A model generated the notes under the pieces. That model was given only the letters and a program-made list of their open reading frames with translations, had not been told where the DNA came from and did no database searches. From Octopus vulgaris (Eukaryota): 64,000 bases of DNA. This document shows, piece after piece, positions 1 to 64,000 of this stretch (positions within the stretch are counted from its first letter, which is position 1; each line of letters opens with the position of its first letter). The translations under genes were made by a program, and so were the position numbers. Location of the stretch: the NCBI GenBank assembly GCA_951406725.2, contig OX597814.1, positions 62,930,001 to 62,994,000 on the forward strand, given 5' to 3'.

Positions 1-121
1 AGTACACTTAGCATTTCTATTTGGTAGTAATTTCGTTTTACTAAGGTATTACATTCCAGATTTATTAGGTAAGCTAAATGGAATACAGTTATATTAATAC
101 CTTTCCAGAAAATATTAACTA

Positions 122-963
122 TACTAGCTTAAAGTGACCCGCTCTACGCGCGAGTAAGAGTGTGGTTGTTACTTTCTGTTGCTTCCTTTCTGTTTTTTAT
201 CACCACATTCTCCCTCTTTGTTTCTCTCTCCTTTCTCCTTTCTCTTACTTTCTCTACCTATCTCTCTCCCATTTATAAACAAGAAAAGATCTTGAGTAAG
301 TTGAGGAAAAAATATTTTGAAAGATCAATCATAAATATCAGGCAGTGACAACGGAAAGGTCTGCTTCAAGGCAGACAGCAAAACACTAACATTTAAAAGG
401 GACAGACGAACTTGCGAGCTGAATAAAAATTAAAAAAAATATTGGAAACCAAAGTTTGAAGTGATAGAATCTGAGGATAGTAGAGTCACCATGGCTGGCA
501 TTTCTTAACGACGGACAGCAACGTAGTGGCAGTTTAACGGCTTGTGTAAAATTTTGATCTTGATGTAAAAGAAAATTCCTAAATACCAAGTTTTGAAGAG
601 ATTCTTTCTCACGGCAGTAAACTCACCATGGCAAGCATTCAAAACTTCTTCATCATGGACGGCAACACATTGACGATTTAAAGGCTGGAGCAAATTTTTT
701 TGTTTGATGTAACAGAAAATTCCTAAACACCCGCTCCTATAAATTTTAATCCCCTTCCAGCCTCATTTAGATCCCTTTTCACATTTTGGTTAATATAACC
801 CGATTTCATTCGGGTTACTCGGGACACATTTTATAAGATGAGGAAATTTTTTCCTAGAGGTCACGCCTCTCATTTGAGGAAAGAAATAGTTGCCATGCAA
901 ACTCGCCAGCACTTTTAACATAGGTGTGCATATTTTCAGCTCAACCGACCAAATAATGCACAC

Positions 964-1012
<49 letters not shown>

Positions 1013-1055
1013 GCATTAAATATACATATGTACATATATACGTATTATATATATA

Positions 1056-1105
<50 letters not shown>

Positions 1106-1248
1106 ACGTATTATATATATATATACAGATTGTATATATATATATATATATATCAATTAACCCACTAAATATCTGATTCATAATATCTGTTCTCGTGATT
1201 GTGTGGTGGTGGTGGCGATGATAATTCTCTCTATGAATGCAGACAGAC

Positions 1249-1283
<35 letters not shown>

Positions 1284-1650
1284 ATAGGTGAAAGAGTGAG
1301 AGCGCTGGCGAAGGGGGTGGGAGAAAGATAGTAGACGCTGTCAAACGTCGTTATAGAGAGAAAGTGAAAGGAGGGAGGAGAGAGAGAGAGAGAGAGAGAC
1401 GGAGGAAGACCGGCAGATAAGAGAATTAGAGAAGCGAGAAAGACTTGTCAAAGTGTGGAGTTTTTTGCACTAGTAACCACAGCTTTTGAGATAGGGATTT
1501 CTAACCTAGCCCACTCACAACCACACCTCATTTTACACGTCCCTGTCAATTTTGGAGTGAATCCGACGGCATCTAGTGCCCTTTAACCCGTTACAATGCC
1601 AAAACCAGACAAACAAACAAACTTTCTCATTTTAGATTTATCGATATTGA
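122..1650 (+). mobile_element. Non-autonomous Helitron/Helentron-like (HINE/Lep1-type) element or cluster with internal microsatellites
   Basis: 5' end TACTAGCT...ACCCGCTCTACGCGCG; 3' end CAAACAAACAAACTTTCTCATTTTAGATTTAT resembles HINE/Lep1 termini. Internal ~145-bp diverged tandem unit (about 510-590 vs 655-730) and (TA)n/(GA)n tracts. Confidence 0.45.
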
Positions 1651-2105
1651 TATTTGAAGTGCTTTACAGTGTTTATATTAATTTTGTTTCGATGTTTCTT
1701 TGATTTACTAGTCGGAGAGAAAGTGTCATGGGTAATACATATCAAGGCATTTATGGATAGTTTCATATGATTAAGTGGCGTTCCATTTAAGATTCAAAAT
1801 TTGAGGTCTTTGTAAAACAGACTGGATTTTGATTCATGAATGAATCAACATAACAAACAAACCCCTGTTGATATATGCATAATACCAGTTTATAATCAAT
1901 CTTTGTTGAATGCTAGCTTTAAAATTAAGTGTTTAGTTTGAGTCGCCACGCAGATACATCTAAAGTTACATTGCAGTTAGTTTCCATAAAGACTCTCATT
2001 TGTCAACTACTGTCATGTACCATTTCAAATTGTTCGGATTTGCATAAAGGGATACTTACTATCTACTGAATCACAGTATATATCTATATGCAGTTGTTTT
2101 GTTTT

Positions 2106-2224
2106 GGCTCTGAAGAAGATAGCTTTGAGGTAGTAGTTCCGCATAGTTTCAGTTGATCAATCGATCGATCGAGGAGATTGAACCAGGAACGCACTCAAAC
2201 GAATATCTGAAACAACTGTAAGTC
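2106..2224 (+). ncRNA. Type I hammerhead ribozyme motif with extended stem II
   Basis: GGCT-CTGAAGA-AGATA...(long hairpin)...TATCT-GAAACAACTGTA-AGTC: stem I, canonical core, stem II, near-palindromic stem III and a GUA cleavage triplet. Confidence 0.7.
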
Positions 2225-2473
2225 TATAATAAATAAATGTATACAACTCATTAGTTTTTGTCTATTCTGTGTTTCACTCTATAAAAGTATACCATTTTAA
2301 CTGGGTTATAGAACCAACTATGGATTTACGATTTTTACTGGTGATGGACTTTGATTTGGATTACCTGGAGTACAATGCCGATCACAAGACTTTTGGTTAG
2401 CCTGGTTTATTTTATCTGCAGAGAGTTTAAGAAGTATTTCGCCCGGATTACAAATATCTTTGTGTTTTGTATG

Positions 2474-2528
<55 letters not shown>

Positions 2529-2599
2529 CCTTATAACCTTTACTCTTGTTATAAACCTTTACCACATGCTAATCAGTTTCTTTAAGATCATGAGTTCAA

Positions 2600-2930
2600 G
2601 TTTAATTTTTACCAAATGAATTCATACAAAACTGAAAACGTTGATATTTAAATATAATCACCTTTAAAAAGGACCATCCATGGAAAGTATTTTGCAAAGT
2701 GCTCTGCTGCAGTATCATTTCCAAGTATACATTAATGTTCGATTCGAGAGAGAACGGATTTAGGCATCCAAGTATTCTCGTGAATACTTGGAGTGTATTG
2801 CTTGCAGTGTATGTAACTTTTGAAAGATATCTTTGAACATGAAGGCACGAAATGAAATTTTTGTGGATGTGGCGGCTGGCCTCCAACTAGAGAAAGATAA
2901 AAGAAACCGTGGGAGAAAACGATAAATATT
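2600..2930 (+). mobile_element. Possible decayed MULE/SWIM-type transposase C-terminal remnant
   Basis: Cys-rich broken frames ending in a basic KDKRNRGRKR motif; no intact ORF. Confidence 0.2.
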
Positions 2931-3554
2931 GAGAAAGAAAAAATAATTTAGATACACTTTAGAGATAAAATACATTCAAAGTTTAAAATTGCTGAAGCAA
3001 TTTGGTTAGAAAAAAAAGAGTTTTGGCAATCCAGTGATTCAAGGGGGAGGTGGGGAATCACATTTTTTCTTGTCCAAAAGTGTCATGGATATGTATGGAA
3101 AACATATTTTAAGATAAAAACATCGAAATGCTTTACGTCTGATAAAATACGAAGACCATTGTCAACGGATTGCAAATAATTTCGATCTAGTTATATTTTT
3201 CTACAATAATTTTCAATTCCATTTCGATTTTGTTGGGTAGCCATCAGGGTAAAACATTTGCTGCTGTGTTTTGTTCTGTTCGCAAGGCTTTCATATGGTA
3301 ACCTTACATATTTTCGGAAAACTATAGTTTCATCCCTCTTATTAATTTTTATGTTATATTCAGTTAGCAAACATTTCAAATATACTTAAGTTTTTTATTA
3401 GATGCTTCAGATTTTTGAATCACTTCTCTGAGGTTCACGTTATCGATTATTCGTGTGATTGAAGCAGGAAAACAGTTTCTATCTATCTACCTACCTACCT
3501 ACCTACCTACCTACCTACCTACCTACCTACCTACCTACCTACCTACCTACCTAC

Positions 3555-3625
<71 letters not shown>

Positions 3626-3639
3626 GCTATCAATCTTAA

Positions 3640-3955
3640 GGTGAAGGTGTATCGTAGTAGTTAGGATATTCGGCTCCTGATTCTAAGGTCGTGAGCTCAA
3701 TTCCAATTGGCGCGTTGTATCCTTGAGCAAGGTACTTTATTTCGCCATTACCCCAGTCTACTCAGCTGGCAAAAATGAGTAGCATCTGTATTTAAAAGAT
3801 CCAGCCTAGTCACACTCTGTGTCACGCCGAATCTCCTTCAAAACTATGTTAAAGGAGCGCGTGTCTGTGGGGTGTCCACTTGAATGTTAATTTCATAAGC
3901 AAGCTGTTCCGTTGATCGGATCGACTGGAACACTCGTCATCGAGACTGTCGAAGT
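3640..3955 (+). mobile_element. tRNA-derived SINE, Deu/Nin-like core (other copies at about 5460-5765 and 12930-13105, both minus strand)
   Basis: A/B-box-like head followed by CCTTGAGCAAGG...CAGTCYACTCAGCTGGCAAAA, shared with the reverse-oriented copies. Confidence 0.7.
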
Positions 3956-3957
3956 GC

Positions 3958-4032
<75 letters not shown>

Positions 4033-5090
4033 CCTGTCTGTCTGTCTGTCTGTCAGCCAGCCTGCCTGCTGTCTGCCTGCCTGTCTGTCTGTCTGTCTAC
4101 CTTGCAACCAAAAACGAGAAAAAAGTAGAAAAATGCTGAAATACCAGATGTTAACTATGATCAATAAAAGTAAATAAAAATCACAATTAAGATTGATATG
4201 AAGTGTCGCGAGGCTTGAAAACAGTCCCCCAGCATAGTTATTGTCCAATAAACGAGGTAAAAAAAATAAAGAATGCAAATATGTACTGGTGAATTTAATG
4301 AAGCGTGATAAATAAGTACTTAGCGCATCGATCCAGGTGGAATAAAAAGACAATGTAAACTTCTACAAAATTCGAACATAAAGCCTAGTAACAAATGTAG
4401 GAAAATGGTTTTTCCGACGCTCTACTGGTTCTATGAAATAACTTGATGGCGGTAATTGGATTAATTAGCAAGAAAATAACATTTCTAGTAGTCGTAGTCG
4501 TAGTAATAGCAGCTACCGCAGCATCAGCGGCATCAGCGGCAGCTGTAGCAGCGGCAGCAGCAGCAGCAGCGACAGCAATAGCAGCGTAAGCAGTAGCAGT
4601 GAACCGGAAGAAAGAGCAGGGTGTCGGGAAAAATGACTTATAGTAAATGCTTCATCAGATTTGAAATATGACTCAGATCAATTTTCGCCCTTATGTGTGT
4701 GTGTGTACACACACACACGCACACACACACACATACATACATACATACATACACATACATACATACATACATACATACATACATACATACAAACACACAT
4801 ACACACATACATACATACATACATACATACAAAAATACCCTCTTGTTGATGTTGGAATTCCAATGGAGGATCGTAGGATCTAGGTTAGAAACCGACCCTT
4901 TCTCTATTGGCAAGAAATCTTGAAATAAAACGGAATAGTGACATACATACATACATTCATACATACATATTTTTTTATTAAAACGTTTCGGCCCTTGAGT
5001 TAATCACGTTTTGAGATCTAACTTTCCTGTTTCCATCACCAAACCTGTACAAAAATGCGCGCGCGACTGATTATTTCAGTCAGTGAATGA

Positions 5091-5121
<31 letters not shown>

Positions 5122-6399
5122 CGGGCGCTCAGCACATCGGAAATCAGAATTGAATGTAAATTTAAACTTCATAAAGCTTCACTGTAAGCTTCACTTTATA
5201 AAGCTTCAGTGAATCAAAAGAGCTGAAATAAACACAAACGTGATAAAGACCGAGTGTATGTCGTATAATAACGTAAGCACTTTCGTTCTGTACTATCGAT
5301 ATGCGGAAGGAAAAAGGTCGAGTATTTTGACACACTATTTCACAGTATTTTTATCGCTCCTCAGAGAAGACTTCAAGGTTCTTTTCAAATCAATAGCTCT
5401 ATCAGTTGCATATGAAATACTCAAAAATACGTTCATGGATACACAGCCATTGCACTCTGTCTGTTACGACAACGAGAGTTCCGGTTGACCCAATCAACGG
5501 AACAGCCTGCTCATGAAATTAACATGCAAGTGGCTGAACACTCCACATATACGTGTATTCGCGACGTAGTTCTCAGGAAGATTTAACACGACACAGAATA
5601 TAACAAGGTTGGCCCTTTGAAATTCAGGTACAACTAAGTTTTGCCAGCTGAGTGGACTGGAGTAATGAGAAATATTTTCTTGCTCAAGAACACAACGCGC
5701 CGCCGGGAATCGAACTCCAATCTTTAGAATCACCGTGAGTCGAATACTCTAACCTTTATGCCATGCACCACTGCACACACACGCACGCATACACGCATGC
5801 TCACACGCACACAGAAACAAACATATATACACGAACACGTCTACACACATAAAAACACATACACACGTTTATATATGTAACTTAAATTCTTCTGACCACC
5901 AAAAGTATATGGGAAGCTGTCAGCATTGGGCAAAATGCTTAGCAGTATTTCTTCCGGCTCTTTACGTTCTAAACTCAAAGACTGTCAGGATCGACCTTGT
6001 CTTCCATTTTCTTCGGATCGATAAAATAAAGTAAAAGTCAAGAACTGGTAGGTGGGGAGGATGTAATCGACATTCCCCTCCCCTCAAAACTAGTGACCTT
6101 TTGCCAACATTAGAAAGAATTATATTATTGGTATTGTTATTTTTTGTGACTTAGATGTATGTCGTTAGTGCTTTAATTCAGCGCAGTCACTTTCTTCATT
6201 CTCAGTTTATCTAGCATTAGAAATAAGATTTTCTGGCGAGTAAATGGAGAAAGGTCGACATGACTTATCTCACGTTGATGGCTACTGCCGATAACGGAAG
6301 TCAAGCATCTAACATTCCTTATCGTCTCTATATTTATCCTGTTGCTATATATATTTACAGAAAAGTCTACGATAACATCCTCCTAGTCGATGAATTCAT

Positions 6400-6800
6400 A
6401 GATGTGCTATTAAGAAGTATATTTGGCACCTATATGTTTTTCAATATACTTTACCCCCACTGCACGCAGTCTGAGACTGTAGAGCATGTCCTTGTTTTAC
6501 TCACTACGTGCATCCTGAAGAATTGAATCTAACCGACAGACTGCCTTGTTTGTGAAATTTGGTAGCCAGAGTAACTGTTTCTCTTCTTGGGTGCTAGACT
6601 TAATCCGTTAACCGGTTTACGTCTAGTAACTGGCATTTAGCTACCTTCAGCGGAACCTGCATTTTTGCAAGGTCAGATCCTCAGACTGTAGACTGTGTCC
6701 CTGGTTTTGTCACCAGTCTCAGAGATCTTGAAAAGGGTCATTTGCCTTGTCCTTGCTACTTTCGCTAAGTTGTTGGTAACGACTGTAAGAACCTGATTTA
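6400..6800 (+). mobile_element. Decayed L1/Tx1-like LINE 3' fragment
   Basis: HCTQSETVEHVL zinc-knuckle remnant in ORF 6260..6526. Confidence 0.35.
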
Positions 6801-7199
6801 AATATTGTAAAATTGTAAGGAGAAATGACCATGATTTAAACTTTATGTACCTTGGTTCTCTTCAGAGTAATACAACCTAAATTTTAATTGTAGTGAAATA
6901 CGGTGTATTATAAAAGAAATAAAAGTGACGTAATACGGAAACGAAAAGACATTGGCCCGAATATTTATTCCTTGCTAATTAATTAAGTTGAGTTATATTG
7001 GTTTATATTGATTATACATAATGTCCAGTTGCTTTTCTGGTATTTGTTGTTGATGTTGTTTTGTTTAACCCCAGACTAACCCTCAGTGTCAATAGTTTTA
7101 CAGCTATCATCAACTCGTTTTTGTTTTCAGGCATCACATATTTAATATCGTTGTTTTAGGTTTCATCTTTTTTAGAACGGTGAAGAGACAGGAAGCCTC

Positions 7200-7530
7200 A
7201 GTAGTTGATTTACGCTAAATATATTCCAGCTTTGCTGTTGCTATATATCTCCGGTCTGGTTAACGAAGATCGAGCAAATCTGGGATGAACGATATATGAT
7301 CAAATGCGTTCCAATAGTGCCTGTATATCAGAAACAACATTGCCAAAACGTTCGTTCTTTCTAAGGTGCCTGAGAAAAGATTGGCTGCTGTATCTAGGAG
7401 GTCGACGCACACCTCTTCTGCTTCCATATACCGGGATTTGTTCAAGAAACTGACCTTATATATCGGGACGTGTTCAAGATACTCCAAACGAAATGAAGTT
7501 TTCAGATTTTCTTTAATGATCAACTGAGTT
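7200..7530 (-). mobile_element. Decayed LINE reverse-transcriptase fragment
   Basis: ORF 7260..7523 contains VPIYKVSFLNKS (YRPISLL-like) and YWNAFD (motif A-like). Confidence 0.45.
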
Positions 7531-7781
7531 ACAGGATGTTTGAATATGCTACGAGAATTGTCTTTTTTATACCCTTCATTTGATCATAGATCATAGATCT
7601 ACTTGTTTAAATGTTTAACTTCATCGTTTCACAGTGTGAAGTGTCATATTCTCTGCTGTTTAGTTTTCGCTAACTTCCAGTGTACAAATTAAATCCTAAA
7701 ATTATAGTTGAATAAATTCTTGTCACCTACTGCTCAAATTGTATTGATCTTAATGAATCTCTCTCTTCCTCTCTTCCCCAC

Positions 7782-7836
<55 letters not shown>

Positions 7837-7904
7837 CTCTCTCTCTTTCGCTCTTTTTTACCCTTTCTCTCAATTCATTTGCCTTTTTACTGTATTTAAA
7901 TTAA

Positions 7905-7937
7905 TTGTGCTTCTTTTTTCAATTTTGCAGGTAAGCA
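7905..7937 (+). promoter_or_regulatory. Candidate recursive splice site (3' acceptor directly abutting a 5' donor)
   Basis: TTCTTTTTTCAATTTTGCAG|GTAAGC; AG ends at 7930. Confidence 0.45.
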
Positions 7938-8341
7938 TATTTTAAGCACCAATCACGGACAATTTCATTTTCGTCGTTGCTGATTTGATGCTGGATATAG
8001 GTATGGCAGTTTCATATTTAAGGTTTTTATCATGTTGAAAAGTTTAATACGTAGTAATGAGTCTCTGAGAGCGAGCGTGAGAGTGAATGAGTAAGTGAGA
8101 GAGAAAATATTTGGAAGATGTATATAATTAAGAGACAAAATCTCTATTAAGTAATTCAATTAATAGTGAAAGATATTATCTATAATAAATCATATAGAAA
8201 GAATTTGAATATATTATAATAAATATTATTCTAAAAAATCACTAAATTAAATAAACATTAAATTGACTACGCACGTTTCGTGACTATATATTTATATCGA
8301 TAATATTAAAAGTTAATATTAATTCGATTATATATATATAT

Positions 8342-8656
8342 ATACTAATAAAAAGGGCTCAGCAAAGAATTACCTCACCACACACCGAAGTTCAGAAATA
8401 GCAGCCAAAAATCTTAGCCATTTCTTCTACTTTAAAAAGGGTCTTCCAGAGAAACCAAAATACTTTAAAAAGACCCTTTTTAAAGTAGAAGAAATGGCTG
8501 CTATTTCTGAACTTCGGTGTGTGGTGAGGCAATTCTTTGCTGAACCCTTTTTATTAGTATTACTAAAAATTTACCGTGTAACGGTCCTGTTTTCATACCG
8601 ACTTCTACTTGGAGAAATTTATTGATTACTTTTTAATTAATTAATTTTACCCTTTG

Positions 8657-8659
<3 letters not shown>
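8342..8659 (+). mobile_element. Asymmetric foldback element in (TA)n (PLE-like inverted terminus), structured-tail family copy A
   Basis: Arms 8342-8445 and 8470-8560 are reverse complements, followed by a ~100-nt tail with no counterpart in the left arm. Homologous to 29962-30458. Confidence 0.75.
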
Positions 8660-8704
<45 letters not shown>

Positions 8705-9182
8705 ATATACTGTATGTGTGAAGGATATCTTGAAGGATGTATTGAAATGTAAGTTAAGATACGTAAATCATATATTTTGTTATTAAGTATACAGTTTAGC
8801 ACGGTTGTGAGTACTAAACAAAAATATTATGCCACAGATTTTCTATCGTTCCTGGGGCAGAAAAGAGGAAACAGTTTGATAAATTAGTATCTTTTTTCAT
8901 CTTCCCTAACGACAGGATACTCCACAAGAGATTATTAGCTTATATCTATATACAATTCATACAAATTCAGGCAGAGCTAAACTGGTTTATCTGATTTGCA
9001 TACAATGCTTGCGGTGACAAGTTAATAGTCTTTCTGCTATGCAAAGTAGACAGACTGGTTAGATCTGTCTGAGTTTGCATACACTATAAATATATTGTAA
9101 ATTAACATTTTCGTGAACAGAAGAGAGAAATCATTCTACTGATCAAAATCTAACATGACGCTAAAATCTGTGGTGACTTTAC

Positions 9183-9328
9183 GTGGCTGTGTGGTAAGAA
9201 GCTTGCTTCTCAACCACATGATTCCGGGTTCTGTCCCGGTGTCTTGGGCAAGTGTCTTCTACTATAGCCTCGGGCCGACCAAATCCTTGTGAATAGATTT
9301 CGTAGACAGAAACTGAAAGAAGCCCGTC

Positions 9329-9330
<2 letters not shown>
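9183..9330 (+). mobile_element. Abundant SINE with internal microsatellite (other copies at about 16390-16600, 19530-19910, 33750-34135, 41150-41340, 56640-57050)
   Basis: Recurrent GCTGTGTGGTAAGAAGCTTGCTT...GGCAAGTGTCTTCTACTATAGCC...GAAACTGAAAGAAGCCCGTCGTA, and GGTGCTCCAGCATGGCC segments in the other copies. Confidence 0.75.
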
Positions 9331-9354
<24 letters not shown>

Positions 9355-9363
<9 letters not shown>

Positions 9364-9950
9364 CAGGTATAAGCCTGAGCTTGTAATCTGGATAGGGTAA
9401 CTGCAGATTTTTCAGTAGTTCAGCATAGGTATTCTCTTTTTCATTGAACAACCGCCGGGAAGCTTATTTCCACAACTGCGCACAGTTTCTCTTCTCTATC
9501 CCAAATCATTATATAAGGTCTGTTGTACTTAGATTTTATTGAGGTCTTCACTGGGACATTCCACCAGAACTCCTTTTTATTATGAGTGGCTATGGCTTCT
9601 ACCATACTGTGGGTTCTTATTTCTTTGTCCTTGGGGTTATCCTTCCAACAGATTTCATTATAGAGTGTCCTAGCCACATTATCATCTCCCATCGGTAGAT
9701 AATACCGTGATGACATTTTCGGACAATTCCTTATGATGTGGGTGATATTTTCATTGTTAACTCCACAAAGTCTGCATTGGTTGTCATATTTTACTGTTTT
9801 TTTTCTGCATATCTATCCCATTTGTGCATCAGATATTTGGTTGATATTTTCTGTTCAATAATATACCCATGCATAATCTTTTGCTCATATAGGTTCACTC
9901 TTTCATCTGATGACACGTTGCAGTAGAGTCGTGCGACTCCTTTGGACATG
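9355..9950 (-). mobile_element. R4/Dong-like REL retrotransposon 3' fragment, decayed
   Basis: CRLCG...HII.NC knuckle, WWNVPVKT, RPYIMIWD (PD-type nuclease) and YAELLKNL; frameshifted. Confidence 0.75.
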
Positions 9951-9982
9951 TATTCTAGGTTATCAGACAAGGAATGTTGCTC

Positions 9983-10013
<31 letters not shown>

Positions 10014-10993
10014 TGTATGTATGTATGTATGTATGTATGTATGTATGTATGTATGTATAAAACTCAAGTAAACAACATGCAGAAAGATATACGCATCCAT
10101 AAACAGGATGTGTATAGTAAGAAAAATTTTTACCGTTATAAATAGACACATCCGCGATCCCAAATTGCAACACTCAAGCTCTACACTATACACAAATCAG
10201 AAAATACATGATGGGGTCAACAACAAACAATCTGACCTTTCATACATATAGTACTCCGTTCACTTGTTGATTGAAAAAGGTTTCAAAGGGTTGTTAACTT
10301 TCAAGTTGATGTTTATTTTTACTGCATTGAATGCATTTATTATTTACATGGATACAGTGTCATAAAATAAACGATTACGTGTTCAAAAAAGAAATGTACG
10401 ATTGTTGTATAGATTACTATAACCTACACTTTGTGAAAATAAAATGTTTTCATCAATACAGCAACATATTATATCAGTAATATAGCATAATGGTAGAACC
10501 TGATAATATAGAAAATAATTGGATTTTTTTTTCATGATCTTGAAAGAAAATTATTTTAAAAAATAAGCTATAAAAATATCTCAAAGCTTTTCATGATTAA
10601 ATAGCTTCATTAACATAAAGAAAGATTTTCAAAAAGATAGCTAAAAAATTTAAATTTAAGTGTATTTCGGAAAAACAAAACTAAAATAATTACCTAATCA
10701 AAACAACAAAAATAATTTTTAATAAAAATGTATCAATAAAAATTTACGCATGCAGCAGGGCCAGTTATCCAACGTAGTTTTTGAAACGTAAAAGTGAAGG
10801 CTACGAAAGTACATTATTTGTCAGTTAGTTTTAAAGGTTAATGAAAATATATATGTTAAAAAATTACCACTTGAGCGTTGATAAAAACCTCAATGTAAAA
10901 AAAAAATTCTAAAGAAATAACTGTCTATTAATTATTCTATATACCATGGTTAAATATGTTATTTCTCCATTCGCCTGATGCTTCAAATAACAC

Positions 10994-11228
10994 TTAACAC
11001 TTCGCTTGTCCTGTGTATCATGTATTATACACAAAATATATTTCCTGGTGCCCATGCATCATATATAATTCGCATTCCTAATTTTTTCAACCACGAGAAT
11101 ATCTTGGCACTTATGAAAGGAACGTTTTATATTACTGAGGACGTTTGAAACAAGCTCTAAGAGTCTGAATACAAGCATAGACGCGTGAGACACACTTATG
11201 AAAATGCTTTTGACATTCAAAGGGTTAA
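10994..11228. mobile_element. TTAA-flanked piggyBac-like MITE (related decayed copy ending near 21782)
   Basis: TTAACACTTCGCTTGTC ... GACATTCAAAGGGTTAA form imperfect TIRs with TTAA on both ends. Confidence 0.5.
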
Positions 11229-13119
11229 ACGAGGAAAATAATTAATTTTGTTTATCCAGATAAAGTCTTTAGAAATATTTCTAAATGTTAAATTTATTAT
11301 TTGATAATCGAAGGGTCATTGCCTAGTGGTATGGTAACAGTGTTGCACTCACGATTCGCGAAATCGTGGTTTCAATTCCTGGACAGGGTTGTGCGTTGTG
11401 TTCGTGAGCAAAGCACTTCGTCTTATGTTGCTTTCGACACCTGACGTGTGGTACACCATGAACCTGTTCAGGCAAGGTGAATTTGATGGAGAGAGTGTGT
11501 TAATGTACAGCACAAACATTTGATTACTATAAACAAATCCTTTGTGCAGGTCGTTCAGCAAGAAATTGCAGAACCGTCTTTGTTGGACTACACTTTCACA
11601 CTTTAATTTGAAGGACGGTGTAAAATATGTAATGTCAATATCAACAATGTCTTTAAAAGTTGGAATAAAATATCATTTACATATTTTGTACAATAACTGT
11701 CATGACGCAAATGCTTTACAAAAGATTTTCAGTTGAAATATTGAGTTGCATTGTTTGAACTATTCGTAATTTTACGGTAAAAATTTATTTCAAAATTTTT
11801 AACATGTTTTAAAATTGGGAAAAACGATTTGCGTCATTAGCATATAACATTTTATTAGAATTTGAAGTACAGGTTTTAGGTCATATGGGATAAAAATAAG
11901 ATTTGACATAATAAACTATCTTACAGCACTCCGGAAGCAATTAAACATTTATGCGAAAATAGATAAATTGAGATCTATTCAACTAATATTGCCGTAAATT
12001 CACAAATTTACGTATCACACTATAGTAATTATTTGTTTTTGAAATCTGTTACAAACATAAAACACTACAAAATCTGCTAATTTATTATTAATTTGTGTTA
12101 GTCACTTAAACGCATCAAAAATAAACTAGCTTTTCGCTAAGAATACAAACTTTCAATTGAATATAATGTTATTTGTGTCTAGAAATATGCTAATAGGGTT
12201 ATAATTATGGATTCGATAAATTTAGTTGGCCTACCGAGTAAATTAATTAATAGGTCGACAGACTGCGACCCATTTTGTGTAAATGGTTTTCGAAATTTTC
12301 CAGCTCAATGGGAATTGTTTCTATTTGAACACATTTTGACTGTAGTTAGGGAGCTTTACCTTAAAAATTTTTAAAGGAAAAACTGTGAGATACCATCCAG
12401 ATCTGACAATGCTTCAATTTGTAAAGGTAGTCAAAACTGAGTTGGATGCAAGATTTATATAAATTGTTTTATTACTAACAGAATTGCTATTAAACTCTTT
12501 TACATCATCTAAATTGAAAACAGATTAAAGAAATTAAAAACTTTTATCAAAATCTTCAAGCATTAAGTGATTATCATGAAATACTTGCATAGCAATATGT
12601 TTACAACTTAACCTAGATTTAATATATTTAGAGAATTTCGGAATTTAGAATATGTATTTCATGATTAAAATTATCACGACGTTTCAATTTTCAAAATACC
12701 AAAATAACCGTTGTCGAAACTTTGCAGTACGAAATTTTCTTACGAATTTTGTGCAAATTTTCTGTCCTTTTATGGAATTTTCATGCGGCGAGTGACCAAA
12801 ATTGCGATACATAGAACAAAACTATTATAAGGGACCCGATTCTGTCATACAATCATTTATTTGCTCCGCTCTTTTAACTACTACTAAGACTAGCAAAACC
12901 TTCGGCTCTGTTGTCTTACTATGCTGACACTGCGTCGGTTGATCCGATCCGTGGAACAACCTGCTCGTGAAATTAGCGTGCAAGTGGCTGAACACTCTAC
13001 AGACACACGTACTCTTAACATAGTTTTCAGGGAGATTTAGCTTAGTACAGAGTGTGACAAGGCTGGCCTTTTGAAAAACAGGTACTACTCATTTTTGCCA
13101 TCGGAGTGGGCCGTCGACT

Positions 13120-13890
13120 ATACACTCATACAAAATATTCAGCACCACCTTAAGAAGCCGCGTAAACTGCTTGACAAGCTTATCATTTGGTGTGCAAAGA
13201 TAACACATCCAAGGCATGCAGTATCACAAGACTCAGCAAACTCACCTAGGTTTTTTCACCAGTCCTTTTCACCCCGCGCACAAATAAGGCGTTCCCACAC
13301 CATTACACAAAATATGTACAGTATCCAATGCAAAAGACATCACGTCCCAATTCTTACACTATTCTTCACTCTCTGTTGAATAAGCACTGTAACACTACTT
13401 AAATTACATTAAAACCTGGTTCCAGAGCAACATGCTTAAAGTAGCACCTAGTAAGTGTACTGCTTTTTTTTATATAGGAACTCATATACAACTATCACAC
13501 TCAACAGCAAAAACATTCCCCTCAGATCGAAATAAAATATTGGCAAATACACACGAACTCACCAAAATATTCACATCATGCACTGAAGATTTAATAAAGA
13601 AATACTTGGAGAAAGCAGAAAGAATTTAACAATGATGTACAAACAAATAAACCATATTAAACTTAACTGGGCACTCAAATCACGTCACAATAAACTACGA
13701 ACACAGAGCATTGCAAGACGCTGGTTGTACACAGCCAACAGCCGCAGACCAGCATCTAGACGAAATAAAAATACTCAAGCTGCAAGACCAACAAAACTTG
13801 TAAAATACTGAATTCATTGCAACAGAGATACACAGGCAACAATGACAACACTCATCCCAAACAAAAATAAATACAGAAACACACACATAT
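13120..13890 (+). mobile_element. Decayed LINE RT C-terminal half
   Basis: AVSQDSANSP (GVPQGSVLSP-like), a YADD-like remnant, and a GCTQ...QHLDEIKILKLQD thumb-like segment. Confidence 0.55.
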
Positions 13891-14354
13891 TTCCAATATC
13901 ATTTGCCTCGCTCGACCCCAAATACATTGCAGGGATACATCCTATCAAAAATACTTATGGATAAGCAGCAACTGTCATGCTCCGACGGAATTCCCTTTAT
14001 TTGTGTCTACTGTTATATCGCCAGTATTTACAGACATATAGATATAGATTGTATATTAGAGAGAGTGCAATATGTCCAAATAATCACACTGCATTCCATT
14101 AGATTCATCATTGCATATTGTAATGTGCAGCAAGTTCATTCAAGCAGACGGAGATTTTGTATAACGGGGAAATTGGATATATGGGTCATTTGGCTGATTG
14201 TCTTATAGGACTTCTCGATCGGCGCTGATCTGGGGCTGCACTTCAACAACCATAATAATATAACTGCTATGCTATAAGCACCAGCACAAACGGCAGCTCA
14301 AACATCAACATCAGCACCTGCGCTACCAGTATCAGCAGCATCACCACCACTACC

Positions 14355-14670
14355 ACTTGTCTGTTCAATCATTGTATGTCCACTCATCTATTCATTCGCT
14401 GTCATTCGTTGCCTGTTCATACGTTGTCTTCTTACTGGTCTGTGTGTTTACTCGTGTACCAGTTCGCACGTCTGCTTAGTCTTGTATGTTCATTCGTTTA
14501 GCTAGTTGCCTGTTCATTTGTTGCTTGCTCATATATTAAATCCTCATTGTCTGTTTACTCGTTCCTCGTTTCATCATTGCCTTTGCTTTCCTTAAATGTT
14601 CACCCATTGCCTATACATTTGTATGTCGATCGCTCGTCTCTTGTTTGTCAACTCGCTGTCAGTATGCTTG
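14355..14670. repeat. Degenerate ~15-bp minisatellite (consensus about TTGCCTGTTCATTCG)
   Basis: Repeated TTGYCTGTTCAYTCG-like units. Confidence 0.6.
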
Positions 14671-15086
14671 TCATATAAAACTTTCGACAGATTTAAAAGA
14701 ATATTATTTAATTTTCTGATATTTTGTTTCGTATTTGCTAAACAACAACAGCGCTGTTTGTAAGATGTTTAGTTAGCAAGTAATTCAAATTTTATTTGCA
14801 TTACATTTTTGATTTGTAAAGGTACATGCGACAGGAAACCAAAGATTAATGCAAATAAAATCTGCATTACTTTCTGACTCTTCCTCGGAGAGAACCAGCA
14901 ATCCAATTACTGGCTCACTGCATTTCTGGTAGTGATAGCAACAATGGTGGGTTTGAATGACTATAGTTGGATGTAGACAGGTTATCACAAAAATTACACC
15001 CAGAAATCATCAGTTAGCGGGTTTCTCGTTAAGATTTACAACTTTGTCCGTCATATGCCAGCAAAGAATGCATGCCATTATATATA

Positions 15087-16346
15087 CAAGGGTTAGACAA
15101 GATGATGGAAACACATTAAAATTTCAAACATATTTAATTTAATATGGGGTAGGACCGCCTTTGGCAGTTATTACAGCTTGAATTCTATGGGGTATGGAAT
15201 CGTATAAAGCTTGAATTGTTTCCAAAGGAAGTTTTATCCATTCTTCAGCTAAAACAGTCTCCAGTTCTTGTAGTGATGGCGGTGGAGGATATCGACTCCT
15301 TACTTGTTTTTCGAAAATGCATCATAAATATTCAATAATATTGAGATCTGGGGCCTGTGATAACCAGATACGATCTTCAACTTCACTAGAATGTTCCTCA
15401 TGCCATTCAGTAACAACTTTAGCTGTGTGAATTGGTGAATTATCATCCTGAAAGATTGCGTTTCCCTCCGGAAACATTTCCGCAACCATAGGATGAATTT
15501 CGTCAGATAAAGTGCTTAAATAGTCTTGACTATTAATTCTGCTATGAAGGGAAACCATTGGGCAGGCGGATTTCCAAGATACAGACCCCCAGATCATCAA
15601 ATATCCTCCTCCATGTTTAACAGTTGGGTCAAATGCTTCTTATGGCTGTCTCCAGACATATACTCGGCCGGTGGTCGGAAATTAGGTAAAGATAACTCGC
15701 CCGAGAGTCATTCTTCCACTGCTCTAGAGACCAATTCTGTAGGTTTTTACTCCACTCTAAACGCTTTGCAACGTTTCTTTTTGAACTTAGTGGTTTTCTG
15801 ATTGCTGCCCTCCCGTGAAATCCGGCATTGTGCAGCTCCCGGCGAACAGTTTTTGTGGAAACTGGGTTCTCGAGGTGGTCATTAAGCTCTGCCGTAGTTT
15901 TGGGAGCTGTATGTTTGTGATCCTTTCTAACAATTCACGTAAGAGTCCGACGGTCCCTATCTGAAAGTTTTGGTTTTCTTCAGGAGTTTTGTTTCGACAA
16001 GGAATTTTTTTCCCTGTTTCTCAAAGGCTGTCATTATTTTCCAGACAGTACGTCTTGATACAGCAAACGTTTCGGCTGTTTTCGTTACGCTAGCGCCTGC
16101 CATATGACTACGAACAATTTGACAATTTGATCTCTTTGGAAGTCCGTTAGATCTGTCATTTTAATGAATTTTAATTACCTTTTTCTGGTGATATCTGAAA
16201 AGAAACAGCAATTTTAGCAAAGCGTATTAAGCAACACTTATAATGAATAAAAAAAAACATAAAAATAAAGCTTTTGACGGTTATATAGCTATTTCAAAAT
16301 TATGATGCTTTGATGCCAGGTGTTTCCATTATTTTGACCAATCCCT

Positions 16347-16348
<2 letters not shown>
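15087..16348 (-). mobile_element. Tc1-family transposon (DD34E), full length but decayed
   Basis: ~28-bp TIRs CAAGGGTTAGACAAGATGATGGAAACAC / GTGTTTCCATTATTTTGACCAATCCCTTG with TA TSD; motifs MIWG, IFQDDNSPIH and APDLNIIE. Confidence 0.9.
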
Positions 16349-16392
<44 letters not shown>

Positions 16393-16669
16393 CTTTTTAT
16401 CTCAGTCTTTGGCATAGGCAATGCTGATGCTCTGTCTTGAAGAGTTTTAGTTGAACGAAACGACCTCGATACTTATTAATTTTAGCCTGGTACTTATTCT
16501 ATGCCGAAACCAGTAATTTGTGGAGATCTAAGAGATGTAGACGAACCAACACAATTTACCAAGAGGTGGTGGAGGACAAACATAAAAAAGACACACACAC
16601 ACACACACACATACACACACATACACACACACACACACACACACATATTTATATATATATATATATTAA

Positions 16670-17535
16670 GTACATAATTATAAAAATATAATTATAATTA
16701 AGGGCGCTGGAATGCCAGTGCCTATACACTAGAAGGAAATGTCAAATACCTACCATCCACTCTAAATTTATTCTCTATTATGACCCAAGGTTGAATGCGA
16801 GGTAACGAGCAAGAAGATTTACAAAATTTCGGATAATCCTATATCTTAAGATTTCATGCTATGTAATAAAGATAACTTTACACTCCTCAATAGAGATATA
16901 CCGACAATATACAGGCGAAAAGTACATATACATACTGATAACTTTTTGCGTACAGATACCAATATACATTATTTACATTATTTACATTTTACGGGTACTT
17001 GTTCTCATCTTGTTTGTTGTTAATACAACGTTTCGGCTGATATACCCTCCTGCCTTCATCAGGTGCCATGGGGAAATACCTTACAAATAAGAACCCAGGT
17101 TCGACATTTCCCCAAGACACCTGATGCAGGCTGGAAGTTATATCAGCCGAAAGTTTGCGTTAACAACAAACAAGATGAGGGCAAATATCCGTCAAATGTA
17201 AATAATGTAAATAAGGTTCCATAATTCCTCATCTCTTAAATATAGAACTGTAGATACCAATATATCCATCATTTCCCGAAATTTTGTAAATCTTCTTGCT
17301 CATTACTTCGCATTTGACCTTGGGTTATAAAGAGAGAAAATATTTAGAGTGGATTATAGGTATTTGACATCTACTTCTAGCGTATAGGCGCTGGCATTCT
17401 CGCGCCCTTAATTATAATTATATTTTTCATACTTATATACCATATCGGTAAAAATTAATTTTACCGATATGGTTGTTTTTATACGCTAGCCACTGATACA
17501 ATCATTTTAATGATTATACCCTCAATTTCTTAGTA
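16670..17535 (+). mobile_element. Asymmetric foldback element (structured-tail family copy C) interrupted by a second foldback
   Basis: Arms 16670-16832 and 17277-17430 are reverse complements; tail runs to about 17535; (TA)n flanks. Confidence 0.7.
16967..17251. mobile_element. PLE-like inverted-repeat element with a hammerhead motif in each arm and a 13-bp TSD
   Basis: AGATACCAATATA is duplicated at 16954-16966 and 17252-17264. The minus strand of 17021-17066 reads CAC-CTGATGA-AGGC...GCC-GAAACGTT. Confidence 0.8.
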
Positions 17536-17713
17536 TATATATATATATATATAGCGTCGACTTCTTTCAGTTTCGTTTGGTCGACCAGTGCTAGAGTAGA
17601 AGACATTTGCTCAGGGTAACACGCTGTGGGAATGAACCTGGCAGAGAGTGGTTGAGAAGCAAACTTCTTCCTATACAGCTACGTCTGCGCGCGCGCGCGT
17701 TAATGCATATAAG

Positions 17714-18066
17714 TGTATTCAATTATTTATTAAATGACAGAAAAATGTATTTAGGTATTCAATTAACCCGTTTCAATACGTTTTGCTGCACGAAACTAAC
17801 AATAAGACTGAATAGATATCACCTGTGTTTTTTTCCACGGATATTTGTTTGTGTGTGTTTGTGAGTTTATGTGCATACACACACGTACACATACATATAT
17901 CTGTTTATGTATTCATGTTGTAATATACATACATATGGGTGTATCTATGTATACACACGGCCATATGCACAGTCGAATCGATGTTCAAGGACACCAGAAT
18001 ACAAAGTAGTCTTTATATTAATTCTTCAGATATTTGCAGAATATATATATATATATATATATATAT

Positions 18067-18115
<49 letters not shown>

Positions 18116-18116
18116 T

Positions 18117-18156
<40 letters not shown>

Positions 18157-18390
18157 AACATTATAATGCCTTGCAATAGTTTTTTGTTACGGCATAAAAA
18201 CATATACATATATTACATAGAAATATATATCATTATTAAAAAATTATTTTATCATATTAATAAAAATATATAATTATATAAATGGAGACAGAAAAATATT
18301 ATATGGTCTGGAAGCTACATTACACACGCACAGTTAAATGCACACATATATATGTATGCACTCTGTAACACACAAGGAACGCGCACACAC
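17714..18390 (+). repeat. ~650-bp dispersed direct duplication, copy 1 (copy 2 at 20412-21025)
   Basis: Near-identical unique sequence; the copies differ mainly in microsatellite lengths. Confidence 0.9.
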
Positions 18391-19584
18391 GCACACATTC
18401 TCTCTCACACACACACACACACATTATATATATATATATATATATATGGAAGTATGTATGTTTGTGCACACCTACATACATATGATGGGATTCTGCAAAA
18501 TATCCCTCTATCAAATTTCATTTACACTCTATAGGCCAAACAAAGACTGTTGTATAAGACCTTTGTCAAAGGTGCTGTGTTGTGGGACTGAATTCGAAAC
18601 CCCATGACTGTGAAACTAATTTCCAAGCCATGCAACCATTTTTGGCTCCAAAAATATTTTGACCAGGCACAAGGATGTGTATTTTGTAATAGACAAAAGT
18701 GTCTTCCTGTAATATAGGTAGTAAACCTGAAATTTTTGTGAAAGAGGCTAGTCAATTACATCGATGAGAGAATCCAGCAGGTGCTTAATGTATTGACCCC
18801 GAAAGGGTGAAAGGCAAAGTCAACTTTGGCAGCATTTGAACTCAGAACACAAAGAGCCGGAAGAAATACTGCTAAACACTTTGTCCTACGCCGTAACGAT
18901 TCTCCAAGCTCGCTTCTTAACTAGACAAAGGGCACTTTAACATGTAACTTATCACAAGCCAGCTTCTATATCAACCACTGTACTCAACTGTTAGTTATTT
19001 TATCAATTCCGAAACAGGTGAAAGGCAAAGTCGACTATTTGTCCCAGAATGTAACGGCCGGGAGAAAAGCCTTTAAGCAGATAAAGTTGTAATACGACTG
19101 AAGCGTATCTGCAGTTGTCTGACCTGCATGCCTAAACAATATCATTCATTGTATAATATTGCATTTTTTCTTAGATTTGCTTAGATTTAGAGGCTCCTAC
19201 GTCTTCAGACGCATCAGGCATTCAAAGCGCACCAGCACCGCGGTTCCTCTCTTCTCTCAATGTGTATTTCCATGTTTTGTCAATCAGTTGCATGTCCATT
19301 TTGTTACTTTCGTCCCAATTCATCTTCGGGTGTCCTGTCCATCTCTTTCCATAGGGTTTCCACTGAAGGACTTAGTTGCCATGTCTTTCCTCTGGGAGTC
19401 GTATCACGTGACTCAGTGTCATCGGTAGTGGTGGTGATGGTGGTGGGAGCGTAGGCCTGAACGAGCTACAAGGTCGCTTCTCGGAGAGTTGAACGTTTAG
19501 CATTCCTATTCTGGACAAATACCTGTGTTCTACCGACCAAAGCCTTGTAAAAGGATTTGGTAGATCGAAAGAGAAAGAAGCTAG

Positions 19585-19653
<69 letters not shown>

Positions 19654-19988
19654 CATACACACACATATATAACATATGTGTGTGTGTGTGTCTTTCTTTT
19701 TGTCTCCTATCATTGCTTGACAGCCAATGTTGGTTTGTTTAGGCCCCTATAACGTTTTGAGAAAGTGACTGAAAAAAAAAAGGAAATGTATTGGAGTCCT
19801 TTCGTTTAAGACAGTGCCATATCAAGGCTGTAGTCTAGAGACTGAAACAAGCAAGAGATAAAAGAAGGCGGTGCTCAAGCATGGCCGTAGTCAAATGACT
19901 GAAATACAAATACAAACGTATATGTACAAGTGTGTTTGTGTATACACGTAAGCGCGTGTATATATATGTAGATACAGATTTAGCGTTT

Positions 19989-20079
19989 AAAATTTCCGAC
20001 AGCTGTTTTGGGTAGAATTTTATTGATGTATTCACAGATTGCCCAATGACATATCACTCACCGTCTTCAGGTGAAATTT
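19989..20079 (-). ncRNA. Degenerate type I hammerhead with long stem II (related copy at 55768-55855)
   Basis: AAATTTCAC-CTGAAGA-...-AAAACAGCTGTC-GGAAATTT; G12 is mutated and stem III is the palindrome ACAGCTGT. Confidence 0.55.
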
Positions 20080-20730
20080 GAAATAGGTAAGATGTCAAAC
20101 AGCTGAGATTTCATTCCTCGAACTTAACGAATTCAACGTTGTTCAAAAGTAGAGAGAGATATTGGCAAAGTAGAAAAGTGAAATTTATACAAAGGGATAT
20201 TGTAGGCAAGAAACCATATAAATACATATTTGTAGGATATAAAAAAAAATATGTGTATAAGTATGAGAATATGAAAATATAAAAAAGCATGTGTGTATAG
20301 GCAAATTCTTCCACTAAAGCCTTGGACTGGCCAAAGCCTCTTGTGTGTTGATTTGGGATACGGAAACTGAAAGTCCGTCGTATTTATATATGTATTCAAT
20401 TATTTATTATATGTATTCAATTATTTATTAAATGATAGAAAAAGGTATTTAGGTATTCAATTAACCCGTTTCAATACGTTTTGCTGCACGAAACTAACAA
20501 TAAGACTGAATAGATATCACCTGTGTTTTTTCCACGGATATTTGTTTGTGTGTGTTTGTGAGTTTATGTGCATACACACACGTACACACACATACATCTG
20601 TTTATGTATTCATGTTGTTATATACATACATATGTGTGCATCTATGTATACACACGGCCATATGCACAGTCGATGTTCAAGGACACCAGAATACAAAGTA
20701 GTCTTTATATTAATTCTTCAGATATTTGCA

Positions 20731-20778
<48 letters not shown>

Positions 20779-21349
20779 GAGAGAGAGAGATAGATAGATA
20801 GATAAAACATTATAATGCCTTGCAATAGTTTCTATGTAATACATATATTACATAGAAATATAAATCATTATTAAAAAATGATTTTATCATATTAATAAAA
20901 ATATATAATTATATAAATGGAGACAGAAAAATATTATATGGCCTGGAAGCTACATTACACACACACAGTTAAATGCACACATATATATGTATGCACTCTG
21001 TAACACACAAGGAACGCGCGCACACACATATATATGTGTGTGTGTGTGTGTGCGTGCATGTGTATGAATGTATGTATGTACGTGTGAGGTCGCACGCGCT
21101 TGTTTGTGTATGCGTGTGTGTGTCTGTCTGTTGGTGTGTTTACGTACCGTAACTTAGCGGTGTGTACTTTTAAAGTACCAAGCTTTAAAAAAAAGCACTG
21201 GAATCAATTTATTCGACTTAAAACATTCAATCTAATGATTGAAACACATAGTATGAAAAATATAGAGACATCTATGTTTATCTTAGTGTAAAGAAATTAA
21301 AAGGGCAAAAGAAATGTTTAGCTACTTTTAATATTTTGCCTGTCCAAGA

Positions 21350-21560
21350 CGGCGAGCTGGCAGATTTGTTAGCACGTCGGGCAAAATGCTTAGCGGCATT
21401 TCGTACGTCTTCACCTTCAGGGTTCAAATTCCGCCGAAGCCGACTTCGCCTTTCATCCTTCCGTGGATAGCTAAAATAAGTATCAGTTGAGCACTGAGGT
21501 CGATCTAATCGACTTCACGCTTCCACCGAAATTGCTGACCTCGTGCCAAAATCTAAAATC
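21350..21560 (+). mobile_element. Most abundant SINE family (copies at about 5920, 18750, 37745, 37985, 38800, 40200, 46890, 47680, 50815)
   Basis: GGCGAGCTGGCAGA...GTTCAAATTCCGCCG...GCCTTTCATCC...GGTCGAT recurs at about 10 loci on both strands. Confidence 0.85.
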
Positions 21561-22479
21561 AGTATTTTGCCTACTTATGAATCACATGTGACGCACAAAG
21601 TATATTTCCCTAGCGTCCATACATCACATATGATACATATTTCCAATTACATTCGACTACAAGAATAACTTGGGGTTTATATTACTCAGAATATATGAAT
21701 GAAGAGTTAACTTAAAGTCTGAAAACAAACGTGGACGCATCGGACAAACCTATGAAAATGTTTTGGACTGGTAACGGATTAAAATCTGTAAATTTTTTTT
21801 AAGTGTGTGTGTGGTGGGGTAGGTAAAGTTCTATATATATCTTGTTCTAGATCATCAAAATATGCCTGATGCAATCCACTGTTGAAAGAAAAATATTTGA
21901 AATGTTCTTAAAGTAATCTGATATTCGAAAGTTTATCATCATCACTGTAGATTAAAATTTTGGCACCGTTAAAAATCATAGAGTATATTATCTTATATCA
22001 TTGCATATATGTATAAAACATCTGACTCTTATACATAAAAATCCATAATGTATTAGTGCCTGATACTTTGCTAAAACAAAATCGCCGTTATCTAAGGTAT
22101 TGACGCCAGAATACTTAGCACTTTGCACACTGTAAAATGAACTTTTAGGTCATATGTTACTTTGTCTAGTAACCTTAATTTCGGGTTAATCAACCCTTCA
22201 AAGAACTGAATTAGGCAGAGTTAGCACATATATCATTACCGTGTAATACTTAAAATATTAAACGTAATTTCTCCTCTATTATGGAATAAGAGAGCGTCAA
22301 CAATGAAACAGTTTAACAGGATTAATCACAATCAACTACAAATTTAATTAGTCTTGTATTATATCAACTTTTCCTCCGCCTAAATCATCACACTAGTTAG
22401 TATATTTGAGATTAAGATAATTTTTTCCCGCAAAATAAATCGTTTTACTGTATTTTTGTCTTCGTAAGTTAATTCGGAC

Positions 22480-24060
22480 TCGGAGAGCAGAATGAGAGAG
22501 GAGAGCAATTCGTCATCATACCAGAGGCGAAAAGGCTTTACTTCAGGAACAACCTATTGAAGAAGATGGAGAAGAGATGAACCTGGATAGCACCGAACGC
22601 AAGGGACCGAAACGACGACTGCTACATCTTGGTAATGTTGCAAAACGTCTCAGTTGTAGCGCTGTTCAACACAGGAAGCAACAACCGCCTTGTGCATGTG
22701 AAGATTGTGCTGGATAAGATCAGGGATAAGACACTGCATTAAACGTCGGGGGAACAGCGCGTGAATATTGTGGGTAAAGTAAAGCTGATGAAAAAGGGCA
22801 AAACACCGTGCAGCGACGATATAACATCCAAAATGCTGCATGCTGGCGGTGAGCAGCTGTAACCAATGGAAAGAGTCGAATATCATTCTTTCGGACAAGA
22901 AGTGTGATCGGGAAGATCTCATCAACTATCGTCCAATATACCTCCTGTCTCAGATATGTAAAATGTTTGCGAATATAATTGTATGCTGATTATCAAAACA
23001 GCTTGATGAACAACAACCAAGAAAATAGGCGAGTTTTTGAAGGAAATTCAGCATTATGCATCACATATTCACACTGACACACTTGTTGAAGCGAGCGAAA
23101 GAGTTCCGGTTGTCTCTGTGCGTCGCATTCATTGAATACTAAAAGGTCTACGATAGTGCCGTGATCAATGCGGTGCTACAGTCCCTCGAGAAGCAAAGTG
23201 TTGCGGCGCAGTACATGAACCTCCGTAGGGAGGCAAATTCGGGATAAACTATGAACATGACTTTGTTAACATCACTCGTTCGTGACTCGATCGAGAATGA
23301 CAACATAGAAGGGGATATGTCTTTAAAGCTCTTCACGGCATGTCTCGAAATGGTTATCAGACACATCATTTGGGACGGCGGCGTGTAAATCAGTGGCGAG
23401 CTGTTCGCGCAATCCGGCTCGCAGACAGGATTATGCTAATCGAAGAAGGTAACAGGCAGTTACAAACCATGCTGGACGAGTTGGACATCAGAGGTTCGGC
23501 GGTCGGCCTGAGAATCAATCGTACGAACACAAAATACATGCGGTCCGAGTATATGACACCTGGGCAAGTTGTGGATGAAGGTGATAAAGTTGAGGAGGCG
23601 GAAGGTTATGTGTTTCTCTGCCAGGCTATAACCATGGGTAGCAATATGAATAATGAAATTTCTTGGAAAATTAGGCTTGAGAGACTTCAACTCAAAGAAG
23701 AACATGCTGAAAGAGTAGCTCAACAAAACCACTCTCGCAAACCTCTTCAACAGCACGGCTCTGCCAGAAAGGCTCTATGCAAGTGAAACATTGTCGAAAA
23801 CGGAGAGGAATGAACAGCGGTTAATAACGGCGCAAAAAGCCATTGGAAATTTAATATTCAGAATCTCCTTCAGAGATCATATCCAAATTGAGCAGAGCAG
23901 GTATAGAAACGGAGTGAAAAATGCGATCGTCAAATACCGCCTGAACAGAGATGGGCCAGATATGACACGGTGCACCGATAAACATGGACACATGCAGTTG
24001 TCAAGCGGTGCTCTTGCTAGCGGAAACGACCACTCGGAAGGCCCCCAACTCTGAAAATGA
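22480..24060 (+). mobile_element. RTE-clade LINE, 5'-truncated and decayed
   Basis: KKxDREDLxNYRPIxLLSQIxKMFA, QPRxxASFxRKFS and LRINRTNTKYM motifs, with stops and frameshifts. Confidence 0.85.
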
Positions 24061-24151
24061 AAATGAAAACACAAAGAGAAAACACAACAACGCGAGGACG
24101 TGGAACAAGTAAAGTGTTATTGGACGCTCAGGAAAGAAGGAAAGAAGAAGG

Positions 24152-24186
24152 GTTTAACGTTTCGAGCGGAGCTCTTCGTCAGAAAC
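24152..24186 (-). ncRNA. Minimal 35-nt type I hammerhead ribozyme with intact core
   Basis: GTTT-CTGACGA-A-GAGC-TCC-GCTC-GAAAC-GTT-AAAC. Confidence 0.8.
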
Positions 24187-24478
24187 ATAGGAAAAGGAAA
24201 GATCCAAAGAAGGGAAGATGGAGGAAAAAAAGCGCCAACGGTACACACGCGGAGCACATACGAAGACGGTAAGTGTTGCTGAGGAGGTCACAGATGTATG
24301 ACGAAAGATTTCCGGACACAGTTATAAACGAGTAAAGAACGAATATATAGTGCGTGTGTTTATTTGGCAAAGATAAAAAAGAAATGACCATCCTGAAATA
24401 CAATGATATCTGTTTCAACACACAACTTCACATCAGGAACCATGCAACACAAATTCATTAACATATTTATACATACAT

Positions 24479-24525
<47 letters not shown>

Positions 24526-24546
24526 CCATTTCTCCCTCTACATAGC

Positions 24547-24578
<32 letters not shown>

Positions 24579-24609
24579 TGTGTGTGTATGTATATGTGTG
24601 TATGTATGA

Positions 24610-24960
24610 AGGATAGCAGGATCTCTAAACAGATGCTATATGGGTAACACGTTTGTGGAAAGAGACTCCGGCAGAAACCAAGGCTGCGATTTAAGGACTG
24701 TGTCAAGTCCTAATTAAAGGAGACATAAATACATTATATACAGGAGAGCAACAGGGAGAGCAATGCTTATCATCGCCATAGATGGTGGATAAAGGTTTAG
24801 GAGGGGGTTGACACTTTTGAAAGAACACTATTCTGCATGAAGAATTTAAGCGTGCTGCTCGAAAGCGCACTGGTAGTGTAGCGAATGGGGAAAGCATGGT
24901 TTGCAATGTTTGCAGTCGTGTATGCTTGCCAAGAGGTTGCCAACGGAGCCGCAGATGCAA
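24610..24960 (+). mobile_element. RTE-like LINE 3' fragment
   Basis: [11 protein letters not shown] motif and terminal CNVCSRVC zinc-finger remnant. Confidence 0.55.
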
Positions 24961-24961
24961 A

Positions 24962-24994
<33 letters not shown>

Positions 24995-25032
24995 TGTATG
25001 TATGTATGTATGTATGTATGTATGTATGTATG

Positions 25033-25094
<62 letters not shown>

Positions 25095-25812
25095 CATCAA
25101 AGAATCTTTGGTTAAGCATTTAGTCCATAATTGTTACTCCGACAAGATATATATATTCGTCGGACGGCGATTGTGGATCACACATACACGCACGCGCGCG
25201 TATATATTTCGCTTTGGCATAGCGAGACTAATGAACTAATGTCGAACTCAGTGTACATAAGCTTCAGAACGGAGCGTTCGTCGAACACAGATCAGTAATA
25301 TTTAATACGACGACAAGGGATAAACAATTGTCTTATGAGCTACATTAGCTTACAGATGTTTCTATCATAAGATGTAGTGTAATCATAGATAAGTGCGCTT
25401 CATGTTCGAGGCTCCGTCGAAACTATAAAGTGTCACTTAAGTACTCAACTATGAGATTACTAGGATTTATAGCAAAGACAGTTAATGAAGGTCATTAAGA
25501 TCATCGTTTATTCCTTTGTCAACTTACATTCTCTCTCTCTTTCACACAAACACATACACACACATATTCATACACACACACTCACGCATACACATACACA
25601 TGCACACACGTACACATACATGCATGCACAAGCATGTATATATATATTAATTTTACTATCCAGTTTTAGTCATGTATTGTCTTTGTAAACTTACAAACGA
25701 CCCGGTAATAATGACTGCTTCACCTCCCCTAAAATATTCTATTTCGACGATAGCGCTTTTGTAATATAGATTCCATTCCATTTATGCCATTTCCTATCAA
25801 TACCGACTTAAG

Positions 25813-25852
<40 letters not shown>

Positions 25853-26059
25853 AACTATATATATATACATATATATATATGTGTGTATATATATATATTG
25901 GCCTGCTCGCTTAGCCAGCGGGGTGGCGTCATTTGAAGGCTAAAACAATGCGTAGCGCATTGTGACCAGCGATGTGTAGCAACATCTGATAGCCTGGTCG
26001 GTCACGGTGATCACGGTGATATATATATATATACATATACATATATATATACATATATG

Positions 26060-26121
<62 letters not shown>

Positions 26122-26199
26122 AACACTCACACGCACATGTGCACCCTCACACACATAAATACATATATATTCACAGATCATATACGTTAAGGAGGAATT

Positions 26200-27410
26200 A
26201 AATTAAGCTGGCGTGTGTGGAAGTATAGTCTTATGGCACGGACATAAGATTTGACAGGCACAGGGAGGCATATAGATGTTGCCCGGATGGTAGTCGAACC
26301 AAGAAAGAAAGGTCGGGCTTGGCCGAACACCGGTCACGTGGGGAGAGAAGAGAGAGGGGTACAGGAAGAGGGATAGAAGAATTGAGGAGGAGCGAGAAAA
26401 AAAATGAAAGGGACAGAGTGCAGTAAAAGAGGAGGGAAGGTGAGCATTTAGAGAAGGCAAGAAAATGTGAGAGAGGGGAAACGAAAGAACGAAGAGTGGA
26501 ATGAATGAAGTAAATGTGAAGGGGCTGAATGAAAGAAGAAAAGAATGAAAGAAGAGAAAGAATAATAGACTTATATATATATACTTACACATAAGAGGCC
26601 AAAGTGTACGTACGTCGCTATATCTAAATATATATATATATATATTTTATTAACATATTATACGACTAAACGCACGCACCCTATTAAGTAAGATTGTTCT
26701 GTTTATCAAGTTCGCCTTGATATTAACTCTCACGCGACTCTGCATCTTTCTTTCTTTCTCTCCCATTCCCTTTTTCGTCTTTTTTCCCTCACTTAACTTG
26801 TCTCTTCCTCTCTCTCTCCCCCTCACTGTTCTTCATGGTCTCCTCGCACCATTCCCCTTCTTCTCTCTCTTCCTCTTGCTCCTCCTCCCCCATTCCCGTC
26901 GTCCATCTGCGACGTTACTTCCGTCTTAACTGCTATCCTGTCCTTTCTCGCCCGCCTTCTAAGGCCACTGGTCGACATCTTCCTCTCTCGTCGTCCACTA
27001 TAATCCAGCGTTTGCAATACTTTTTTCGTCTGGCGTTAACAGCCCTTCTTATCTTGTTCTCCTTGTCCTGTCTCTCACTGTTATATATTTATTTTTCCAC
27101 TGTTTATATATATATTTTTTACTGTTTATATGTTTGTACTGTCGTTACCGTCTTGCTTTTTTTACCCCTCTGCGAAAAGATCTCAGAATTTTAATTGATT
27201 TGCTTTTCGCAGGAAGGAATTTTTCATTCGAAGTATACGTCTCGCTTTTATCCTTCGAAACGTTTAGTAGATGAAACTTTAGCGACTGAAGAAGGGGATT
27301 TTTCGTTGTGCTTATTGTCCTGTATCTCTCTTTTTTTGCCTGTCTTGTTCCTTGGTTTGTGTCTATGTTTTTCGTCTCTCTATGTGTTCGACGTCTTTTT
27401 GGTGTCCTGT
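26200..27410. mobile_element. Possible decayed PLE GIY-YIG C-terminal remnants in opposite orientations
   Basis: Minus strand: GVRPSPTFLSWFDYH (GxTxxTFxxRxxH-like). Plus strand: SICD...AIL. Hammerhead fragments near 27210-27295 (TCCTTCGAAACGTT and CTGAAGA). Confidence 0.3.
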
Positions 27411-27486
27411 ACACATATATGCGTGTATATGTACATGTAGAGGTAGGTACGTACATATATGTTTATATATATGCATATATTTTATT

Positions 27487-27521
<35 letters not shown>

Positions 27522-27807
27522 CAGATGTAGTTTCTTAATGAAATTGGGTTTGTGTTCCGAGTCGAATTTCATAACATTGTGGTTTCAATGTTCGCTATCA
27601 CACACACACATACACACACACACACACACATATATACACACACACACATATACACACTCACACACATAAACACGCACATACATACACTCACATACACTCA
27701 CAAACGCATGCACACGACTCACACATACACACGCATATGCATGTACATATATATGTATATGTAACATACATGGTTATATGTTTATAATATATACATGCAT
27801 ATGTATA

Positions 27808-27853
<46 letters not shown>

Positions 27854-27873
27854 TATACGTATATATACATGTA

Positions 27874-27905
<32 letters not shown>

Positions 27906-28644
27906 CATCCATACATATATTCATACACCCTTCAGTACATATAAATACATATACCGACCCCACACACATACACCTACACAGATATAATCTGAGCTTAACC
28001 CTTACTCAACATACATGTAATCGATCCATACGAAACTTTGGAAGTGAACACTTTCAGCATTTCGTAGTCTTTAACGCTAATACTGTTTATGATTTTATAT
28101 ATTTGATATATTAATGTTTTATAAATTAAAAGTTAAGTACTTACTTAATCCTACTTCAAATTAAGTTTCCTTCACTAATAGGGCGATATTGTATGTACAT
28201 CATTTTCCCCTCTTTTCCTCTGTCTCTCTATTTCTTTGCTTGTGTGTCCCTCTATCTCTCTCTTACTATTTCCCTCTCTCTCTTCCACACATTCTCTATG
28301 TATATTGTACGCACGAAACTGGATATTAGGAAGAATTAGGGTCCTTGTGTTTGTCTTACGTGTACGCTTTGTATCCCGACTTATGTTAACAGTAAGTTTG
28401 TATATACATACATACATGCATACATACATACATACATACATACATACAATGATCCATCCATCCATACATACATCCATACATTCATACATACATACTTTCA
28501 TACATACATACATTCATACATACATACATACATACATACATAAATACATACATACATATATACTTACATACACACACATACACATACATACATAATGCAT
28601 ACATACATACATACATACATACATACATACATACATACATACAT

Positions 28645-28873
28645 ACGTAATCACGTAAATGCTAAAATTGTGTAAAGCAGGTAGTACTCGAATACCGAAG
28701 ATAGAACAATATGTTTTTTTTAAGCTCAAAAAATCTCCACAACCTGTTACTCAGAGTCTCACTTTATCGTTCGTCGGACAGTTCTGATCAAGTCTATGAT
28801 CACACTGTACGACAAGCAGTAACGTGAAACTCTGAGTAACAGTTAGTGAAGATTTTTTTCAGCTTTAATAAAA

Positions 28874-28875
<2 letters not shown>
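28645..28875. mobile_element. Asymmetric foldback element with a CCGACGA-core hammerhead-like motif
   Basis: CTGTTACTCAGAGTCTCAC and GTGAAACTCTGAGTAACAG form inverted arms; microsatellite flanks. Confidence 0.65.
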
Positions 28876-28915
<40 letters not shown>

Positions 28916-28984
28916 AATATCTATAATATAAAATAAATAAACAAATATATATATATATATGTGTGTGTGTGTATGTGTGTGAGA

Positions 28985-29017
<33 letters not shown>

Positions 29018-29019
<2 letters not shown>

Positions 29020-29350
29020 ACTTCAAGAAAGCAGAGGTTGTGAATCCAACCCACTAAGGGATAATATCTATCCAATATACTGCTGGTAGATTACCCAATT
29101 ATTAATACACAGGTGTTTTTTCTATTGTATTGCAATTATATTACCTAGTGTACTAAATGGGTGAAGGTAAAGAGATATTTTACCATTAATTTATATGGCA
29201 AATAAGAAAATGGAGGAGAACAATAGGTGGTTCATAAACTTTTAGACATAAATTAATATCAGTTTAGTAAATACATAAATAAATAAGTTAATAATTTAAT
29301 GTCTAAAAGTTGATGAACCACCTATTGTTCTCCTCCATTTTCTTATTTGC

Positions 29351-29352
<2 letters not shown>
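29018..29352 (-). mobile_element. Asymmetric foldback element in (TA)n, distinct family
   Basis: Arms at about 29197-29250 and 29298-29351 are reverse complements; ~180-nt tail on the left. Confidence 0.7.
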
Positions 29353-29416
<64 letters not shown>

Positions 29417-29587
29417 TATACGTATATATATATCGTTTGTGTATGGTAGATGAGTTCAGCAAAAGTTTAGATTTCAGATGAATATGGTACCTAAGTTGAG
29501 GCACCAGAATTTAGTACGGTATTATCCATACAATTTCAATATAAGTTGATTAAAATCAAAATAAGCAACACGGATATCGAGAGGTAA

Positions 29588-29673
29588 TGCAGTACGATCG
29601 TTTCACGCAACTCCATTTAATTGAGCAATGCAGTCATTACATCAATTTAAATGCAGAGCAATCATCAGCTGCA
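29588..29673 (-). ncRNA. Type I hammerhead with intact core and extended stem II
   Basis: TGCAG-CTGATGA-(irregular ~55-nt hairpin)-GAAACGATCGTA-CTGCA; stem III is the palindrome ACGATCGT. Confidence 0.75.
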
Positions 29674-29907
29674 CAAAGACATAGAAATTAAGTAAATTAA
29701 AACAGATGGACACGTTTGTTTAATTTTACCTAAAATCTCCAAGGGGTTAAGGAGATAGAGAAAGAGCACGCTACCTTCCCTTCAGCTTAGAAGCTACTAA
29801 GTTATCTGGAAGAAAGACTTGTTATAGATTTTTGCTTGTCATTGTTTTTTATGGGGTCAGTTTTAATTTATAGACTAGTTTTATCAAATCCTTTTATATC
29901 TAACGCC

Positions 29908-29961
<54 letters not shown>

Positions 29962-29964
<3 letters not shown>

Positions 29965-30454
29965 TAAGTAATTAAGGGTTTAGCAACGAATTGCCTCACC
30001 AACACACCGAATTTAGAAATAGCAGTCAAAGAGATATAGCTATTCCTTCTACTAAAAGGGGGATCTCAGTAAAACACAGCACTTGAAAGGCAAACACAGA
30101 CAGGTAAGAAAGAAAGAATGAAATGACGGCAATCTATCATACAATTTTAAGTTATGATGGACACATGATAGATTGTATGATAGATTGCCGTCATTTCATT
30201 CTTTCTTTCTTACCTGTCTGTGTTTGCCTTTCAAGTGCTGTGTTTTTACTGAGATCCCCCTTTTAGTAGAAGGAATAGCTATATCTCTTTGACTGCTATT
30301 TCTAAATTCGGTGTGTTGGTGAGGCAATTCGTTGCTAAACCCTTAATTACTTAGTATTACTTAAATTTTCCTCGAATGGGGCTTTTACATGCCGAAATCT
30401 ACTTGGTGTAATTGATAATTATTCCAAATTAATTAATTTCACCCTTTATTATTA

Positions 30455-30458
<4 letters not shown>
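29962..30458 (+). mobile_element. Asymmetric foldback element in (TA)n, structured-tail family copy B
   Basis: Near-perfect ~185-bp arms (29962-30145 and 30172-30357) plus a ~100-nt tail. Confidence 0.85.
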
Positions 30459-30540
<82 letters not shown>

Positions 30541-30541
<1 letters not shown>

Positions 30542-30998
30542 TTGCTTGTTTCTCTGGAGACTGTCAGAATGAGGTAGACGCCTCTGATGAGAACCCAATA
30601 AGGTTCGAAAATCGATTAAGGTTGTTCATCATTGTTTTTCAATCTGCAGAGAAATGGCAAAAAATTTGTCCTGCTTATAATTATACCATATGTTACATAT
30701 TTGTTATATCATACCTTGATACTGTGTGGACTAAGATTCCTGTTGACAGGCCGCTGGTATTTATAGAGTGATAAACACTTTCGGTATTCAAATTAGGGAC
30801 TCCTTCAAAGAGTAACTGCTGCATTTGTTGAGTAAATAAACAGTTTGCCTGCTTGTTTCCCTGGAGACTGTCAGAATGATGTAGACACCTCTGATGAGAA
30901 CCCAATAATTTTCAAATTCGATTAAGGTTGTTCATAATTTCTTTTAGTCTGCGGAGAAATGGTTAAATTTTGTCCTGTTTATAATTATATCATATGTT
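30541..30998 (+). mobile_element. Partial tandem repeat (307-nt period) with a hammerhead in each unit; retrozyme-like or tandem PLE pLTR
   Basis: CTGATGA at 30584 and 30891. The first copy is intact: CCT-CTGATGA-GAACC-CAATAA-GGTTC-GAAAATCGATTA-AGG. Confidence 0.8.
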
Positions 30999-31295
30999 AC
31001 ACACACACGTACAAACGCACACATACACATACACACACACATATATATATATACATGAGAGAGAAACAAAAACGGAAAATATTCAGATGATGAACATTCG
31101 TATATAAACATAAAGATATTTATATATTTACTGAAGAGATTCAAGAGATTTACATTGAGTACAAAAGGTACTGAAAACTAGGGGAGAGGTTATGGTATTT
31201 CAGGGCAGACAGCTGTTCCTAGGGGCTCAAAATTAAGTAAAGGTGTAATTTTGGCAGGCAGATTGTACTGAATTTCAAGATTATGCACCTAATGG

Positions 31296-31354
<59 letters not shown>

Positions 31355-31439
31355 CACCAGGTGGTGCTATTAAGTTAGACATGGTCTGGGCCAATAATGG
31401 GCGAAACCTATCAAAGTATATATATATATATATATATAA

Positions 31440-32240
31440 ACTATAGTAAATTCGGCCTCCGTCTTTAGGGCGAAGGGATTGGCAACTAACATTTCATATC
31501 ATAATGACGAGAATTTGCAGGCAGAATGGGTGGAAAAGAAATAAAGGGAGGAAATGAGCGGTTCAGTGAGGGAGGAGAATGTTGAAGCAAAGGAAGGGCA
31601 AGAAGAGATAGGAGAGGCTGAGCAGAGAGAAGGAGGGGATGAGTGACCAGGGGATTGAAAGAATTAGAAGTGGAGTGTGGAGAGATGAGTGGGAAGGGGT
31701 AGGATCAGTAGTATTGTAGAGGGTGGCGTCGTTGTTGGGCTTGACAAGAGATGTTATTAACGGGGATGGTGGAGACTATGGAACTGGAAAAGGGAAGTAG
31801 GTATGCTGAGATAAGGGATGGTTGGTGGTATTGAAGGGAATTTCGAAGAATAAAGGTGGGTCGGTGGCAGCAGAATGAAGTGACTAAAGTAGGTAGAAAG
31901 GTATGAGAGTAAACAGAGAGAGGTATATAGAAGAGGAGAAAGGGAGGGATAAGTTGGTAGCAATGACAAGGGGTAAATTGTGCTATGTGGTTCTGGTTGA
32001 TGAGGAAGTACTTGGAGGGCTTAGAAATCGGTGCTATAATGGTTGGGCTTCATTGCACGAGTATGCATTTGCTAAAGCCACCTATAATTCCACTTAAGTC
32101 TGATTTTGTGGGCAGATTACTCTAACAGTGGATTTACTGAAGTTGGGCTTATGGTCCTTCAGGTTGAAGTCTGGGAGGGGCAGGTGTATATGGTAGAGTA
32201 GAGGTTGTTGGCGTCCTTAAAAGCGTTCCCACGTGCTGTT
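31440..32240 (-). mobile_element. Decayed Penelope-like RT fragment
   Basis: Minus strand translates FNLKDHKPNFSKSTVRVICP/TKSDL, resembling the PLE RT motif LKDHKxNF...RLINPxKSxL, followed by an FQF..-like motif A remnant. Confidence 0.6.
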
Positions 32241-32589
32241 ACACACACACACACACAACACACACGCACACACACACACAATGTACTGTTCCGGGACGGT
32301 AAGATCAACAAAAAAGTATTACTTTCCTGTGAGAGATAATATTATTTGACGAACACAATACTTTTTTTGTGTGCTACTATTAGCTCTGAGGGTCAAAACT
32401 AAAGATCGCCTAAGCAACTGCTTTTATTATATTACAGATGTGACTAATTTGGAGAAACATTACGTTCATTATTCACACATCGTCAGTCACGTAATCGAAC
32501 ACTATAATTTTGGCTGAAATTGAAAGTGTGAAACTATTTTCACTTTCTAACGAAACCTCGCCATTGTAAGTTTCAATATCAGCGCGTTT

Positions 32590-32629
<40 letters not shown>

Positions 32630-32783
32630 CTAAGACATACACACACACACAGACACATTAACGCACACCTCAAGCCTATCTCTATCCCTGTGTGTGTCTG
32701 TCTGTCTTTAGGTGTGTGTGTGAGTCGTCAGAAAAATGTATGTATACTGACAGATACAAACACTGTCACACACATCTACTTGT

Positions 32784-33060
32784 GGAGGCACATGGCCTAG
32801 TAGTTAGAGTAGAGGAATCTCAGACCGGGCGATGTATGTGTTTATAAGCGAAAAACCTAAGTTCCACGCGGCTCTGGCAGAAGGTAATGGCGAACTTCTG
32901 CTGACTCTTTCGTCACAACTTTCTCTCTTTCCTCCTGCATCTTGCAGCTCACCTGAGACGGACCGGCATCCCGTCCAGGTGGGGAACCTATACGCCAAGC
33001 AAACCAGGAAAACGGCCCTTATGAGCCAGGCATGGCTCAAAAAGGAACAAACAACAAACA
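32784..33060 (+). mobile_element. tRNA-derived SINE (V-domain-like) with 16-bp TSD
   Basis: ACACACATCTACTTGT at 32768 and 33061; TGGCCTAGTAG A-box; GCATCCCGTCCAGG; (AAAC)n tail. Confidence 0.8.
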
Positions 33061-34756
33061 ACACACATCTACTTGTCAGTCATCGGTCTGACGTACGTAA
33101 CAAACGCGCGAACACATATAGAAAATGTGACGTCATCGGCGTTGTGTTGTTAGTGGTAAAATATCTCATTTACGATAGGTAACTAAAAATGATAATCTTA
33201 AATTTTGGCAATGCAAATAAGCGAATGAAAATATAGTTTAGTTGGTAGCCAAAAGCTTACTCAATCTTTTGATACCACACACACATTATTTACATACATT
33301 AACTATTAATGACGGAAGCAACATTTGTAGCTAATATTAATTTGCACATCTAACTTAATTTGAATGTGTTAAGAACGCCGTGTATTACGGTAATCCTCCA
33401 AAGAAATCATCTGGCATAGATATCAGGCGTTAGAACAGCAGGGATTATATCTATAGACCAAATGTTGTTAGCACCGGTGGCTGGTACTGTCGTATAGCGT
33501 AATTTCAGCGTAAATTGCGCATCATCAACTCTAGACAATCAAGCAGGTGGAAAACCAGTCAAACTGATATAAAGTTTAACATTAAATAGTCAGAGATGTC
33601 GCAAAGACAAATGCTTCTTTCTACTTGACATTATAAAAAACACGCTTATTACTCTCACTGCAAGAGATGTTTTCATTGTCAGATATTGAGACACGCTTTC
33701 AGAATGAGGAATTTCCTCATAGAAACCCACAAGTTGGTATCTTGTATCTTTTACTTTTTACAGTGACCGGATTGCAGCTATTTTGGGTCACTACTTTCAA
33801 AGGTTTTGTTGTAGTTGAACGAATCGATCCCAGTACATTTTTAAAGCTTGGTACTTATTCTATCGGTTCTGCTATGCGAAACCGATAAGTTATGGGCTCG
33901 TAAACAAACCAACACCAGTTGTCAAACGGAGATGAGGAACAAATACAAGCACAAAGACGTACACTCACCCACATACATAGATACACCAACATATACGATG
34001 GGCTTGTTTCAATTTTCGTCTCTTAAAGAACTCACAAAGTAGTGTTTATGGTAGAGGACACTTGCCCAAGGTGCCACGTACTAGGACTGAACCCAGAACC
34101 ATGTGGATGGGAAGCAAGTTTCATGCTACACATCCAGAAGACAGATTTTTCAGGGATATATTTTATATTTTATGAAAGTTTTTTTTTAAGCTATTATAGT
34201 TAACACTGAGTGTTCTTACTTTGACGTTCCAAACTGAACTGTATGTACGTGCCATTCGCTAAATTCTGTCTGATTCATTTCTAATATTTGTGAACTTTTG
34301 TTTGCATTACAATTTTGGTCTGTACATATTACCCCACTTTTTTGCATGACTGCATATCTGGCCCTGTCACACATATTTTAGTTTAGTATGCACTATACTT
34401 CCTTTAATTTCATAGCATTTGACCTCTAGGTACTGAAATTTTTTCTGTGACATTATCACTTAGACATATTAATCACTTGGACATATTGATTTGCAATATT
34501 TCCTATTAACTACATCTTATTCAACATCAAATTTACCATTTATCTGAAACCCTTTAAAATCAATAATAGGTTAGTACTTAGTAATAATGTTGAAATTTTA
34601 TTAGATATACAAACAAAACTATTTAATATACATCTGCTCGATAATCATATTTATTATCACCATTTTAATAAATAATTATTTGGACTATTTTATTAATAAC
34701 ATTTAAAACGCATCTCCCTTGTTTGTACAAATGCACGACGGATACTGAAATAAATA

Positions 34757-35813
34757 TGTGAGGATCAGCTGAAAAGTTCATAGGCTGACCAATGTACTCT
34801 CATGGGATATGACAAAATGAGGTTTATTTTTCACCATAGTCCCCGTTACTGTTCACGATTTCTTAAATCCGCATTGCAGTGCTTGCATCTCATTGGTGAA
34901 GAATCTTTCACCCTGTTGCCCCCCAAAATCAAATGACATCATTATCACGGCGATAAATGTTCCTAGTCAAGTATGTTTTCCATGTGAGGGAAGAGATGAT
35001 AGTCAGATGTGGCCTATCCAGTTGAATAGGGACAGTGATCAACTAGATCAAAGCCACAGTCGCGCACATCAGCCACTGAAACCAACGACCTGCGTGCTGG
35101 AGCATCGTTCGGATGAAGCAAGATCCCTCTCGTCAGTTTTCCTGGACCTTTGGTCTTGATAGACTTTCATAACTGCCTCAGCAAGTTGGCAGGGTACTCT
35201 CCATTTTGAGGTGCTTTTTGCATCTCGGAAAACTGAGGCCATCATCTTCCCTGCAGATGAAAAGTCCTTGGCGTTCTTTGGAGCAGATAAGGCGGGATAA
35301 TTTCACTTTATGGATTATCTCTTTGTCTCTGACTCGAAGTGAAGACGCGAACACTCGCACTGGGTTAGGAAACTTTCAAAGAAACCATTGTGTAGAATAT
35401 TCTCCATTCTCTCACAGGATACGCTAATGCCATTGGCTATTTGATTTATAGTCAATCGCCTGTCATCCACCACCATGTAGTGAAAACAATCAATGTTCTC
35501 CTCGATAGTGGCAGTTGCAGGACGTCCAGACCGTACCCTCCCATCTTATCCCCTACTAAATTCAGGTGCACACTTTTGCACTATTTATAAGCTGGAGTGT
35601 CTTCTCCTAATGTTGCAACCATGTCAGTATGAATGACTATGGGGGCTAAATCCTTTTCCTACAAGTAACTTGACAACACCACAATGCCATATTTTGTCCA
35701 TTTTTGAGAGACGTCGCTACTAATTATTTTTAAAGCCTTTGAACAATTGTCAGTTTACCTGGAAAGAAACGCTCCTTTATAATCAGCCTATAAACTTTTC
35801 AGCCCACCCTCGC
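34757..35813 (-). mobile_element. Decayed mariner transposon
   Basis: TIRs GCTGAAAAGTTCATAGGCTGA / TCAGCCTATAAACTTTTCAGC; SGRPATA HTH-linker remnant. Confidence 0.75.
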
Positions 35814-36489
35814 AATGTATTGTTTTAATTTGGAAAGCCTCAATTTCCATAGACCACTGTTTTATAAGAATGAAGAAAAGAAAACAATCTTGGCTCTGTA
35901 TTTTGTTAAAGGAGAGTTTGATATATTTAATTAAACGTTTTTTGAGATTATTGATGTTGTTATTAGATATTTAAAGCCAGATTAATTCTGATTAAGGTAG
36001 CCCATGATAAACCGTGATCCAGATACGAATATATAATCTCATTTTCAAACCCCGTATATCTCAGGTCACATCATCAAACGTTTCTTTCCTTAAAAGACAC
36101 TGTATTTACTGTCTTATGCTACCAGGAAATCAAAAGGCCACCCAGAGGTCATATTCTTCGCGTTGTGTATCTTGATAGTCTTCTTAATTCCCTTGCTGAA
36201 ATGATGAAAATAATGGGAAGTGTAGTGGCTATGTTTATTAGATATGTCCGCTATTTGAGACGCGTAGATGCGCACACAAACTCGCAGTTACACATATAGC
36301 GTATATATGTGTGTGTATGAGTGCATGCATATGCAAATATATGCATACATATATATTCCCATATATATATATACACACACGATATATATATATATATTTC
36401 TTTACTACCCACAAGGGGCTAAACACAGAAGGGACAAACAAGGACAGACAAACGGATTAAGTCGATTACATCGACCCCAGTGCGTCTTA

Positions 36490-37722
36490 TGGACGTTGAA
36501 TCCATCAAACGATCGATGACGCTCATGGGGACAGCAGCCCACGCTCTGTTAAAATTTGCAGTGAGATGTTCCGCATTTGTCAGTCTTGGACGGATGTCAT
36601 TTAGCATTTTTTAAATTTCGTCCCGCAGGTGCTCTATGGGGTTCAAGTCCGGGCTGAGGGCAGGACATGGCAGGATTTTATGCTATTGGAGGAAGCCTGT
36701 TGTTAACCTGGCAGTATGGACACGGGCGTTGTCGTGTTGGAACACGTGATTCCGATGACGGGAAAAGTATTGCGCAATGTGAGGCCTCAAAGATTGGTCG
36801 ATGTAGCGAGCAGCGTTTACTCCACTTCGCCGGACTTGACGGATGTTTTAGAAGACCGACAGTCCAATTTTCTGGTTGCGTGTAATCCCGCCCCATACCA
36901 TGATGTTCTGTCCACCACATGAGTCTCTCTCCATCCCACAGCCATCAGCATGACGTTCACTCCTTCTTCTCCATACCCTAGCTCCGTCATCTGCCACAGA
37001 AATGCAATATCGACTTTCGTCAGAGAAGACTACTGCCTTCTACTGCTGATATCGACAGTACTGACGTTTTTGACCCCACTTCAGACGTGCTCGTTGATGA
37101 CGATCTGTGAGGATGGGGCCCCTCGCCGGACGTCGAACTGTCTCTGTACAAATAGGTCTGTGGTGACTCCCTATGGTCTGAATAGCTGATTCTGTTGCCC
37201 TCCGGAATCGGTCCTGCAAGTGCTTTCGGCGCAGGTGGCGACCTTGATATGCCGTTGTAACCCTTGGTCGGCCACTGCGTGGATAATCATCCGTGCTGTT
37301 TGTGGCATTATATCGTTCCCTCAGCTGCTCAATTGTTCGAATACCGCAGTTCAAGCTATTAACAATGACCTTTGGACGTTGACCAGTATGGAGACGTCCG
37401 ATAGCTTGCTTCCTCTGATTTCGCATCACTGTTGGCGTGGTTGCTGCGTTCGGGGAACGAATGACAGGCTGGTAAACTTGGGTGTCTTTTGTACCCAATG
37501 AGTCAACGTTTTGACCCTGCATCATGCTTTACATAAAGATGCGTTCGCGAGTATTACTATGTTCAAGAAAAGTGAGCGAGTTCGAACCCTACATGCAATC
37601 CTTGTGTTTTCAAAAGGGAGTGGTGTCAAACTACCTAAAAATGTTATAAAATCCATATAATCTCGATATTGTGTGTGAAGAAATAATCTTTTAGAGTGCA
37701 ACGTTTCTTTTGTGGTTCAGCA
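36490..37722 (-). mobile_element. Tc1-family transposon, 3'-truncated
   Basis: PRSGRPRVTT, WGGI, FQHDNARVH and LSPDLNPIEHL motifs; 5' terminus near 37720. Confidence 0.85.
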
Positions 37723-39044
37723 TACACACGCAATAATAATTTCAAATTTCAAATTTTTGCCACAAGGGTAGCTTGAGGGAGGGGATTAAGTCGAGTACAT
37801 CAGCCACAGTGCGTAACTGGTACTTATTTAATCGACCCCGAAAGGACGAAAAGCAAAGTCGACCTCGGCGGAATTTGAACTCAGAACGTAGCGACGAGTG
37901 AAATAGCATTTCGCCCTGTGCGCTATCGATTCTGCCAGCTCGCCGCCTTAACAACAACCATAATAATAATAATGGTAATAATCCTTTCTACTATAAGCAC
38001 AAAGTCTTAAATTTGTTGGGAGGGGTCAAGTCGATTACATCGACCCCAGTACTGAACTGGTACTTAATTATTCGATCTCGAAAGGATGAAAGGCAAAGTC
38101 GACCTCGGCGGAATTTGAACTCAGAACATAAAGACGGAAGAAATGCCTCTAAGCGCTTTTCTTCGGAATGCTAACGATTCTGCCAGCTCGAAACAATAAT
38201 AATAATGATAGTACATAAACAAATAAATAAATCAGTTGGCAATTGGTGAAGTGGGAGTAAAAGGGAAAACAAGAATCTAAATTTCAAAAGGAGCAAATTC
38301 ACTAACTTACTTAAAAGCAAATGAAATAAATGATAAAAAGAAATATTATGCTTATCGAATTGACATGTAAAAAATCTTATTTCTTTCATGCTTGAAGGAG
38401 AATGTAATTAAAGAAACAACAGCAAAGACAAAATGAATAAATAAAAAAGAAGAAAAGAAAAAATACTTGGTGATAATAAAATCTTTCCAGTGTCTCACTG
38501 TGAACAGGAGCAGTGGAGCTGGGTAAATGACAAATGGGATAATGAGCAACGAAACTTTTTCATGGTAGATAATAGACAATATCATTTACAACAAATAGAT
38601 TAACTGCAGCTAAAAGGGATCTTCTAAGATGTTTTTCTAATTTGATTTAACGCACAATCTCAGTCTAAATTGGTCCGTTTTTACATACATGCATTCATTC
38701 ATACATACATACATACATACATACATACATACATACATACATACATACATACATACATACATAATGCACTCACATACACACACACATATAAATATTGATT
38801 TCAGATTTTGGCACAAGGCCAGAGGAGGTAAATCGATTGCATCGACACTAGTGTTCAACTGGTACTTATTTTATCGATCTCGAAGGGATGAAAGGCAAAG
38901 TTAACCTTGGCCGAATTTGAACTCAGAACGTAATGAAGAACGAAGTGCTGCTAAGCATTTTGTGCTAATGGTTTTTATAAAGACACACACACACACACAC
39001 AGACACAAGTCACACACACACACACAGACACACACACACACACA

Positions 39045-39085
<41 letters not shown>

Positions 39086-39600
39086 TTAGCTTTTTAAAAA
39101 ACAAATCTTTTGCTTAGTTAGTATGTCTGGGTTTTGGTAAATCCCCTCCTCATAAAGTCTCACATGCAGCAATGTTCTAACATCCACAAACCATTCAAAA
39201 GAGGTGTCTCTCACGCCTGGTACTTTTGTTTCACGACCTCCTCCAGCAACTCTGAAACGTTTCTTTGGATTTTTTTCAGCGCTGTCAAGTTCACCTTTCA
39301 AATATTTCTCATAACAGTGTTTGGCTACTTTAACAGCATAATCAAAGAGTCGGTCAGAGGTTTTGACACCGGCCAAATTCAAGTGAGACAAACGAGCTGC
39401 TTTGGCGAGATATCCCTGTTTCGGGGTATCTGGGACATGGCGTTTCCTTTTAGCATCCCAATGAGTTTTCTCTTCTATTCCCTCTAATACAGAATCATAC
39501 TCTTCTTTGCATTTGTTCACGATAGCAATTGCTTGCTTTTTTGTTATAGAATAATTTCCATACGTTGCACTAATCTTTTCTCTGCCATGATGTTATGAAA
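39086..39600 (-). mobile_element. pogo/Tigger-like transposase N-terminal fragment; terminus with subterminal repeats possibly at 40620-40770
   Basis: KKRFRVAGGGR...FEWFVDVR (CENP-B-type HTH start); three AAATTAATAAGNGGGG-like repeats before CCCAGAGTA. Confidence 0.55.
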
Positions 39601-41352
39601 AAAAGTTCAAAGAGAAATTACTCGAGTCGTGTTGAGTTGTTAAATCCTTATTCCGTTTAAAAACTTATCCTGTAAGGATAAAGGGTTCGTTATTGAAGTT
39701 CTTAGTTTGCGTGAATTTGTGTTGGTGATTGCTAGAGAAATCGTAGAGAAATTGAACATGAAGACTTGTTGACTTCAGCGTGGAGTAGCAGTAAGCTACC
39801 AAGTATACTATAGACTGTGCAATTGTCCAATTTCAAGTTTTTATAAACTCTGGCTGGTTGTAAAGTAATTTCCTCGTTTTCTGTCCTGAAGCAGGTGTGT
39901 TGTGTCTAAATGATTGATCTTAGGGTTGAAGGTTATCAATGCCCTAAAATGTTGAAGGCACACCCACATAATCGTTGGCTACATATACTGCGGATAAATA
40001 TTTTTCTTCCATGCGTTATGAAAACAAATAGAATACTCCAGGTTTTCTTTCCATTCGTCATCAGTTTTTTTTTTCTGTCATGCTGATTCGCAATTTGTGT
40101 CAGTCAAAATAATAATGATTTTCTCAGAGTTTGTTGTTTTGTAGTAGTAACGGGAGTCAATTTAACTGACTTTCCCTTTCCCTTTAAATTGCTGGCCTTG
40201 TGCCTAAGCATCGGACAACGTGCCTTACAGCGTAGAGTTATGGCCCATTACATTCTGAATTCAATCCCGCTGAGTTTAGCTTTACCTTCCATTCCTACGG
40301 GGTCGATGAAATAAAGCACCAGTAATATACTGGCCCACTTTAATCCACTTGTCCCTCCCCACAAATTGTCGGCCTTGTGTCTAAATGAGAAATCATTATT
40401 TAAAATTTTCTAGGCTGTCACCTTTGATATTTTTCTAAAACCAGAATTAGTTATTTAGTTTATATGTTCTATTTATTTTATAACATATAGTATTACTTGT
40501 AATGTTCTTTTTGTTAATGTTACATATATATATATATATGTAAAATAGAATTATCAGATTCTCCAGCTATTGTATCAATATGAATAGCTTACAATAAAAT
40601 TTCACCGGAGAGAGATTAGTAAAATTTAATAAGTGGGGAGGGTTAGAATAAAAGCGGGGAGATCTTAAAAATTAATAAGGGGAGGAAAGCGTGGCGGGGT
40701 GACGGTGGTGGTGGACAAAATCTGTAAAATTAATAAGCGGGGTGGGGGGCATTATTCAAGGCCCCAGAGTATGTATTTATTGCTTTAACACACATTCTAT
40801 CTCATTAACATGAAGTACGGTAAGCTGCATAACAGCGTTATAGTTTAGCTTGCCATTAAAAACTGTGCAATGTTCATGTGAATAAAAAGTCTGCCTTATC
40901 TCGTATATATATATATATGTATGTATGTAGAAGGTAGAAATGGAACACACGAGCTGATATATATGGAAAAAAAGCCAAAGTAGAAAATGCTAAAATAATT
41001 TTATAAAATATATTTTAGTAGCGGCTTCAGTCATTGAGACTTTTTCAACTGTAGGTATGGAAGACAATTACATTTTGGAAAAATTAAAAGAAAAGGTTTT
41101 TAAAAGAATATTTGCATAGTATTCAAATACAAGGGGCATTTCCTTGTTTCTGCCTGTCTCTGTCTTTGTCCCCCATCCCTGCTTGACAACCGGTGTTTAT
41201 GTGTTTATGTACCCGTAATTAAGAGGTTCGTCAAAAGAGACCGATAGAATAAGTACTAGGGTCGACTTGTTCGACATAATATCCTTCAAGGCGGTGCTCC
41301 AGCATGGCCACAATCAAATGACTGAAATAAGTAAAGCAATAAAATACTAAAA

Positions 41353-41421
<69 letters not shown>

Positions 41422-41424
<3 letters not shown>

Positions 41425-42671
41425 GGTGCGTAAGGTGCTTGAGGACATATTTATGTTTATAAAAACAGATATATAATAACAGAAAATAAATTTATCAAAA
41501 AATGCCATGAGAATAAAAATAAACCTTCTTTTCTATAATGTTATACAATAAAGCCACCTTCAGTTTCAATAACTGCTTCTAAATGAGATCTAAATCATCT
41601 ACATGTTCGAAACAAGTGGTCGTGGATAATTTTGGACATTACTCTGACTATGGAAGCTTTCAAAGAATCTTTGGTGTTATGGGCGTATTCATTGACTTCT
41701 CTCTCAACAACGCTTCACATGTAATAGTCCAATGGATTGAGATCTGGAGAATTAGGAGGCCAAATGTTAGGAGTTATGTGAGCATGAAGATTTTCGGCCA
41801 TACATTCCTGTGTTACTAGGGCCATGAGTGATAGTGCAGAGTCTTACTGAAACGCACGGCCTTCCATCGCATACACTGTCTATCCAGGGCTTAACAATTA
41901 TCTCCAGGACCTTAATGTAGGCGGCAGAGTTATCTCTAAGGCTTTGTGGAAAGAAGTAAGGAGGCATCACATGTCCTCCATTGCTGAGTACCTCTAAACT
42001 ATGACAATTGCAGGAAATTTTGTATGCATAACACTTGGAACTTCAGAAGGATTTGCACATAACCATGTGTCATTTCTTCTGTTAACTTTTTCGAACTTGG
42101 TCGAAGTTTTTCTCGTTTGAGAAAAACCAAATCTTCTGATGGATTTTTCAGTTTGTTTAAGAGCCTTTCAGATTTGATATAAAGAGTTTCTTTTGCTTTT
42201 TCTGACAAATTGACCATTCCTCATCATATGAGACTTATATCTGATGTATTCGTGGACAACATTTCTGATTGTTCCTTCTGACACATGGAGATACTTTGCA
42301 ATTGACCTCATGGACTTTCTGGGTTTGTAATCAATGGTCTGTTGAACTTGCTGGATAAATTCAGGTGTTCTGATGACTTCAGAGCGTTTAGAATGCGTAT
42401 TATACTTTGATACTGGTGATACGTTTTCATCTTCAGTCTGTAGCTCCTGACAAACTTTATAGGCGTAAGATCTGGCAATTTTTAAAAAATCGAGATATTT
42501 CTAAATCGCTATGCTCCGCATTTATAACCCCAATAACAACATACCTCTTCATTTATTGAGTAAACTGAGGGTCTGCCATTATTATCTTCTGAAACAAAGA
42601 TTATACAGGGTTAGCAAAAAATGCAGCAATGACCCCCCAAAGCTATGTCCTCAAATACCTCAAACACCCTG
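41422..42671 (-). mobile_element. maT/DD37D-like Tc1-mariner transposon, full length but decayed
   Basis: TIRs CAGGGTG...TTGAGGACATA / TATGTCCTCAA...CACCCTG in TA context; WPPNSPDLNPLDYY motif. Confidence 0.85.
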
Positions 42672-43329
42672 TATATATATATACAGGGATATACATAGAC
42701 AGATAAAAACCCATCAATTATACCTAATGATTTTGGAGCCATTAAGTACATGTCCTTGCTCAAAATTGCCCAAGAGGTTTGTACTTCCTGGAATAAAGTC
42801 ATTAACCATCTAAAGGTATTAGTAAAATAAGCATATAATTAAATCATACGTATGATATGCCATAAAACTGGAAAAAAGACTATTTGAAGTTATAGTTTGT
42901 TGGCAACCGTCGTCTCTTTTAATTTCCTTTCTTTCATAAACGAGTGGATTCCCACACTACTACTACTACAACTGCTGCTGCTGCTGCTGCCGTCCATGCT
43001 GCTGCTGCTGCTGATGATGATGACTACGCGTCGAGTTATGTTGGGTTAAACGGTGAGGAATCACTGCTGTTTCTTTTGTTACTGCAATGGGTTTAGCGTT
43101 AATGATTTTGCCTAGGGTAAGATTTGAGTTGAGCACAGTAACTAGCTCTCATTGGATTATTCAAAGTGCCTTTGCCTACTCTTATCAAAGACGCAACGTA
43201 CACATTTTACGTAGGAGTAAAGAAAGACTGCTTATGAAAATATTCTTGGCACTTCATACTGTTTTTCCTTAGTTTGCTTTGATAGCGGAAGTCGGAACAA
43301 ACATTTAGCCTGCTTAAGTTTTCACAATC

Positions 43330-45060
43330 TACGCAGTGCTATTTCTGTTCTTTTATTAATTTTGAACATGATAGAGTTGGTTCGCAAAGCTTGTTCTTGT
43401 TCAGAAAGGATCAAGCTTTCTGCCTCCTTCTTTAAAGATCCATGTCCTAATCAGCTACATTCTGGTGTTAGACAAATTCTCCGTATAGGACTTTCTTCTA
43501 GTTACTGATCTTTTCATAAAGCCTTATTTTTGTACTCCTGAACACTTTTTGTACTCATTAATTGCAGCCAGTAAAATCTGTTCCCTCACTCTCCCTAAGA
43601 TAGGTATGCAATGACTTGCTTTCCCTCAGACTCTCCTCTATTGCAATCAATCCATTTCCTCCATCCTTCCTTGGTAGATAAAGACTTGCTTCATTACTTC
43701 TAGTATGAAGGTATCTGTGTATCGCTATTTTCTACTTCTTCTGTCCATGGTGACCAGTTCCTCTTTCGTCTATTCAAACACTCTCCTACTTTAGCAGACC
43801 GTACCTATGGCCCACACGTTAGTGCCTCTGATTAGATTGTTTTTATTCACTTTGGATCGACACAGCTTCTTCACTCTTGTATGTTTTCTGATATGATATT
43901 GTCCTTCTTCCTTGTGGTCATCGTCTAGTCTAACTGTAAAATACTACGGTACACATTTCTCTCTGTTTCAGCTTATTGTCCGGAAGTGCTGCTTTATTAC
44001 TGTTTCCGTTCTCCTATCATTTATCGGTCAACGCTCTTTACTAGACCATTCGGCATACGGACAGTTTGTGAGAAAATGATCTCTGCTAGCTCCATAAAGT
44101 TTCAAATTGTTCTCGGACAGTGTGTGGTCAATCGGTCTCATGTTCTTTTGCAGTTTGTAATCATCTCTCCTCTTCTGGACAGCCAGTATCAGTGGCAACA
44201 TGGTAACAATAAACATCAACAATGACAAGGTATCTCCTTGAAAGATTCCCATTCTCATGTTGACCTGACCAAGATCACTCCCTCCTGCTCTCTGTCGGAA
44301 CTACATTCCAATTCTTCAGTCTGATGTTGATTAAAGGTATCTTGTTTTAGCTGCCTTAGCCAATACAATTCATTTCAAAATCCATGAATAAGGCATCATG
44401 TCATACATGTTCTTGCGATCAATCCAGGCCATTGGCAAGTCTATCAACTTTCTCCAGCAGTTCTTTAAAATTACCTTATTTACAAGAAACTGATACTTTG
44501 TTATTCATGATCCTTTTACGCAGCCCTTCTTTTCATTAGCTTGTAGTTGATTTCTTTCATGGTTCACATATAGTTTTTCGCTCTTTATTCAACGAGGAGT
44601 TTCCACATCATGGGTAAGCAAGCGACTGGCCCGTAGTTATTAGCCTTATCACCCTTAACTGGATTTTTTGAATCAGCAATACTCTCCCTTTCCTCATCAA
44701 CTGTGTTAGAATTCCTGACACACATAGTTTTGTGGGACCTGTTGTAGCTTAGGATGTAACTTTGTTTATCTTTTGAACTAAATACATTAAACTGGGTTAG
44801 TGCCAGCTGTCTTCCAGTCAGTCATCTTACTAACTCCAGTTCATATATCCTCCTTCATGATGGTAATGATCACGCGCATCCCTGTGTCATTCAATTCCTG
44901 TTCTATTTCTTCAAGTCAAGTTGTCTTCTCATTGTGTCTAACTTCTTATCAGATCTTGTTCCAAAACGAATTTGATTCTGTGGGATCAGGCAACAGCTCT
45001 TTCTCGTTTCCCACCATCCAGAGTTCCGCAGAACAGTTGATTTTGTTTGAATTGTAGGTA
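43330..45060 (-). mobile_element. R4-like retrotransposon RT region, decayed
   Basis: NYGPVACLP, WIDxxxMYDxxPYSW, GIFQGDTLSLLMF and LYLPRKDGGNGLI motifs. Confidence 0.8.
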
Positions 45061-46328
45061 CATTCCTCGCGTCCCTGGTTTTATTCTTTTATTTTAATAC
45101 ATCAGAGTAATACAAAATCCGATTGTGCTTTTGATCTTTGTTTTTCAAACCTTTTCCCTTACATTGTCCTTATTTCATTCTTTATATTATACTACTGTCT
45201 CCTTATATGCGAAGAAAGGCTTACTATACTTACAAGTTTTCCGTTGCTTGATTTTAAGTAACTTTTCCAATCTTATTGGTGTTATTTCGCATTAATTCCC
45301 TCTCTGTATCAGATCACGTTCTTCTTTTGTATAAGATACTCATGTTGGATCTACAGAAGCTGTGCTGTATGTTTGTTATTTTGTACAATCATTGTATCAG
45401 TGTAATTTTGTGTCAATGTAATTTTCATTGTCCCTGCGTTCTCTTCTGAATTTCTTTTCTTTTGGACGTTTACTTTAGGAAACGTTGTTTAGTTTTAACT
45501 TTTTAAGAGGATATGAACTAAAAGACTCTTCATCGTTTTGTCATCGTAAAGAACTCTCAGTACCGAACTAGTCGTTTATATTTTGCTCATTGATTTATTA
45601 TCAGCTACTATGTAGAATATGCTCTGACATGTATTTTAATTTAAAATTGTTAAACGTGTTTTTGTATTTATATGTTAGTTTTATTTTATTTGTTTCGTGC
45701 GTGAAATATGATGTTACAAATAAGAGTTGTGCTCACTTATTTTATTGTTCCCTGTTGATTTATTGAATTCAACAGATCTCTCGTGCGAGCTGACACACAT
45801 GTTGCACTTATTGCTCTCACATGATATATGTGAAAATCACAATAATATAAATGTATATTTGCTTACATGCTGCATACATCCATAATGCTTGCAGTATCAA
45901 GTCACGCTGTGTATATTTGTAAATAGTGAGGTTTGGGCAATGTGTTTGTTTACTTATCTTATTTACATGTCACTTATTATTTCTGTGTTCAGCCGACACA
46001 TTCGGGTTATCTTTATTTTCAGAACTTTGTGCCTCTCAAATTCTACATTTCTTCGAGAGATGCATTATAAACTATTGGGACTAGTAGTTCTGTAAGGAGG
46101 CAATTTCTCCCTCGATGATCAATTATATTTGATTACTTTATGACTGTATTAACACATCTAGAGTATGATTACTTGTTTATTCTTTGTGAGATTTTCTGTT
46201 GTATACTTGCACTAAAATTTATGGTTGGGAAGCAAGTGTTTTACCACCATAGCCACACCTGCATCTATATATATGTGTGTGTGGAAGTGTTGTGTGTGTA
46301 TGCATGTATACATGTACTATATATATAG

Positions 46329-46367
<39 letters not shown>

Positions 46368-47099
46368 ATATATATATATATATGTGTTATGTATGTATAT
46401 ATGTATGTCGTGTCTATTTAATTTTTTTTATTTTCTGTTTTATTTGTGACACTTACGGAATAAAGCTGTCTTAGGAAATATATTATCATTATTTTCATCA
46501 TCAACTGGTGTAATTGTTTGTACCTACTGTTTTCCAGTCATGTCATGTTTTCCACGTATTTCTTACTTGGGAAACAAGTTCGAAGAACATATTCCTCTTT
46601 TATACTGGTTGGGTTTTACTTGCAACATATATCATTTTCTGTGTGGATCGATAGAATAGGTTTGATGATAAAATGAACCGTAGTTTATACTCTTATGGTG
46701 TCACCAAATACTATGAACAGTAACAATCCTTCTATTTCAGATGTACTAAACAATTAATTTTACTAGAATTAGTTACGAAGTTATCTTTCAACATTCTCAT
46801 TAAATTTCCAGTTTGATTTCTTGTTTTTAAGTCATTGTTACTGGATATTTTTTGGAGCACTAAAGCAACTTTCTCTCATATTAACATAGTTGTAGAATCG
46901 TTAGAACGTCGGTAAAATACCTTACTGTATTTATTCCAGTTCTTTGTGTTTTGCATTCAAATCCCACTTTGATTTTTTCGTCAGTTAGAGATCAATAAAA
47001 TAGAGAATAAGTTAATAAGTTAATAAGGGATTGATTCAATTCACTACCTCGCTCCACTACAAATTCCAGGCCTTCTGCCTAAATTTGAAATAATTATTA

Positions 47100-47615
47100 T
47101 TGAGGGAGAGAGCAGTGCATGCCATCAAAATGACACTGGGGTACAAATATACGAAGCTCAGTATACCCATCATGACTACCCGTTTGATAAGGTTACACCA
47201 GGCACATGCATCACAACCACATGTGTGTGATAAACAGTGCATGATTTTGCAGGTGGGGGGGGGGACCAGTTTGACTTTTATTCAGGTCGAGTAATTTATC
47301 CCACTCAAAATGTCACTGAATAAGGTTTGTTTAAGGATGATGAACGAAACATATTTCCAGAGATGAGATATTCAACCTCCCCAACACATTCCTCTCAACA
47401 CATGGCTATGGTGTTCCCCCACTACTTCTGCTTGTGATCAGAGATGCGCATATCGTCAGCCACTAAGGGACATGCTCAACTGGTTAATGTCAAACAACTG
47501 ACAAGCAACTGTAGCCCATCTCTTATACCAAGGCAAAAAAAAAATGTACGTGATAACACTTCCAATCAGTCAAGATCAGAACCCATGAAAGCAACTGCCT
47601 GGTACTGCATCAGGG
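47100..47615 (+). mobile_element. Non-autonomous retroelement with (TTA)n tail (second copy at 59672-60040, minus strand)
   Basis: Shared sequence (both translate to ISSATKGH.QL); each ends ...TACTGCATCAGGG next to (TTA)n. Confidence 0.7.
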
Positions 47616-48020
47616 AATTTATTATTATTATTATTATTATTATTGTTGTTGTTGTTGTTGTAGTAGTAGTTGTTGTTGTTGTTAAGGCAGACTCGTTACC
47701 TTGCCGAGTAAAATGCTTCGCGGCATTTCGTTTGACTTCACGTTCTGAGATCGACTTTGATTTTCAACCTTCTGGATCGATAAAATAAGTACCAGTTGAG
47801 TACTGGGATCGAATCAATCGACTGTCTCCCTCCTCAATTTTCAGTCTATAATAGAAAGGATTATCATTATCATCCTTATTATTGTTGTTCTTCATATTAT
47901 TATTATTGCTATTATTATTGTTGTTGCTGTTGATATTGTTGTAATTGTTGTATACTGCGTAGATAGTAATATTCTCATACAAATATTCTTAAATAAAAAT
48001 TATAAACCAACATTTCACAG

Positions 48021-48097
48021 GTCCTTTTGAAAGACGATCAACATAAAGATTAGGAGAAAGCATGGATGAACTGCAAGCAGAATCGATCGGTCAAAGA
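48021..48097 (+). other. Candidate host exon carrying a start codon (MDELQAESIGQR)
   Basis: TTTCACAG acceptor, ATG at 48062 and GTAGGT donor at 48098, in non-repetitive sequence. Confidence 0.3.
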
Positions 48098-48179
48098 GTA
48101 GGTATTCTACTATTCGTCATATCGTGTACGTCGAACTGATATTAGTGTTAAATTTTATCTCCTTATGACCACACATACA

Positions 48180-48247
<68 letters not shown>

Positions 48248-50069
48248 GTAACCTGGAATACATTATCCATTGTCACATTGTTTTAGACTGTAGGGTGCGG
48301 TCTGGGAGAGATTTGGTTTCTATTTTTAACCAGACACAGAAACTATCTCTTTGGCTAGTAGTCTTTGAGTATTTACGAAAGGAAAGAAATTCCGAACATA
48401 ATGCTATTCTGAAGTGAATGGGGTTAACATATAAAACTAATTTGATAATATTATCTTGGCTCTACAACCCTTATTGAGTCCTTAATTCAGTGTTTCTCAT
48501 AAATCTATAGAATAAGTGATATACATTATATTTTCAAACACGTTCAACTTTGCCAAAACTTCCTGGATCAAAACAATTCGAGCACTTTAAATATATCTAT
48601 ATTCCAAACTGTGTGGATGAACAAATAGGGTTTCTGGGATCAGTATTCATGCGGCCTACCACAAAGAATTTCACACGTAACTAATAGGCATTTCACCACT
48701 TATCATTTTGGCTAAGGCGATGTAAGAAGCAATTCCCAATGTATAAAGATAGGTTGTCATTTTGCTGTTACGGATGAAATAACTAATTCAGTGAAAACAA
48801 GCATAAGAGTATAATCTATCATTGTATCTTTGGATGAGATAAAAAAATGTAGACTGTATACTAAGACTCTGTAACCACAGTACAGGTGCGGTTAAGGAAT
48901 TCCGCTTTGAAATTAGAGGAGATAATGTACTAATGAGCATAAAGGAGGCTTTAGGTAGTCTTGCGTTTATTTATGAAAATATCAAAAATGGAGTGAGTCC
49001 AAAGCAAAGTAGGTTAATACACGGAATAACTGGTATCAGTAAGAGTGATTTAGCATGAATGAATGATTAAGGTGTTATCAATATGGCCTTTTTCTTTAGC
49101 TCTTATCACCATTTAGGTGTATCATATCATTAACATGAGTGAAGGGAATGGAAAAGTGTGCAGAAAAGGTCCTAGAAATGTATTTTAGTATCCTGACAGA
49201 CTTTACATAAACTAGTCTGTATAGAATAACTACAAACTCCAGGTGCCATTTACGTGATTGATAAATGAGCCAAAGCCCACTGTGACATCATGGCACGTGG
49301 ATTTTGTTGATGTGCTGTCTAGGCAATTATTTTGAAAAGAAAGGAATGAAGTGTAAGAAAGATGTTGTGGTGGTAGTGTCCAAGCTGGAAGTGAACCAGC
49401 GATCAGAGCTGTGCAGAACACATTTGTTGGACTAGGATGGATGAAGTATAAAAAGACATATCGTCAGAATAACGAAAATACACATTCAGAATACTTTAAA
49501 AAAAAAAATTTTTATCTGCGAAACACGAACTTAGTTTTTGACCAACTAATGCAGTAGTATTAGTTACAAACTTGCCTCTTATATACATTACCTAGCTTTG
49601 TACATAGTGTTTGAATGCACAACAAATACTACATATATATATTTGTCTGATCAGCTACTCTTTCAAATTTGGATATAATTCTCCGGTCCACATCTTTCGG
49701 TTTCTCTCCGTCCGCCCGCAACGATTAAACTTTGAAAGCCAGCCATATTTGTGAATTAAAAGGTAAACATTTACCTTACAATCTCAAGTGGAAAATATCC
49801 AAATCAAAACCTATTCTGGAAATGAGAAACCTTGTAATATTTGCACTACTGAGTGGATTTAGTGAAGTGGTCAAAAATGCAATGCTTAAGACATTTTGAA
49901 AGTCTTACAAATTCAAGACTTTTAAAATTTAAAAAAATATTTTCAAATAATTAACTACGCATGTAAACAATATCATTCTATACATATCTTTATTCCACTT
50001 TATTTTCAAATTTACATTTTCGCTTACAATATTTAGGAACTTCATTTATTTACAAAGGTAGTTTAATTC

Positions 50070-51800
50070 TACTGTATTTCGGGATGGTGGAAATACAACA
50101 ATATCTGTTTCAACACACAGTTTCACATCAGGAATCTTGCAACACAAATTCATAAATATAGTTTAATTCATTTTTTAATAATTATAACTACCTGATTACA
50201 TAACCCCAAATCACAATACGTCCTTATTCCACATGATTTTCATATTCACATCTCTTTTCACAATATATCTAACTTAATTTATCCACTAATTTAGCTTGAT
50301 TCAAAAAATAAATTCACTTTCTTAATCATTCTATTTTCACTGGTTAACCTAAATTCCCTTAATTTTTTTTTATTTCGTTTATTTTCAGATTTATATCTCC
50401 ACTTATAGTATTAATATCTTCATTTAGCAACAACTTTTGTTTGATTCCAATTGTAGATTCATTTCATTTGTACTTTTTATCCTCTATTATTGATTAATAA
50501 CAAACTCTAGACAATGATATGTGTTTTAAATACAGTCACATGTATAGATTCTAATATTCAATTAATCCAATACATTTACATTTATAGTGCGTAACTTAGT
50601 CTTAAAATAATTTAGTATGATAAAATTAGTAATTGATTATAATATCTTCGTAGATACTCTTGTAGATTTAAAGTAATTATGTTCCACATCACCACTTAAT
50701 ATTCTCTGTATTATTATTTCTAATACACAAGCTTAGATTGATATTCCTTGTTAATACTACTTTAAAACACAAATTCAATAAAGCTTTTGATTTCAATTAA
50801 CATTGTATGAATATGGCGTGCTGGCAGAAATGTTAGCATGCGGGCGAAATGTTTAGCGGTATTTCGTCTGTCTTTACGTTCTGAGTTCAAATTCCGCCGT
50901 GTCGACTTTGCCTTTCATCCTTTCGGAGTCGATAAATTATGTACCAGTTGCGTACTGAGGTGGATATTATCGACAGGCCCACTCCCTTAAAATTTGTGCT
51001 TAGAGTAGAAAAGAATTAACATTGTATGATAAATATTAACCTTAAATTTTGGAATCATTATTGTCTGTTCTATATTTGATAGTCTGCTGTTTATATTACA
51101 TATCTTTGCGGTTTTATATTAAAGAAATCAATACTTTAACTCAAATATTAAATAATTATTTTTTAAATGTCTTTTGAAATCATTACTCTTATACGTTTAA
51201 ATTAATACACTACATCTGCTCTTATCAATACACTACAATCTATAGTGTATACGGTTATTCTGACTTTCTCAGCTGATACACTTTCAAGACACCTCTAAAT
51301 TCCTTAACGTTTTTATTTGAATTATGCAACATTGTCTCATGGTCCAAGTAGTATAAATAAATATCAAAAATCAATATTTTTTTTCAGTTTCCTTATACTT
51401 GCTTAATCAATAGTTTCTAATCACTGCATCAGATATACTAATTTCATTTAAATTCTTTAATCAATTTCCCCTCTTCTCTCGCCCAAAACTATTTTCTCAT
51501 TATAGCCTTTACTGCAACGAAAAACGGATTTGTAATTTGTTACCTTTTTAGCAAAACTGTTTTAAAATTATATACAAACCTCCAAGTTGAAGCTTTCCGT
51601 TATTTGCTCCTCCAGCATCCACCGATATTTTTTTGGTGTCTTGTACACAAATTTTGTTCTTATACAGCATTTGCTTATCCACTATATGTTTATGTATTCT
51701 CAAACTATCCTTAATTAAATAACTCTCTGAATATTTTTAAATGAAACAGACAACTATGCGTTAAAGTCACTATTCTTGAATAAATATTTAAACTGCATCA
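50070..51800 (-). mobile_element. Highly decayed Penelope-like element (RT thumb to GIY-YIG) with terminal repeat shared with 24388-24465
   Basis: KSCGIRTYCDL and RNINLSLC remnants. The terminal ATATCTGTTTCAACACACA...CACATCAGGAA...GCAACACAAATTCAT is also present at 24.4 kb. Confidence 0.4.
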
Positions 51801-52289
51801 CTTAGTAGTTAATAATTTTATTCCGTTAAAAATACCTGTGCTTCACAAGAGATATTTTAAGTTACAAAGACATGATATAACATGAAGATGCAATTAACTT
51901 ATCGATAAACAAACATTAACTATTTTTTGCATAGGGCAGAAAATTTCATCAAAAGAATGTTCACATTTCCGTGATTAATCCAGGATCTAAACTCAATCAT
52001 AAGTTCGGATAAAGGTCCACTGATAATTAGACTGCAAGCTCCTACATTTCAACAACTCTGTCTACGGATAACAAGTATCTGAGGTACGCGTTATACAAGA
52101 TAGTCAACTGAAGTATTTGTTAAAACCGATAACTTGTATATACTGTATAAAGCAGAACGACATTTCAAAGGTTATTTTTTTCCGATTCTGTGATTAAATA
52201 TTCATAAAAATCCAAAATACCCCTTAAACTAGGACACTCTAAACGAAATCAAGACTTGTGAAATAAATTTATCTCTGACATATCAGGTT

Positions 52290-53580
52290 GATGGAAAAGT
52301 AAGCAACGTTTTGAAATATGAAATTCATCACAATATATTTCAACAATGCGGAAATTTTATTCATCAAAGTAAGTACCATTACAATCAACACATTTTTGCC
52401 AACAAGTTAGAAGCTCGTTTATTCCAGTAACATAAAAATCTGGAGTTCTGGAGCTGATGAACTCTTTGAACGCACTTTCAGCATCTGTTTGATTTTTGAG
52501 CTTCTCTCGCAGGAAACCATCAAGGTGCTTGAAAAAGTGGTAGTCGTGGGAGAAAGGTCTTGGGAATAAACTGAGTAGGGAAGAACTTGCCGCTTCTCTT
52601 CCTTCTCTTGCTCATAGTTCTTATTTTTTATCTTTTCCATTTCTGCTTCCATCCTTCCTTCCGTCTCCATTTCTCCTTCTATCTCCTCTTTCTCACTCTG
52701 CATCGGATCAGTCTGCTTATTTTTATATAAGGGACACTTCAGTCTCATGTCCCCCCTTTCATCGCAGATGTAGCCATTGGGACTGCGACCCTCCACTATG
52801 ACGTTTAAGGAATTTTCCCCTTCAATCCCTACTTGGTAGGGAAGCATCTGTATATTTTCAAATGTGGCGAATAGCCATTTCCACTCTGCTTCCCCACCAA
52901 TTCAACATATCCGTTCTTCCAACATCTCTAAACTCCGGCTTATCCTCGGTGGCTGCCTTAATGGCTGCCACCAATCACTCTGTCTTAATCTCAGGCGGCA
53001 CTCTACAATACACCTTCCCTTATATGTGGGCAACAGCGCCACCTTGTCCGTCCTCAGGATACCTATGGAGTGTGAGGCCGCCTCTTCTTCGGTTGCAAAC
53101 CACACCTCCACTGTTCTATACCTCTTTTCTCTGCTTACAAATGTTGCTTCTTCTTCACCACACACCAACTTTTCGTTAATTCCTCTTTATCCAAGTGTAC
53201 CCTCCTTGCTTTTAACTGTGTAGCTGCCTTTGCCGCAGCAGCTTTCGCGTAGCTCTCCATAATGCTACGCTCTTCCTCACCCCCGAATGGGGGGGAAAAG
53301 AATCAAACCAACAGCAGCAGCAAGTAACAACAACACCCGCAAGACGCTTCAACAATATTATTAACAGTAAAAAAGTAACAACAGCTCTCACCTTCTCACA
53401 AACAATCACATTCAAAATCACAAGCGGGCGTTTCGCTAATACTCGCGAGCAGTTTCAGCTGCCTTACATCCATTTTTGAAGTTGAATAGGAAAAAATCGC
53501 TCGAATATCGCACTTTGACAGCTCCATTTCATATGATTGTAACAACGGTGAAAAAAAAAATTAATGTTAATTTATTTATG
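52290..53580 (-). mobile_element. mariner (DD34D) ends enclosing a gag/ORF1-like LINE fragment (about 52590-53450)
   Basis: Mariner start IRAIFxxNFKNG at about 53500 and end YSQDLSPT.YHFFKHLD at about 52560. The insert has a YICDERGDMRLKC knuckle and an E/K-rich segment. Confidence 0.7.
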
Positions 53581-53936
53581 CATTTGGAGAAGTCTACGTC
53601 TGTATTATCAGACAATTGCAAAAAAATGTTTAAAGAAATTCAAAAATCCAGTACAAACTCTTCATGGTTCAAAACGTTGCTTACTTTTTACTCATCCTGA
53701 TAGATTTTAAGAACCGGAGTGAACCTATAGTGAATTCACAACCATGCTTTACCTTCAAAATCCATAGACCGATGTTTATTCGATACGCACTATTAAACTT
53801 GTTAATACAACTAAAATAGATATGAGAGTAATACCTAAACGGGTTTAAGAGTGAATCATGCATAATTTCAAGACGTTATTTGTCTCGCATAAAGAGAACA
53901 AAATCCTAGAAAAGTAAAACGGAATCTTTGCAGTTC

Positions 53937-53971
<35 letters not shown>

Positions 53972-54469
53972 AAAGAAAAAGAATGACTTTACTGGAAGTT
54001 CTAATCAATTTAATTTTTTAATATTATAATTTTACAGTTTGGTTTGTAAGTTCATTATTTTCTTCGGTGGGAAGATTTTTTTAATGATTTGTTGTTAATT
54101 TTTCTGGAAAACTTTCTGACATTGTCAAACTGATCTCAGGTTGTGTTGTGCTGTATGATTCTCTATATAAGAGATTTGGGAGTGCCTGGGGTGAGGTTGA
54201 GGTTTGTTAATAAGTGTGGGAGTGAAGGAGTGTTGATGAACAAGAGCTAGAAGAAAGGCAAAAACAAGATAATTGATTGAGAGAGGAGTTGGGTAGGGCG
54301 TTTGAGGAGTGTGTGATAAAGGGCTTGTAGAAGTACCCTCCTGCTGGTTCCAGTTGAATAGTTGATCTATATATATATGTATGCATGCATGTTTGTATAT
54401 GTATATATGACTCCATTTGAATAGTTGACATGTAGATATATATGTATGCATGTCTGTCTCCCTGTCTCC

Positions 54470-54525
<56 letters not shown>

Positions 54526-54527
54526 GC

Positions 54528-54595
<68 letters not shown>

Positions 54596-54678
54596 CTTTT
54601 TCTCTCTTTATACATACTTACATACATATATGTATATATAATATGTGTGTTGTATAAATGATAACACAAATTGGCTGA

Positions 54679-54754
54679 GGTTCACCACAGCTGTTCCAGA
54701 CGTGGTTCCTTTAGATGATAAAAAAAAATATATCTGAAACAGCTGTAGTGAACC
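54679..54754. repeat. Short foldback containing a hammerhead 3' half
   Basis: GGTTCACCACAGCTGTTCCAGA / TCTGAAACAGCTGTAGTGAACC. Confidence 0.6.
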
Positions 54755-56053
54755 ACTACCCATATGTTTTATCATCTATACAACACCACACTCAGAACCT
54801 TCCCTACGTTGGATATTGAGCCTATAGTGGTCCATGAACAATTCGCCGGAGTATACTCTTGTCTGATTTTGCGTATACGTTGACTGTTTTTGGTGTATAC
54901 TTGTGGATGTATACGTAACTGGAAGGACAAATCGGTACATGTTTTAGTAAGTACGTGAGTGTCCATAAATACAGTTAATGTGCAGGTATGTTATCTTCGA
55001 CTCTACCTTGGTATTTTTGTTATTAAAATGCCTCGATTGTATTGGATTTTGAAAATAATTATATGTATGTATAACATAGATAATATATATACATATACAT
55101 GGTGCTACCGAAAAATATTGTATTTTTGAGCAAATAGCTTACAAACCAACAAAAGCTGTCCTTGCAATTAACCAATCAGTGTAGAGTAAATGGCCAAGGG
55201 TTAATGTGGCATTTTTAATATTTGTATATATGTTCTATCTGATCGCTCACAAGGGCATTAGTGAGCTCACTTTTTGTATTGCATGTTTTGTGAATTTCTT
55301 ACGAGTAACAAAGCAGCACATGCAAAACAGAGGTGGACTAACAAATTCGAAAACTCTGAAGTTGATGTTTTGTATGGGTATAGATTTGGAAGAACAGATG
55401 TTCTCAATAACGTTGAAATTGCAAATGAAAAGGATGTGCGTCAGTATATCAGTCACTCAACCCGGAGCTTTGATAAACCCTGATAATTTCAAGCAGACAG
55501 AAAAAGTGTATAGAGAAGGGAAGCGGTTAACATATAAAACGTCCGGTTAGAACGAAGTTGTGCATTCAACGAGATAAGAAGAGGGAAGGTAAATTCATTA
55601 ACCTCGGAATCTTTACCTCACCTTCCCTACTCATCAGGCCTAACACTGTCAGATCTCAGTTGTTCAAGTCAAAGACACACGAATACCTTACCAATTGAAA
55701 AATCATTCACAAGCAAGGATAGTGTCATAACGACACTCCAAACAATAGTAAATATGAATGGCGCTTAAAATTTACGACAGCTGTTTCAGTAGAATTCTAT
55801 TTAAAGTAGTCGTAAAAGATTACATCATAATATTCAATCTGCCATCGACATTTACAATCCCTAGTCAACATTCGCTGGGCTGGTGAGACGGATCGATAGT
55901 TACACATTGGATTTAGTACATACATGTCTCCGGTAACCTGCCATCACTTGCTCTCTACAAACGATTATTTATTTCACCGTGACCACTATGTCTTCGCATC
56001 TTACCACTTTGTGGTGTCTTAGTGTTTACGCGCACGGATTCTTAATGCATCCT

Positions 56054-56126
<73 letters not shown>

Positions 56127-56490
56127 CGTGAAATTAGTAGACAGTGACAGTTCAATACATGTTTCGTATAAGTCAATGACATGGTAATTTGCAATAATTC
56201 ATGCATTCAACTTCACTCACCTTTTATATATAAATGTGTAGGTGGGTGATTGTGTGTGTATGTGTATAAGACGGGAGATTAGTGGACAGTGACAGGTCAT
56301 GACGTGTTACTTATCAGTCAATAATAGCCTGGTAATTTTTTAATAATTCATGCTTTCGACTACAGTCGATTTTTATTTATGAGTGAGCTGTTGTTACCCA
56401 ATTCATCTCCTTTTATGATACATAGACACTCAAACACAAACACCCACACCCACATTCACACACACACACATACATACATACATACATACA

Positions 56491-56559
<69 letters not shown>

Positions 56560-56868
56560 GTATATGATATCTCTCTCTCTCTTTCTCTCTCCCTCTCTCT
56601 ATATATATGTGTGTGTGTGTGTGTGTATTCTCTTATACTGTTTTATTTCTTTCAGTCATTTGACTGCGGTCATGCTGGAGCACCACCTTTAGTTGAACAA
56701 ATCGAGCCCAGAACTTATTTTTTGTAAGCCTTTTACTTATTCCATTTTTGGAATACTTAGTCTCTTTTTGAGGAACCGCTTGGCTACGGGGACGCAAATA
56801 CACCAGCTTCGGTTGTCAGGAGATGGCGGGGGGACAAACACAAACATACACACACACACATATATGAC

Positions 56869-56904
<36 letters not shown>

Positions 56905-57384
56905 ACGGGATTCTTTCAGTTACCGTCTACCAAATCCACCCACAATGGTCGGCCCGAGGCTATAGTAGAAAACATCTGCCTAAGGTGACACGCAGTGGGA
57001 CTGAACCCGGAGCAATGTGGTTGGTAAGCAAGCTTCTTACGACACAATCACACCTATATTTATATGCAGCATATATTAGGAATAACGAACCGTAATACTG
57101 CATTTCATGTAATGAATTCAAATCAGCATTAATCATATTGCAAATATTGCTAATTCAAACTATAATCGCCTGTATTTTCTCCATTTTTGCGTAACTACTT
57201 TAGAATTAATTTGCGGAGTGCCTGGCATCGATAAATAGTCGTGTTCAATCTTCCGATTGAATGATAAAACGTGAATGTTAAATTATTAATGTTACAGTAT
57301 ACTTACAGTGTAAAAATCGCCCTGAAATTACATGCTGAAATCTACCGAGCTAATAACCACGACTGAACCAACCCAAACTAATTG

Positions 57385-57429
<45 letters not shown>

Positions 57430-57594
57430 TAGAGTGTGGCAAATGTCACAAGTAAGTTCAATATGTTACGGAATTGTCAAAGACATGCTTTAATTTTTCT
57501 AAAATTGAATAAAATGAATACGATAAGGATCAACACATACACAAAATAAATAATAATAATAATAACAATGATAATAATAATAATAATAATAATG

Positions 57595-57628
<34 letters not shown>

Positions 57629-57689
57629 TGATGATGGTGATGATGATGATGATAATGATGATGATGATCATAATAAAGCTGTAAAACAA

Positions 57690-58130
57690 TTGAAATAGAA
57701 AAATAGAAATATTCCAGCAATGGTGAAATAGAAATCAGCAAAATGTGGAAGCTGAAGACTAAAACAATACCTGTTGTCATAGGTGCCCTGGGAATGATAG
57801 CGAAAGGGACTGATTGCTACCTAACTCAGATACCAGGAATCCGCAAAATGGCAGAAATTCAAAAGATAGTGCTCATGGGAACTGCTCATATCCTACGCAA
57901 AATACTCTCTATGTAATCCCAAGGTTTAAAACAAACTTTTTTTAATTTTTAAAATTTTAAAAAATTTTTTATTTATTTATTTATTTTTTTTTATTATTAT
58001 GCATTAGACATTCACTAGTACAACATCAAAGAAAACCAAAAAAAAACCCCAAATATGTTGTCTCTTGAGGTCTCTGGGTGAGATTTGGAGCCAACTTGTA
58101 CAGACATGAAGCAAAAGTCAAACATAGAAT
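57690..58130 (+). mobile_element. R4/Dong-like 3' fragment between (TAA)n arrays
   Basis: EIEISKMWKLKTKTIPVVIGALG...IQKIVLMGTAHILRKIL* plus 3' UTR. Confidence 0.85.
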
Positions 58131-58139
58131 GATAATAAA

Positions 58140-58212
<73 letters not shown>

Positions 58213-58229
58213 GGAAAACAAGAAAAATA

Positions 58230-59345
58230 ATGACAGGATCTAGGATGCATCACCCAAAATCTGACATAGAAAGACTATATATACAACGTATAGAAGGTGG
58301 TAGAGGCCTTATACAGCTGGAAAACTACTATAAAATAACCACCATAGGACTGCAAAAATATCTACTTCAGAAGGAAGGAAAACTGATCCAGATAGCGGCA
58401 AAACACGAGCAAAACAAAAAACTGTTCTCAGTATTTAAGGAAGCTGACAAATACAAACAAGAAATCATACCACCTAATAAACATGAAGAAGAAGAAGAAG
58501 ATGAAGAAACAACAAAAGCTATAAAACAAATGAAATCCAAACTAAAAATAGAACAGCAACGAACCATGATAAAACGATGGCAAGAAAAGCCCCTTCATGG
58601 TAAATACTGGACTAAACTAAACGCAAAAGAAATAGACAAAGAAAAATCCCAGCAATGGTTGAGAAGCTCAGGACTCAAAGCAGAAACAGAGGGATTTTTA
58701 ATTGCAGCACAATACCAAAGCCTCCCCACCAGAAATTACCAAAAACATGTAATGAAAAGAAATATTACAAGTAACTGCAGAATATGTGGAGATGGACAAG
58801 AAACAATAAATCATATTGTCTCTAGCTGCCCAGTCCTGGCTAAGAAGGAATATATTCACAGACATGACAGAGTTGGAACCTACATACATTGGAAGCTATG
58901 CCAACATTATGGAATAACAACAGAAAAAAGATGGTATAGGCACACACCAGAAAAGGTCACAGAAAACGAGAAAGCAACCATACTCTGGGATATGCCGATA
59001 CACACAGATAGAAAAATTATGGCCAACAGACCAGATATAGTTGTCAGAGATCATGAAGAAAACAAATGCTTTCTAATTGATGTATCAATACCGGCTGATG
59101 ACAACGTGTCTCTAAAAGAAATGGAGAAACTCTCAAAATACAAAGACCTGGAAATAGAGGTAACTAGAATGTGGAATCTGGAAACAGAAACAATTCCTAT
59201 CATAGTAGGTGCATTAGGCATGATAAAAAAATATTCAGACAAATACATAACAAAAACACCAGGACTTACAAACACATATAACATACAGAAAATTGCACTA
59301 CTAGGCACTGCACACATCCTACGCAGAACACTTTCCATACAATAA
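58230..59345 (+). CDS. 5'-truncated R4/Dong-like retrotransposon ORF (RT thumb, CCHC knuckle, restriction-like endonuclease)
   Basis: Uninterrupted 371 codons containing RLY...GGRGL, CRIC...HIVSSC, RHD, RPDIVV, LIDVSIP and KLSKYKDL. The element spans about 58212-59443 with (TAA)n on both sides. Confidence 0.9.
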   Translation: MTGSRMHHPKSDIERLYIQRIEGGRGLIQLENYYKITTIGLQKYLLQKEGKLIQIAAKHEQNKKLFSVFKEADKYKQEIIPPNKHEEEEEDEETTKAIKQMKSKLKIEQQRTMIKRWQEKPLHGKYWTKLNAKEIDKEKSQQWLRSSGLKAETEGFLIAAQYQSLPTRNYQKHVMKRNITSNCRICGDGQETINHIVSSCPVLAKKEYIHRHDRVGTYIHWKLCQHYGITTEKRWYRHTPEKVTENEKATILWDMPIHTDRKIMANRPDIVVRDHEENKCFLIDVSIPADDNVSLKEMEKLSKYKDLEIEVTRMWNLETETIPIIVGALGMIKKYSDKYITKTPGLTNTYNIQKIALLGTAHILRRTLSIQ

Positions 59346-59439
59346 CCATCAGAGCATCACAAAAAATCACAGCACCTACCCAAGGCACACAGAGCTGCGC
59401 TCGGTAGTGAAGTGAAAGCACGCTATAAAAATAAAATTA

Positions 59440-59671
<232 letters not shown>

Positions 59672-60268
59672 GATGCCCTGATGCAGTACTAGGCAGTAGC
59701 TGTCATGGCTTTTAATCTGAACTGATTGGAAGTGTTGTCATGTACATTGTTTTGTCTTGGTATAAAAGATGGGTTACAGCAAATATTCTGCTCAATACCA
59801 CAGATTTGCCTGTCAGTTGTTTGACCGTAATCAGTTGAACATGTCCCTTAGTGGCTGACGATATGTGCATCTCTGACCACGAGCAGAAGTAGTGGGGGAG
59901 CATCATAGCCATGATTTGAAAGGAATTCTTTGGAGTTTGGATAATTCATCTTTGGAAACATGGGTGTTTCGTTCATCATCCTTAAATAATCTTTATTCAG
60001 GGACCTTTTGAGCGGGATGGGCTACTCGACCAGAAGAAAATTGTAATAGTGGGTTAGATGGGCGCTAGAGAAGGGGAAGCAGCCCCCGAAATATGGCATA
60101 TACACTCTTATCCACTTTTGTCTTCGATCACATTGCCTGTTTGCATCTGATGTCTCGATACGAAACGTTGTTGCAAAAATCAGGGCTGGCTATAAGTTCT
60201 ATAGAATATCTGTAGAAATAACTTTATACACACACGCGCGCGCTTGCACACACACACATTTATATAAA

Positions 60269-60610
60269 CAATTGCAGCGTGGAAGGTGTTTATAAGCCAT
60301 TAAAAACACACAAAAACCGTTAGATTCCTTTCAACATTTAAATTTGATTTGTCAAAATATTTTCGTCGCTTTGAAACTGCGACCTGTTCACTGACAAAAT
60401 TTCGTGCTGCAGGAAATTTTGTCATTGAACAGGTCGCAGTTTCAAAGCGACGAAAATATTTTGACAAATCAAATTTAAATGTTGAAAGGAATCTAACGGT
60501 TTTTGTGTGTTTTTAAATGGCTTGTAAATACCTTCCACGCTACAATTGCTTTTGTTTCAGCACACGATCTCAGATCAGGTCACTTGCTATGCAAGTTCAT
60601 CTTCTTAATG
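60269..60610 (+). mobile_element. Asymmetric foldback element with a G3-C8 variant hammerhead in its arms
   Basis: ~135-bp arms (60269-60403 and 60413-60548) plus a ~60-nt tail into (TA)n. Confidence 0.85.
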
Positions 60611-60930
60611 TATATATATATACGAGGGACCCTAGACCATTCAGCATCTGCCGTACGACTGGCGCGAATGATTTGTTTGTAGCGACCAAATGTTCATGCC
60701 GCATATTGATTCCATCAAATCGAGGCTGTCTGAACAGGTACACTATGCACCATGCATCAAGTGTCGAAGTGATCGCAGAGCAACGTGAAATGATATGTTT
60801 TGCTCAAGAACACAACACAGCAACCGACCCTAACCATGCACGCTCACACACACACACAAAGATATACATATATGTATATGTATGCAGGCATCCATCCATA
60901 CCTACGTCCATTCATTCATACACACATATA

Positions 60931-62562
60931 CAGTTGCGGCCAAAATGTTCAGAACGGCATTGTTTTCGACAGAAAAGTAGGTATAAGTTTTTATCAAAGT
61001 TGTTTTATATTCTATAATTTTCACAGACAATAAATACGATATTAATTGTTATTGTCTGAGATTTCGGTGTAATTTGAAAGGATAATACAAAAGTTATGGA
61101 TGATTTAGTGATTTACTGCAAAACCCATGGTGGCCAAAAGAATCAGAACGGTTGCTTTTACTCCGTGTTTTAGTATATTTAACCGGCGAACTCTAATGTT
61201 TTGAATTTGTTTACGTGATGGTTTGTTTACTAAACATTAGTAAGAATATCTGCAGTGTACTTTGTTAATATAATGCTACTTACTCCGTTACCAATTCTTC
61301 AGCAGATTATTAAGCTTCGAAAGAAGGATAATTTAAGTATTGGGTCTATTGCAAAGATTGTTAACAAGTCAAAAAGTGTTGTTCACGGTATTCTTAAGGT
61401 CTTCGATGATTGTGGTTCGTGTGAAGCAAGAAAGTCTACAGGTAGGCCAAGAAAAACGACCAAGAGAGAAGATCGTGCTATGGTAAAGTTGGTTAAAAAG
61501 GACAGATTTAAAACTGCTGCTGCTGTTTCTCGGGAAATGAGCATTGTACTGAAGAAAACGTTATCTCGAAAAACTGTGTTATCTCATCGTTTAGTTGAAC
61601 ATAACCTACAAGCAAGATCACCTGCAGTGAAGCCACTGATCAGCTCCAAAAATAAAAAGTGTCGTCTTACCTTTGCAACCGAACATGTGCTGTAGTCTCA
61701 AGAAAAATGGCAAACGGTGCATTTCAGTGATGAATCTAAGTTTATGTTATTTGGCTCAGATGGGAAAAGGTACGTTCGTTGAAAAGTAGGTGAAAAATTG
61801 TCGCCTAAATGCCTTAAGACTAGTGTTAAATTCGGTGGAGGAAGTGTCATGGTTTGGGGAATGATATCTAGAGATGGTGTGGACTCTTTGGTGCGATTAC
61901 ACGGAAAGGTAAATGCAGGAGTTTATAAACAACTTGTAAAAGATCATGTCTTGCCTGTGCTGAGAAATTCAACTAAGCGACCACCTATATTCATGCAGGA
62001 CAATGCCCCATGTCACAAGGCTAAGGTGGTCATGAACTTCCTCAAGGCTGAAAAGGTTATTATTATGGATTGGCCTGCTCAAAGCCCAGATCTCAATCCT
62101 ATTGAAAATGTGTGGAATATTCTAGGAGAACGTTCGAAAGCCAGAAATCCTAAAACAACCGAGCAATTACGGAATGCCCTTCAGGAAGAATGGAATAAGA
62201 TCATTTAGCAAGAAATTGAAAATTTAATTTCCTCATGCAGTCGAAGATGTCAAAGTGTGATTGAAGCTAAAGGGCTTCACACTAAATATTAAATAATTCC
62301 AGAATTCTCTGTCATTTTTTATTATTTTGTTATTTTTTCAACCGTTCTGATCATTTTGGCCGCCATGGGTTTTGCAGTAAATCACTAAATCATCCATAAC
62401 TTTTGTATTATTCCCTCAAATTGCACCAAAATCTCAGACAATAACAATTAATATCGTATTTATTGTCTGTGAAAAGTATAGAACATAAAACAACTGTGAT
62501 AAAAACTTATATCTACTTTTCTGGCGAAAACAATGCCGTTCTGAACATTTTGGCCGCAACTG
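60931..62562 (+). mobile_element. Tc1-family IR/DR-type transposon (DD34E), full length with nonsense mutations
   Basis: ~220-bp TIRs starting CAGTTGCGGCCAAAATGTTCAGAACGG with TA TSD; GRPRK, FSDESKF, FMQDNAPCH and SPDLNPIENVW motifs; stops near 61693 and 61780. Confidence 0.95.
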
Positions 62563-62571
62563 TATATATGC

Positions 62572-63539
62572 CTTACTGGCTGGTCCTTCTTCGCTGTATA
62601 CGATGGTCATGCTCGAGCTAAGGTATCGGCCTGCTGTGCAGCTCAGCTGATGGAGCATATTGCCAATAAAAATTTTCGGGGCAAGCTTGACGTCAGCTAG
62701 GGTACGGAAATCCTTTCTATTATGGATGTTCAGAAAGGCATCAAGAGTGGCTTTCTTAAGTTTCATGACTGCATGCGAACAATGCCAGAAGTGGGTCGTG
62801 GGGAAGACAAAAGTGGCTCTACAGCAGTATGTGCCATTTTCTCACCAACACACATTTTCTGTGCTAATTGTGGAGATTCTCAGGCGGTGCTGTGTCGACG
62901 TGGTAAATGTCCCTTCTCAACTACCGATCACAAACCTGTAAATCCCATTCAGAAGGAACGTATACAGCATGCTGGAGGCGATGTTATGATACAGCGAGTC
63001 AATGGATCTTTAGCAGTATCCCGGGCTCTAGGAGACTTTGAATATAAAAAAATGTTGAAGGAAAAGCGCCATGAAAGCAGTTAGTATCTCCAGAGCCAGA
63101 AATTTTCACCGAATGTCGAAATGAGGATGAATTCTTAGTACTTGCTTGTGATGGAATTTAGGATGTCATGTCCAATGAAGAACTCTGTGATTTTGTTAGG
63201 AGTAGAATGCACATTACTGAAAGTCTTGAAGACATTTGCAATCAAGTTGTAGATAGATGTCTATATACGGGAAGTCGAGATAACACGGGCATTGTCCTCA
63301 TAGCTTTTCCAGGAGCACCTAAGCTATTAGATGAGGAAAGAGGACTGAACACACGTTTGGAGAACAAAATTAAAGAAATCCTAGACAACTGCAAATCTGA
63401 AGGTGATGTCGACCTTTCTCTTGTGATGAATGAGTTGATAGATGATAAAATAGAAGGATTACCACCAGGTGGTGGTTTAAGTTCTAAGAGAATGACAGTT
63501 GGAAGTATTTTGAAGCGACTCAGACCGGGAAAAATTTAG
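62572..63539 (+). pseudogene. PPM1B: Processed pseudogene of a PPM1A/PPM1B-type protein phosphatase 2C
   Basis: Intronless [50 protein letters not shown] and GSRDN, plus the PP2C C-terminal LPPGGGL motif. Stops at 62698 and 63159, a frameshift in the A-run near 63050, and no N-terminus. Confidence 0.92.
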
Positions 63540-64000
63540 AATAGCTTCTGTATTGATTAATGAGCTGTACTGAGAAGATTTAATGATGGTTTTATAGAAA
63601 TTCATGTACCAACACCTACCAACCACTTCCTGTCACATGACTACTGCTATTACCATTTCTGTTACAAATTATTATACTACTGTTATTGCTCTACTACAAT
63701 TTACCATTAATACTGGTAACACCATAAATAGAAATCCCCAACCATCACCATTTTAAAACCACCCAAAACTAAACAGCGAACAAGCTGACAGCCAACGCAT
63801 TTATGAAATAAATTACACTGAATCTAAAAATCACCCATATACCAGGAACAGAACACACCAGCAACGTCTTAATACCAGGCATAACTACCCCATTACAACA
63901 CAAAATAACACTAGGATAAGAAGCAGATCACATACCAAGCACTACTATCTCATGGCCCAAAATTACTGGTCCCCACCGAATACAAGAACAGCACAAAATA

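What the first reader, a model, noticed from the sequence alone, without database searches (positions are those of the whole stretch)
17348..17522. Five-helix structured motif, copy C: different sequence, same fold
Seen: P1 AGTGG (17348) / CCACT (17490); P2 TAGGT/ATCTA; P3 CTAGCGTATA (17377) / TATACGCTAG (17480), a perfect 10 bp; P4 GGCGC..GCGCC followed by CTT; an AT-rich linker; P5 a 14-bp hairpin (17440-17472); terminal ACCCT at 17518. It has little primary similarity to copies A and B, yet the same topology and the same position relative to the inversion breakpoint. This is the strongest sign that structure rather than sequence is conserved.
Basis: partly seen in the sequence, partly recalled or inferred. 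Interest (0 to 1): 0.75.

Follow-up and report, generated by a model that had tools for sequence, protein, structure and literature searches.

The report
Shared RNA fold marking retrozyme ends
This stretch is the tail end of a decayed copy of a ribozyme-carrying jumping repeat, and at least eight such repeat families in this animal genome, diverged in sequence, share one predicted RNA fold beside their two fixed insertion ends, likely the handle by which a Penelope-type copying enzyme grips them and picks where to start.

Summary
The helices are at the stated coordinates. Copy C is the 3' end of an old, high-copy, protein-free repeat of about 520 bp with a type I hammerhead: an animal retrozyme with Penelope-type insertions into (TA)n. 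The 14-bp P5 is private to this copy (1 of 43 rows). A sixth helix, P6, was missed. The fold is fixed to the element's ends, not to the inversion breakpoint. The proposed test fails as written: an A/B model gives C E 0.49. A model widened by its own hits, without C, finds C at E 3e-4 and new families J and K. Families share 56-67% identity with C or with each other outside the A/B/E group, and P3 pairs change in a matched way, though families were partly chosen for pairing. Insertion ends lie just 3' of P4 and of P6, each followed by CU(U/C). In 79 of 91 inverted insertions one arm uses each end. Likely role: template recognition and two start sites for a Penelope-type RT. No autonomous partner was found. 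The scan had noted such retrozymes and two start points on other DNA; my look-ups showed no note of the shared fold.

The parts
17348..17494 (+). P1-P5 core of the shared fold: P1 closes a junction of P2 and P3; P3 encloses P4, an A/U-rich linker holding the inner insertion end, and P5
17495..17520 (+).
17521..17533 (+). CUC plus A/U-rich run up to the outer insertion end; (TA)n follows from 17534
17407..17440 (+). CUU plus linker after P4; family C has an extra A/U hairpin here and its inner ends lie 32-38 nt after P4
17440..17472 (+). 14-bp hairpin private to this copy (local inverted duplication); the family P5 is only its 3' part, about 17463-17473
17276..17533 (+). right (direct) arm of the family-C insertion, 5'-truncated
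16666..16966 (-). left (inverted) arm of the same insertion, ending at the inner (post-P4) site next to a TA run
17252..17278 (-). rest of the left arm beyond the nested element; 17276-17278 is the 3-nt microhomology at the head-to-head junction
16838..16895 (-). decayed type I hammerhead of family C (first core C changed to T in this copy; core intact in the family consensus)
16967..17252 (.). separate nested palindromic element with two hammerhead cores (17030-62 minus, 17121-53 plus, the latter altered), flanked by a 12-nt duplication at 16955 and 17253; not family C
8480..8662 (+). copy A of the fold (family A retrozyme; inverted arm 8342-8434)
30261..30454 (+). copy B of the fold (young family B retrozyme; inverted arm from 29961)

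Best explanation
The finding is the 3' end of a decayed copy of a non-coding, hammerhead-bearing tandem repeat (an animal retrozyme), and its predicted six-helix RNA fold, shared by at least eight diverged families here, likely serves as the site that a Penelope-like reverse transcriptase binds and as the guide to its two start points. Shown: tandem monomers of about 480-600 bp, a type I hammerhead upstream of the fold, (TA)n targets, 5' truncation, head-to-head inversions, and two fixed ends just 3' of P4 and of P6, each helix followed by CU(U/C) and an A/U-rich run. Inferred: arrays are transcribed and cut by the hammerhead into monomers or circles; the enzyme of an autonomous element binds the fold; its GIY-YIG nuclease cuts both strands of (TA)n; each DNA end primes cDNA at one of the two A/U-rich sites, about 13-22 nt past a helix; the two cDNAs join at their truncated 5' ends by microhomology, giving the asymmetric inverted insertions. 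Selection acts only on the templates that get copied, so covariation shows between families and not among dead copies such as this one.
For: Repeat anatomy. Same topology in unconstrained MFE of the consensus of A, B, C, D, F, G and J and of one K copy; P3, P4 and P6 have probability of at least 0.95 in all seven of A-G. Family-matched P3 pairing ranks 1 of 5040 permutations (7 families) and 1 of 120 with A/B/E collapsed, 1 of 362880 with 9; 2-5 pair types at each P3 position. R2 finds C, G, F and the unseen J and K. J, found blind, then showed the expected hammerhead, TA targets and both ends. Modal ends after P4: A +14 (13 of 16 TA-flanked ends), B +16 (5 of 10), D +13 (10 of 14), F +14 (6 of 11), G +22 (5 of 5), C +32-38 (9 of 10). 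79 of 91 inverted insertions pair a P4 end with a P6 end; 5 are P6/P6, 7 have an odd end. The sense strand folds better than the antisense in 7 of 9 sequences. A Penelope-like RT cuts both strands of AT-rich DNA and starts at two internal RNA sites downstream of the hammerhead (PMC11167929).
Against: No autonomous element carrying the fold was found among Neptune-type and Hydra-type loci, nor by eye in published octopus Naiad 3' ends. The A/B model alone misses C. No covariation within C. The swap test is partly circular: A-C, F and G were picked for their pairing, J and K by a model that scores pairs. P1, P2 and P5 are weak in some families (P1 0.03 in E, 0.53 in G; P5 0.09 in F, 0.38 in G), and the single H and I copies did not fold P1. 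C and D fold as well on the antisense strand. An energy-only descriptor separates poorly from shuffles (12 vs 3.5 hits in 600 kb; 2 of the 12 are members). In C, 55 of 78 alignment ends were not TA-flanked and scatter. P4/P4 pairs could hardly be seen because the queries required P6. The tail is 90-120 nt, not the published 30-40.
Confidence: 0.6

Rival explanations
1. The fold is selected, but for the life of the RNA rather than for the enzyme: it would protect the cut monomer or circle from decay, help ligation, or bind a host protein, with the two ends set only by the nearby A/U-rich runs.
For: Whole retrozyme RNAs are predicted to be highly self-paired (PMC7229834 passages; C monomer fold). 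Hydra-like elements here also have two ends about 115 nt apart without this fold.
Against: General stability does not need the same junction, the CU(U/C) after both P4 and P6, or ends at a near-constant distance from those helices.
Confidence: 0.2
2. The helices are a mutational by-product: template switching during copying would keep rewriting one strand from its partner, so that matched pairs persist with no function.
For: This copy's 14-bp hairpin arose that way; P6 and the C linker hairpin are near-perfect local palindromes; C and D fold equally on both strands.
Against: P1 and P3 span 100-145 nt, keep G-U pairs and sit in the same register in all families; the sense strand is favoured in 7 of 9; dead copies drift away from pairing (11% of cells unpaired).
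Confidence: 0.1
3. The fold is a second catalytic RNA (cleaving or ligating), or a structure that acts in the cDNA strand.
For: Multi-helix junction with conserved unpaired bases (TTTGAC near P2 in several families; CU(U/C) after P4 and P6); no Rfam family explains it.
Against: Each family examined upstream already has a hammerhead; insertion ends, not truncation points, map to the fold; the sense strand is favoured.
Confidence: 0.07

Closest known systems
Animal non-LTR retrozymes (Cervera and de la Pena 2020, PMC7229834: passages and Discussion read; Li, Clavereau and Pollet 2026, bioRxiv 10.64898/2026.07.22.740005: parts 1-3 of 5 read, supplements closed)
   Same: Protein-free tandem monomers, type I hammerhead per unit, low GC, proposed mobilisation by Penelope-like elements.
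   Different: In the text I read neither paper describes a fold other than the hammerhead conserved between families, two fixed ends, or paired inverted arms; the 2026 paper says the mechanism remains to be elucidated.
Penelope-like element PAc of Anolis (Frangieh et al. 2024, PMC11167929: parts 1-2 of 4 read, supplements not read)
   Same: Internal initiation at two RNA sites downstream of a hammerhead, both target strands cut and extended, AT-rich targets, a tail between the two sites, predicted dimer.
   Different: There the sites lie in the ORF at an AC-rich stem-loop and the tail is 30-40 nt; here they follow two helices of a non-coding six-helix fold, 90-120 nt apart, with pair changes across families.
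Hydra, Naiad and Neptune clades of PLEs (Craig et al. 2021, PMC8557442: passages and supplement parts 1, 24, 25, 52 read)
   Same: (TA)n preference listed for cephalopod Naiad and Hydra families; tandem and inverted insertions. Hydra-like elements in G000 have a hammerhead and two ends about 115 nt apart, the outer one after a long hairpin plus CUU and an A/U-rich run.
   Different: None of the autonomous ends examined carries the P1-P5 core. Clade names are by resemblance to the published alignment; no tree was built.
Telomerase RNA template with boundary helix (recalled, not from a call)
   Same: A helix 5' of a single-stranded stretch on which a telomerase-related RT works.
   Different: The RT here would read through the helix; no repeat addition is seen at the ends; no pseudoknot was tested.

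Membership tests
Animal non-LTR retrozyme | Head-to-tail monomers of a few hundred bp | tested here: met
   C about 500-525 bp, B 588, A about 580-600, D about 495, F about 480, J about 547
Animal non-LTR retrozyme | Type I hammerhead in the unit | tested here: met
   Cores and stems read from sequence in A, B (CCGAUGA variant), C, D, F, G, J. Rfam did not flag them in the window or in 4 loci. The window copy's core is mutated. E and K were not seen far enough upstream to tell.
Animal non-LTR retrozyme | No protein-coding frame | tested here: met
   No ORF of 100 aa or more at 16666-17533; monomers are about 0.5 kb
Animal non-LTR retrozyme | Two consecutive units with complete hammerheads (the 'active' criterion of Li et al.) | tested here: not met
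   Not met by the window copy (one decayed hammerhead); met in sequence by B arrays with a variant core
Animal non-LTR retrozyme | Self-cleavage and circular RNA in cells | not testable with these tools
   Needs bench work or raw RNA reads
Penelope-type insertion | 5' truncation, inverted 5'-truncated arm, microsatellite target | tested here: met
Penelope-type insertion | Tail between two alternative 3' ends (30-40 nt in print) | tested here: inconclusive
   Two ends are clear but lie 90-120 nt apart
Penelope-type insertion | 3' end shared with the pseudo-LTR of an autonomous RT + GIY-YIG element | tested here: inconclusive
   Not found. R1 on 30 GIY-YIG loci; R2 on 19 of those plus 20 longer stretches and on 80 of 110 Hydra-like loci; BLAST and descriptor on the rest. 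Only the top 150 of 6136-16659 candidates were scored per search, and a hammerhead core was reached in only 9 of 60 loci.
Any Rfam 15 family | Match to a covariance model | tested here: not met
   No match over 17348-17522 at E up to 1; nothing near a gathering score on B and C monomers in 4 loci
Telomerase RNA | Templated addition of telomeric repeats | tested here: not met
   Ends run into (TA)n
Telomerase RNA | Template-pseudoknot domain | not tested
   Only nested folds were computed

The most novel reading that the evidence does not exclude
The six-helix fold is a dedicated RNA scaffold for a dimeric Penelope-like RT. It holds two equivalent modules (helix, CU(U/C), A/U-rich run) so that each subunit primes one of the two cut DNA ends at its own site. 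This would explain the Penelope tail and the asymmetric inverted insertions, and would be a telomerase-RNA-like partner for the RT class closest to telomerase.
Probability: 0.3. Interest if true: 0.8.

Novelty: new variant of a known kind. Interest (0 to 1): 0.55.

Why it matters
How animal retrozymes recruit a reverse transcriptase, and what RNA feature sets the two start sites of Penelope-like elements, are open in the papers read (PMC7229834, PMC11167929, bioRxiv 2026.07.22.740005). Here eight or more natural families supply a candidate element with ready-made compensatory variants and mapped ends, so both questions become directly testable. A portable RNA handle for an RT that inserts into (TA)n would also be of use as a tool. 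The particular copy in the finding is dead and of little interest in itself.

Tried and rejected
Rfam: nothing relevant. A/B-only model: misses C. Within-family covariation: null in C; in A+B the score beat all 500 shuffles but rests on one family split. MAFFT cross-family alignments were out of register for D, F and G and were not used for models. A third, wider model was not built. The energy-only descriptor was weak. With A/U-linker and TA-run filters it gave 83 hits in 1.31 Mb, 81 rows like A-F and 2 rows of new family G, and 0 hits in 3 shuffles of 600 kb against 2 real; it was written after seeing C, and shuffling weakens the TA filter. Autonomous partner: not found; the PLE piece beside the B array at L055 is separated by a TA run and is a separate insertion. 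Published Naiad_Obim and Naiad_Ovul 3' ends show no such fold by eye only. RNA: no RNA holder listed for the B monomer; contigs of 4 of the 24 listed runs were laid and cannot show ends or strand. A likeness of the post-P4 letters in A/B to a telomerase template (recalled) was dropped: it is not kept across families. Literature searches that showed no description of this fold: (listings; five papers read in part). Repbase and Dfam were not searchable, so the families may be catalogued there; the supplements of PMC11167929 (RNA fold figure, not read) and of the 2026 preprint (closed) may bear on novelty.

Full report
Setting. The window is G000:C1:62930001-62994000 in a 2.8-Gb, microsatellite-rich animal genome. 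That it is octopus-like is my guess from repeat content, and earlier scan notes say cephalopod; I did not test it.

Observation. Copies A and B are at 8480-8662 and 30261-30454. Rfam has no match over the finding.

What copy C is. A DNA search gave 562 candidates, 40 scored, the other copies 81-87% identical. The motif is the fixed end of the repeat: it runs into (TA)n, while the other side is variably truncated and often inverted. Tandem junctions give a monomer of about 520 bp whose consensus holds a type I hammerhead about 80 nt upstream of P1. In the window the insertion is an inverted left arm (16666-16966 and 17252-17278) joined head to head, through 3 nt of microhomology, to a right arm (17276-17533). 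A separate hammerhead palindrome sits inside the left arm with a 12-nt duplication, and C's own hammerhead (16838-16895, minus strand) is mutated. A (1642 candidates) and B (1676 candidates, 40 of 40 scored copies identical over 191 nt) are tandem hammerhead repeats of the same build. This is the anatomy of animal non-LTR retrozymes (PMC7229834, passages and Discussion; bioRxiv 10.64898/2026.07.22.740005, parts 1-3 of 5) with Penelope-type insertions (PMC8557442, passages).

The 14-bp P5 is in 1 of 43 aligned rows (40 distinct places): it is a local inverted duplication in this copy, and the family P5 is 3-4 bp. ACCCT is in 2 of 43 rows. P1 and P2 are poorly supported in this copy (0.16, 0.10) and well in the consensus (0.82, 0.82). 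A long hairpin, P6, follows P1'. The fold is tied to the ends, not to the breakpoint.

Among 31 C copies covariation is at shuffle level (108 of 500). Model R1, from 11 A and 3 B copies, gives the window copy E 0.49 and no C copy under E 0.1 in 26 loci, but it finds a new family D at E 6.5e-4. R2 was built from the 16 matches of R1 in 15 loci that I chose; they include partial arms and a duplicate, and no C, F or G row. R2 finds the window copy full length on the plus strand at 28.5 bits, E 2.9e-4, with the next unrelated hit at E 0.5; 14 of 25 C loci, 2 of 2 G and 2 of 3 F at E<0.05. A sequence-only HMM from the same alignment gives E 0.071 for the window copy, 4 of 25 C, 2 of 2 G and 0 of 3 F. 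The CM E-values are rough, but structure adds signal and some primary homology remains.

More families. D (2407 candidates), F (2091), G (2179) and J (2535) are high-copy, hammerhead-bearing and TA-targeted; E, H, I and K are known from one to a few loci. E came from R1, F and G from a descriptor script, J and K blind from R2 (K at E 0.07-0.17 only). Unconstrained folds of the consensus of A, B, C, D, F, G and J, and of one K copy, give the same P1-P6 topology; E lacks P1 in its MFE and the single H and I copies do not form P1. P3, P4 and P6 have probability of at least 0.95 in all of A-G; P1, P2 and P5 vary. Identities outside the A/B/E group are 56-67%. Pairing the 10 nt before P4 with the 24 nt before P6 is best when families are matched: rank 1 of 5040, 1 of 120 with A/B/E collapsed, 1 of 362880 with nine families; P1 ranks 51 of 5040. 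This is partly circular, since most families were picked by a method that scores pairs. D, G and C are the least affected, being reachable by sequence alone (D 4 of 20 loci from the A/B HMM, G 18 of 20 from the wider HMM; C 4 of 25).

Where the ends fall. Both P4 and P6 are followed by CU(U/C) and an A/U-rich run, and both runs hold an insertion end. Modal TA-flanked ends after P4 are +14 (A, 13 of 16), +16 (B, 5 of 10), +13 (D, 10 of 14), +14 (F, 6 of 11), +22 (G, 5 of 5) and +32-38 (C, 9 of 10; C has an extra 24-nt hairpin in this linker). After P6 they fall mostly at +12 to +22 (+7 in 7 of 12 C ends). BLAST ends are blurred by chance matches to TA, and in old family C 55 of 78 ends were not TA-flanked. 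J shows the same two ends by eye. Of 91 head-to-head insertions in seven families, 79 pair a P4 end with a P6 end, 5 are P6/P6 and 7 have an odd end; P4/P4 could hardly be sampled. Earlier scan notes on other DNA of this genome had reported such retrozymes with two fixed start points and twin priming; look-ups by words and by this sequence returned nothing on a shared fold.

Mechanism. The only Penelope-like protein studied in vitro cuts and extends both strands of AT-rich DNA, needs an RNA region downstream of the hammerhead, starts at two internal sites and is predicted to be a dimer (PMC11167929, parts 1-2 of 4). The simplest reading is that this fold is the matching RNA element: it is bound by the RT, offers two helix-CU(U/C)-A/U modules as start sites, one for each cut DNA end, and the two cDNAs meet at their truncated ends. 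Anatomy, ends and pair changes are shown; transcription, cleavage, binding and priming are inferred. I put this at 0.6, an RNA-stability or host-protein role at 0.2, a mutational by-product at 0.1, and a second ribozyme or cDNA structure at 0.07.

The missing partner. The genome holds intact RT + GIY-YIG elements: a 781-codon Neptune-like family among 6136 candidates and Hydra-like families with frames up to 1091 codons among 16659 candidates. None of the ends examined carries the core; motif hits in those loci are neighbouring retrozyme insertions. One Hydra-like group has two ends at +33-46 and +149-161 from its hammerhead cut, the outer one after a long hairpin plus CUU and an A/U-rich run like the P6 module. 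That makes Hydra-type enzymes my first candidate, on resemblance only. Sampling covered only the top hits, and many loci stopped short of the element's end.

Verdict. The copy is an ordinary dead retrozyme insertion, and its most striking hairpin is an accident. The underlying claim survives in a better form: a six-helix fold kept across eight or more retrozyme families and placed exactly at their two insertion ends. Seven literature searches and five papers read in part showed no description of it; Repbase, Dfam and two sets of supplements were not seen. New variant of a known kind; interest 0.55.

Noticed in passing
window 16967-17252: Nested palindromic element with two facing hammerhead cores and a 12-nt target duplication; a different family, which R2 did not match.
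   Followed up: partly
L312-L361, L409, L416-L420 (G000, GIY-YIG seed L244:3996-4343): Very abundant Hydra-like PLEs with open frames up to 1091 codons, a hammerhead in a long 3' region and two ends about 115 nt apart; their tail looks conserved and structured across subfamilies.
   Followed up: partly
L246:1845-4187 and many copies: Young Neptune-like PLE family with an intact 781-codon frame, ending in TA about 70-100 nt after a degenerate hammerhead-like core.
   Followed up: partly
L171:189-2474 (just right of the window): Decayed, nearly full-length PLE reading frame.
   Followed up: no
window 60923-63539: Tc1-like transposase pieces between 232-nt inverted repeats (60923-62570), next to two nearby PP2C phosphatase frames (62722-63539) that may be a processed copy.
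   Followed up: no
window 28714-28873, 29189-29361, 14771-14879, 60266-60551: Further short palindromes; the first two end in TA runs and may be truncated PLE-type insertions of other families.
   Followed up: no
L043 (family B), L055-L057: Family B carries a CCGAUGA hammerhead core variant; one B array of about 570-bp period lies beside an unrelated decayed PLE piece in the same TA tract.
   Followed up: partly
L153:135-307 (minus), L354:3184-3386, L202:1030-1206: Further R2 matches that may be more subfamilies of the fold.
   Followed up: no
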